This document shows positions 1 to 64,000 of a DNA stretch of 64,000 bases, piece by piece (positions within the stretch are counted from its first letter, which is position 1; each line of letters begins with the position of its first letter). Origin of the DNA: Bugula neritina. Its lineage: Eukaryota; Animalia; Bryozoa. Both the position numbers and the translations under genes were made by a program. The DNA lies in contig OZ037772.1 in NCBI GenBank assembly GCA_964035545.1, positions 11,034,818-11,098,817 of the forward strand, given 5' to 3'. A model generated the notes under the pieces. It was not told the origin of the DNA. It saw nothing but the letters and a program-made list of their open reading frames with translations, and made no database searches.

Positions 1-1281
1 CTTATTAAACTGGATCACAATTATTTTAGTTTAGTTGGTGTCGAAAATTTTATATTTCAACACAATCTGCTGCAAACACTGTTTTGAATTTGTAAAAGCT
101 TTCACACATTCTACAATATTTTGGCAATTATTTAACCTAAGTTTTTGAATACAAAGTTAATTGAAGGGCAGAAAGAAAATAAGTCTGGAAATAAAAATTT
201 TAAATGAGGCTTTTAAAATATGAAACAAATATGAACTAAAATTAAGTTCTTTAAAGTTAATATACTCCAATACAGAGCGTACATAGCCTGTATAATCTGT
301 ACCTTTAAATTGATGCTATATTTGTCATGAGAAGATAACTATATGAATAGCTGAAGGGTTAATTCAACATTCTGAAAATTCCATATGACATTTATTACTC
401 ATTGTTTAGAGGGAAAAGAACATAATATATATGTAAACAAATGATTAAAAAATATACTTATTATAAATATTGACTTCAAATTATATGGAACTGTTATTAT
501 ATTTATTTTTATAGTTGCAGTAGCAAAAAATTATAATATAATATTATTTTTGTGTTTTTGTACTTTTATTCCAAGATAAATAAATAAACAGGGCACAAAG
601 TAAACATTATGCATTGCTTGCATAGATCTTTCAAGATTAAACTATAAATGTAATAAACACAAATAGCTAGGGGAAAGCCTCAAATATATGACAAGGCATA
701 GCAAGCTATATTGCAATGTTCTAACAATTAATGTAATTTTACTTGATATACAATATAGCAAAATACACTATAATATAACACGATTTTATATAATAAGTTG
801 CATTAAGCAATTGTTATGGATAACTACATTTCGACTTGAAGGTAGGCCTATTGGTTTTCAAAACAAAATTAAACGTCAAAACCCTTATAATTTGATAACC
901 ACCATTTGTGAAAATTTGTTCCTAAACTTTAAATCAACATTATAAATTTAGTTCAATCAGAAAAAAAATGTAGTTTTTTCAGATTATAAATGCCACTCAG
1001 TAGTTAAGTTGTGAGAAAGCAACCATTCAAACATATTAAAACACAATATTGTGTCACCTGGCTGATATTTTCTCATTCATGCAAAATATTTTATAGTTAA
1101 AATAATTTTATACATTAGTCACACAGCTACAACAGACACATATAAAACTTCTATATGTGGGAGGCAATGAAAGAGCTCCCCTACTATGTATAGCTTTGTG
1201 TATGGAGCTCAGACTACAAGCACTTGCAGAGTGATGACACAGTATTTGATAAATTGTCGTCACATGATGTGTCAGTGTACT

Positions 1282-1291
1282 TGATTGGCTG
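1282..1291 (-). promoter_or_regulatory. CCAAT box (NF-Y consensus CAGCCAATCA) upstream of innexin first exon
   Basis: TGATTGGCTG on + strand about 190 bp before the proposed ATG, in a locally GC-richer patch. Confidence 0.4.
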
Positions 1292-1474
1292 AGGACTGTA
1301 GGGCCTATAGACTAGAGTTGTTATGTGTCAAATTGTAAGAAATTCATTGCTGGTGCAAGCACTAATCTTGAATGTTCTTCACAAGAATAGAAGTGACAGG
1401 TGATAGCAGGTGACAGCAGGTGACAGCAGGTGACAGAAAAGAGACAGTGCTATTAACTTCATGAAATATTCAAA

Positions 1475-4400
1475 ATGTCTAACAGACCAGTAAGTATTAC
1501 ATCTTTTTATAGATCTTTCTTGTCCTATTGTGTTGCAAAATATATAATTATATAAAATTTATTTACTTCAAAAACAGTAAAATTGTGCAAACAGCACAAA
1601 TACCATATTTAACTTTTTCAACCTTTTTGTATGAAGCAATTCAATTTTGAAATGCTTTCTTTCAAAATCTCGTAAAATTTGCTAATGTGAGTTGAATATA
1701 AATTGCCAGCTGCTCTTATTCAAAGCGTATAGTAAGCTTTCAAGAAAAATTACTTTTTCTGGAATAAAGTAATTAATATTTTCTATTAAAACATTGAAAC
1801 AATAAAAAATTTACTTGCTTATGCTCACTTCCAAGCAGATGTTGAGTTACTAAAATGCAGTTTTGAAACTTTAAAAACGTTCTCAATCATGCCTGTCCAT
1901 TAGCAAAACTTCTGAAACTAGTTTTCAACTTTATCTCAAATGCCAACTGCTTTCTGCACATATTTTTAACTTCTGAATTTGTCTTGTCGCTCAAAATCAA
2001 AAGCTGAACCTTTAATAATATAAATTGAAGAACTTTTGAGAAATTATGATATGTTAAAAATTTATATGTATATAATTTTTATTGTATGTTTTATACTTAA
2101 ATATTGTATTAGAATAATAAGTATATATATATATACTATATTAATATTTATATTATGTTGTGCTTTTTATTTTATATATATTATGTAGTCTATATTGTAT
2201 TATAAGTATTATTTTTTTATATTAAAGCAAAACCATTAATTGGGCTTTAATTTTCAAACTTTTCCCTAATAATCCAACAAAACAAACCATCATCATTCAT
2301 GTTTCATCGCAATATTCATAGTATACTGTCTGGTATTTAGCGAACATGCCCTGTTCTAGCATAGCCTCTGTGAAGCTTTAGCCTTGTTTTATTTCTTATA
2401 TCTTGTCTCTTGGTTTGATGGGCGAGTTTACCAGCAGTAAACTTTTGGAATAAGAAGCCTGTGTTATAGAACTGCAAATATTTTGAATAGCAATAATTCT
2501 TAGTAGATTTTGTGGCATAAAAAGTAGTTGGGCTGTAAAATAGTTGTAAGCATATTTTAAACCCAAATACCAAACTAAAAAATATAAACCCAGCTATACA
2601 TGTTTCCCGAACTGCACTTGTAGCACTATAGCACTGCAGTTTGCAGTTTACAAAATTGACAAGCCTTAACGCAATTGATTACTGAGTAATTGAAAAAAAC
2701 AGCACACAACATAATATTGAAATAATTGCCATGATAGCATAATAACACATAACATGTGCAATGTTAAAATTGTCTCTGGTTTTTATACTGAATTAACGTC
2801 TTCATTTCTATTTTTAGAAAAAACATTAACCACTATAATTTAATTATGAGTAAAAACTTATGCACTCTTATAGCGTTCAAAAGCAATTTCAACAACAATT
2901 TGAGAGATTAAAACTTTCATGACTAAAGTAATAATATTTTGTGTTTGGGAGACTGAGGGAAGGGTCCGGAGATGAAAGTATATGAGGAATAAGTAGAATA
3001 GTAAATACCCGAAATAACATAGTTATATTTTTGTTGTTGTAACATGTTAGTTTAATCTATCAGCAACTAGCATGGCATTATTATTCTCAAGTGGAAAATA
3101 CCCACAGCTAGTCTCAGGATCACAGCTATTCTCAAAAAACACCAGACTATTGCCATGATCACAGGCCACTGTGACACTTGTTTTTAGACTTATCTGTCAA
3201 CAAGGTATTGTCTTAAATAGACTTTCCTGTGGCTAAATGAGTGCCAAGAGGCAAATTCGTCTTGAGAGATGAGACATCCTTTTTATATAAGCATAGTAGT
3301 AATAGCTGTAACTTATATAGACAGTATGTCTTATTTGTTGATCAAGAGACCAGCAATAACAGCATGATGAGCTATAGTGCCTCAACATGTAAATAAAATA
3401 CCACATCTTGCTCAGCTAAAATCACCATCACAATATATTCATAGATATTATTAATTCATAGGAATAACATTTTTATTTATAAATAAGTAAGTTAATTGGT
3501 TTATCTTTTATTTGTTTGACCATCTTATAAGTGCAAATAATAAACAGTACTTTTTTGCATTTTGAGTTGATAGGCATTTGGACATAGCATTTATAGAAAA
3601 CCGAGTGTAAAAACTGAAAATGCAGTTTGCCTTTTTCTATTACATATTGAATACAATATAAAAGTAGATAAATTTCTGTTTGACTAAGTCATTTTAAAAC
3701 TTAATTCAAGATAATGTTTTAACTACCAAATAATTTTACGACTCTTGCAGTTGCAAGGCAGCCATCACTATAAATAAGCTGAAATGGGTAGATAGCTTTT
3801 TTTACTAAAGCTTGAATACAATATAAAAGTAGAAAAAAATACAGATTGCTTTATTTACTGTAAAAGATTCCAATATCAAATCCTTCTCCAAACCCCTGCA
3901 GTTGCAAAGTTGCCATGAATATAAATAAATGGCAAGCAGGAAAAAAGCAGCAATTAAAGTCAAATAGTCAGAAAATTCCCAGAACAATGGCAGCTAGGGT
4001 AACTCTGGTATGTGGGGTAAGCATGGGAAAATGTAGTTCTCCAAGTCTTGGGCTGCTTTAGGAATAATATTCTCTACAAACGCTGCCAACTCCCATCCAA
4101 CAAAACAACAACATAGAGCTAATTAGTTTTTAAACTAAATAATGGATGTCTTTCCCATGGCCGCTGACAGCTAACTTATTGATAGAGTATTATGATATAC
4201 GGCTGCAGCAGGTCCAACTCTGTAATTATCATTAAATTGTAAAGAAATAGTGATTAACCAGCCACCATAGAGTATATAGCTCAAACATACTAATAGTGGT
4301 ATGACTATCAACAGAGCTTCATTTAATCTAATAATAGCTGCAGTATAGATTTAAATAGAAATATATTTGGGGGCTTTTGATTATAAGTATAAGTTCATAA

Positions 4401-7400
4401 TGTTAATGCATATTTATGTACTTAATATATATATGTTGATATTACTGCTGTTTTTATTAGTTTCTATATTGACATATGTATTAACTGCATTGATTTGCAT
4501 TAACATGTATATTAAGCCATTAAGTAACATACAAATATAATGCTCATATATTAAATATAGATAATATATGTTTATATATATTATTTATATATATTTATTT
4601 AGTCTATATGAAACTAGATGTAATTATATTAACTACACCATTCAGTAAAATGCAATTATTATAATAGTGAATTATTTTATTAAGCTAATTCATGCCTCCC
4701 CCCCCCTCCAACTACACATGTATATTGTTAGTGTAAGTAAGTTTTCTGGCTATTGTTGTTGGTATAAATAGGTTCTCTGGTTATTGTAGTTAGCCACTTT
4801 CTTCTCGGCTTTGAGAAATGGAGCTAAGTTGTTGGAGAGAAGAGATGACGATGGATACGATAGACTAAGTAACAGATACTCTATAGGTACAAGATAGTTA
4901 TGTCTACATGATGTATTCTCTTTTACCTACTTACTGAATGAAATGCTATGTACTTTTGCTTTATAAGCCTTGGAGTTGAACATTTAAAAAACAATTTTAT
5001 TAGGTTTCGGTTCATACTTGAATTAAAATATTTTTACTTCAACAATTATTACTAACAGACATGAATTTAGGTTAAAATCGCAGCATGTTTAAATAAAAAA
5101 AACTTATTGGGTGTGAAAATTAAATCAATTAAAAGTGTGAAATTTTAAATCAAAATTTGATTCTTTGCAGTCACCTTTTTATAAAACTGTGTTGGCATTT
5201 TGTAAAGTTGCATATTTTGTGTACCGCAGTAGGCTTATCTAAAGCTGAGTCATATGTCACTGATACTAGAGTTGTCTGCCTTACCAATACTATATCTGAA
5301 CGATAATTAATAGCTATAACTATTGGTACTGTATGCGTGTGTTGATAAAAGTCCACCATTAATGCAAACCATCACAAATAAACAGGTTGGAAATAATGCA
5401 CTTATTATATAAATATCCTGATAGTGTATTTATAGTTTTCTTATACTCTATGTGAGTTTTGCATGCACTAAATATATATACAATGTATAGTCTGAGATTG
5501 TATTTATATACTCTACGTAGTTTGGGGGTGTGCTTACAGCTATCGTAGTGATGATGTCTGGATTTGTTGGAATGAGGGCTTACGTTGGAGAAGCTATAGT
5601 CTGCTTTCCTCCCGGAGAATTCACCATCAAGTGGAGAAAGTTCGTCGACAACATGTGCTGGGTATGTCAATGTCAAGGTCAATTTCAAGGTCAACGCTGG
5701 ACCCTTCAAGGGGAGATTGTATATTCATCTATATTAGAGCCTACATGCTGACTATCATAATATTTTATTGTGCCTTAATACTCTATACAAAGTATTAAAA
5801 TAAACAAAGGTATACATATAATTATTGTCTTTTATCTAAATTGTTTGCTTCCATACAAGACTTTATTTTAAATTATATTATTGAACAGGGATTCTTTATA
5901 GATTTAGATTTTACTAAAACATAATACTTGAATATTGCTTCATAGGGCCAAACAGTAGAAAAGCCCAGTATTTGATATTTTTATCATATGTAGAATCTAG
6001 GCTATATATGATAGTGTAGACTGTAGAGTGTAGAGTGTATAAGATATAGAATAGAGCATAGACTGTAGACTAGAGAGTGTAGACCGTAGAGTATAGAGTG
6101 AAAAGTATATATTGTAGAGTATAAAGTGAAGGACATCGTGTGTAGAGTAGAATGTGAATGTAGTGTGTACTTTATGTGAGTAGAGAGTATATAGTGCAGA
6201 GCCTAGAGTATAGAGTATAGAGTGTACATTATAGTGTAAAATGCAAAATGTAAACCATAAAGTGTAAAATGAAGAGTGTAGAGCATAGAGTGCAGAGCAT
6301 AGATTGTAGAGTATAGAATATAGAGTATAAAGTGTAGAGTATAGAATATAGAGTATAAAGTGTAGAGTATAGAATATAAAGTATAAAGTGTAGAGTATAG
6401 AATATAGAGTATAAAGTGTAGAGTATAGAATATAGAGTATAAAGTGTAGAGTATAGAATATAGAGTATAAGGTTTAGAGTGTAGAGTATAGAGTACAAAC
6501 TAGATTATAGATTGTAGAGCAGATTATCTTCACACAGCTAGTATATATTCAACCTTCATATTATTCCTATAGCACTACACAGCTATATATAGAAGTACTT
6601 ACCTATGCAAGTATATTATATACCTAGCTGTTAGCATATAGTCATCTACCATAGCAAAGTATCTACCCTTGTAGACTGTGAACACGTACTACGTGCCCCC
6701 TGACCAAGATATCATACCTGACAAGTCCTTAGTCTTAGATCCAGAAAATGTAGAGCGGTACTCAGAAATGTTACAGTACTATCAGTGGACGCCCCTCATA
6801 CTAATGTTCTGTTCCGTCACATTTGCAATACCTGGTAGGTTGGACTGAGTTCTCCAATTTGAATAAATCATTTTATAGCAGTGGGAATGGCAGTAAAAAC
6901 TATCTGTAAAACATAAATTTAGCTGCAGTTTTTCTGCTTGGATTAGGTTTTTAATTATGATAGCAATAATTATGAGAATTTTAAAATTTGAGCTTTCATC
7001 TCAAGCAATCAATGGGTTATAGTCTGGCAGAACTGGGGATTAGGTTCGCAATGTCGGATAAAGTTTTTTTCTCTTTTGATTATTTATCTTGAGGGTCCAG
7101 GTAGATGTTTCCAGGTGGGTGTGGACCTGCCACCCTTGAGCATTTCGAGAAATCCAAGATGGCCGCCAATTATGGAAAAATCGTAATCTTGTCGGCATAA
7201 AGTCTATATTATGTTGCAAAAACAAAATTTTTTCTGATGATTAAAATAGATGTGCATTTTTAGAATGAATATGTGCCATGCCAGTAAAAAAGGAATCAAA
7301 TTAAAAAGCCAAGAGACATGTTTCTCAGCTCAAAAATCAGAATTGCTTTAATAAAACATCACATATGGTGCAGAAAAATGATACAAGGTTTTTGAATAAC

Positions 7401-10400
7401 TGTTTGGACACTGGACAGATATATAAAGAAAAACATTGCTTATTGCTAGTAAATAGAAAGTGAAAAAAAGATACAGATGCAACATATTGCTCAGCTAAAG
7501 TTAAAATTGAACATGTATAATTATAGTTGTACAAATGCGACAAACTTTCGCTCATGTTCATATTAAACACCTTTTTCATTTTTTTCCATCATTAGCATTT
7601 GTTAGAAATGTTAGTTCATTGCAGCACACTCCTGTTACTGCTTCACAAGGGCAGAACTCTGTGCATGGGATAGATGTACTAGAATAGCCATATCGTGTTG
7701 TTTTGCATAATTGTTGGCTTCCACAGGAACATTAATTTAATAAATTTCGGCCATTTTACTTTATTTAGTACACATCAGCAGATTATGATCAAAATTTTTA
7801 AAGTTTGCTTAAAATTCATGAAAACTTTCTATATGGGGTAATATAATTTGCTGATTCTATCTTATGCATAACAAAAATGACTGGAAAGAGGTCCTGCAAC
7901 ATTTAAGCGCGGCGTCATTGTCATACGAGCTAAATATACATTTGTGAATCATCAGGGCCTATATGATATCTTAATGTAATAATAAATTAGAAATAGACAT
8001 AGAAAATCATGCATAATTGGAAAAGCCTTAATTATTCAGTTTTATTTGTTGGAATTTTGATAGTTTGAGGCAAAAATCTATATACAATAGCAGCTGAATT
8101 GTAAAAAATCGCCAAAAGCTAGAGTCGTCGAGTGTACACCAAATTAACTAACATGATCCACTTCATAATACTGTCTGGTGTCAGCACAACATCATTTCCT
8201 ACTCCTTTTGGGAAAAGAGGTTCTATTAAATTCCCTATCACCTACCAATGTTCTAGTGGGTTTAATGCCGCAGTTTCATATGGCTACCTGGAGGTGTGCT
8301 CTGGTGACATTGTCCAATAGCTTCATCTGTAGGAGGCAAAGCACATAAGTTAAAGGCACATTGCAAATAGCATTGCTGACCTTGGTTTTCCAAGCCTGTT
8401 GTCTTGTAGATGTCATGGAGGAGCACTTTGCATAATTGTAGCAACATAGCATAAACTTGGTAGCTTGTATAAATAGTAATCCTGAAAAAAAGCACTAGTG
8501 TCACCAAATCACACTTTCCTTCTACCAAGACATTTAGTATGACTCCCTTTCCAATATTTTACATTGTTGCCCCTGAGAGGCCATGGGAAGGCAGCAAATT
8601 GTTCAATATAGGGCTTTGTCTCAGACTTTCTCACCCAGTACGCTGTGGTCCAGGATGAGTAGCGGTTTTGCAGGGCACCAAGTGCTATCAGAGAGCGTCA
8701 TCTGATTCTATTGTCAACATCTTAATCTGAGAAGCCACATTTCAGTAGGCCATCCTTCACTGTATCCATTAATCTTTTTGGCCCCCCCTCTCTTTCTCTG
8801 TATCTTCATCTCAGCCACCATTATAATATCTTCCTGTCCATACTATTGAAGAGGTCTTCTCCTCATGTCTATTGCGATAGCTTCTATTTTGGCCTCCTCC
8901 TTTATATTATCATTTGTTACATGGTCTTCCCAATTCATATTGTAAATTTTTCGAAGCATCCTCATCTCAGTTGCATTTATCTGCTTCAATATTGACAAGA
9001 GCAACTGGGTGGCATCATTCTTTGAGTGGGTCATTGCAGAGTTCAATCTTCCGTTTGACAGACTCCCTGTCCTTTGAATGAGATTGGATTCTTGATTGCA
9101 TCTCATCCTTATGAGTAGTGAAAGCATTTATTTCAGGCTCATCCCTGATGTCACTGAGGCCATACTGTATCTTGTTGCATGCAGAAGTGCTGTACACTCA
9201 CACCTTAAAAGTTTCGGATTTAGTAGTGATGCCAATGATTCCCCCTTGCTGTGACCAAATCTCACGAAGGTCACCTCAATGGTCATGTCCGACCAGATGC
9301 CGTCGAGCTGGCCGCGTTTATGATGCTTTGTGTGATTACTAGCCGCGAATTCAATCCTTACATCTTGTGGCATGACCTCCACGCTCTGCAGATAGTGCAG
9401 TTCCTTTTCCATTGCTAAGTGTAAGGCCCAGCCTCATTCTCTAACAGCTATGATGTGGGTGTTGATGGTAAAAATTGGTTCAATAAATCACATGGCCCAC
9501 AGTTTTGCTGTTCTTGAGTTCTCTGCAATCTTAATCAACATCTTTTCAAGCTTCCTCATGCTAGTGATTACACTTTCATCAAGACTAGCTTTAACAGTTC
9601 TCCCACCAATATTCTCAGACTTTGTGCATTCTGGAGAAACTTTTTCTATTTAGCATTTTGGAGAAACCACCAAAAGTAGAATTAACTACTTCTACCAAAT
9701 CACTTTCAGCTATTAGTGTTCCAGTGCACCTAACATAGGTAGGTCATTAAAAGAGGAGAAATTAATAGTAAACGTTAATGAAAAGGGATTGGTATGAAAA
9801 AGGTAGAGAACCACTGTTCTAATAGATGTATTACTTCCCTCAGCATGAAATACATTTTCATTCATAAAAAACTGTTTAAAAATGCTTTTAGAGGAAAATT
9901 CAAATGTGCTGATTGTAGAAATAGTTTTCGAGAGCAAAAGTGTCAATATTTAGATAGATGATGTGTCAATAATAAAGCAATTAAATTATGTTAAGAAGCC
10001 ATGGTGCTGTGTTATTAAGGTTTTTGACCCCTTTTTATAACTTTAAAAAACATAGCTAAAGTTTTAAAATTGAAAATAACTATTAAGTTGGCAGCTCAAC
10101 AAACCTTGTCGATAGGCATGTCAGTTGGAAATAAATTGCTATTTAGCTCATATGGCAATGACATTGCATTTTAAGTTTGCAGAACCCCTTTCAGCTTTAT
10201 TTGGTGGACATATTTGTAATCAGCATATAAAATCACACCATATAGTAAATTTTTATAAAGTTAGAACAAACTGATGCAAAGATGCAAGGAAATTATAAAC
10301 ACGGCAAGGCTAGATTAAACTTGAAAAAATGAATGATTAAGGTTTAGCTTAGTTACCCTTGGGTATCATTTGCCTATTACTCAATAATACATATGATAAA

Positions 10401-13378
10401 GGCACATGCATCTTTATTATATTAATTTCTAAAGATTTCAAAGCATTGAAACCTTAAATTTAGCCCCAAAGGGTAGGTACATTTGAATTAGAAAAAATCG
10501 TTTGGTGCCTGGCGGCCATCTTGAATTTCTCAAAATGCTCAAGGGTAAGAAGTCCACACCCACCTAGAAACATTTACCTAGACCCTATATTTGAATAATC
10601 AGAAGAGAAAAAAACTTTATCCGGGAGTGCGAACCTAAGTCAAAAAGTGGCATTTTTCTGCCAGACTATTATCAGAAATTATATGGAAGTGACAATCTAT
10701 GACGAAAACAAATTCTATACAATATCAAAACATATTATATTATAGTATCTTTATATTGTATTATATCCTCAAGTAATATAATAAGTTATATTATAATATT
10801 ATAGTATACATCTATTTATATTTTAAAAAGTAAAAAAAAATTGTTTTGATTAAAATAATAAACAATTAAGGGTTTAATTTTTGATAACTTAAACTTTTTT
10901 TCTTTGCTGTATTCATTTAAAGTTTAGTTTTATAAATCAACTATAAGTAATTATACTTTTGACGCAGCTGATTAAACAATTACACTATAATATATTGTTT
11001 TATAATGCATTCAGCCCGAATCTGGAGCTGGGTAAGCAATAGTGGAGGATACCAGGTGCAGGCAATGGTGCAAGCCACCAAAGGCACCACCAACGTCAAC
11101 CCTGAGACTAGAGACAAAACCGTTAGGTACTTGGTGGCTCAGATGGACAGACTGTTGGGTTACAGACGGCCCCTGGCTAAGAAGGTGAGTAGAAACACAG
11201 TCTAGAGTGTAAACATGACATGTGACTAAGCATGAGTGACAGTTGGTGACAAGTGATCATGCCTGTGACAAGTTGCTGCCATACCTGTGATGGGCTGTTA
11301 CAGGTTGTGAAAGATTGTTGTGCATTTATAATTACTGCTACTGTGGTTTTTAATTGGTTTTTAATTGGTTTTTACATGCTTTTTCAAAAGAATATTGTGC
11401 TACTTTTAATTATTATAGAAACTCATTTTAAATACAAAAAACGCTTTGATTGAAACAAAAACATTTTGAACTTTTGCTAATAGATATTATGTTTTAATGT
11501 TTTTCAAGAAATTATTGGTTTCATGAAAAACTTGTTTGACAATGTTATGGAAAATACATGAAGCAGCTGATGGTTCTGTGGTGAATTAATATGATACCAT
11601 TCAAATGTATTTTAGGGAATTATTGGCTCGATGAGAAAGCAGGGCAAACCACTTGGAGTTGGTAAAAGATTTGGTAGTTTTCTGTTGCCAATGTACCTGA
11701 TAGTCAAGTTGCTGTATATTGCTAATGCTATTGGACTCATCTTCCTTATGGATAAGTTCCTCGGTGAGTATATCTTTTGTCACTACATCTGCACAGTGGG
11801 GATAGGCTGGTGCTTGCAGGTGTAAAACTGACACACTATACTCTCTAATATAGGCACAACTATTCTAGTAAATTCTATAGCATAAAGAATGTAGTAGTAC
11901 CATGCTAACATATATAATTTTAGCAGCAGACACCTGTTAGTAGCTGTCAATAACATGTCTGACTGCTAAACTTTGTAGGAATTGACTTTGTCAACTATGG
12001 CTCCGATATCGTCAAGAGTGTACAAGACTCGGACTATAAAATGCCGTCCAGGTTTCCCTATGTGACTCTCTGTGACTTCTTCATCAGACGTACGGGACAC
12101 AACGTGCAGAGATATACGATACACTGCGTCCTACCCGCCAACATATTCAATGAGAAGGTGGGCAAAGTTTATGTGATGAATCTTCACTGTATCTTGTGTT
12201 ATCATGCCACACATGCACAGCCTTTTGAATATCTTATTTTGTATATGTTATTTTAACTTCTAGCAGACGAGATGTAACTACCTTGTGGTAAATATAGATT
12301 TCTAGACTTGGAGTTGTCTGTACTTTGACTAATGGCTGTTTTATTCCAGTGTTTTATGTTCCTGTGGTTCTGGTTGGTGTTTGTGGCTGCTGCCAGTACT
12401 ATTGGTCTCATACTCTGGCTGTTTACTGCCTGCTCTGGTGTGAATATGAGCTTCACTAAGAAGTACCTGGGTATCATGGGGCGTCTGGACAACAGTGAGT
12501 AACTCTTCTATTAGTAGACAATGGTAAGTAAGTATTTTATTTTTAAGTAAATATTCTGCTATAGTAGGCAATAGTAAGTTAGTTCTTCTATTAATAGACA
12601 ATATCTAGTAAGTAACTCTTCTGGTAGTGACCATGTTGTAAGCTTTATATCTATTTCACATATAAAATCCAGACAAGTAAATTTAGTCTGCGATATAATA
12701 TAGATACTGATATTTATTATGTATTATATGTCTTTGCACTTAGACTGAGATCAATATTACTTTCTAACAGGAGATCGGGATACTGACCACCTGCTCCACA
12801 GCTTTGTCCATGAATATCTCCGCCAGGATGGCATCTTCTGCATGAGACTGGTTATAAAGAACACCAATGATGCCATAGGTATGTGACATGTTTGTGACTT
12901 GAAAGTGATATGTACTGACAAATAGTGAGATGCTAGTGACATGGTAGTGACATGTAGTGACATCGTAGTGACATGTAGTGACATGCGAAATGGTAGTGAC
13001 ATGTGACAGGGTAGTGACATGTGATGTAATATTGACATGTAGTGACATCGTAGTGACATGTAGTGACATGCGAAATGGTAGTGACATGTGACAGGGTAGT
13101 GACATGTAGTGACATGTGACATGGTAGTGACAGGTAGTTACAGGTGGTGACAAGTAGTGACAGGTAGTGACAGATAGTGACAGGTAGTGACAGATAGTGA
13201 CAGGTAGTGATATGTGATGTGGTAGTAACCAATACACTGTCTACTATGTGCAGGAGGAGAAATCTTTGCTGCCTGTTGGGATCACTTTCTACTCACACGG
13301 AAACCTCCGCCAACGTTTGAGCCGTACTCAAGTCCGACAAAGCTGTTGAGACAAAGTAAGATAGAGCAAGCTCTGTAA
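1475..13378 (+). CDS. inx: Innexin (invertebrate gap-junction protein), 10 coding exons
   Basis: Phase-consistent GT-AG exons: 1475-1489 (MSNRP, least certain), 4790-4886 (LATFF...RRDDDGYDRLSNRYSI), 5540-5661 (YVGEAIVCFPPGEF...VDNMCW), 6675-6834 (TVNTYYV...LQYYQWTPLIL, innexin YYQW signature), 11015-11184, 11616-11763 (YLIVKLLYIANAIG), 11979-12157 (FPYVTLCDF...HCVLPANIFNEK), 12350-12494 (FMFLWFW), 12771-12878 (YLRQDGIFCMRLV), 13254-13378 (TAA). Two Cys in each extracellular loop. Confidence 0.95.
6010..6520. repeat. Degenerate TAGAGTA/TAGAATA low-complexity tandem repeat (28-bp higher-order unit in its core)
   Basis: AGTGTAGAGTATAGAATATAGAGTATAA repeated about 6 times. The same family occurs at 25820-26285 and, reverse-complemented, at 61440-61690. 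Confidence 0.9.
7020..10668 (-). mobile_element. Decayed DNA transposon, Academ-like, in innexin intron 4
   Basis: About 150-bp imperfect TIRs (TAGTCTGGCAGAA...TTAGGTTCGCA...CAAGATGGCCGCC at 7020-7167; its reverse complement at 10511-10668) and TTA on both flanks (7017-7019, 10669-10671). Frameshifted - strand transposase-like remnants: SRTAKLW, GWALHL, GIWSDMTIEVTFVRFGH, HKDEMQSRIQSHSKDRE..CNDPL, HGLSG/IGKGV, LPPTDEA..RAHLQVAI. The superfamily call comes from recalled motifs, the TAG termini and the 3-bp TSD. Confidence 0.75.
8612..8990 (-). mobile_element. RTE-clade non-LTR retrotransposon 3' fragment nested in the DNA transposon
   Basis: Translates to KQINATEMRMLRKIYNMNWEDHVTNDNIKEEAKIEAI...RKRGGPKRLMDTVKD, typical of RTE ORF2 C-termini. 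Ends in GGTGAGAAAGTCTGAGA. Confidence 0.8.
12935..13228. repeat. GTAGTGACAT/GTAGTGACAG minisatellite in innexin intron 9
   Basis: About 10-bp unit repeated more than 25 times. It explains the His/Cys/Thr-rich spurious ORFs. Confidence 0.9.
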
Positions 13379-14398
13379 CTTGCATCAGTTACTCATCTAG
13401 CTGCTCATTGGCTGGTTTGAGTCGGCTCAGTTTCTTAGCCTGAGTTCTGAAAGTGACCACCACTTTGACTATCAACATAATGTTAAATGAACATTTCTCT
13501 TACATCTGTTCCATTGAGTGTGCATATTAATAAAATTGCTATATATGTAAGTTATTAATATTCTTTCAATCTTTGCAACTTTCTATCATTTCAATGCAAA
13601 TTTTATTTTATTATGTAGCAGCGAATTTTCTGTTACCATCAGTTTTTCAAGCTAAGCGTATATATATACATTTATACTTGACTTTTCCATATATCAAATA
13701 ATATTGTTTTCCAATGTTGTATTAAAATATATTCAGTGATTATATAATATTCAGTGCAACAATACATTTTTAGTCACAAGAGACTTTACAGCTTTTTGTA
13801 ACAGGCATATGATATGATGAGGTGGTTAGGGATGACATGATCACTATGTTGGTGAAAGCTATCAATAGCTGTAATTCTAAAAGCTATCATGATCCTTTAA
13901 TTCTGGTCCAAATGAAGTGAAATTTTTTATACAAATGATGGTAGTATTATCTGTAAGCCAAGTCTCTGATTATGTAACCAAAGTTTTAACACAAAATCTG
14001 CGGGTTGAAAATGCCACAATAACATAGTATTATAACTTTCATGGGTGAAGGCATGCAAACAATATTTTATTGACTTATTACTAATCTAAAAGCATACATC
14101 ATAGATAATATTAACCAAACAGTTATTGCTTTTCTTTGGTAACAAATTATGGTATCAGTGTATGAGCACACATATTATATCACCAGTGTTACTCTCTTAG
14201 CATTTAATAAAAGACATATGAGGAGTTGCTTAACCCTTCACCATAACTATATTTGAACAATTAAACATTATAACATATATATTCCAATACTACAATAACG
14301 TAAGATAAAAGAAAATACTTGAGTATTTATATTATATGTATGTTACTACGAAACTGTTGTGTAAGAGCATGAATCAATGCCAGGAAATTCCTTGAATG

Positions 14399-17300
14399 TT
14401 ATTGGATGACTTCTTTCTTGCTAGTCAAATCAGCTGGCTCCACATATTCACCTGGACTAGTGGAACTGTATCGCCCTTCCTCATCAGTTCTCTGTTATAT
14501 AGAGAAAATATATTTATATTTGATTGGTTATCACTTGGAAAGCTAGAAAATTTAGCTGAAACTATAATATTAACAGACAAAGCTGTTTCGAGACATAAAA
14601 TTATCCCCCTTGAAAACTATGTCAAATCATATATGATAAACATTAAGTAGATGAGGATCAAACTATGCGCTTAACTCTAGAAATATTATAGAGTAAAAAT
14701 TTCCAGAATTTTCCACCAGGTTTTCAACTTCCTAAAACACAAAATTCAACACATTGCTAGTTTCAAACTTTATTTAAAGCAATATTAGCATATAGTTTAG
14801 AATTAAGCATTAAGATATTAAATAAAAACTAACATTATGTAAGACATAAAGTTATAATAATATCACTTTATTCTATGAAGTATCAAGTACAACACTCACT
14901 CTCTGCTCAGCCATCAACTGATACATCTCCTGTGGGTTGTATCCTCCAGATGCCTGAGATATTATGTCATGTCTCATTGATGCAGTACAGAGCGCCTCAT
15001 CTGATGCCCCTAAATCAGATGTGAGCTGATATGGTGAACTTAGACCAACATGGGCTTTTATAATAATATGGCTAGTAGCTTAACTAAGTATGCCAAGTGA
15101 ATGAGTCATGTTAATTTTTGAGGTAGAAACTGAAGAATTAAACAAATTTTGCTGCTGCTGATTGCAGTATATAGAAGGTAAACTAGAATTCAAGAAAAAA
15201 AAAGATTTTTATATTTTATTTAAAAAAACATTAGCATCAGCTAAGTTAAAAGTCTATAATTTCTTATACAGTTTGAATTCTGCTGAAAACAAACAAAAAA
15301 TTTTGCTCGCAATTGTCAAATAAAATATAATATATTTTTCACAGTTGCATAGGACACATTGTATGTAGCTATTTGTAGCTGGATTTTGAGATGGGAATAA
15401 ATCCCTAGCTGGAGTTAAGTTAGCATTGAAGCTTTACTTACTAGCAAAGCTTGATAAGTTTACTTTAGAAGTTTAGTTGACAACTTTCAATTTCTTATCG
15501 CATGTATTTAAAGCAGTTCTAAATAACAATTGTTTTTGCTGATTAAGCTGCAATCAATGTAATACACAGTTAAAGGGATAGTTATATTTTTAAACAGTTA
15601 TTAGGAAATTTTTTAATTTTTGAATGTTGAAGATATATTAAAGAACAAACACTGAATCAGCTCACCAGACAAAGACTTAGCACCATAAAATGTTGCCTCA
15701 TTTCTTGCTTTGATCTCATTTTTCTTGTTTCGTATTCTTTTGTTGCCAAACCAGTTAGATACCTGAAGAGATCATTGTATTGCCAAATGTTAAAAGCATT
15801 AGGTATACACTCTAATGTACTAATGGAAATGCATTGCATTGCTAAATATGACCAGAATTAACTTTATACTCATAGACAAAACTAAAATAGTCAACTTTCA
15901 ATTATGTAATACGCATTCATTTATTTTATATCAGTATGTATTATGAAGAAAACGTACACGACTCAACGCAGAAATAATTTCTATATAATTATGTAATCAT
16001 ACTTTGTTGAAAACATTTAATAATGTAAGTAGGTATAGAATATTAGACTATAGTTACTTTTACTTCTGGTTCAGATAATAGGGGAGGGGGACTTATAGAA
16101 AATACCCCACCCTACCTGAGAGACTGAGATGTTACAAGACTTGGCCAGCTCCAGCTTAGCATCCTCTGATGGGTACTGTCTCTGAGCGTTAGAGTAGAAG
16201 TAAGTGTTCAACTTCTCCGTCGCTTGTCTCGAAAAGTTTCGTTTTCTCGGCCTAAAATTCGATAATTTAGAAACAATGCAAAATAGCAATATTTTGCCTT
16301 AACAATTGAAAGTACTTTTATAGCATTGATTTAGATAGTATTACTATAGTCCTTTAATGGTAATAAAAGCAAATAGCGGGAATTTAACCGTGCGTCAAGA
16401 AATTCGTTCCTCAGTCTCATTACAGAGTCACAGGTATCTTTTTTCAACAAGTGCTCAACTTTGGAAAATTCTCCTTCAATTCTGGCAACTTGACTGTCTA
16501 TCTCAGTTTGATTGATTGGTCGGATGGTGCTCTGGCGCGACAGCACTTTGAGGGCGTGGCCAGTAAACTCTGAGCATGCCTGGAAGGTACATCCTGAACT
16601 TAGGAACATTAGCTTTAAGCATCTCCAAAGATTAGAGTAGGTATGCTATTTTAATGTCTATGTAAGCTTTCATGTAATACTTGTATTTGCTTATATTTGT
16701 CACACTATGTTATAGTAAATATATGTACACTCACCTGTTTATAATGTCACATCATGTAGCAATTATGTACACTCACCTGTTCATACTGTCACATTATATA
16801 GTGAATATGTACACTCACCTGTTTATACTTGTCACACTCTTGGTGGTAGATAGTTCTAATCTGCGCCAACTTGTTCTTATATTCAGCATGTTCTAAATAA
16901 TATGTTAAGTCTGTATTGCAAAATATTTCAAGAAATATTGTTATTATCTTATATTACGTTATTCTACATCATATGACTTTCTGTAATTAAGAAATGTTGA
17001 AGTATATATTAATTTTCATTATAATTATTATGAAATATCATACTGCTTTAATTTATATTTTGCCATATTGTATATTATTGTTATATTATATTGTGTTATT
17101 CTACAATATGGTTATTTATCTTATATTATACTACAATATATTGTATTATATTATACTAAACTATACATTTATTATATTTGCTATTCAATTACTGGGGCAT
17201 AGAACTTATAAAACTGAGATGTGAATATCAGGTATTTTAGAAACTGTATGCTATGTACAAGCTCACCATCAAAACCACCTGCTGAGGACGTGTCATGGAA

Positions 17301-17507
17301 GTCAATAGGAGGACCAGTGACACTCTCAGTCTGTAGAATGTTATCTAGTGTACTCAACTTGCTCTCCAGGGGTGTAGCTGAGCTGGTGTCATTTTTCAGG
17401 GGGTTGTCTGATTCTACGGAGATACATATAAATGACTAGTGGACTATAAATAATTAGTTTATATCATATAATATCAGTATAATATTAGTTTATATATATA
17501 TATATAC

Positions 17508-17566
<59 letters not shown>

Positions 17567-17814
17567 TAGATAGATAGATAGATAGATAGTGAAGAGGATA
17601 TTAGATATGTGACTGAGTTAAAAATAGTGGGGAAGAGAAAGAGAGGACGACCCAAACGAAGATGGATGGACACGATAGGAGATAACATGAAGCGGTGGGG
17701 CCTTAAACCAGAGAATGCAGAAGACCGGGAAAGATGGCAGACGCTGATAGAGATTGGAAACCCGCAGACCGGTCACTCGTACAGGACTACGACCGTATAG
17801 GTGTGAAAGGTGTG

Positions 17815-17880
<66 letters not shown>

Positions 17881-17900
17881 ATATATATACATATATATAC

Positions 17901-17996
<96 letters not shown>

Positions 17997-19156
17997 AACC
18001 TACTTCTTTTCTCTTTCATCTCTTTAAAAACCTCATATAGAGCTGATGCCATTCTGTTAGCTTTGAGACTATTCATTCTGAAATTAGTATAAACTATAGT
18101 AATTGATAATACATCAGTTCTATGTGATATCTACAACACAACGGTTTTACATAACACGTAATACAGCTGTTCTCCAAGGAGTTGCGTTATTCTATGAATA
18201 AATTTTCTTTCTCAACATAACTGTTTCAGTATAATATAATATAGCATTGAATGCCATATCGGGCATGCAGATACATTAGAGCTCAGTGGATATTTGAGTT
18301 GTTCATTGCTTTCCACATATGCATTGCCTTGTGGCATAAATAAATAACAAAGTTTCTTAATTATTGTAAAACCTTATAACAAAGTTCTCTTTTATTGCTG
18401 CTAGAGAAAGCATACCAGTTTCTCTTCTACGTTAGTACGCAGAGCTCAAACTGCCATCTTCATGTTAATCAAAGGCCGTGGACTTTTAATTTACTTGGCA
18501 AAAATAGTCTCGTGTGGCGGAGGGCAGAAAAGCGGGCTCTATATGCATTGTGTAAAGATAATGTGTTGATATTAATATATTTTCAAGCATGTTATATGTC
18601 TTGCTAGAGGTTAAAGCGTAATAAACTCTTATTCTACCATGGCACTTATGATTGGGTTTGAAAGCAGCTTGCTTATTTCTACCATTTAAAAATCACCATG
18701 ATCACTAAACATTTATTGCCTCATACTTTCTATTGATATAAAAGAAAAAAATAAAAGACCTTCAAACAGTGAGAGAAATGGAAGCAGCCGTGGTCTAGGG
18801 GTCAGAGCGTTCGCCTAGTAAACACGAGGTCATGGGTTCGAGCCCATACAGAGGCCATTGGTGATGTTAGGAAGCACATCCAGTCATAATTGCTCCTGTG
18901 CCTCATTCAAATAAGTCCTTAACTCGCTTTAACAAAAACCTTTTCCATCAGGGGTTTCTCACAGGTATAGTGACTATAAATTTCCGTGAGTTTTTTCCAG
19001 CTACCCAAACAGGACAAGGCGGAGATAGGTGAGAATTAGTGAGAAAAACAGTGAAAGAAACTTTCAAAGTGAACAAGACTATATGAATACTTACGCTGAA
19101 GTAATATCCTGTGAACTTGAATACTCCATAGTTTTAAATGCGTCTTGAGCATACAT
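14399..19156 (-). CDS. Divergent Pbx/extradenticle paralog (PBC-class TALE homeodomain protein), 9 exons, 'Pbx-B'
   Basis: Exons 19156-19095 ([20 protein letters not shown]), 18077-18004 ([24 protein letters not shown]), 17413-17267 (..[16 protein letters not shown]..), 16892-16819 ([25 protein letters not shown]), 16579-16389 (ACSEFTGH...LRNEFLDAR), 16251-16116 ([45 protein letters not shown]), 15762-15666 ([15 protein letters not shown]), about 15054-14900 (needs an AAG acceptor), 14491-14399 (TAA). Intron positions and phases match the canonical copy. Confidence 0.85.
17488..17992. repeat. (TA)n/(GATA)n microsatellite split by a LINE fragment
   Basis: Long TA runs at 17490-17565 and 17818-17992. 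Confidence 0.95.
17588..17817 (+). mobile_element. 5'-truncated RTE-clade LINE 3' end
   Basis: [50 protein letters not shown] (RTE ORF2 C-terminal motif), followed by the tail GGTGTGAAAGGTGTGAAA. Confidence 0.85.
18780..19044 (+). mobile_element. tRNA-derived SINE, longest copy (with LINE-like tail)
   Basis: Pol III A box TGGTCTAGGGG, B box GGTTCGAGCCC, anticodon-arm-like CCTAGTAAAC (Thr-AGT-like), body GTTAGGAAG.CATCCAGTCATAATTGCTCCTGTG. Four other copies in the window. Confidence 0.85.
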
Positions 19157-19628
19157 TGTGCCAAGTAAGCTGCCTAGCAAATTAGGAAGGTTAAAGATGG
19201 TGCTACAAAATTGTAGTGATGTTTATGAGAACCCAGAGACGTGTTTGTCAACACCAGTCAAGTGCTAGCAAGTGTTGACAATTGCCAGCAGGTGTTGACA
19301 GATAGGCAAAATGAACAATTGAGAGTCTGTCAGCTTGATATCTGATGGATGAAATATATCAACAGATTTACACTTACGAAATATACATATGGTACCAAAG
19401 TACACTTGTATTACACAGGGGGCATATACTCTACCAACATACACACATACTCACATTATACCAGACTATAGTATGGATCAGTATATAGATAGCATGGTAT
19501 AATAATACATGCAGGTATATGGTGATTTTGTATTATATATTACAAGCACACCGTGTACTTGGTATCTTATATAAAGGTGCTATAGCGTATGTTATATTAT
19601 AGTAATCACTTATAGTTATAATATAAAA

Positions 19629-19843
19629 GGAGCAGCCATGGTCTAGAGGTTAGAGTGTTTGGCATAGTAAACACGAAGTCATGGGTTCGAACCCCAACAA
19701 AGGCCATTGGTGATGTTAGGAAGAGAATTCAGTCATAATTGCTCCTGTGCTTCATTTAAATAAGTCCTTAGCCTGATCTAACAAAAACCCCTTTCCATCA
19801 GGGGTTTTCTCACAGGGATAGTGACTATAAACTTCCGTGAGAG
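19629..19843 (+). mobile_element. tRNA-derived SINE copy
   Basis: Colinear with the 18780 copy over about 210 bp. Confidence 0.85.
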
Positions 19844-21021
19844 AGTTATAGTTATAATATAACTTGTATTGATTCCTTTTATATACTTATGAGTACAATT
19901 AAAGCATATTGCATATAGTGCTGACAGAGACATAGCTATGGTGTTATTTATGGTATTTCAAGGGAACCTATTTGCTTTATATAGAATTAGGTTAGATATT
20001 TGAATCTGAAGTGAAAGTTAAATTATCTGTAGTGGACCAATTATTAATTTGTCACACTTTAATATACAGCTACTTGCTTTAGTTTTCTATGCGACGAATT
20101 ACCAGATTATTTTTTTAATAAAATTGTCAGTACAAGATGTCTTGCCACATTAAAGCTTGGTATGATGCCAAAATGAATGTATTTTGACCACAGCTACAAG
20201 AAATGCATTAAAATCTAATTACATTGTATTTTAGTATAGAATAATTTTATAAAATATGCATGTAAATAGTATATGGAAACAGGGTTATATAATAGAATTA
20301 GACAATTCATAGTACATTGTAAAATATTATAATAGCATAAAGCACTGTATAAAAACACATCAAAAATGAGTTGCAAATGAAAAGACTTCTACATTCAGGA
20401 CTAGATTTGTCTTCCCCTAATATTCCTAAATTACACAATAGCTTAATTACAAACGTATAATACAAGTTGGTTTCACAAAATAATAGATATCATGAGCTGA
20501 TATCTAAAGGAAGTGGTTTTGGCCAGTAGTAATATAATTAATGATAATAGTAACCCTGCTAAAACTCATCATGAAAACTAAAATTCACAATTTAAAAAAT
20601 ACTCAACAGGTCAAGAAGTATACACTTTTAGTAAATGAGGGCTCGCCAACCAATCAAATCAATGTATTATATGATAAAAATAAATCGACTGTAAAATATG
20701 AAAACACGAAACAAGTTTCCAATGACAACAAGTAACAACTTTCTGGCTATAACTAATGAATTCAAATAACCTAACAGAGTATCCGTTATCGATTCATTTC
20801 TCTTCTATTGGAGAAATTCTAATCCTGCACTTAGTAAATAATAGACGTAGACAAGTGAGTCAAAATGTGACAGGTGAGTCACAGTACGACAGGTGAGTCA
20901 CAGTGTGACAGGTGTGTCACAGTGTGACAGGTGTGTCACACTGTGACAGAAGATCATCGTAGACTGAGAATTCCTGGATGAGTCAGACCTTTAGTCAAGC
21001 GCTAAGAGCTTATTGGATGAC

Positions 21022-24000
21022 CTATTTCTTGTTAGACAAATCATCTGGCTCTTTATAGATGCCAGGACTGCTGTATCTTCGGACATCCTCAGCTCTCTGT
21101 AACATAAACATAAAGTATAGCTGACAATCAAATTGCTCAACCAATAAAAAACTTGCGTTGAATATTTGATTCGTAGAAAATTATCTGCAGTTATTCATAG
21201 TCAAGGTACACAGAACTATAAATAAAAAGCAATTTCAGCACAAAAAATACATAATTATAAAATAACTATGCTACATAAATCACTATGAATTACCAGAAAA
21301 AATCTTTAAACTTTTTGCTGATCCAAAAGGTTTTATCTATTTAGCTTTTGTGCATTAAAAAGTAAATTTTATAATAAAGAACAGCAAAACAGCCTTTGTA
21401 CTATGAAAAAGGAAAAAAAATTCACTATGCAGACTGGAATGAGTAACTCTCGGGGTTTTCTAATGATACTCAACATATTAAGTGGAAGAAGAGAGATTTA
21501 AGACATTACAATACTATGACAAGGAAACAAAGTTTAGAAAGCAGACGGAGTTTGTTAACCTTTAAACAGTGCATGATGAGACAACTCCAATTTTCAATTA
21601 CATTTTTTAAATGATATTCACCAACTGTAACCAGTTTATTTTATGAAACACACATTTTAACACATGTCAAATGCTTTAAAGCAATTAGCATAAAGTTTAA
21701 AACTTAACTAGTATACTGTTGAAGATCACCAATAAAAACTGGCATTATGTAAGACATAAAGTTATAATAATATCACTTCATTTTATGAAACATCAAATAC
21801 AACACTCACTCTCTGCTCAGCCATCAACTGATACATCTCCTGAGGGTTGTATCCTCCAGCTGCCTGAGATATTATGTGTCTCATTGACGCTGTTGAGTTC
21901 TGAATGTTAGCAGCTACCTGATCAGCGGGGAACGCCCCCTCAGACGCCCCCAAACCAGACATGAACTGCCCAGGAGAAGTAAGGTTAGGAGCATTCATGG
22001 AATACGCTACAAAATACCAACATATTCTCAAGTTATAGAAAACTATACTTCAATGAACTAATAATAATTAGTAAATATTCTAAATATATTAAATTTCAAA
22101 AAATTAAAGTTAATGACTGACTGAGTGCCTATTTTGTTCCAATCTAGCTATTTTTCTTTTAAAATATTATTTTATATAAACTTATAACTATGTCATTAAA
22201 GTAAAAACTATAATTTAAAATAAATTCACAGCTCTCAAAGTATACAATTGAATTACAAACCAATCGGATCAGAAGATGATAAAATAAACAATCTAAAGAA
22301 AGTGTACAGATGCTGAAGGATGTGCAGAATGTAGGCTAAATGTCCCATACTTACGGGGCACTCTAGACGCCTCTCTCCCAGCTGCTTTAGCCGCATACAT
22401 GTTAGCTTCCTCTTGCGCTTTACCGATATTTTTCTTATATCGGATTCTCTTGTTACCGAACCAATTGGAAACCTGCGTCAGACATACATTGTAACTAATC
22501 AAGTATAACATACACATTATATACAATAATTTATGTGATATATATATATAATACAGCATACAGACAGACTACAAGCTACACCACACTATTTTGAAGTTGC
22601 CCGCTTACCTGAGAGACTGAGATATTACACGATTTAGCCAACTCCTCTTTGGCCTCCTCCGAAGGGTAGGGATTGTTGATGTGAGAATAAAAGTATTCAT
22701 TTAGTCTTTCAGTCGCCTGCTTCGTAAAGTTCCTTCTTTTTCGTCTACAAACATGTCACGGCATTTGAAAGAAATGTGACTGGTAAAAGAAACACTAAAC
22801 AACAGATACACTTTACACAAATTAAACAATACAGGAAGTAGAGAGCAGACAGGAAGTAGCGCGTAGACAGGAAGTAAAAAGGAAGTAGAGAGGACAAATC
22901 CAAACCTAGCATCAAGGAACCGGCTCCTTAGGATCATGACAGCCTCACACGTACTCTGCTTTAATTGCATTTCAATGGACGAGAAATTCTTTTTGATAAT
23001 CATAACCATGCGTTCCATCTCGGTCTTGGCGACGGGTCGGGTACGTCCCTGCTCCCGCAACAGTTGGGTCACATGACTAGTGAACTCTGAACATGCCTGA
23101 AACACAAACACACATAACTTTGGTAAAGAAATCCTTGCTTATTTACTTTAATTGTAACCACGTAGCCAATATAAAGTTTCTGCAGTTTATCCTTTACCAT
23201 AATGTTATAGAAAATACTTGCAACTTGATCAACATTTTCATCCAATTTGCAAATAAATTCATATTTGTCACACTGTGTAGTGAATATGTACACTCACCTG
23301 TTCATACTGTGACACTATATAGTAAATATGTACTCACCTGTTCATACTGTGACACTATATAGTAAATATGTACTCACCTGTTCATGCTGCGACACTATAT
23401 AGTAAATATGTACTCACCTGTTCATACTGTCACACTATATAGTAAATATGTACACACTCACCTGTTCATACTTGTCAAACTCTTGATGGTAAATAGTTCT
23501 AATCTGCGCCAACTTGTTCTTATAATCAGCATGTTCTAAAGTGTAATTATTCAGCATTATTAAAACACATTAAAAATTAACAATTTTAAAATGAAATGTC
23601 CATGTGTCGCCACTGCTTGATAAGGTGACACGATCATCTACAGCAGGGCCAATTCCAGACACCAACATGAAAGTAGAACTCAACCATGCTATGCTATGGA
23701 AAGCTACCAAACCCTTATAATCATTATATAAAACAATATTGAAATACAGTTGAAATACTATTCACTTAGGACAAATGATAATTTAAAGTTGTTTTACTAT
23801 GAAAGAGAGAAAAAATGAGGGGATAACTACGAAATAAAAGAACAGATTTACAAAAATTAAAGTGTTGTAAATATTGTACTTGTTTATTACCAATAATGAA
23901 CATGTAAACAGTGACTTACACTACTATACTGTACATCCATGTAAACATTGACCTACACTGTTGTACTGTACATCCATGTAAATAGTGACCTACTAAAAAC

Positions 24001-27000
24001 CCACCAATAGCATTCTCTGACTGGTTAGAGCCACCATTATCAGGGCCCGTAACTCCTTCAGCCTGCAGCATGTTATTCAGTCTAATTAGTTGAGAGTCTG
24101 GAGTATCGTCTGGTTGTTGGTTCCGGCTGTCTAGACCTGAATATATATTATATTATATTATATTATATTGTATTGTATTATATTGTATTATATTATATTG
24201 TATTATATTATATTACATCGTATTGTATTATACTGTATTATATTATATTGTATTGTATTATATTATGTTATATTGTACTACCTAGTGTAATAAAAAGTAC
24301 AGTATGCACAGCAATATAATACAATTAACAGTAATATGGTAATATATTGTGATATATATATATTGATATATTCTATGTGTATACATTATATATACAGTAA
24401 TGTAGCTTCATGTATAGTACGAGTAATATAATATTACATAGAATATTACTACAATTCTATGTATAGTAATATAATATTGCATAATACAGTAAGATCGTGT
24501 TATGTACAGTAATATACTATGAGACAGGAATTTAAGATAGACTAAGGACTATAAACTGAAACATGGGAACATGGGTTGGCAAGTGTTGAACAGAAAGCAC
24601 TGGTTAGGAAACTCTGGTTAGGAAAAGTGCGCCATCACATATTAACTTTCCTTTTGCCTATAAGAGTCTACATAACTCATCAGTTCAGCTTGACTTAAAA
24701 TAGATGAAATATAATTACGAAATGCAAATAATTAAAAGTTAAAAGAGGCATGGCCCACAGGAATGTGAATTAATTATGCGAGAAGTTGTCACAGGTGTGA
24801 TGTGTCACTGATGGGTTGACAAGCTGTCACAGGTGGGTTAGAGTTGACAGTCAACCCTAGTAGTGGCACTGCAGGGCGAGTGTCAGAATAAATTCAGTGG
24901 TTAGTGGAGAGGGAGAGAGAGTAAGTAGACAAAAATAAGCAAAGTAAGGATAGACTGAATTAAAAGGTATCTGGTATAGAGTCAGCATATAGAAGTAGAG
25001 TCAGCATATAGAAGTAGAGTCAGCATATAGAAGTAGAGTCAGCATATAGAAGTAGAGTCAGCATATAGAAGTAGAGTCAGCATATAGAAGTAGAGTCAGC
25101 ATATAGAAGTAGAGTCAGCATATAGAAGTAGAGTCAGCATATAGAAGTAGAGTCAGCATATAGAAGTAGAGTCAGCATATAGAAGTAGAGTCAGCATATA
25201 GAAGTAGAGTCAGCATATAGAAGTAGAGTCAGCATATAGAAGTAGAGTCAGCATATAGAAATAGAGTCAGCATATAGAAGTAGAGTCAGCAAGCTGGAGT
25301 CAGCATATAGAAGTAGAGTCAGCAAGCTGAAGTCAGCAGCTATAACCAGTTAACCAGATACTATTGATTCATATTAACCACCAGACAGCAAGAGTAAGAC
25401 AAGCAACTGTCAAACATATCAGTTATAATTAGTGCATATCAACTTGCCAATTACAGATAGTAGCCAATTAGGCTAGCGTTTAGTTGGTTTCAGTGTTTAG
25501 GGGGTTTAATATGTCACAGTATATACACTAACTACATACAAGTACACACAGTATATACACTTACTACATACAAATACACACAGTATATACACTTACTACA
25601 TATATAAATACACACAGTATATAAAACAGATACATACAGAGCATGTACACACTGTTTCCACACATAATATATGCACACTGTTTACAAAGTATGTAAATAT
25701 AATTTGCAATCAACATTTGGAATGCGTGGTTTGCTATTAATCACACTGGAGACATTAAGATACTGAATACTTTCTTTTCTGAGCTGTCACTGATTTAGTT
25801 GAGATTCCAAATATTTTCAGCCTCAAATAGAATATGAATAATGAGTGTAGAGTAGAATATAGAGTGAAAGATGTAGAGTAGAATTAATAAAATAGAGTGT
25901 AGAGTATGGGGTATAGAATAGAGAGCATAGAGTAGAAATTGTAGAATAAAGTGTAGAATAGAGTGTAGGGTGTAGCATAGAAAGTTTAGAATAAAGAATA
26001 TAGTGAGAATAGTGAGAGTAGAATAAAGAAAAGAAAATAGAGTATAGAAAGTACAGAGTAGAGTGTAAAATAAAGAGTATAGTGAGAATAGAATGTAGAA
26101 TATAGTATAGAGTATATAGTTTAGAATATAGAGTATAGAGTAAAGTGTAGAATAGAGAGAAGAGTATAGAGTATACATATAGAGTATAGTGTAGAATAGA
26201 GAGAAGAGTATAGAGTATATATATAGAGAGTAGAGTGTAGAATAAAGTATAGAGAGTGCAGAATAGAAAGTGTGGAGAGAAGAGCATGTGGGAAGAAATA
26301 GCACACTTGACTGCGTATCATCTCCCAAGACTGGCATATCAGTTACTACTAACCCAAGACTAATGTGTGAATTATTCAGGTTTTGACAGGAGGAGATTGA
26401 TGGGTAAATGAGAATGAAGTTGTAGCTGGTAACAGTAGTTGAGAGGAGCTAGTAGTGGGTAGTTACTAGTAGTAGTTAATAGGTAGTTGGTAGTTACTAG
26501 TAGTAGTTAGTAGATAGTTGGTGGTTACTAGTAGTAGTTAGTAGGTAGTTGGTAGTTACTAGTAGTAGTTAGTCGTGATAGTTGGTGGTTAACAGTTGGT
26601 GAGTAATAGTTGGTGGCTGGTGGAAAACTACTGGTGGGTAAGAATTGGTGGGTAACAGTTGGTAGTTACTGCTTACTAGTAGAAGTTAGTAGGTAGTTGA
26701 TAGGTAAGAATTGGTGGGTGATAAGTAGGCAGGTGGTGAAAAGTATCAGAAAGTCTATGTCCAGAGGAACTCTAAGCACAAATTACCTGTCTTCTCTTTT
26801 ATTTCTCTCAGCACCTGGTACAGAGCTGGCTTCATTCGGTGAGCATTCAGGGTGTGCTTCCTGAAAGGAACATATCTAGCATCAACACACACATCTCTAC
26901 ACATCTCTCGTGTAATAAACTTCACAGAGCAATTGCGTTTCAGATTTAGAAATTGCCACATACTCATAAACATAAATATGTCAACATAATACAAACTTTT

Positions 27001-28223
27001 GCAGAATTTGTTTCTTTAAAAGGGCAAATATAAAAAGCAGCTGTGTTAAACCAGAGTGGTTAGGTGCAGAATTTTGTAGCATGTGATGTTGTCCGACTAT
27101 AAAATAAAGCCTAAATTCCTAACTAAAGAATATAAACTCAAGCTAAACCAAGATTTACATCTTTGCACTAAAAGTTTATTCTTTAGTAAACTAGCAGCAA
27201 TATGCTCTCTGTTTATCTTTTTTCATATGTCATTGGTATGACCTTTGACCCTTTAACCCAGTAACAGCTGGAATAACAATAAACCTAATAAACAGTGAAA
27301 ACATTAAAAACTAATGAATGGTTATATTTAATGAGTTACACTGTTAAAGGGCAAGACATTCAATTTATGCTGGGATATAACTTATTTAGAAACCTTTTCT
27401 TACAGTAGATTTCCAAAATGAACTTGAATATTAACCTAGAAACTTAGATCAGCTTAACTGAACAGTTTAGTTGAATCTTTGTCTATATTAAGAACTTATA
27501 AACTATAACAGCTATCAGGTCCTTTTGACTTAGAACTAAGGAGTTTGAACAGCTGCTTGCCCCTGGGCTTATACCATTGATTGGTTTTATTATAAAGAAA
27601 CAACAACTCAAAAGCCAAGGCTTAGATTAGTTAAAAAAGTTGAAACTACAAAAATATTCTTTATTCTACCCAATAGATTAGGGAGTTTAAATTTCGTTGT
27701 TAGTTAACACAAAGTGGGTTACTCAAACTGATTAGTGTAACTATTGGGCCAAGTCAGTAGGTAAACACTTTGTATATAGACTAGCAACAGCTGAGTCACG
27801 CTGAGTTATGCTGGATCATTACTTATTATGCTGGGTTATGTTGAGTTATATACATTGCTAGTAGTTATAGAAAGTTAGTACTCATAATTAAGTAATTAAC
27901 TGAAAGAAACCCAGTTGTCAAATTGAGTAACTCATTTACCATTAATTACGTAGGAGCACTGTGATTACTATCATCCTAATCGCAATACTTTGTAACTTCA
28001 TGATTTTGATTATTACTATAACTAATAAGCCATAATTATCAGTAGTTTTTTTCTTTTAACACATAGCCTGAGGCTATATTTTTTCTACAAACCTAGCCTG
28101 TGCTTCATCCAGACTTTGATCAGTGATGGTCATGATTTGCTGCAATATTTGACCGATTTCTTGCTGTCGTCCATCTTGAGATTCATCAAATCCTCCAGCA
28201 TATGTAGTCTGAGGTTGAGTCAT
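21022..28223 (-). CDS. pbx: Pbx/extradenticle TALE homeobox transcription factor, canonical copy, 9 exons, 'Pbx-A'
   Basis: Exons 28223-28093 (..[22 protein letters not shown]), 26860-26787 ([24 protein letters not shown]), 24136-24005 ([17 protein letters not shown]), 23535-23462 ([19 protein letters not shown]), 23096-22906 ([21 protein letters not shown]), 22744-22609 ([26 protein letters not shown]), 22472-22355 ([29 protein letters not shown]), 22006-21810, 21096-21022 (TAG). Confidence 0.97.
23262..23476 (-). repeat. About 38-bp tandem repeat duplicating the Pbx-A exon 4 end and 5' splice site
   Basis: Four extra copies of CAG(T/C)ATGAACAG|GTGAGT..ACATATTTACTATATAGTG. Two extra copies at the equivalent site of Pbx-B (16690-16830). 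Confidence 0.9.
24977..25340. repeat. Near-perfect 19-bp minisatellite (TAGAGTCAGCATATAGAAG), about 16 copies plus degenerate units
   Basis: Directly visible head-to-tail repeats without spacers in Pbx-A intron 2. Confidence 0.95.
25820..26285. repeat. Purine-rich TAGAGTA-type low-complexity repeat
   Basis: Same family as 6010-6520; source of the Y/S/L/I-rich spurious ORFs. Confidence 0.85.
26440..26720. repeat. About 30-bp degenerate tandem repeat (GGTAGTTACTAGTAGTAGTTAGTAGGTAGTT)
   Basis: Five or more visible copies. Confidence 0.8.
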
Positions 28224-29861
28224 TGTGATTTCGATTTATGTTCAACACTAATCAATCTTACCTCATTGAACTGAAATATTAAAAATCACAAGGTTACAAA
28301 ATTAAACTTAATTTAAATTGAGCAACAACAAAAAATTTATCTGCTTAAAATTGCTAAAGAATCAGTTGAATTTCCTTACCATACATCCCTTGACATTAAA
28401 ATAGCTTTGAATTACACTTTAGTTATTTTTACACAACTACATGACTATTTTTTGTAACATCATAGTTACTAGATTATTAACCATGTTCATGTTGATTGTC
28501 ATAATCGAAACAATCAATTAGTTATTAGACTTACTCTTAGAGCTATCAGCTATCTAATCGCTGTGAGTTTCACTGTTAGTGCAACTTGTATTGCTATCCA
28601 ATGACCATTGACTTTGACATTTAGTTTTACTTTGACTTTCAGTCATTAGTATTGACTGTTACTATAACTATTGGTGCTGGTGTTTAGAGATAATATTTGT
28701 AATTGTTATCCTACCAAGACTAACTCTAAGTGACCAAGTCTAACTCTAACTCTAACATTAATAGTAATATTTAACTTTATAGTTGACAAAACAAGTTGAT
28801 GCTATGCCAAAATTTACACTAAATTATTACTTTTTAAGTTATATTTATTTCATTATTACAATAACTATAAGAATTAATATTATAACTTAAAATTTATAAG
28901 TTGTAACTATGGTTATACTTATACAAATAAAATCTTAGCAAAATAAAAACCTTATCGATTGTATACTAATGTAATATGAGTTTACCTTGTTTCAATTAAG
29001 AATAAAAAATTAACAGTGGTTTTGCACCACCACCACCTTTCAGAAGTTGCACCCTGTTGCTTAGTTAGACTTGGTAATACTAATAGTATTAGGTAATTAC
29101 TTACTACTAGTAGTATAGCAGGTTCTAATATCCCTTTAGTATTAAAACATTTGTCGGGATAAAACGATATTTAAGAAGGCGAGAGAACAAAGTTTTTCTG
29201 TTATTGTATAGCGATCAGCTCACAAAGTAAGACAACCTCTAATTATTAAAAACCGTAACTCTCTCCCGTTGCGGAGTTGTTAGTCGTTGCACTCTGTTCT
29301 GTAATAATGAGGAGACAAACCCTGAAACAGCTGCTGTACACAGATTGAGTAATGAATTATATTATTTATACCAAACGAGCGCTTACATCACTGATGCATG
29401 AATTATATCTTTTTAAAAATAAGTTTGATTTAATTACAAAAAAGTCTAAGCACACAATGGTAGAGGAAACATTAATGTGAAAACACCATCATTTGTGCGT
29501 ATAGCAACAGAAATTTGCCTAGATCCATTAACATTTTCAACCAACAAACTATTGCACAAAACCAGAACTTTAGGTATTGCAAGATTGTTATATGCAGCAA
29601 ATTTGAAACTACTACTACTATTTTGGTTGCGATATCTTTTTATGCTGGTAATTGCAAGTATACGTGCAGTAAAATTGCCCCTATATTAGTTGGTGACAGA
29701 TCCTTTTGATAATATTTTTGTATGCCCATGCCATAAACACCATGCTATAAACACATCGTTCTTTGATTACTAGAAGTCTTATTAGTATTAGCTGTAAAAT
29801 AGTATATCAGTATAAGTAACGAATGAATCTTCAATATTATTATTCGATGAAAAAGTGTTTT

Positions 29862-29871
29862 GTCACGTGAC
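29862..29871. promoter_or_regulatory. Palindromic GTCACGTGAC E-box (CLEAR/USF-type) in the Pbx-A/FKBP15 divergent intergenic region
   Basis: Exact 10-bp palindrome in otherwise very AT-rich DNA, with an ETS-like TTTCCGGT about 30 bp downstream. Confidence 0.45.
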
Positions 29872-31367
29872 TTTCTTTAACGCCCACTTGTAGCAAATTT
29901 CCGGTAATCTACATAAGTTGTAAATGAAAATCAAATCAACTAACAATATTGTGAAAATGAAAATTCGAATATCAATATGCTAAACTTTATTTCTGGGTTT
30001 GAAGTAATGCAAATCTAAATAACTAAGTAATATTAAAGTTAATGATGTTAGTAGCAGTAATGTAACAGACTTTTACTTGCTAATAGTAATACTAATAGTA
30101 ATTATTATTATGTTATACCACAGGCACAGGCATATGAATAATTTTATATACTTTAGTTTTATAATTTTAGTTCAACTTTAAGTTTTACTTTTACTTTTGT
30201 AAATTTACTTTTTCAGTTTTTGAGTTTTAAATAACATATAAAATCAATTACAAAATAATTAAATTGGTAATTACTAATTGATACTTACATACTCATAGTC
30301 TGTCATATGTTAAACTTAATGTTGATGTAATATCAATATCAATATGAATATAAATCAAATTGAGATTGAGATTATCATTATTATTATTATTATTATAATT
30401 ATACTTATCGTTACACTTATACTTAGTTTTGTAGTATTTCTTCATATTGATGAGTATTAATTTTAAATTTAACCATAATTATAATCACATCTTTATGATT
30501 ATGAGAGTAAATGAAATACTAATAGTAATAGTAATACTAATAGTAATAGTAATACTAATAATTACTGTCTAATAGTAATAGTATTAGTATTATTCAAATA
30601 TTATCATTATTATTATAAAAATATCATCATTATAGTAATAGATATCATTGTGATTGTCAAAATTACAGTGATAATCTTTATCATAATAATAATCATAATG
30701 ATAATGATGATATTCTTATAATGTTAATGGTAATGCGGATATCTAAATAATACTAATACTAATAGTAATACTATTATTAGTAAGCCTGAAAATAATATGG
30801 TAGTAGATTATATTAATTAGATCTATTTTTATTGAATAGTGATAATTTTGATAGTGGTATTTTGATGATAGTTAGACTGGCCATAAATGTAACAATATTT
30901 AGTACTAGTAGTGATTAATCAAAAATTCAGTTTCACTTAATTGCATAATCAAGTTAACATCAAAGTTTAAATATATTAAAAAGAATAAGTTGAACCTGAA
31001 CTAAAATTCTGGAACTTCAGTTTGAAGTTTAGCCAAGTGACAGTTGAAGTAAAATAATAAAGCGTTATATCAAAGTTAAAATGATTGTACTTATTTATGT
31101 AAAATAAGTAAAAAACATTACTTTCTTGCAATTTCAATTAGCTTTTTTAATTATTTTTTCAATTCGATTTCTAAGTAGTTTTTACAGATGTGATTAGTAT
31201 GATGTATGACACAATGGCTGGTATCGTATTGCTGTAGCTAGTGGTCAAAATCTGGAGAAAATAGTAGGGGTACTGCAAAACTTCCCTAACTTTGATTTCT
31301 GGCTGTAACTGTACTTCCTTGTTGTAATATGCTTTACAGTACAAAGAGATTTGGTCAGCAGTTGACA

Positions 31368-34300
31368 ATGTTTTCTGGATTAGATGACGATGACGATGAC
31401 TTTTCCCTTGGCAAACCTATAAAGTCTGCTTTCAGGTCAGTGAAATCAGCTCAACCATATCAGAATAAAAACTTTTGTTTTATTGCTCAATGATAGCATA
31501 ATTATTTTTAAAATTAACTAGTTACTAAAATTGTTTGTTTGTATATCATTGTATATAATTAGGGAGTCTGGGCTAGGAAGTATTTCAATAATAATTTAAA
31601 TACTTTTTGTCTCATTATAGAGAGTTGATGCATGTTAAGTGCATGTTGTACTATACATCCATATAATATGGCTAATGTTGGGATATCTAATAATGTTAAT
31701 ATGTAAAATGCTGATTTCATATAATTTAATAAAGCTGCTGTATAATGGAATAAATATAGCAATGCTAATATAAATTTATTACTAGATATGTTGTTAATAG
31801 TTCTTATGTTTATTAAAAAGTAAAAGTTTTCAATTATAATTGTAACATAGCTAGTAGGATTAGAACTGCTACAATCTCAGTGTAACAACTGGGTTATCTC
31901 CTTATATTAAATATAGCAGCAATGAAGGATCCAACTTGGCTAGTCTGTTTGGAGGAGGAGCGTCTAACAACCCCTCGCAGTCTCTGACATACACAGCCCC
32001 AAAACAACCACGCAAGAACACCATCACATCTGCAGGTACTTTGCTTGTATTACTTTAAATAGAGATACTGAGTAGTTGTGTCTTACATGTCTTACATTAG
32101 ACTATGGTGAATCTCACGTCAATTGGGAGTTGTCTCACCAGTTCCTTATTAAATATAATGGGTATAAACTTGCATTTCTCTGACTCACTACTGAATAGAA
32201 TTTTTTTCATTTTATATGTATATAGTTTATTTAATTCATGGCTTTATTTTCTAGAATTTTCTACAATATTTTGCAGTTTCCATGAGATCCTTTCAGATTA
32301 AAAATTACATTCTTTCTGCATTTATTGACTGTAAAATATTTTTTCTGTTACTCATATGTGTTGAATTGTTTCAAGATGATGGAAAGAAGAAAGGTGCTGC
32401 CGTTGCATCCACCGTGCTGCAAGCGGCAGCGGTGCACTGCTACAAGCTGATTGGTGGACAGTACGAGAACGTGGGGAAAGTTGGTGCAGCTCTCCTAGGA
32501 GCTGGACAGTCATCTGCAGAGGTGTGTTTAGATCTGATTCATAGCATATAGTATGCTATCCTCACCTATTTCTCTATTGTCCTGTTTGGGTAGCCGGTTA
32601 TGTTATCTAATATATATTATGTATAATAATATATTTATAACATATATTACTACTCACATTGCATCTTATAGTAATTTATATTATATAGTATATAATATAT
32701 ATTAATATTATTATTAGTATTAATATAGATTTATAATATATGTATAATAACATTATTATGGCATAAATTTTATTAGGAACTGTAGACTGGAATGATTATG
32801 ATGTCCTTTTCTATCTACTTCCTTTATTCAGGCAGAGTTTGCGATAATGAGTTTTGCAAATTTAATCTTTCGTAGTTTTCATGCATTTTATATTATTCCA
32901 CAGTATAATATAATAATACATATCATATTACTCCACTGTATAATATAATAATATATTTCATATTACTCTACAGTATAATATAATAATATATTTCATGTTA
33001 CTTTACAGTATAATATAATAATATATTTCATATTACAGTATAGAATACTGCTGTACGTGACCCAGCAGAAACCCGTTGCTAATGCCACTGTAGCAAAAGG
33101 TTTCAAGTTTGAAGTCCTGCCCAGCCGATACGCCAGGTTCTACGACGATTCACAAACACTCTACAGCATCGTCTTTGACAAACAGGAAGTGCTGGACAAG
33201 TTCTCTAAGCAGGTGCTCTAAAGCCTCTCTCTGATACTCAATTTCCTGTATTTCATAGCTATCATTGTATAACATCTCAAGAATGTTTATAATATAACGT
33301 ATTCAATGGCTAGAGTTACCAAAATTTGAATACTTAGCATATTATACATTATATATTCAACTAGACTCATTAAATACTTAGCATGTGTTCCTACAGGTTC
33401 TGTTGGCCGTTAGTCATGTCTCCCACCCTTTAGCTGAAGTTCTCATCCAAGATATGCAAATTGGGGAGGGCAGTGATACACTGCAAGATGGTGACGCGGC
33501 TGAATTAAAGTACACAGGCTGGTTATTGTCTGCTGGCCAACTTACACAGGTATAGAATTGTCCTCTCCTTTTATGCTGTTTCCAGTAACATTACTCAGTT
33601 GTCTCTTTGTGCTTATCAAGTCTTTATGTTCTGAGCCTGCTGCTGCCATATTTTCTATGTCAGTGTTGAAGAATCCCTGACACACTTCATTTAGGCAGTA
33701 TTAAAGTATTTACATATATCTTAGCTATTATCTACATACTGAGGGTTGTATGCTCAAACAATTTCGTTGTTTATACGACCACAGACCTCAGAGCCGACTG
33801 AAAACATCATCAGCAAACAATCAGAAGTCCCAAATTAATTCAGAACATGTTTACACAAAATTTATTATATAAAACAATATTGTTTAAACATACAACCCTC
33901 AAAGAGTCTGTAGATGATAGCTAAGATATATATGAATATTTTAATACTGCATAAATTAAGTGGGTCAGGCTCGTCATATTGATTGAAGTTGATTTGTACA
34001 ACTACTGGTTGTAGGTGATAGATAGCAACATGGACAAGAATAAGACATTTGCTCTGAGGTTAGGTAAAGGGAAAGTAATCAAAGGATGGGAACAAGGTAA
34101 GTTTAATCTTTCTCTATTGTGGTATTTAAGTTGTCTCCCCTGATGTGACATCCTTTTTAAATTTTATTGTAATGCATGTTCTGTGATAGTATATCATATT
34201 GTGGTATTATGATACTATAATATATTATAATCTATAATATGATATTATAACATATATTATTATATTATGATTCTATAACATTGTATTATAATTCTATATT

Positions 34301-37300
34301 ATAGTATTATAATATCCTAATATGATATTATATTACTGTAATATAATTCAAGGAAAGGGAGAAAGAAAAGTACTATAATATAGTGTGTTTTAGGACAAAT
34401 AATTTTACAACAGACATTCTGACACATTTTAGTATTAGTAGAGTTTTTAATTCACTGTTTTGTTTGAGAGAGGGTGGGTTTGAGTCTGCCTCACTGTTGA
34501 TAACTTGTTTATAGGAATTGTTGGTATGAAGGCTCAAGGTCGACGACTGATAGCCATACCTCCCCACTTGGGTTACGGGGAGCAGGGTGTTCCCCAGCGC
34601 GTCCCGTCTAATGCTACCCTGATGTTTGAGGTTAACCTTCTAAGGGTGAGTCATATCTTTCTCTCTGAGTCATGTGACCAGTCCTTGGCATAGCCTTCAA
34701 TGTTAACCTCAACCAATGGGATTGAAAGCATGTCCGGTGTTTTTCTGAATATTAGAAACAAGCTTGTAATGCAATAAAACTCACTCAGGTTTATAGTCAC
34801 TATTCCTGTGAGAAACCTCTGATGGAAAGAGTTTTTAAATAGGGCTAAGGACTTATTCAGGTGGGGCACAGGAGCAATTATAACTGGATGCTCTTCCTAA
34901 CATCACCAGTGGTCTTTACTGGGAATCGAACCCATGACCTCGTGTTTACTAAGCTAACACTCTAACCCCTAGACCACGGCGGCTCCCTTACAGTCTTCTG
35001 TAGTAAATAAATTTCATAAATAATAAAATAGGAAGCTGCAGAATAACAGACATTCTAAAGCTCAGTTCCTAGCTTTATGATACTTTTCTTAGCCTAATTT
35101 CTCTGTTCTATAATGAGCAGATGAAGAAAGAGGCAGCACCAGCCCCACCCCAACCCACACTACCTCCTGTACCTCAGTCTGAGATGACTGCTGAACCCCC
35201 CTCCTTATCTCTGCCTCCCGTTGAAGCTGCTGTCCCAACTGCTGCCCACAGTGCTGACTCTGCTCACAGTCTCCCAGTGCCAGATGCCGGCAGTGTGAGA
35301 GAGAGAACTCGCTCTGTGAACGAACAGCTGGAGGTGAGTGACCAGAAGCTTCTAGAATGTTGTGACTCATGGCCAGCAGTTCCAAACTGAGAAACTCAGT
35401 TAATAGGGCAGGTCGATCGCCGTGTCCTGCAGTTTGCTGCTGCATATTACTAACCTCTTCTATACTTTGTGATTTGAAGATGCATCTAACTGCAGCTTGA
35501 TATTCTTTCTTTAATAATTATACTTGACAAATGTTACTCATAATTACATAATATAAATGTTCTCTCTAGGGTTTCTGTTGGAATATAATAAGAATATGTC
35601 ATTATTTGTAGCTTTCAGGTATTATGTAAACTAGTAGCAGGTTAGTTTCCAGTATGAATTGTTCATGTATACTTTACAGCACACTTCAACCGACAGCTCT
35701 CTGAAGAATAGGATGGCTAAACTAGGCACAGCTATGCTGCCGATGCCCGCTTTCAACTCTCAACTCTCCGCTGACACAGTGCAAGAGGTAAGGACTGGAG
35801 CTGTTACAGTTTTACAGTTAACAGTTTTACTAGACTAGTTAACAGTTGTACTAAATTAGTTAACAGTTGTACTAAATTAGTTAACAGTTGGACTAGACTA
35901 GGTAACAGTTCTACTACTTTAGCTGAATCACCTACTTTCTACTGACACTCGTTTCATGAGGTGACGGATTTCGTCCTTTGACAGCTGTAGCGTTAGTTTA
36001 TGTTAGAGTTTTAGTTTGCTGTTGCCAAAACAGTATTTTTGAGATCATTTCGGAAGGTTTAGTGAACGCAACATCATTATTAAATTATTAATTTGCAAAT
36101 GGTTATATTTTTAACAGCAGCTGCAAAAGTTCTTAGTCCAAATTTGTTATAAAGGCTATGTTTTTATATCAACATTTACATCAAATTTGTTTTTCAATAC
36201 ATTGACATTTAGTTTTATACCTGTTTGCAGTTGCTGATAGTTTAGTTGCTGAACTAACAAACTTTGAACTCTAGCTAATCTCCATGATGTCTAGAGTAGT
36301 ATCATTATCCCCATATAGTGAAAGTAGTGAACAGCTCATCTCTGAAATATTTTCTAGAAGCAAGAGTTATCTCCCCAGAAACAGCACAGAGCTCCAAATA
36401 CTCAACCTACTGCCCAGACAGAACAATCTTCACATTATATTAACCAATCACAGCATCCAACTCAAAACCTCAGCCAACCGCAGCCTCTCAAACAAGTTCC
36501 AATTCAAAGTGCATTCCAGGTCAGCAGCTACAGGATTTGTCACCCCCTTGTTTTAGTAAACTGTTGGTTTTGTGTTAAACATAGAGGCAGGGAAGAGAAA
36601 TTATCTTCTCATGAGATAGTGAATGCAGAAATATACTAAATTGAATGTATTGCTGCAGACTTAATGTAACTTAGTCATATTTATAGCAATTTGAATTCAT
36701 GTTACTAGATGTTGTGTAATTTATTTTAATTAATTTTCAATAGAGGTTTCCTGACACTATCAATTATGCGCGACTCTTATGCAATATATTTCTAAAAGAC
36801 AAAAATAATAAAAAGCCTCACACTATGTGGTGAAATACATTTTCTATATTTATGATAAAATATACTTTGTAAGTTTTGAACTATAAACAACTGCTATCTC
36901 CCAGAACACATTTAAGTTACTTTTGAATAAAAAAATATTTTTGTTTCACGCTGGTTGAAAATTGCATGTATTTTCTTATTACCATCTCTCAAGCCAAAGT
37001 CCTTATGAAGTTTTGAACTACTCTGACAGATAGAAATATGACATGATATTTCAATGTTATAAGCTATTTTCTCTTCTCTCCACTAACATTATAAATTATA
37101 TCATATTCATATGTTATTAATACTGCATATGTGAAAGTTTTAGAGTTATCCTCTCTCTGTATCTTTCAGCCAATCAGCAGTTCCCATCGACCCTCGCCCT
37201 CTCCTTCTCCGAGCATGGTATTTGGCAACCTAGCAGCGCGCCAACAAATGGCGACACCTGATTCGCTGCAGCAGCAGATGTATTGGCAGCAGGTGATGCA

Positions 37301-40300
37301 ACAGCAACTTCTTCAACAGCAACAGCAGCTGCTGTCCCAGCACTCTGCAACCCCTCAGATGTGGGGTCAGAGCCCCCTAGCAGGTAGGTTTACAGATTGT
37401 ATCTCACAAAGTGTAGTAACATCTGTATAAGCAGAAAAGATGAAAAGCTTTTTCAAATGTTTGTGTTGTACCACTTTTTTAATTGTATGTTTTGGAGTGG
37501 AATTTCTAAACATTCAAACTTTCAAGAAACAGTTACTAATGAGTAAAAGCTGAGTGTTTCCAAATGAAATTGAATTTGTTCTGACATTTTTATTAAATTA
37601 GGTTGCTAGCATTGTTTCAGCGGAAATATTACATTTAGTCACGTTGATTAATGTATTATCTAATCTATAATTGAGTTATTTTTAGTAATCTTCAAACGCT
37701 TTAAATTATTTATTTTATATATCAAATGCCATGTTGGCCCTCAAAAATTTAAATTAAACTTCAAAGATTTTCTGAGTGAAATGAATATTTACAGTTTAAC
37801 TCTAAGTTACAGAAAACGTTTAGTAGACCACACTTATCTTACCTTGCTGTTAGCAGGTATGAATCAGCCAATGGCATCGGCTCCAAGCAGAGGTCCAATG
37901 TCTGCAGATACTGGAACAGCGGACAACTCCCATACGTCTGGGGAAATCACTAGAAAACTGGACAACATATCGCAGCAGGTAAAACTGGCTGTACTCAAGG
38001 ATCTTACATTGTTATAAGTTCATTAAAATGCACTTTGTATGTGCAAGAGCTATGTGTTGAATGTCGGGATAAAAGCTATGCAGCCTTTTTAACTTGTTAG
38101 TTTGATGATAGATCACATTACTTAACTTAGTACACACGCGATATCTCTAGTTTTAACTATTTTTCACAATTTAACTGCCAATGTATATGGATTTCTGACC
38201 TAAATTAATAAATATTATAAACAAATACAACTAGGTACCCAGCCAGGTAGCTATTTTTTGATTTTGTTTAATTTTCTATGTTTTTCATAACTTTTTAGGG
38301 AATTGGGATATACGGACCGTAATGAAAAACTAAATATGACAATGATGTTGTGCTTTACTGTTACAGGACCCCCCTCCCAGCCTTTTTTGCTATGCATAGT
38401 TAGAATCAGCGCATAAAATAACCTTACACAGTTCATTTTCATGAACTTTGGTTTGTGGCCCTACCTTGCTAATGTGTACCAAATGCAGTAAAATAACCCA
38501 TATATAACATCATTCTCTACGTCAGATTGAACGACTACAGACGACTCCAAACAATATTCCCACTATAGAGACAAGAGTTCTGTTAGAGAATCTAACCAGA
38601 ATAATAAAAGACAGCGAGAGACTCAAGACGGAAATAACAGAGAAGTCTAAGAAGATAGAAGAGCAGAATGTGAAGATATCCAGTTTATTAGAAGACAATC
38701 AAAGGTGGGAGGTTATGTTTGACGTGTTACTATTCAGCTGTAATTCTAGGCCGTGTTGCTAGGTAAATGTGTGTTACCATTCAGCTGTAATACTAGAAGC
38801 TGTTAAATTGAAGTAATGCACTTATATGAATCTAGTGTAATATGAGACAGCTTCACAAATATATATTCTGTACCTAATTAGCTGTCTGTATCTCACATGA
38901 AACGAGAAACAGTAAAACTGGAATTTCACAAATTTAGGTTTGGTTTCTAAAACACATAACTTTTGGTTCGAACGTTTGAGTTTCGTATCTAATACACACA
39001 GGCGAACTCAGAACAAGCTTCAATCACACAAAATTTTCTCACTCGCCTACCTTTCTTTTAACGAACTATGTGCAGTATTCAATATTCAGGTTTATACTGT
39101 ATTCAGTACTCAGGTTTATACTGTACTCAGGTTTATACTGTATTCAGTACTCAGGGTTATACTGTATTCAGTACTCAGGTTTATACTGTACTCAGGTTTA
39201 TACTGTATTCAGTACTCAGGTTTATACTGTATCTAGTACACAGGGTTATGCTTTATTCATAGGCATGTAGAACAAAGTAACAACATTCTGGAACAGAGGA
39301 ATGACTCATACAAGCATACAGCCAATCAGAGTCAGAGTAAAATACTACAGTTAGAGGAGGAGAAGGTAGGCAATATTACTGTAGCTAATAGGGAGGAGGG
39401 GTAGCATCCCTCTGTGACTGATCTATAACAGTTCTAAGTCTACACTCTCTATCTTTTAGTATTTATTAATCTTTCTTTTAGATTTTTATATTAGTGAAGT
39501 TGTCTTCTCCTCAAGTTGCATTTTGGTGAAAGTTAAAGCTCTGCATATAAATATTACTTTCTATCAGCCTTCTCTATTTGCAGTTTCTTTAAATATGTTT
39601 CAGCAAGCATTTAGGTGTCTTTGAGTTGTAATTTTCAAATAGAATAATTTCTCAGAAATTACGTTGCAGTATATTTTAAAGCTGTATTTCAGTAGTTATG
39701 TCCCCTGATCAGGGCAGAGTTTGTTTCAAGTCATGTTAATATTCAGAGACAGTTAAATCAAGTAATGACTTGACTGACAAGTTTTTGTTAGAGTACTACT
39801 TGGTATAGTCAAGTTGAATGCACTATAAGTTAGTTACGTAAATATCTATTAATCTATGTGGTTATGACTAATGAGAGTTGTCCTTTCAATAGATGTTTAG
39901 TAATACTAGAGTTATCCTCTTTCTAGAATGAGTTGAGCAGTAAATTGAGTACAGTAATGTCTCAACTTACATCGGCACAGTTGGCAGTATCTGAACTGAG
40001 GAAAACTGAAATAGAGCTCAGGGATGAAGTCACCAGCCTAGCAGGTTAGCTTGTTTCTGCTCTTGTGAAGGAGGAAGGAAAATGTTTTGTTTGGAATTAT
40101 TTGCTTGTTTAGCATAAAATGGTAAATCTGAATCTTTTTCCTCATAAACAGAAGTTGTTAGTAACGGCTCTAAACTATTGGCTATTGAGAGAGTTGCTAT
40201 AGTAACATCGGATAGCATTTGGCAGGAGAAATATATGCAGTAACAATTATTCTAGCAGCTCAGTTATTTATTCTGTTGGTACAAATTCATGTGAACATAT

Positions 40301-43300
40301 GGAAATAGTTCCAATCTGGACGCAGTGCATATTGAAGTAGGAGAAAAACAGCACCATAAGTAGCCTTGACCTTGTAGCTACTTTCTCAGACTATATAACA
40401 TTGCGTAGTGGTGAATAAATGGCAGACAACCCTGACTTAAGATGTTGACTTGTAACTACACTTTATTCTAAATGTGTTGCAGTATCTCTATTCCTAATTC
40501 TCAGCTATTCTGTCTGTCTGTCTGCTCTACCAGCTGCTCTTTATCGTTTCACCATCTTGTTTTATTCTCCAATAGACTCAGAAGTGTTAACCAATCATAT
40601 CTTGCGTTACAAATGTCCGCTTCCATACCAGTTTTTCTTTTTAGTAGTCCTTTTAAACTGAAGCGTTTGACTACTGGTTATCTAAATAGATTTACTGTAT
40701 CTACTTGGTGTACACTCTCTACTGCATAACCTACTAGCATATACCTAGCAGCGGGCAAGTAGCAGCTGTCTTACAGGTTTATCTTAGAACTCCACGTTTT
40801 CTAATTATATTGTTTAGTAATTGATTTATGACAACACCTGGTATGCTTAGCTAATCTTACACTTTACTAATTACTTTCTACGCAAGTATAAACCCTTCTA
40901 TTTGATTAGCAGCGATAGTTTACATGCACAGAACGTTAGTGATCATCACCATGGTAACAATACCTCATCGCAAGCTACTAACACTGTGGTAACTATAGTA
41001 ACAGGTTTAAGACATGAACTAGTTTTAGCTGAAGATTTGTCTACCCGTGTATCCTATGCTGGACTCGGTGAAACTTCTTCTGCCTTTCAAACTTAAATTA
41101 TACTTGAATTAAATAGACTAGCATAATATAAAGTCACTTTGAAGCTGATTGAAAAAATAACAGCCATGGTCTAGTGGATTTGTAAGCACAAGGCCTGTGG
41201 TTTAAATTCTCGTAAAGGTGGTGTTAGGAAGAGCATCCAGTCATAATTGCTCCTGTGTCACACATGAATAAGTCCTTAGCCCGATTTAAAAAGCCCTTTC
41301 AATCAGGGGTTTCTCACAGGGATAGTGACTATTAACTTGCGTGGGTTTTAAAGCCGAGTAGAAATAACCTTTGCATACAGATTAGATCTTGTAAAGCAGA
41401 AAGCAGGCCCTGACTCAGAGTTCAGACTATGTAATCGGTTGCTATGACCTCTACTAACACATTGTAATATATACTACTACAAACATTACTCTACTGTATA
41501 CGTATCATATTATACTCCTGATAGCCATCACCACTGTGCTATGGGAATAATAGAGATGTTATCAGTGCATGTACCATGCATGACACACCTACACCTATAT
41601 GCCATAGTCTTAGAGTCAGTTATAAGAGTTGGCATGATATAGTCTGTTGTAATTTTATCTCTCTGTGTAGTATTTTAGTAAAATTCCTAGTTGCCAAACA
41701 TGAGGTGGAATTTTCTCCTCTTAGGACTTAGGCTATGCTGTCACTAACTAAATGTGTTGTGTTACTATGAAACTTGAGGCTGTAGACTTAATATCACAAT
41801 AACACTTCTAACCTAATATAATTTTACATGATGTAGTGCATTAAAACACAATGCAGTTTAAAGTAATGTATTGCAATTTAAAGTAATGTATGGCAATTTA
41901 AAGTGATGTATTGCATTTTAAAGTTACTTTAAAATACATTAAAGTAAACACAATACATTGTTTTAAATTTTAGAGTAATGTATTGTGATTCAAAAAGATG
42001 TAATGTAGTATGAAGTAATGTAATTTAAAGTAATGCATTGTAATTCAAAGTAATGTATTGTAATTCAAAGTAATAGCCATGTTACAAGACAGATGCTACC
42101 TATTATGTATGCATGGTTGATTAGCTGGAACTCTTAATGTAACCATCCTATACAGCGCATCCTACACAACGCCCACAACATTCTGTTTCATAAAGTAGAG
42201 TAACTTGATGCAGTGCATGCTTAGTTTGAGTTTGTTCAGTGTGCTGTGAATATTTGGTAGTATCAGGTTTAGAAATACTACTTGTAAGCTGTTGGCTCTT
42301 CTAACACTAGTCTAGTACTTGATAGACCTGAGTAATCTGTAGGTGGGTATAGATCAACTGTATGTATATTTATATTATAATTTATTATAATATATTATAA
42401 TGTATTATAATATATTATAATATTATTATTATTATCCGGTATTAGGATTGGTGGTGTACTATGCTTTAGAATTTAGATAAATTGTGTGTGAATTTATATT
42501 AAATTTATTATTATAAATTACCGCATTATAATATAAAATAGTATATATTATGTTATAATGAACTGTATTATATTATATAATAACCTATTGTTGGGTGTTA
42601 GAATTGGTAGTGTGCTATGCTTTAGATTTATATTGTTTTATAATTATGTTACATTGTAATATATTATACTATAATACGTTATATTATTCTAATTAAGTCT
42701 TGAGGGATTCCTGGTCTCTCTGTTTGATGTAATTTTTGTTGAAATATTTAATCTTTGGACATTTTAGTAAACTAAAACTAATATATTGAAGTTGTTTTCT
42801 TTGCAAAACTTCATATAAACTTTTGGTTCAACTTTTTGAAGATAAGTGTAGGTGTTGTTTGCCATTGTTTGTCAACAGTTGGTTTCACTCGTCACAACCT
42901 CCATCAAATGGTTTGTCTTTACCAATTATTAGCAGTAGATTTTAAAAAAATATTAATAGTAAGTTGGGTTAAGGTAAAGCAACATCTCTGTTACCACTTC
43001 TATGCTGTTGAAAATTTATGCTTCCAAAAGAATATAATTCGTGATAGTAATGCAATATATATGCACATATGTGCAGAATTGGATCATAATTTGACAAAGA
43101 AGTTAGCATAATAGTTTAGGAACTGATAAAAGCGGTACTTTTGAAAACTGTGGTGACTGTCAATAAATTGACTCTTAACCACAGACCATAGAGGGCAAAG
43201 TTTAACTAATCATTTATATTATAGTTTATACTATGGATTAAAATATATTCAGCTTTAAAACAAGGTGTGCTGTTGCTATATACATTCAACTGTATGGTAT

Positions 43301-46300
43301 TTTATTCATATTTTAGTTTTATAACTCATTTTGATAAAATTTGTATTTATTTTCAGCTTCCGCATCTTAAAAATAAGATGAAGTTTTGAAGTACTATATA
43401 ATTATTATAATTATTGTACAACTTCTCTCTACTTCTCCCTTGCCAACTTGTGTTATTTCTTTTTAAACTCTACAATTAATAGTTGCATTGATTACATAAC
43501 ATTTTATCAGTGACACCATCACCTCACACTAACTCATGTTTGGCCAGTAATCAGTAGTGAGTGCATCTAATATATATACCTGGTTGTAGTTCTTATACAC
43601 TTACCCCTGCCTTCCTTTTCAAAAGGTTATCCGCAGGAGTTCGTTTTACTTTATTTTATTTTTTTAATTTTAAATAACGTCAACTAAACTACTCATTCCA
43701 AAAAGAGCTTTAAAAGTATCCTCTTGCATCTATTGACTCCTACATTGCGTAATACTCGACACTCCCCCCTCTTAGCTGCTTTACGCTGTCTACACTCCTG
43801 TGGGTGTTGGCTGACTCATCGCCAGGAACTGACTAGTCTACCACACACAGTGCCATTAGATCTGCGACCACCCAAGCTGAAGGCCACACACTGTGGATTA
43901 TTACAAGACAGACAGACCACACAGATACATGCAAACTACCAACTACCTGCACACACCTGATACAATTCCTCCTTATGTAGGGCACTGCTATGTTCTCACA
44001 TGTCACTAGAGCTACCACCACACGTCGCACACCAAACTATGGTTCAGTATCTCTCTACTCTTCAACTGATTCACTTCTTCGTATACTGAGATTCAACTTC
44101 TTTGGTGTATTGGAGGGGGTTGCAGTAGCCTCCATTATAGAAGTCATGGATGCCCGACCTCACTCTAAACTTCCTTTGACTCTGCGTTTCAAACTTCGAG
44201 TTTTACTCAGGGATAAGGATATTCGGACAGGTTGGTTTCAGGGTATTGAGGCGACTCATTCTGTTGATAGTTTCGACTTTTCTACCTCACAGTTCAAGAG
44301 ATCTGCTTTGCCTCGTCTCGTTTGCCATGAATATTTTACTTTTAAGTTTCCCATCATTTCAGGAGTCGTTTCCCCTTTACTTGTATTGTAACCAATGAAT
44401 TTACCTTTATAATTATGATCATTTCTTAACTCTTTAACAAAGTATTACATTGCAGTTTTCTAAATATATTTTCAAAGAACAGTTCTTTGGCATAAATGCT
44501 GCAACATTATTATATATATTATACATAGGAAACTGTATTTCAAATGCATATATTGGTAACCAATTGATTCTTGGTAATAAGTGTTCAAAACATAAATGTA
44601 ATAATTATAACGTTATACTGTAAGTAATTCCTTCATCAAATGAATGCACCAGTTAGGTTCAAAGGAGTACTATTCTGCTTAGCCTGAGTTCTTAATATTT
44701 GTTCTTAGAGCACAAGTATATACATCACAGACAAGATGCAAAACTCTGCAACACAACCTTTATTTACTAAGCTATACAGAACTAATGTATTAGTGATTAC
44801 AGAGGATGTTGGAAAAATGTGCAAAATTTCATCTATTCACTAAGCTATACAGTATTCTGTGTATTAGTCGTTACAGTGGATGTTAGATGCTGCTGTTGTG
44901 AAATATATCAGTGGATCAGTGTGGATTGTATGCTCTATATACTTACTTACATACATAAGGGTCATTTTACTTAATTTAGTACACACTATATGTATATCTC
45001 TAGTTTTTACTTTTTTCACAGTTTAGCAGCTAGTGTAAATAGTTTCTTGCATTAAACTGATAAAATATTAACAAATACAGCTGAATAAATGAGGTTTTCT
45101 AATTTTGCTTGATTTTCTATATTTTTCCCTAATTTTTTAGTAAATTTACTAAAAAATTCAAGCGAAATTAGAAGAAAACCTTGCTTATTCAGCTGTATTT
45201 GTTAATATTTTATCGTTTTAATGGAAGAAACCATATACACATTACCGGCTAAACTGAAAAATAGCTAAAAATTAGAGATATAATGTGTCCTAAATTAAGT
45301 AAAGTTACTCTTATAGTAGTGTGACTAATGATAGTTAGTAGGGATAATATCTCTGGTAACATTGCCGTGTTTTGTTCACAGAGAAGAACGTAGAGGTGCG
45401 AACCACCACTGAGACTCTAAAGACAGAGAGGAGTAAAAGGAGAGAGACTGAGAGTAAACTTAGCTCCTTGGAAGAGGAGGTGACGGAGCTGCGAGACACA
45501 ATCTCTAATCTAAATAAGGTACTCGGGCTATGTTCTTCTGCACTACTCTTGTAATGCTCTGTTATGTAATCATAGCTGTACTCTATTTGCTGTGTGAATA
45601 GAGTTGAGTATCTAGAGTCTAAGCGTAGCTAGGAGATTATAGGTTATTCCATATTTGAGTATTTTTTCTGATCAACGGGGTTGTTAAACCGAAAACATAA
45701 TGGAAGACTTCTAGTTCAAAGAGGTTTCTTGGACCATACTTTTAATGGATGGGCGGTGCCTGCATGTGTGTGGGCGTGTGTTTTTTCTGTGGGTGTGTCA
45801 TGTAACATAAAAGTCATTAACTTGGATTCGATTCATCAACTTTGCAAAAATCAAAATACTTTTTTAACAAATTGAAATTAACTTAAATTGCTTTAATTTC
45901 CTAATAGACTTATAGCTTCATTCAAACATTCTTGAGTTTATGACCTCATTAATGCCTGGAAGCTGTGGAACGGGCCAATGAGCAGCCACTTACAAACCAT
46001 ACCTCAACCTCCCACATTCTAGACTAATGTAGCAGAGGTGTCAACTGTACTTTAGAGGTCTTTGTTCTGTAGACTTTAGCCGAGAGAAAGCAAAGATTTC
46101 TAGAAGAGAGAGAGCAAGCTAAGCAGGAGCTGGCAGAAGTGCAGTCTCAGCACAGCAAGGAGTTATCTGCCCTTAAGAATCGCTACCAGGAGAGGCACCA
46201 CACCGAGTCCAACCAAAGGGTTAGTTTATATCACTATGAATTACAAAGTCCTGCGAGTTACATTACTGCGAGTTACATCACTGCGAGTTACAACTGCCAG

Positions 46301-49300
46301 TGTAGTGCTCTGGGAATGTTGTGTGTTTCCTTTAGCCCGAAGTAGCGTTGGAAAATGTTCAATGCTCTTCTTAATGAAATTTCTACACCTGTATACACCA
46401 CCTGGATATAATACAAGCTTTTGATCTGACATATCTATTGTTTATGTAGTTCCAAAATGTGCTTAGTTTTGCCCACCAATTCACCCTTGTCTAGTTATTT
46501 TATCATGTGCTTAGAATTTAGGGCTATACAGTTTGTTAAAGTTGTTGTACTGAACAGTTAGAAGATCACTACACTGTGGCATCCTATATCTTACTCTCAA
46601 GTAATTGTGGCAGAATACTTTTTCTCAAATAACTTTGCGAGTTATTATCTAATGTTTGCTATATTCACAAATAATAACTATTGTGCCATGATACAGATTT
46701 AAAATATGATATATTTATGCAAACTGCACATGAGTAAGTAGAACAACAAATAGTTTTTGAAATACAGCTCAGTACTTTGATGAAATTTCGTAAGAAATGG
46801 TGTAACTGTAATAGCTAGTATGCCAGCTGCTGCCAGTTTTACTAGAACTTGTTATAGATGGCAGCGCACAGTGAATATACAGGTTCTGGTGTTAAAGCTG
46901 TACTGTATGTATGCTTAAAGAACCAATTGATGATTCCTAGGTAACGGAGTTGGAAGAGGAACTGGAAATAAAGTGGAAATCCAAGATGGCGGATGCATTG
47001 TCTGCTGCAAATAAAGAGAAGGATAAGTTAGTAGGTGAAGTGAGAGAAGAAAAGGAAGTTATTAAGAGTCAAGCATTGAAGTTGAAGGAAAAAGTAATTA
47101 CTTCCTTATTATTCATTTCTCAATTTAAATGAAAATACTTTTAAATTTAATTGTGTTGAGAAATTGGAGTGAAAAGTAACTATTTTGATGTGAATGAATT
47201 TACTAGAGACACTGTATGGTTGGTTGCTATGTTTAGCTTGTGGCACTGAAAGAATTGTATGACGAGAAGTTAGAGGAGCTTCAGTCAAGTCAGGAGGAGG
47301 TGGAGGACCTCTCGCAGTGGAAAGAGAAGGTGGGTTGGACTCCAGGCTAATCATTTTCATTACAAGAAATTTTAAAGTTTTTTTTTGCTTTTTGTTTTTT
47401 TTGTACTGTTTGATGCTCTGAGTTATTATATAATGTATTTTATATTATTTGAAGCCCGAGTTATTATATAATGTAGTTTATATTGTTTGATGCTCTGAGT
47501 TATTATATAATGTAGTTTGAGAAGCTGAAAGAATATACAAAGTCGATGAAGGAGAACTATGATGGGGAAGTGGACGAGTTGGAAGAAATGATAACAAATA
47601 TAAAGCAGAAGGTAAGATATCATTCTCTCGCTCAGTTACTCTCTATTTTAATCACTCACTCACTCACTCACTCACTTACTCACTTACTCACTCACTCACT
47701 CACTCACTTACTCACTCACTCACTCACTTACTTACTTACTCACTCACTCACTCACTCACTTACTCACTCACTTACTCACTCACTCACTCACTCACTCACT
47801 CACTTACTCACTCACTCACTCACGTAGTCAAGCAGTCTCATTCACACAGGAATTTACTTTTCAATTGTGAAATTATTTTGCAGTTAATATTTGCTTGTTT
47901 GCTCATCATGAGTTAGATACTAACTTTTACCAAGTCAATAGACTATTAAAATAGTTGGCGTTTAAATTACAGAAAAGTAGAATCATTTATTCATAAACCT
48001 GAATGGTTAGAGCAGGTATATCAGGTCATAGCTGCTTTAAATTAAACTTGAAATTTGTGTCACCCTTTATTTAGAAATGTGCATACAGTCACCATTAACC
48101 ACTTGCTACATTGTGCCCCTGCTTACTTTAACTTGGTAGATTAGTCTCTTCGTGAAACGTGGCCAAGAAAATTTATTTATCAGGACGTTTGAATAAAATA
48201 AAAAAATGTTCGTCAATTTTCCGGGGTTATATCTTCTATATCTGCCTGGTTAATTTTTTCATCTGTGATTGAAAAGCAAAAAATTTGATAAGGTGATATG
48301 CATGTGTCTTAGAATCTATTCCTAATACTATAATCTTATTGGTTGAAGTTTATATATAAACAACCTTGTTCACATGTACGCATGTGTTTATGTTGTAGAC
48401 TAGAGTCGTCTTCTCTACTTTATCTGGATTATTTGATTCGAATGAAAACTACAGAGGCGCTGACGTCTGCAAGGCCATTAGTGCTACAATCAAGGTTTGT
48501 ACTTTTATTATACCATACGGAGTTGTTCACTCGATAAAAGCTCTGTAGTTTTCCATATTCATATAATATTATCTAGCCTATCTGACAAAAAATATCCAAA
48601 TTGTTTTGAAGTAATCCACTCTTTAGATAGCTAATTTTTTAAAACTATACTTTAATATCATGCTGGAAAAACTAGGTAAAAGTTTCTGTTCTCTACTGTG
48701 CATTTAAAACCTGTTGTGTGGTCCTGTAAATAGTTTGTTCATGGCATGAGAGTTGTCTTCTATCTATGAACTTAAACGATGGCCATAGGTTTGCTAGTCT
48801 TAATAAAGGCCTTTACCTTAGTAGTTTTATATACATTAAATAACTATGTTTATAAGTAAGTTATATGTAGATACATAGCTAGACGTAGAATGATTTATAT
48901 TATATTATGTTCCCATAGTATGCATTAAAGTGGGTATACACTTTACTCATTATCCTGGTAAAAATGTCATCTTATATTTTACATTCTTGAATGGTTGTTT
49001 TTTCTGCCAATAAAGTTATAAATTACAGGCTGATATTTGCTAGCAATCAAAATTTTGTTCAACTACTGCAGCTGGGTTCTTGAATATTCAACTGTGGTAT
49101 GTATTGTATTGGTAGGGACAAAAAGCACCATCTTTTCAGCCACTACAGTCACAGGTGGTAGAGGACAAAGTGTCTACTAAAACAGAAGTCCTAGCACAAC
49201 CGGAGGTTGCTTACAAACTGGGAGAAAATGGTATAGAAAATGTACCAAAAGAATCGGAGGTGGATCCAGAAGTTGCTCATAAATTGGGGGACAAAGGTAT

Positions 49301-50450
49301 AGAAAATGTACCAAAAGAATCAAAAGTTGATCCAGAGGTAGCTCACAAATTGGGGGACAAGGGTATAGAAAATGTACCTAAAGAATCAAAAGTTGATCCA
49401 GAAGTTGCTCATAAATTGGGGGATAAGGGTATAGAGAATGTACCAAAAGAATCAAAAGTTGATCCAGAGGTAGCTCATAAATTGGGGGATAAGGGTATAG
49501 AAAATGTACCTAAAGAATCAAAAGTGGACCCAGAAGTTGCATACAAATTGGGGGATAAGGGTATAGAAAATGTACCAAAAGAAGCAGAAGTGGATCCAGA
49601 GGTTGCTCACAAATTGGGGGACAATGGTATAGAGAATCTACCAAAAGAAGCAAAAGTGGATCCAGAGGTAGCTCACAAATTGGGGGACAAAGGTATAGAG
49701 AATGTACCAAAAGAATCAAAAGTTGATCCAGAGGTTGCTCACAAATTGGGGGATAAGGGTATAGAGAATCTACCAAAGGAAGCAAAAGTTGATCCAGAGG
49801 TTGCTCACAAATTGGGGGATAAGGGTATAGAAAATGTACCTAAAGAATCAAAAGTGGATCCAGAGGTTGCTCACAAATTGGGGGATAACGGTATAGAAAA
49901 TGTACCTAAAGAATCAAAAGTGGATCCAGAGGTTGCTCACAAATTGGGGGATAAGGGTATAGAAAATGTACCTAAAGAATCAAAAGTTGATCCAGAGGTA
50001 GCTCACAAATTGGGGGATAAGGGTATAGAAAATGTACCTAAAGAATCAAAAGTGGACCCAGAAGTTGCTCACAAATTGGGGGATAACGGTATAGAAAATG
50101 TACCAAAGGAAGCAAAAGTTGATCCAGAGGTAGCTCACAAATTGGGGGATAAGGGTATAGAAAATGTACCGAAAGAATCAAAAGTGGATCCAGAAGTTGC
50201 CCACAAACTGGGAGAAGACAGCAACAAAGGTGATTCACATGCATCAAGCAATACAAACCAACAAAGCGACCAGAAGGTTGGGGCTGGAGAAAAAGATGCC
50301 AAAAAGAATGATCTCTTTGGTTCAGATTCTGAAGATGAGTTTGTGAAAGATCTTACAACCCCTAAGTCACCACAGGAAGCAGTAGTTAAAGAAACTCCGC
50401 CCCCTCTTTTTGGAGATGACGATGAGGAAGATTTGGATTGGCTGTCCTAA
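31368..50450 (+). CDS. FKBP15: FK506-binding protein 15 (FKBP15/FKBP133/WAFL), about 22 exons
   Basis: N-terminus [30 protein letters not shown]1-like exons 32376-33212. FKBP domain over 33396-34645 ([52 protein letters not shown]). Also RMAKLG, coiled-coil exons 38527-47611 ([15 protein letters not shown]), [17 protein letters not shown] (48399-48494) and C-terminus [17 protein letters not shown]. The last-exon acceptor is 49116 or 49155. Confidence 0.93.
33677..33969. mobile_element. MITE-like foldback element
   Basis: About 95-bp imperfect inverted arms (CCTGACACACTTCATTTAGGCAGTATTAAA... / ...TTAATACTGCATAAATTAAGTGGGTCAGG). Confidence 0.7.
34776..34986 (-). mobile_element. tRNA-derived SINE copy
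   Basis: Reverse complement of the SINE at 18780 and 19629. Confidence 0.85.
39075..39250. repeat. TACTCAGGTTTATACTG(TATTCAG) minisatellite just upstream of an FKBP15 acceptor
   Basis: About 8 copies in a long and a short unit variant. Confidence 0.9.
41161..41352 (+). mobile_element. tRNA-derived SINE copy with decayed head
   Basis: Body GTTAGGAAGAGCATCCAGTCATAATTGCTCCTGTG...GGTTTCTCACAGGGATAGTGACT is conserved. Confidence 0.8.
44956..45313. mobile_element. AT-rich MITE-like hairpin element
   Basis: Almost the whole length is an imperfect inverted repeat (TAAGGGTCATTTTACTTAATTTAG... / ...CTAAATTAAGTAAAGTTACTCTTA; GATAAAATATTAACAAATACAGCTGAATAA pairs exactly with its reverse complement). 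Confidence 0.75.
47652..47823. repeat. (TCAC)n tetranucleotide microsatellite
   Basis: Directly visible. Confidence 0.95.
49197..50215 (+). repeat. Coding 66-bp (22-aa) tandem repeat, about 15.4 copies, in FKBP15 last exon
   Basis: [22 protein letters not shown] units, in frame, with mostly synonymous or conservative variation. Confidence 0.95.
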
Positions 50451-51550
50451 ACGTCTGGTTTTTATTCTCTTACTTCATACTTACCTTTAGTCACACAAGC
50501 TGTGTATAACTGACTCAGGTCCTGATAGACACAACAATTGTTGATAGCTCTTAGATAGGGCATTGCACGGAAATACACTGAAGTTTTTCTAATTTTTTTA
50601 GCACATTACACACTACTATACATGTATTTATATGGAAAGCAAGTTTGTGCTAAAGGCATATGCTTAACTAGTAACTTAACTTCTTTAGCACTGTTGCTAA
50701 CATTCCTAAAGTAAACTAGGTTTTTGATCATGCATTTTCGCAATAAATACAAATACAAGAAAATCTTTTCTGGTGCTAAAGCTTGTAATTTATATTAAAA
50801 TTACACATTGTCCTTTTTGACTTAATATTGCTTAACTATATTTGTAATTTAAAAATGACACTATTATATAAACTATTTTTATGCAAATAAACTAACATTT
50901 CTAATAATAATTGGCAATGCTTGCTTATAATTTATGATTTTTAGAGAGAATAAGAATTAGATCAAATAAGGAATGTTTGAATGATGTATAATACAAAGCA
51001 AGTCTCAGCAAAACAATGTTGAAAATTTAATTACATAAAACTAGAGCTAGAAGGCAAATAATATGTAGACTTTTATCTAGTATATCAGTAGCCGCATTCA
51101 TTGTTCAGTATCCAGAACTATGCTGTAATAATAGTATTTCTCTTACATCTATTTTAACGGAACTTCCAGAAGCTGGGAAAATGTCTCATTGCCAGACCTA
51201 ATTAAATTTCTCCTAATCTCCTAAAGCTTTCTGCTGTACTGCTTGTTAATTAGGTTATCTAAAAAAGTTGCCAACTATGTTCAGTACACCATTGTTTAGT
51301 TTTACCGCCATAAACCAGCTTTAATATTAAGAATGAGGCGTAGACAAGATTAGTTGTATATCCTAGTCATTAGAGCATAGGATGCAAAGTTATTTCATTA
51401 TAACATGCAGTTCCAGTACCATCTAATCTCCCTCTATGTTTAAACCAGACAGAGCGCTGAACAATCTTATTTTTACTGAATATATTTCATTATATGAAAA
51501 CATAAAACAGGAAACAATGTATAAAATCTATAACACATTACGAGTAGACA

Positions 51551-52598
51551 TCAAGCAGCTGTTTTCCTCTTTTTAGCTTTCTGTCTTTCTTCAGTTTTTT
51601 CTTTAGCCTGAAAGAGTATTAAACTGTAGAAAATAACCAATCACATGACACGAGAGAATATCAAACTGTACAAAGTAACCAATCGGATGACATGAGAGAA
51701 TAGCAAACTGTTCATAATCAGTAACCCAACATCCTTGCAAAATCTTTGTGCAGGTGAAGCAGTAAATCTATGCACACACAGCCGTGGCATTATAATACTA
51801 GTAGATCATTTACAGACATAGTGTTGAGAATTAAAAGACTGATGTCTACTGCAGATTGCAGTGAATAAACAATGTTTACTGCAGATTACTACTAACCTCG
51901 GCCACAATATCTACCAGCTTTCCTTCAGATGCTAAAGTTTTGAGTAACTCGACGATGAAAGGCAGATAGTTGTGCCTCCTTCTGATGTTCTCAGTCTATA
52001 AAGTATCGTAGACTACTCAAAATGTGTGAGATAAACAGACAATGAACTTCAAATCTTCATCATGAAGCTTACAATTTATAAAATCTTGACAAGAAGCAAA
52101 TGAACATTGAACCCAGGTTTACACAACAAAAACACTCTCAAACACAGCAGGTATAGTTCAGCAGTTTGAGAAGTTACAACAGAAAAAAGAGGGCTGCAGT
52201 AACTGTGAACACTGAATCACTGTTTACTCTGACAATGTGAGTCTCCACGTACCTTAAACTTTTCACGCTTGGCTCTCTCGGCGCTCACTGTGTCGAGAAG
52301 TTCTTTTACTTCCTCACTCTCATCAGTCATTCCCGCCTACGAGCATCCAATGTAAATGTTAGAGTACATTACAAGACGATATGATATCATGATATATCAT
52401 ATCCAGCAGGTGTGAGCTTACTAGATTCTAGGACTGCTACTATTACTACCAGTATTACTACTAGTACTAGTAGTAGTACTGGTAGTAGTAGTACTACTAC
52501 TAGTAGCACTACAATTGCTACTGCTACTACTATGACTACTACTGCTGCTGCTGCTGCTACTAGTACTGCCACTACTACCACTACCACTACCACTACCA

Positions 52599-52662
<64 letters not shown>

Positions 52663-54826
52663 CACTAGAGTATCAAACAAAATAATCATAAAAACAAAAT
52701 CTCAAAACACTAACTTCTTTCAAAAGATCAATCTTGCGTTGAGCTTGCACTATTTGATCTGTGATGATAGCCATGAGGTTGAAGTGGATCTCATCTGCGG
52801 CATATCTGCTGATTCGCTGTTCAATCACCGGTTTACCTACGCTTGTCCAATTACCTGCGATAAGATGAAATGAATAATTTATACCTGTTATCAGAATTTA
52901 TACCTGTTATTAGACTATATTATATTGTTACTTACTATATAAACATGTATGTTACTTACTGTTGGGTGGTATTGGCCCGTGGTCTATCGGACCTTCTTGG
53001 AGTCCATCCAGTTCATAAAGTCGGCCATTTATTGGCAAGTAGCCAACAAAATGAAACACGTCATCATCTTTCTGAGCCAACTTCTGGTCAAACTCAAACA
53101 ACTGCTGCCTGTGAATAGATGTCATCATGCTTTGTTTTAGTAACCTGAGTAACAAACACTCTAACTACACTATACTTTACTACTCCTGTACTACCACACT
53201 ATATTACTCATAGCATTACTATGTGTCACAGTTCCAATCTTGTAGTAGCAGACTAACAGATCTAACAGTTAGTTATAAGGAACTTATGTCAATTTAATGT
53301 GAATATATTATATTATACAATATAAATATAATATACTATATAACATAAATATGATATAATGTAAAATACAATATAATTCAATTCTGCAGGTGGAAATTTA
53401 TAAATATAACATGAATATAATGTCAAATATAATATAATGGGATTCATCAGGTTGAATATAAATGATGGAATTGGATAGACGCATTGGTATATACTAGTAA
53501 TCTAGTATAACCTGCTATTCATAAAGAAGATAAGAATACCTGGCGAAGGTGTTGTGTACTGATCGGATGTGCTGGGAGTTACTGATAGACAAACCCTTCA
53601 TCTGAGGGTCAAAAGACATGGTGAAGTCTTTGAGTTCTGTGAGACTAGAGCCCAGCTTTACATCATCGTGATCTACGTTAGCCAGGATGTTGATGATGGC
53701 TTGTGTGGCGCAGGCGTTGTTAATCACCTGCGAATATATACAGCAGTAAAGACATGTTATATTACATGAGAATATATTCATGAATAAATATATTCCAATT
53801 ATTATACTATCAAAAAAAGTATATATAGGAATAAATATATATTATACTATATTACACAAACACAAAATCATAATATACAGAAATAACTGTATGTTACATA
53901 AAGAATATATATAAGAATAAATCTAGATACTAGTCAAGTCTATCTAAAGTCAAGCAATAGGGTATGTAGCATCCCATGGTTTAACTAGTCAAACTACATA
54001 AAGTAAAGCTTTCACTCTAGAGCTATGCCATTACAATGGTGCTGTTACGTGATTATTTGATTGTGCATGTAACATGAATAAAGTATAGTGAGTTAGCTAA
54101 TAATGCCTTACCTGTTTGGCAAAATATATATGGTCACCTGAACCATCGGTTACAACTTTCCCATCTCTCTGAACATCTGGATTCCATTTAAATAGAAATA
54201 TCAGACCATGAACAGGCCTAAAATAAACTTTAAGTTTATAAAATTGACTACTAGGGGCATATCATAACTACTAAAATATTAATGGTGTCATGCAACCCAA
54301 AAATACTTGGTTCTCAACTACCTTCATCACATTTTTCTAAGTTAATAACGTGAGACTGAAATAAAATTGGTACTCTTTATAAATAACAGACTCTAAGCAT
54401 AAATATGGAATACATTGATAAAATGAGAATTAATAATTTATCAAAAGCACTTTTCATTATTTAGTCTTCAGCTTACACCTAACAGTATTCAGTTTGCACT
54501 TCAAAGAGACAAGTTTACACGTTGTTTTTAGCAAGCACATCAAATCCGCTCACCCTAAACTAGAAAGCAATTCTTCATCGAGGGACCATATCTCTTCAAC
54601 TTGGGCTCCTTCAACACCTGGAAAATGAACAAAATTAATTCTGCACGTTTTGCTTAATGAAAATAAAACTTAATATTTACTTGTTTTACCTAACAGAATT
54701 TCTTACACTTGGAAGATTATTTGTATTAATAATATAATAATAGAAAAATAATTTACCAAACTTTTTGATCAATTCAGTGAAAACTCCAGGGTCACTTTCA
54801 ATAAGGCACCAGTCTCCTGCACTCAT
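51551..54826 (-). CDS. UCHL5: Ubiquitin C-terminal hydrolase L5 (UCH37), 9 exons
   Basis: [20 protein letters not shown] (54826-54757), [39 protein letters not shown] (catalytic Cys), FHFVGY..LYELDGL (His/Asp), [27 protein letters not shown] (ULD tail), TGA at 51553-51551. Confidence 0.97.
52430..52668. repeat. (ACT/ACC/GCT)n trinucleotide repeat in a UCHL5 intron
   Basis: Directly visible; source of the poly-T and poly-V ORFs. Confidence 0.95.
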
Positions 54827-54903
54827 ACTTGTGATTTATAAATTTTAATTATATTTATTTTTATAATCAAAACAACTATCAATACGAATATTGGAACTAG
54901 TTG

Positions 54904-55466
54904 GGTGACTAGTCAATATTCCGAAGGCCCATTGCTCCGAAGGTCCATTGTTCCGAAGGTCCATTAGTCCGAAAATTAGTATATACACGGGATAGTTGAG
55001 GACATTCTCACTGAGAATATTGTAAACTTCACTCACAATTTAGTTTGAGTTCTTGCTATATAATTTTCATGTGGGTGGCATGCGTGTTGCCTACTTGGGA
55101 TTGTTTAGCCTGAGATTACACTATGACCAATAAGCAGCTGCCTCACCATCTATCAACATAATTATGCTTACATTATTAATTACAGGCTGACAGGCTAGTA
55201 AATAGCTTGCTGTGTACTTTGTTTATAGAGCAGCCATAATTGGGGCAGCTGCGTATCGGTCATAGTGTAATCTCAGGCTAAACAATCCCAAGTAGGCAAC
55301 ACGCATGCCACCCACATGAAAATTATATAGCAAGAACTCAAACTAAATTGTGAGTGAAATTTACAATATTCTCAGTGAGAATGTCCTCAACTATCCCGTG
55401 TATATACTAATTTTCGGACTAATGGACCTTCGGAGCAATGGGCCTTCGGAATATTGCTCCGTCCCC
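54904..55466. mobile_element. Young foldback non-autonomous DNA transposon (Mutator/Phantom-like MITE)
   Basis: About 215-bp near-perfect inverted arms (54913-55128 vs 55258-55456), 15-bp subterminal repeats (TCCGAAGG(C/T)CCATTG), GG...CC ends and an 8-bp direct flank ACTAGTTG (54896-54903, 55467-55474). Confidence 0.85.
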
Positions 55467-56032
55467 ACTAGTTGAAATAATAATGAATAATAAAGATAAC
55501 TGCTTTTACTATTAGTATCAATTAATTTTGTTAGCAATACTAACAGTAATAGTAATACTAATAGTAATAGTAATAGTAAATCCCTAAATCAGTAAATGTA
55601 ATACTCAGTCTTGTACTTATAGTTATACTGCCACAACAAAGAATTTTGTAAAAATGGCTTTAATTTTTCAATCTCAATCTGTCCCAACAATGATTGTAGT
55701 CAGAAAACGTGAATGTCAATCAAATATATGTTGTAACTTGGGTAAAACAACCAAACTTGTTTGGCTAAACTTTAATTTCAATTTGACTAAATTAATTATT
55801 TCAAAACAGTGTAGACTTCCGAAAATTAGCGTTTATAGTTGAATCATTTATTAAATTTAAAAATACTTTCCAATTGGTTCAAGTGTTTTAATATATGTTG
55901 CATAGAGTAGGTTTTTATACAACAAAAAAGATTTGACTTGACTCGCTGACTTAAAATAAATAGCTTCCAATTCCGTCTCTAAAAACATCTTAGCCTATAG
56001 GCTTAACTGAAAAGAATTACTTAGCATAACTA

Positions 56033-56166
56033 TCTATAAACAGCTCCGAGTTGGGGATATCTCAGTGCAGTAGTTTGAGGTTCTCGAGTTCTCGAGTTTA
56101 CATCCCCCAAACCTGAAATCACCAAACTATTACACCCATTAACCTCCAACTTGTAGCTGCTTGTAG
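56033..56166. repeat. Short degenerate inverted repeat (old MITE remnant?)
   Basis: TCTATAAACAGCTCCGAGTTGG ... CCAACTTGTAGCTGCTTGTAGA. Confidence 0.5.
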
Positions 56167-57099
56167 AACAATTTTATGTTTGCAGGATAAGTGAAGTTAA
56201 AATTATATGTTATCAATATTTATATTATGTTTTATATTATTATTATCATTGTTTATTACAGTTTCTGTGCCTGATTATAGCAAGTGGTTGTCGTCTACAT
56301 TATGTTTTATTTTATTTTGATTATTATTGCAAAAGTTATTCCTTTTCAATTTTAAAATAAATATGAAAAGTTAAAATTAATTTATTTATTATTTATTTAT
56401 TATGATTTGTTAATTTATGATTATCATTATAATTATGATTACCGATTACGATTATCATAATGTCAATGATTATGGGAATTAGTATTGCTGTATTAGTGTA
56501 TTGGTTATGCTGTTGCTTATAACTTATAAGTCATAATCATTAATGTAAATGATAATTTAAATTATAGTGAATATGATCATCATAATGATGATAAATATTA
56601 AATATGATGATCATTGACATTATGATAATGACAATGATAATGATTATCATCGTATTTAAATTGAGGATAATCACAATCTAAACAGTAAGTTCAACATTAA
56701 CCTTTAAGTTTAACTTCAAGTGTAAGTGATAGCCAGTAAAACTAAAAGTAAATGTAACAAACTAACACTAACAGTAATGAATAATGAATTTACAATCATA
56801 ATGATATTCATATTGATTTTCATATTATCGTTATGATTATCATTACGGTTATTGATGAATATTAACAATAGTTAAGACTTAGGTTTTTCTTTTGCAGCAA
56901 ACCATGGAAAGATATTTAACTTAATCTTATTAATAATATTTTAAATAACAATTTGTAAATTGTCATTCCTTATTAGAAGCATAAGCTCATTAAATTAGTA
57001 TTTATAATAGAGATAATCCTAATGTAAAACGATTGGTAAGTCTGTAGATATTTAAGCTGGCACTTGAATTCTCTAGATACTGAAGCTAAGCTAACTAGA

Positions 57100-60000
57100 A
57101 TGTCTGGAAACTCTGAGCTTAGACAGCTTCTTCAGAGAGAAAGATTTGCGGAAGAGGTTAGTTAACAGTGCAACTGCTAGACTTGACTTTGACATGTTAT
57201 GTTGTGACGCTGGAGCTATAGTTTCCTTAAGTTTTCAGGCATTGCTGGGATGGAAAAAAAGAGTTCTTCATAACATGATTTGTCTCTAGAAATATTGTCG
57301 TTTTAGTCTAAATGTTTACTGTTCAGATAATTCTTTCTTCACAGTTAAAGAGTTAAAAGTTTTCATTTTTAGCTTTTTTGTAAGCAAAGAGAAATTCACA
57401 AAGATAAAAATTAAATTTTTTTACACTCTCAAAAACTTTTGTAATACTACGAGTAACTCATAAAGTATTAGCTATATTCCATGAAGATCCAATCATCTAT
57501 ATACAAGATGTTTATAACTGTGCAAGACACTACTTCAATTGAGCCTTGAAACACAAATATGTAAATTTTTGTTTTAAAAATAGTCAGACTATTTTAGTAA
57601 TTAGAAAAGTGAAGTTAGTTTCACTTCTATTGTTACGGAACCTGTTATATGTCTGATGTTGGCGTTTTAAGCTCTGTTGTAACTAGCAGTAGCCAAGTCC
57701 TAGGATACAAAGCGCTTTTTATACATACTAAAGTTGATTAGTTATTCTCCAAGGTATAGCCTGACAGTTACAAGTTCTGTGGCCCTTTTTACTTGTTTCT
57801 GATTGCGGTGAGACATCTCTGTGGACTGTAAGCTAATTCTGTGTTTGTAGCCTATGAACTTGTATACTGTTTGTAGCCTGATAAAGATGGGTTCAGTGGG
57901 GACCCAGCTCAGTCTCACATAACTGATGTACAAGACCCGGGGCAATATCAACAGCAACTCCCTAACTCTTCCACGCATTCCAAGTTTGATGATAGTTACA
58001 CAGTCACTTCCTCTTTTCCTGCAGACGGCAAGAATGTTCCGGACCTGTCGGAGTTCTCTAACTCCTCATCTAATAATATGCAATGTGAGTTTTCATACTA
58101 ATAAACCCTTTTTAGAGATCCGCGATATTTCTTTTACAATTAGGAGTTGTGTCCTCCCGATGTGACTAGGTTGAACCTACTAAAAATATCCAATGTGAGT
58201 TTTCATACCAAATATTTATTTATTCCTACTCCTTAATAAATAATTTCAATTTGAGAAGACATGAAATTAGTTTCTGCTGAACTTCAACCTATTTTTTTCT
58301 CCTCAATGTGAGGTTTATTCATTTTACTTGAAAATATTGCAAATTTTGGTTGTCAACCACAAGACTCGAATTTGGCTTGAAGCTAATAGTAAGCTACTTG
58401 TTGTTCATGTGCAATGTTCAGATTTCTGGTTAACTAGAGTTACACGCTTGTATAAAGTTAATTGTACCACAATGAATTGCCTTTAATTTCTATTAATCTT
58501 TCTACTCTGGATTACTGTCAGCTAAATGATTAAATGAAATGGATGTTGCACCAGTAATCTTGTAGTGGATGGCATTATCTTTTGTTAAATTATTTCTCTC
58601 TGTGTTTTGGAAGAGGCTGATACTATATTTTACAAAAACGTGAGAATGGCACCAGGTTTTGTGGTGATTCAAATTATAATTTATTTTCTAAGTCAGCTCC
58701 TCAATGTGGATTTTTAAGATTTACTTGAAAGACTAAATCACTACTTGATATCTAGTAATCTTACTGAACACACATTGACCATATCAGCGAGAATACATAA
58801 AGACTAATTGTTTCAGCCCTAGATTACATAAAGACTAACTGTTTCAGCCCTAGCTGGATTGGATATGCTCTCTAACCTGGACAACACATCTTGGCTGTCT
58901 TCCTCGATGGGTGATGACTTTGACCTTGGTGTGGCAGCGTTAGTGCAGGCTGCCGATCAGTTTCCTTTCTCCAACCTCAACATGGATGAGTTCACTGAGC
59001 AGGTGTTACAGTCGGAGGTTGATGGCCAGGTATACATGTATATACTGTAGAGTGTAGATATACTGTATATACTGTAGAGTGTAGATATACTGTAGAGTGT
59101 AGATATGTGTTGTATGTGCTCTATGTGTATAAACATGTACTGTAGGCTACTGTTAGTGTGTATTTCTATATGTATGCATTGTCAACCCTGACAGATGCTT
59201 GCCTCTCTCTATACATGTGTTCTGTAAATATATAAATGTGTGTGTGTACTTCATATGCACTTTATGTGTATATATATATTTACTGTATGTGTATAAATAT
59301 GTACTGTAGGTATATATAATATGTACTGTAGGTGCATATAATATGTACTGTCAGTGTGTATTACTCTGTTATATCTCTATACAGGAAGTCAGCAGTTGGG
59401 CAGAGCAGACTTTATTAGACGAGTTCTCTCAGTCTAAGTCCGTACCATCCCAGTCTGGTGATGCTAAATTCGCTGGCTATGGTAGGACATAGTAATATCT
59501 TCTCTTCGTTTGAAAGTCCTTCTATTTTGTTTTGTAAAGATTTTTGACCACTTCAGAATTACCACCATTTATTTCTTGTAAATATCAATAAATTTCTCAT
59601 GAAAAGCGTTATTTGAACACATTACATAAGGTTCGGTGAAATTGTATATATATGAGTGCATTGGCAACATAAATTTCATAAGAGAGGATGTAAAAGGTGT
59701 TACATGAATTTGCTGTGTGGGGTGAGGTGATTCCATTTTAGGCATTTTTGTCTTTCTACATCACATGATATGTTTTCATGGTGCGCAGAACGTTATGCGG
59801 GTTACAATCATTAGGTTTTCAGTTTTATATTCATGTATGAGATTTGTGAGTGGTCTTCGGCCATTAAACAGTGTCATGGTCTCCCCCTCCCCCTTATTCT
59901 CCTATAAATGACACATTGCTATCTCCTGCATGTTGTGTGATTCAATATTGGTAGGAAGTGGCTATTCGGAGTTGTCTCAACCGAAGTCTAGCTGTTGCCC

Positions 60001-63000
60001 TCTCAGTAGCAACTCTTGTAAAGTAGGGGTGGGTATGTTGCCAACCTGCACCTCTGTAGCCTGTACCAGCAGTACACTTCGGTCTACAGTGAGTATTTCT
60101 ATCTAACCAATAGCTGGCTAATGTAAAACTTCTTTTAAAAAACATGTAAAAGACACAACATGCACTTTGAACTGCACGCAGCTCTGTAAATGCTTTTAGG
60201 AATTAAGTTTTTATGCAGTTTTCGCCGTCAAACACCCGACTGTGGTTTGAAAAACTGCTGGGTCTTTTAGCTTTAGTAGGTTTATGAGAGCTAAACGGAG
60301 CAGCCGTGGTCTAGGGGTTAGAGCACTGGCTTAGTAAACACGAGATCATGGGTTCGAACCCCAGTAAAGGTCATTGGTGGTGTTAGGAAGAGCATCCAGT
60401 CACATCTGAATAAGTTCTTAGCCTGCTTTAAAAACCTTTCCATTAGAGGTTTTCTCACAGGGATAGTGACTAAAAACTTGCATGAGTTTTATTGAGAACT
60501 AAGTAAATACCATGTGCTATCATTATAAGGTGTTTAAGTCAAGTTGTATATACGCTCCATTGATTTCCAATATGCATCACACTGAGCTGTAAGAGATCAG
60601 CTGTCCTTGCTCCACATACACTGCAAAACTTATTACCTTAAATCTCACTGTAATCACAGCATTAGAGTAGCTAATTAGCTAATTATAACGTAGGTTGTAG
60701 GTCATAGGTTTAGGACTTGAAACTAGCTCTAATAACTATGAATCCACTGTGTAAATGACTGGTAACACTCTACCACTGGCCCTTCCAGTTTTTCTAATAA
60801 AAATGCTGGGAGTAAAGAAAAAATACAGTTTATCCATCACATTTAAAAATAATTATGAAACCTTTACGTTACTGACTGCACCAAAGTTTTGAGTTTTATT
60901 TTATTATCCTGACAGTCTATAATTTTATCTTCTGAACTTTTATATGTGTTTGACTGTAGGTGAGTGTGTTGTCAAAATTGTGAGCTAGTTGAAAGTTGTT
61001 TATTAGTTTTATGATTAATCAGTTTATTTGACTGTCATTTTTTTCTATTTTCTCTGTTTTACCTATTATTTTTCACGAAACTTGTAATAGTTGGCAGGAC
61101 TAGCATTATTTTGTCTCTTTTCAAACTAAAGAAAGAAAGGATAAAATTAAGTTTTACATATCTAGGTCTTTTGAAAAAAAAACTTAATGTTTTTAGCTCT
61201 CCATTTTTAGTGGAGTTTAAAATGCAGAATCATAAAAACTAGAAAAGGTTTAGTCAACAATAACAAAAAGTTTTGGGTTCTAATAATGTTGTAATTGCTA
61301 TGCAAACATACCACAAATAAATGTACAGTTTGAAAATAACTTGAAAGAAAATTGATTATTTTGGAAGAGTGAATTTCTAATTATCACTCTGAATATATAT
61401 TATAATAAAATATCATATGTTTACTTGTCTCACATGTCTTTATTCTCTATATTCTACACTCTATATTCTACACTCTATATTCTACACTCTATACTTTATA
61501 CTCTATATTCTATAGGTTATACTTTATACTCTATACTCTCTATTCTATAGTTTATACTTTATATTCTATACTTTATACTCTATATTCTCTATTCTATAGT
61601 TTATACTTTATATTCTATACTTTATACTCTATATTCTGCATTTTATGCTCTGTATTCTACACTCTATATTATACACTATACTTTATGCTCTACATTATGT
61701 ACTTTATTCTTTTCTGCTGTGCTTTTAGTTTCACCCTGCTAGTGGCTGGAACCATTTCTACCAAGTAATTGCTATTTAGTGCAGTAACGGAGAAATTGTT
61801 CAGTCCAAGTTCTTTAGTTGTTCCTATGATTTTTGGTTGGGAGTGGGGATTAAATATTAAGATAGAGGACACAACTTTTCCAATGTTTTTCATTTAGAAC
61901 ACAGACCTAAATTTCTCTGTTCCTGCCCTACTTTGTAATTGTTAACTCAAAGTGTTATTTTGCTTTATGGTGAATGTTGTGGTAAACTTTAATGCATTTA
62001 AATATATTTTGTAAATGCTGCTATGAATTATAGCATATATATGCTGTGAATTTTGGTGTAAATTATAGTATATATTGTGACTATAAACTCTACTATATAT
62101 TGTAAATGTTGTTGTAATACAAGATGCCCAACTTGAGGTCATGTGTAATTTCGAAGGCCTTGTTTTCTGGTTTCCGGAATATTTTCCAACTTCCCATCTT
62201 TGTGTGTTGACTTTATCTTGTTGGTCTGTTAAGGGTATGACTAACCATTTATAAAGATTTCTGCATTGGCACTTTTTACAAACTTTTTTACAGGTTCAAA
62301 ATTATTTCACAATCTAAGAAAGGAATGAGCCATTTGTTCTTACATGATTTTACCTCATTGTTTAAACACGTACGCGCTCACACACACAGTTGCTCAGACA
62401 ATACATGTACGTGAATTTAATATTCAGAGTTGTCACTTTGACGATTTAGCACATGTTCTTATATTCTCCTTCTGCAGTCTCTGATAGAGCCTCCCTACCC
62501 ATCTATACAGACTAAGTATCTGAGAACTCAGTCTATGCCCGGTGCACTTGACGAGCCGTCTGACAGACCCCCCAGTCATTACAATGCACATCCCCTGCAG
62601 GTCCTCGGTCTACCTTCACATCCCACAGACAAGATGGCGCATTCACAGTCAGTTCATCTCAACTTTAGCCTGTGTACCATGTTATTCCTCTTAGAGTTTC
62701 TAGTACCTCTACTATACTTTATATTATAATATATAATGCTAGTTGTGAATTGTATGCCTTACACTGGATATAAGCAATATCTGCAAGTGGTGGAGTAACC
62801 CCCTAACTTTCTAGAGCACTCCTAGGGTCAACACTACTTTGAGCTAAAATAGTGAAAGCAAAGTGTTGAAATGTAATTAATTAGCCGAAATGATGGTTGA
62901 AACATCAGTGAAAATATTTAATAATTTTATTCTGTGTTGTCAGTTTTACCACAAGATATTTTGGACAAACACTAAGCTTTCACTTCCTGTTGAAAGTATT

Positions 63001-64000
63001 TTCAAAGCCTGGCTATAAATATATGCAGTCTTGTTTACAGTTTGACTTTTAAGATATAATATCATCACCATGGTGATATGTAAATTTAGCCAACATTTCT
63101 ATTGTCTTCGTATATAGACACAAGTTGCAGGCTAAATTAGTACTTATGAAGCAGAACTAGTGGTAGGTTTACATGATGAGCTCTGAATCTTATACTGCTG
63201 CTGCCGCTGTTGTAGCGAGAAGTATGGCGCTCCTGGCAGCGGCTCTCAACCGGTCTCCCCGTTACACACCACCAGCCGGGCCGCTCCCGCCTCTCACCAG
63301 AACCAGTTCTATCAAACCTTTCCCTACAGCTCTGATTGGACAACTTCATCTCACCGTATGCCAGGTGCAGTCATGCGTGACAATATGTTTTTTCACCTAT
63401 TCCACTTTGTCCTGTTTAGGCAGCAATATGTTATATCTCAGGATAATTTAACTTACCTCATGTACTCAAGTGTATGTCACAGTGATTGAGTTTCCATCAC
63501 ATTTGTGGATTTCACCCACTTGAATCTGCTGTAACCATTTACTACTATGATCACATCATCCACTGTCTTCCAACTCTATCTTCTTCTCTACAAGCTTGAA
63601 TGTTCTATTTTCTTCCATAGACGACCAGTTGGCCTACTCTAAGGGTGAGATGAACTCATATCTGAACACGCCGAGTCAGGCAGCGCAATCACCGTACGTC
63701 CAGCAATCTCACTACTCATTAGACTCTCAGCTGCTGCATATGGCACCTGGCAGGCCGAGTGTACCGACATCATGGTCCGGCACCCCATCGTCTAGTCATG
63801 CCAGCCTGCTGCAAGCACAGCTTGCTCTGCAGAGTCAGCCCAGGCAGCAGACGCAGCTGACTTCACACGGCAGCGGGTCGGGCAGCGGGTTCTCCATGCA
63901 AGATCAGCGAGTCATGTCTCCCAACTTCTCGCCTGGTCTGCAGACGTCAACAGCTGGTGGTTTTCCCAACTCTTATGGCTCAAGAAACAGAGTTTACGAG
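57100..64000 (+). CDS. Unidentified gene, 5' part: S/P/Q-rich, probably disordered protein with N-terminal LxxLL; runs off the window
   Basis: Phase-consistent exons: 57100-57156 (MSGNSELRQLLQRERFAEE), 57877-58084 (PDKDGFSG...NNMQ), 58848-59029 (LDMLSNLDNTSWLSSSMGDDFDLG...), 59385-59481, about 62488-62647 (boundaries uncertain), 63216-63364 (EKYGAPGSGSQPVSP...), 63621-end (open frame). Confidence 0.7.
60297..60490 (+). mobile_element. tRNA-derived SINE copy
   Basis: A and B boxes and body match the other copies, with a small internal deletion. Confidence 0.85.
61440..61690. repeat. CTCTATATTCTACA-type low-complexity repeat
   Basis: Reverse complement of the TAGAGTA family. Confidence 0.85.

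Follow-up and report, generated by a model that had tools for sequence, protein, structure and literature searches.

Can a Pbx protein be retained by selection once the surface that docks Hox proteins has been rewritten? Few animal transcription factors are as conserved as Pbx/Exd, and Pbx biology has been largely framed by hexapeptide docking of Hox proteins and by partnership with Meis. The question is raised by a 64,000-nucleotide stretch of the bryozoan Bugula neritina genome (assembly GCA_964035545.1, contig OZ037772.1; hereafter, the window), where a canonical Pbx gene (Pbx-A) is followed by a divergent second copy (Pbx-B). Coordinates below are those of the window.

21022..28223, minus strand: Pbx-A, canonical Pbx/Exd gene, 9 exons and 375 codons, upstream of Pbx-B in the same orientation
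19095..19156, minus strand: Pbx-B exon 1, ATG at 19156, 20 codons plus 2 nt
18004..18077, minus strand: Pbx-B exon 2, 74 nt as in Pbx-A, weak PBC-A remnant
17267..17413, minus strand: Pbx-B exon 3, without a PBC match, 4 synonymous polymorphisms
16819..16892, minus strand: Pbx-B exon 4, start of PBC-B, gene-conversion patch
16389..16579, minus strand: Pbx-B exon 5, PBC-B core (PF03792, 61.1 bits, E 1.6e-16)
16116..16251, minus strand: Pbx-B exon 6, homeodomain residues 2-44, with the N-terminal arm RPRKR and the TALE loop
16170..16190, minus strand: Pbx-B TALE-loop codons N23-A23a-Q23b-R23c-Q24-Y25-P26, from translation
15666..15762, minus strand: Pbx-B exon 7, helix 3 (homeodomain residues 45-60) and C-terminal fourth-helix region
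15727..15729, minus strand: Pbx-B N56 codon, Y in Pbx-A
14900..15009, minus strand: Pbx-B exon 8, 3' part a gene-conversion patch, 1 synonymous polymorphism
14399..14491, minus strand: Pbx-B exon 9, TAA stop at 14399-14401

Pbx-B is a PBC-class gene on the minus strand (14399-19156), with nine exons that add up to 984 nt and 327 codons; the reading frame has no internal stop, and GT-AG borders were present at 8/8 introns of the gene model. Its ATG lies ~1.9 kb from the stop codon of Pbx-A. Exons 2, 4, 5, and 6 are equal in length in both genes (74, 74, 191, and 136 nt, respectively), exon 8 is far shorter in Pbx-B, and all intron phases are identical, which upholds the original prediction of an intact, nine-exon tandem duplicate. 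The two proteins are 58% identical, and their synonymous sites are saturated outside two gene-conversion patches, located in exon 4 (93% nucleotide identity) and in the 3' part of exon 8; consequently, the duplication is old. In the phylogenetic tree, Pbx-A and Pbx-B of both B. neritina lineages formed one group (support 100/87), a grouping favoured by the gene-conversion patches, with a very long branch leading to Pbx-B. From the PBC-B domain, the exon structure common with Pbx-A, and this placement, Pbx-B is a genuine PBC duplicate. In the noncoding parts of the locus, a very abundant repeat in intron 1 had no tRNA or Rfam identity, the insertion in intron 2 gave no significant Pfam match, and a search of the space between the two genes revealed no counterpart of Pbx-A exon 1 that would encode the missing PBC-A start.

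A whole-genome search with PF03792 recovered Pbx-A and Pbx-B as the only PBC loci in 216 Mb; loci of two Meis/Prep genes were located as well. That invertebrates mostly carry one pbx holds in broad terms, and the oyster, with one Pbx, agrees with it (PMC5322547); exceptions were found in Helobdella (three entries) and Tachypleus (several), among the matches of a word-based protein search, as well as in Caenorhabditis elegans, which has three PBC genes (PMC6824563).

The PBC domain has been unevenly preserved. In Pbx-B, positions 96-181 of PF03792 are matched by exon 4 (21.1 bits) and exon 5 (61.1 bits), compared with 23.2 and 97.5 bits, respectively, in Pbx-A, so that PBC-B is present in both genes. 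PBC-A, the N-terminal region that binds Meis/Prep, gave Pfam matches in the first three exons of Pbx-A (17.6, 25.4, and 33.3 bits), whereas in Pbx-B it was restricted to a weak match in exon 2 (15.2 bits, profile positions 28-48), with no Pfam PBC match in exons 1 and 3. Judged by its sequence, the N-terminal half of PBC-A is no longer recognisable in Pbx-B.

In the homeodomain, for which exon 6 returned a Pfam Homeodomain/Homeobox_KN match, translation and alignment confirmed the predicted changes in the loop, at Y56, and at R5; together with the fourth helix, the homeodomain takes up Pbx-B residues 182-260. The TALE loop reads NAQRQYP in Pbx-B and HINNPYP in Pbx-A, helix 3 carries RIRNKK instead of the canonical RIRYKK, and the N-terminal arm differs from that of Pbx-A by R3P, K4R, and R5K. 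Against the PBX1/Exd chains 1PUF_B, 1B72_B, and 1B8I_B, the alignment gave H23N, L/I23aA, S/N23bQ, N23cR, P24Q, and Y56N; since it is free of gaps, the length of the three-residue insertion has been kept. P24-Y25-P26 after the insertion is a TALE hallmark, and this PYP motif is replaced by QYP both in the window and in a diverged lineage represented by a draft genome. Among the other PBC proteins fetched, the canonical loop HL[SA]NPYP was present in 140/141, and RIRYKK, with Y56, in 127/132. Moreover, P3, K5, N23, R23c, Q24, and N56 are identical in both B. neritina lineages. The loop of the draft lineage is NTHRQYP, so that positions 23a (A/T) and 23b (Q/H) vary between lineages, which fits both positions having lost their old constraint. 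The DNA-reading residues of helix 3, by contrast with these changes, are retained as had been proposed: residues 45-55, K57, and K58 are unchanged relative to the canonical sequence, G50, N51, and R55 included.

In the 1PUF structure, the hexapeptide pocket comprises F252/F20, L256/23a, P259/P24, Y260/Y25, R288/R53, and K292/K57, and Y291/Y56 shows stacking in molecular dynamics (PMC8198631). Three of these seven residues are changed in Pbx-B (23a, I to A/T; P24 to Q; Y56 to N), in each case with a small or polar residue in place of a hydrophobic or aromatic one, and four are kept (F20, Y25, R53, and K57). Thus, the positions that the original prediction had assigned to the pocket for the Hox tryptophan coincide with published hexapeptide-pocket residues. 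The same source reports that interaction or cooperativity was abolished by alanine substitutions in residues touching the hexapeptide, P259 among them, or by removal of the three-residue insert (PMC8198631). It is therefore reasonable to infer that hexapeptide docking has been lost in Pbx-B. Since Hox-PBC contacts independent of the hexapeptide exist (PMC4539518), that Pbx-B no longer cooperates with Hox is something we infer. Alternative modes of Hox-PBC interaction are also documented elsewhere (PMC3383740).

Selection was evaluated against two contigs of the B. neritina draft GCA_010799875.2 (L004 and L005, taken as haplotypes), whose lineage has diverged from the window at dS ~0.2, with all comparisons lying within one species complex. 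The tandem pair and the downstream innexin gene are conserved on both contigs. For Pbx-B, comparison of the window with L005 gave dN 0.047 and dS 0.25 (omega 0.19); of the differences, 34.5 were nonsynonymous and 42.5 synonymous (Fisher p 3.7e-12 against neutrality). L004 compared with L005 gave omega 0.18. The exons encoding PBC-B (exon 5) and most of the homeodomain (exon 6) had dN/dS of 0.10 each against the relative. Pbx-A is far more constrained (omega 0.006), with one residue of 375 differing from its orthologue compared with 33 in Pbx-B, whose protein has evolved ~40 times faster. Furthermore, the polymorphisms detected in Pbx-B exons were synonymous in 5/5 cases; they come from run X1, which is DNA, with even depth across introns and no splice joints. 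GC3 of Pbx-B is 0.44, compared with an intron GC of 0.29, and Pbx-A is much alike. A neutral copy as old as this would not have remained open. A dN/dS near 1 and disabling mutations in relatives, named beforehand as grounds for refutation, were looked for and did not refute the gene: the ratio was 0.19, and the copy of Pbx-B on the better draft contig is intact.

Exon 1 of Pbx-B, which is 95% identical in L004, is conserved at ~90-95% between lineages together with its donor site and 60 nt upstream. In L005, an 11-bp deletion takes away the ATG of this exon and leaves M10 as the first remaining ATG; consequently, the start codon of Pbx-B is uncertain. L004 carries frameshifts in exon 8, and we rejected them as disabling mutations; they are probable assembly errors, because homopolymer runs are where they occur and Pbx-A, although near-invariant, is broken on this contig too (in exon 8 and at the exon 5 acceptor).

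GenBank already holds draft models of Pbx-B, named "PBX4" (A0A7J7J706_BUGNE) and "hypothetical protein EB796_002872". With 95% identity across exon 5 they are orthologues or alleles of Pbx-B, in the form of fragments of 158 and 199 aa from which exons 3 and 7, or 6 and 7, have been skipped. They look like ab initio predictions, and the name PBX4 is automatic. The public models are wrong for both B. neritina Pbx genes, homeodomain exons having been skipped. Our literature search returned no paper joining B. neritina with Pbx, and none on these GenBank models. Searched exhaustively and without a profile, exon 5 produced three matches at 95%, all from B. neritina, and the remainder reached at most 52%. 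A word-based search with one of the GenBank models (P0003) retrieved generic Pbx proteins only, and exon 5 alone and exon 6 alone yielded no candidate Pbx-B orthologues; these are weak negatives, other bryozoan genomes being outside the reach of the searches.

On balance, the reading we lean towards, with somewhat more than even confidence, is that Pbx-B would be a functional, lineage-specific PBC gene, an old tandem duplicate kept selectively and acting either independently of Hox or in competition with Pbx-A. In this scenario, the Pbx/Exd gene of bryozoans was duplicated in tandem long ago, and the second copy has since been kept by purifying selection. With helix 3 unchanged, the protein may still recognise the Pbx-type (TGAT) half-site; with 23a, 24, and 56 changed, it would no longer dock the Hox tryptophan canonically; and, with PBC-A eroded, it would probably be independent of Meis in the canonical sense. 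The three pocket changes together with the PBC-A erosion point to this double loss, from which a PBC factor acting without Hox could have resulted, or else one that competes with Pbx-A at common sites. In this context, Pbx-B is a good candidate for a Hox-independent Pbx, as predicted from its residues. Only tentatively can a sharper version be proposed, in which Pbx-B would be a natural separation-of-function protein: its unchanged recognition helix would bind Pbx sites, but with the Hox pocket and the Meis-binding N-terminus both lost it would work without partners, competing with or repressing Pbx-A/Hox/Meis complexes in a phylum where the Hox complement is already reduced.

A functional Pbx-B could also be a sub-functionalised cofactor that does cooperate with Hox, through a pocket matched to lineage-specific Hox motifs or through hexapeptide-independent contacts, and we consider this unlikely, at roughly one chance in a few. 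The homeodomain omega of 0.10 is equally compatible with such a role, and F20, Y25, R53, and K57 are retained together with the insertion length; other modes of contact are known, of the UbdA type or through other specific PBC-interaction motifs (PMC4539518; PMC3383740), and the reduced and rearranged Hox complements of bryozoans leave room for co-evolution (PMC10675955). Nevertheless, all five residues from 23 to 24 have been replaced, plus Y56, and the hexapeptide interaction or cooperativity is reported to be lost when P259 (P24) and a second contact residue are mutated to alanine or when the insert is removed (PMC8198631). Moreover, a pocket finely tuned to new motifs fits the differences at 23a and 23b between lineages less well than relaxed constraint does.

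That Pbx-B might be non-functional or unexpressed, a pseudogene still lacking a stop, is suggested by its 33 residue differences from the orthologue, compared with one in Pbx-A, by the ATG deleted in L005, and by the exon 8 frameshifts in L004; we regard this as highly improbable. Omega is 0.19 (p ~4e-12 against neutrality), all five polymorphisms are synonymous, GC3 lies well above intron GC, and, despite saturation of the synonymous sites between the two genes, neither the 327 codons nor the 16 splice sites have been disrupted, while the L004 indels fall in homopolymer runs of a contig that damages Pbx-A as well. The pseudogene reading was rejected on dN/dS, polymorphism, and age, and for these same reasons Pbx-B is, as far as its sequence speaks, a maintained gene. 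Slightly less probable still is that the Pbx-B exons form an alternative downstream cassette of Pbx-A, reached by read-through, so that isoforms would combine an ordinary PBC-A with the divergent homeodomain. Because phases are identical, Pbx-A exons 1 to k would join Pbx-B exons k+1 to 9 in frame, and the common orientation, the ~1.9-kb gap, and the lack of a recognisable PBC-A start in Pbx-B suit this arrangement; against it, exon 1, its donor, and the 60 nt upstream are as conserved as expected for a first exon of the gene's own.

Kept by selection with its DNA-reading helix, but with the whole TALE loop, Y56, and the start of PBC-A rewritten, Pbx-B is a natural mutant on which the roles of a PBC protein deprived of its Hox and Meis interfaces could be studied. 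It also bears on change in the Hox-TALE network of bryozoans, animals in which several Hox genes have been lost (PMC10675955). The practical value of the predicted Hox-independent Pbx-B is limited so far.

Compared with canonical Pbx/Exd proteins (PBX1 in 1PUF and 1B72; Exd in 1B8I), Pbx-B likewise has a PBC-B domain, the TALE homeodomain with a three-residue insertion, and the same helix 3 through residue 55, but loop residues 23-24 have passed from HLSNP/HINNP to NAQRQ, PYP is broken, Y56 is N, the arm is RPRKR, and the N-terminal half of PBC-A cannot be recognised. The likeness to spiralian TALE expansions that had been proposed was not supported. The oyster TALE1-14 genes are, like Pbx-B, lineage-restricted, fast-evolving lophotrochozoan TALE homeobox genes, but they are listed outside the Pbx family, as TALE clades of their own (Paps et al. 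2015, PMC5322547), and Pbx-B is not a member of a novel clade, given its PBC-B domain, its Pbx exon structure, and its grouping with Pbx-A. A further parallel is found in CEH-60 and CEH-40 of C. elegans, extra lineage-specific PBC genes alongside a canonical Pbx (CEH-20), of which CEH-60 has roles outside Hox patterning, in vitellogenesis and cuticle permeability (PMC6824563). CEH-60 acts via its PBC domain with UNC-62/Meis, whereas the Meis-binding PBC-A part is the most eroded in Pbx-B, and the two genes arose from independent duplications in different phyla.

The window has the base composition of AT-rich animal DNA and carries two WFxNxR homeodomain signatures on its minus strand, at ~15.7 kb and ~22.4 kb. 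Gene models of the canonical Pbx gene (Pbx-A) and its divergent tandem duplicate (Pbx-B) were built from open frames and splice sites:

28223-21022, minus strand: Pbx-A, nine exons, 375 codons
19156-14399, minus strand: Pbx-B, nine exons, 327 codons

The introns of Pbx-B are GT-AG throughout and no internal stop is present; all intron phases are shared with Pbx-A, exons 2, 4, 5 and 6 are equal in length, and the two proteins are 58% identical. In both genes, Pfam places PBC on exon 5 and the homeodomain on exon 6. The original prediction was therefore right in the coordinates of Pbx-B and in its description (nine exons, matching phases, no stop). A PF03792 search of the complete 216,009,554-base assembly found PBC loci only at Pbx-A and Pbx-B. 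The end of exon 4 is repeated in both genes:

16735, 16777 and 16819, minus strand: exon 4 end and donor of Pbx-B in three copies, 42 nt apart, reaching into intron 4
23298 and 23462, minus strand: exon 4 end and donor of Pbx-A in two copies, reaching into intron 4

The unit, also present in the relative (the lineage of the B. neritina draft genome), comprises the final ~30 nt of exon 4 (ending …ACAG) and the donor (GTGAGTGT). Retention of the first unit introduces a stop codon, and the units may act as decoy 5' splice sites or as alternative ones.

Searched against 1.84 billion representatives, exon 5 of Pbx-B gave three matches at 95% identity, the next reaching at most 52%. All three originate in the draft genome GCA_010799875.2, and two are named 'PBX4 [Bugula neritina]' and 'hypothetical protein EB796_002872' in GenBank. 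Two contigs of this draft, L004 (VXIV02000345.1) and L005, each hold the two Pbx genes and a downstream innexin in one shared order, collinear with the window through introns. The dS of 0.04-0.09 between them fits haplotypes, and that of 0.19-0.26 against the window fits a different lineage of the species complex. In L005, exons 2-9 of Pbx-B are intact with canonical splice sites, and an 11-bp deletion (L005:11522-11583 against window 19146-19160) takes out the first ATG, leaving M10 as the next; the first ATG used in the window is also present in L004. Translation may really begin at M10, or the protein may not need its first nine residues. Frameshifts in exon 8 of Pbx-B in L004 were treated as draft-assembly errors and not as real damage, since they fall within G and C homopolymers and this contig breaks Pbx-A as well (one base lost in exon 8, another at the exon 5 acceptor).

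Public annotation of the locus is unreliable. Pbx-B is already in it, as fragmentary auto-named models; GenBank models of both Pbx genes (P0002, P0003, P0258) omit the homeodomain exons, 'exd' lacking exons 6-7 and 'PBX4' lacking these and more, and the exon-skipping Pbx-B models look ab initio. No paper on B. neritina Pbx-B was found.

Repeats occur within and beside Pbx-B:

17597-17810, plus strand: ~210-bp insertion in intron 2, between long (TA)n microsatellites
18724-19071: copy of an extremely abundant repeat, in intron 1
~19620-19840: copy of the same repeat, between Pbx-A and Pbx-B

The intron 2 insertion, absent in L005, is a genomic repeat (depth 1700-3400 vs ~100 in X1, a DNA sequencing run). 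Its open frame, with many R, K and W residues, looks like a retrotransposon tail, and Pfam returned nothing significant for the insertion. The repeat in intron 1 and between the genes reaches a summed depth of ~1.2-1.3e5 in X1 and looks like a tRNA-derived SINE, for which ARAGORN and Rfam gave no report.

Between the window and L005, Pbx-A differs by 1 amino acid (dN 0.0011, dS 0.19, omega 0.006) and Pbx-B by 33 (dN 0.047, dS 0.25, omega 0.19), the latter with a synonymous excess (Fisher p 3.7e-12) and with omega of 0.10 in exon 5 (PBC-B), 0.10 in exon 6 (homeodomain) and 0.26 in exon 7. Omega for Pbx-B was 0.18 between the two draft haplotypes, and all 5 of its exon variants in DNA contigs of one sequencing run holding the locus were synonymous. 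Its GC3 (0.44) is well over intron GC (0.29), as is likewise the case in Pbx-A. Synonymous sites between Pbx-A and Pbx-B are saturated, so the duplication far predates the split of the two lineages, and a neutral copy of such an age would not have kept 327 codons open along with 16 splice sites. Evidence from dN/dS, synonymous-only variants, great age with an open frame, and GC3 argues against a pseudogene; dN/dS near 1 and disabling changes in relatives, set beforehand as signs against the intact gene originally predicted, were examined with this result.

Third-position identity between the duplicates is 0.2-0.5 outside two patches at ~0.9, one in exon 4 and one toward the 3' end of exon 8. 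There, 16819-16892 vs 23462-23535 and 14900-14990 vs 21810-21900 are ~90% identical, third positions and adjoining intron included; these are probable gene-conversion tracts, which would have spared the homeodomain. A maximum-likelihood tree built from 24 PBC proteins joins the Pbx-A and Pbx-B sequences of the two lineages in one group (support 100/87), outside mollusc, annelid, arthropod and vertebrate Pbx, and gives Pbx-B a very long branch. The tree favours a duplication on the bryozoan side, with conversion patches biasing it toward this grouping and the long branch being hard to place.

The TALE loop of Pbx-B translates as NAQRQYP. In gap-free alignments with solved PBX1 and Exd chains and Pbx-A, its changes are R3P, K4R, R5K, H23N, 23a to A, 23b to Q, 23c to R, P24Q and Y56N, along with further, conservative ones; residues 45-55, K57 and K58 are identical to canonical Pbx. 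An HL[SA]NPYP loop occurs in 140/141 fetched PBC proteins (a vertebrate-rich sample with molluscs, annelids, arthropods, one rotifer and one tardigrade), the sole further exception being Pbx-B's own orthologue, and RIRYKK in 127/132. Both lineages are fixed for Q24 and N56, while 23a (A/T) and 23b (Q/H) vary between them, which suggests that the latter positions have been released from their former role.

In the HOXA9-PBX1-DNA structure (1PUF), the hexapeptide tryptophan is contacted by F252, L256, P259, Y260 and R288, K292 touches the residues after it, and Y291 stacks on it in simulations (PMC8198631); the homeodomain equivalents are F20, 23a, P24, Y25, R53, K57 and Y56, respectively. Hexapeptide interaction or cooperativity is abolished when contact residues, P259 among them, are mutated to alanine or when the three-residue insert is deleted (PMC8198631), and the same pocket is described elsewhere (PMC4539518, PMC3957477). 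Pbx-B retains F20, Y25, R53 and K57 and is altered at 23a, 24 and 56. On the Meis side, Pfam gave no PBC-A match in exons 1 and 3 and a weak one in exon 2; by these scores PBC-A appears eroded and PBC-B retained. A search upstream of Pbx-B for a replacement first exon found none. PBC-A binds Meis and masks homeodomain nuclear localisation signals (PMC4539518, PMC3957477). The genome holds ~15 Homeobox_KN matches and two Meis_PKNOX_N loci (L006-L009; G000:C3:14.21-14.22 Mb and G000:C1:35.02 Mb of the assembly), which presumably encode Meis and Prep; the Pbx duplication is not accompanied by another copy of either.

The best reading of these sequences is that selection keeps Pbx-B as a PBC paralogue which would still recognise Pbx-type DNA and no longer use the canonical Hox pocket; we infer this lost interaction from the changes at 23a, 24 and 56. 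Given PBC-A erosion, the canonical Meis interface is probably also unused. A serious rival is that Pbx-B still cooperates with Hox in another way, as Hox-PBC contacts independent of the hexapeptide are known. It is also possible that read-through joins Pbx-A to the exons of Pbx-B, which would then form an alternative cassette of Pbx-A; the matching intron phases would allow this, although the conserved first exon of Pbx-B speaks against it.

Lineage-specific transcription-factor duplicates are common. Within the sample examined, the joint loss of the PYP proline, Y56 and the start of PBC-A under clear purifying selection is unusual, and the selection evidence makes the maintained paralogue Pbx-B a real, testable natural mutant. 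Extra divergent PBC genes also occur elsewhere, notably CEH-60 of C. elegans, which acts together with Meis in roles other than Hox patterning (PMC6824563).
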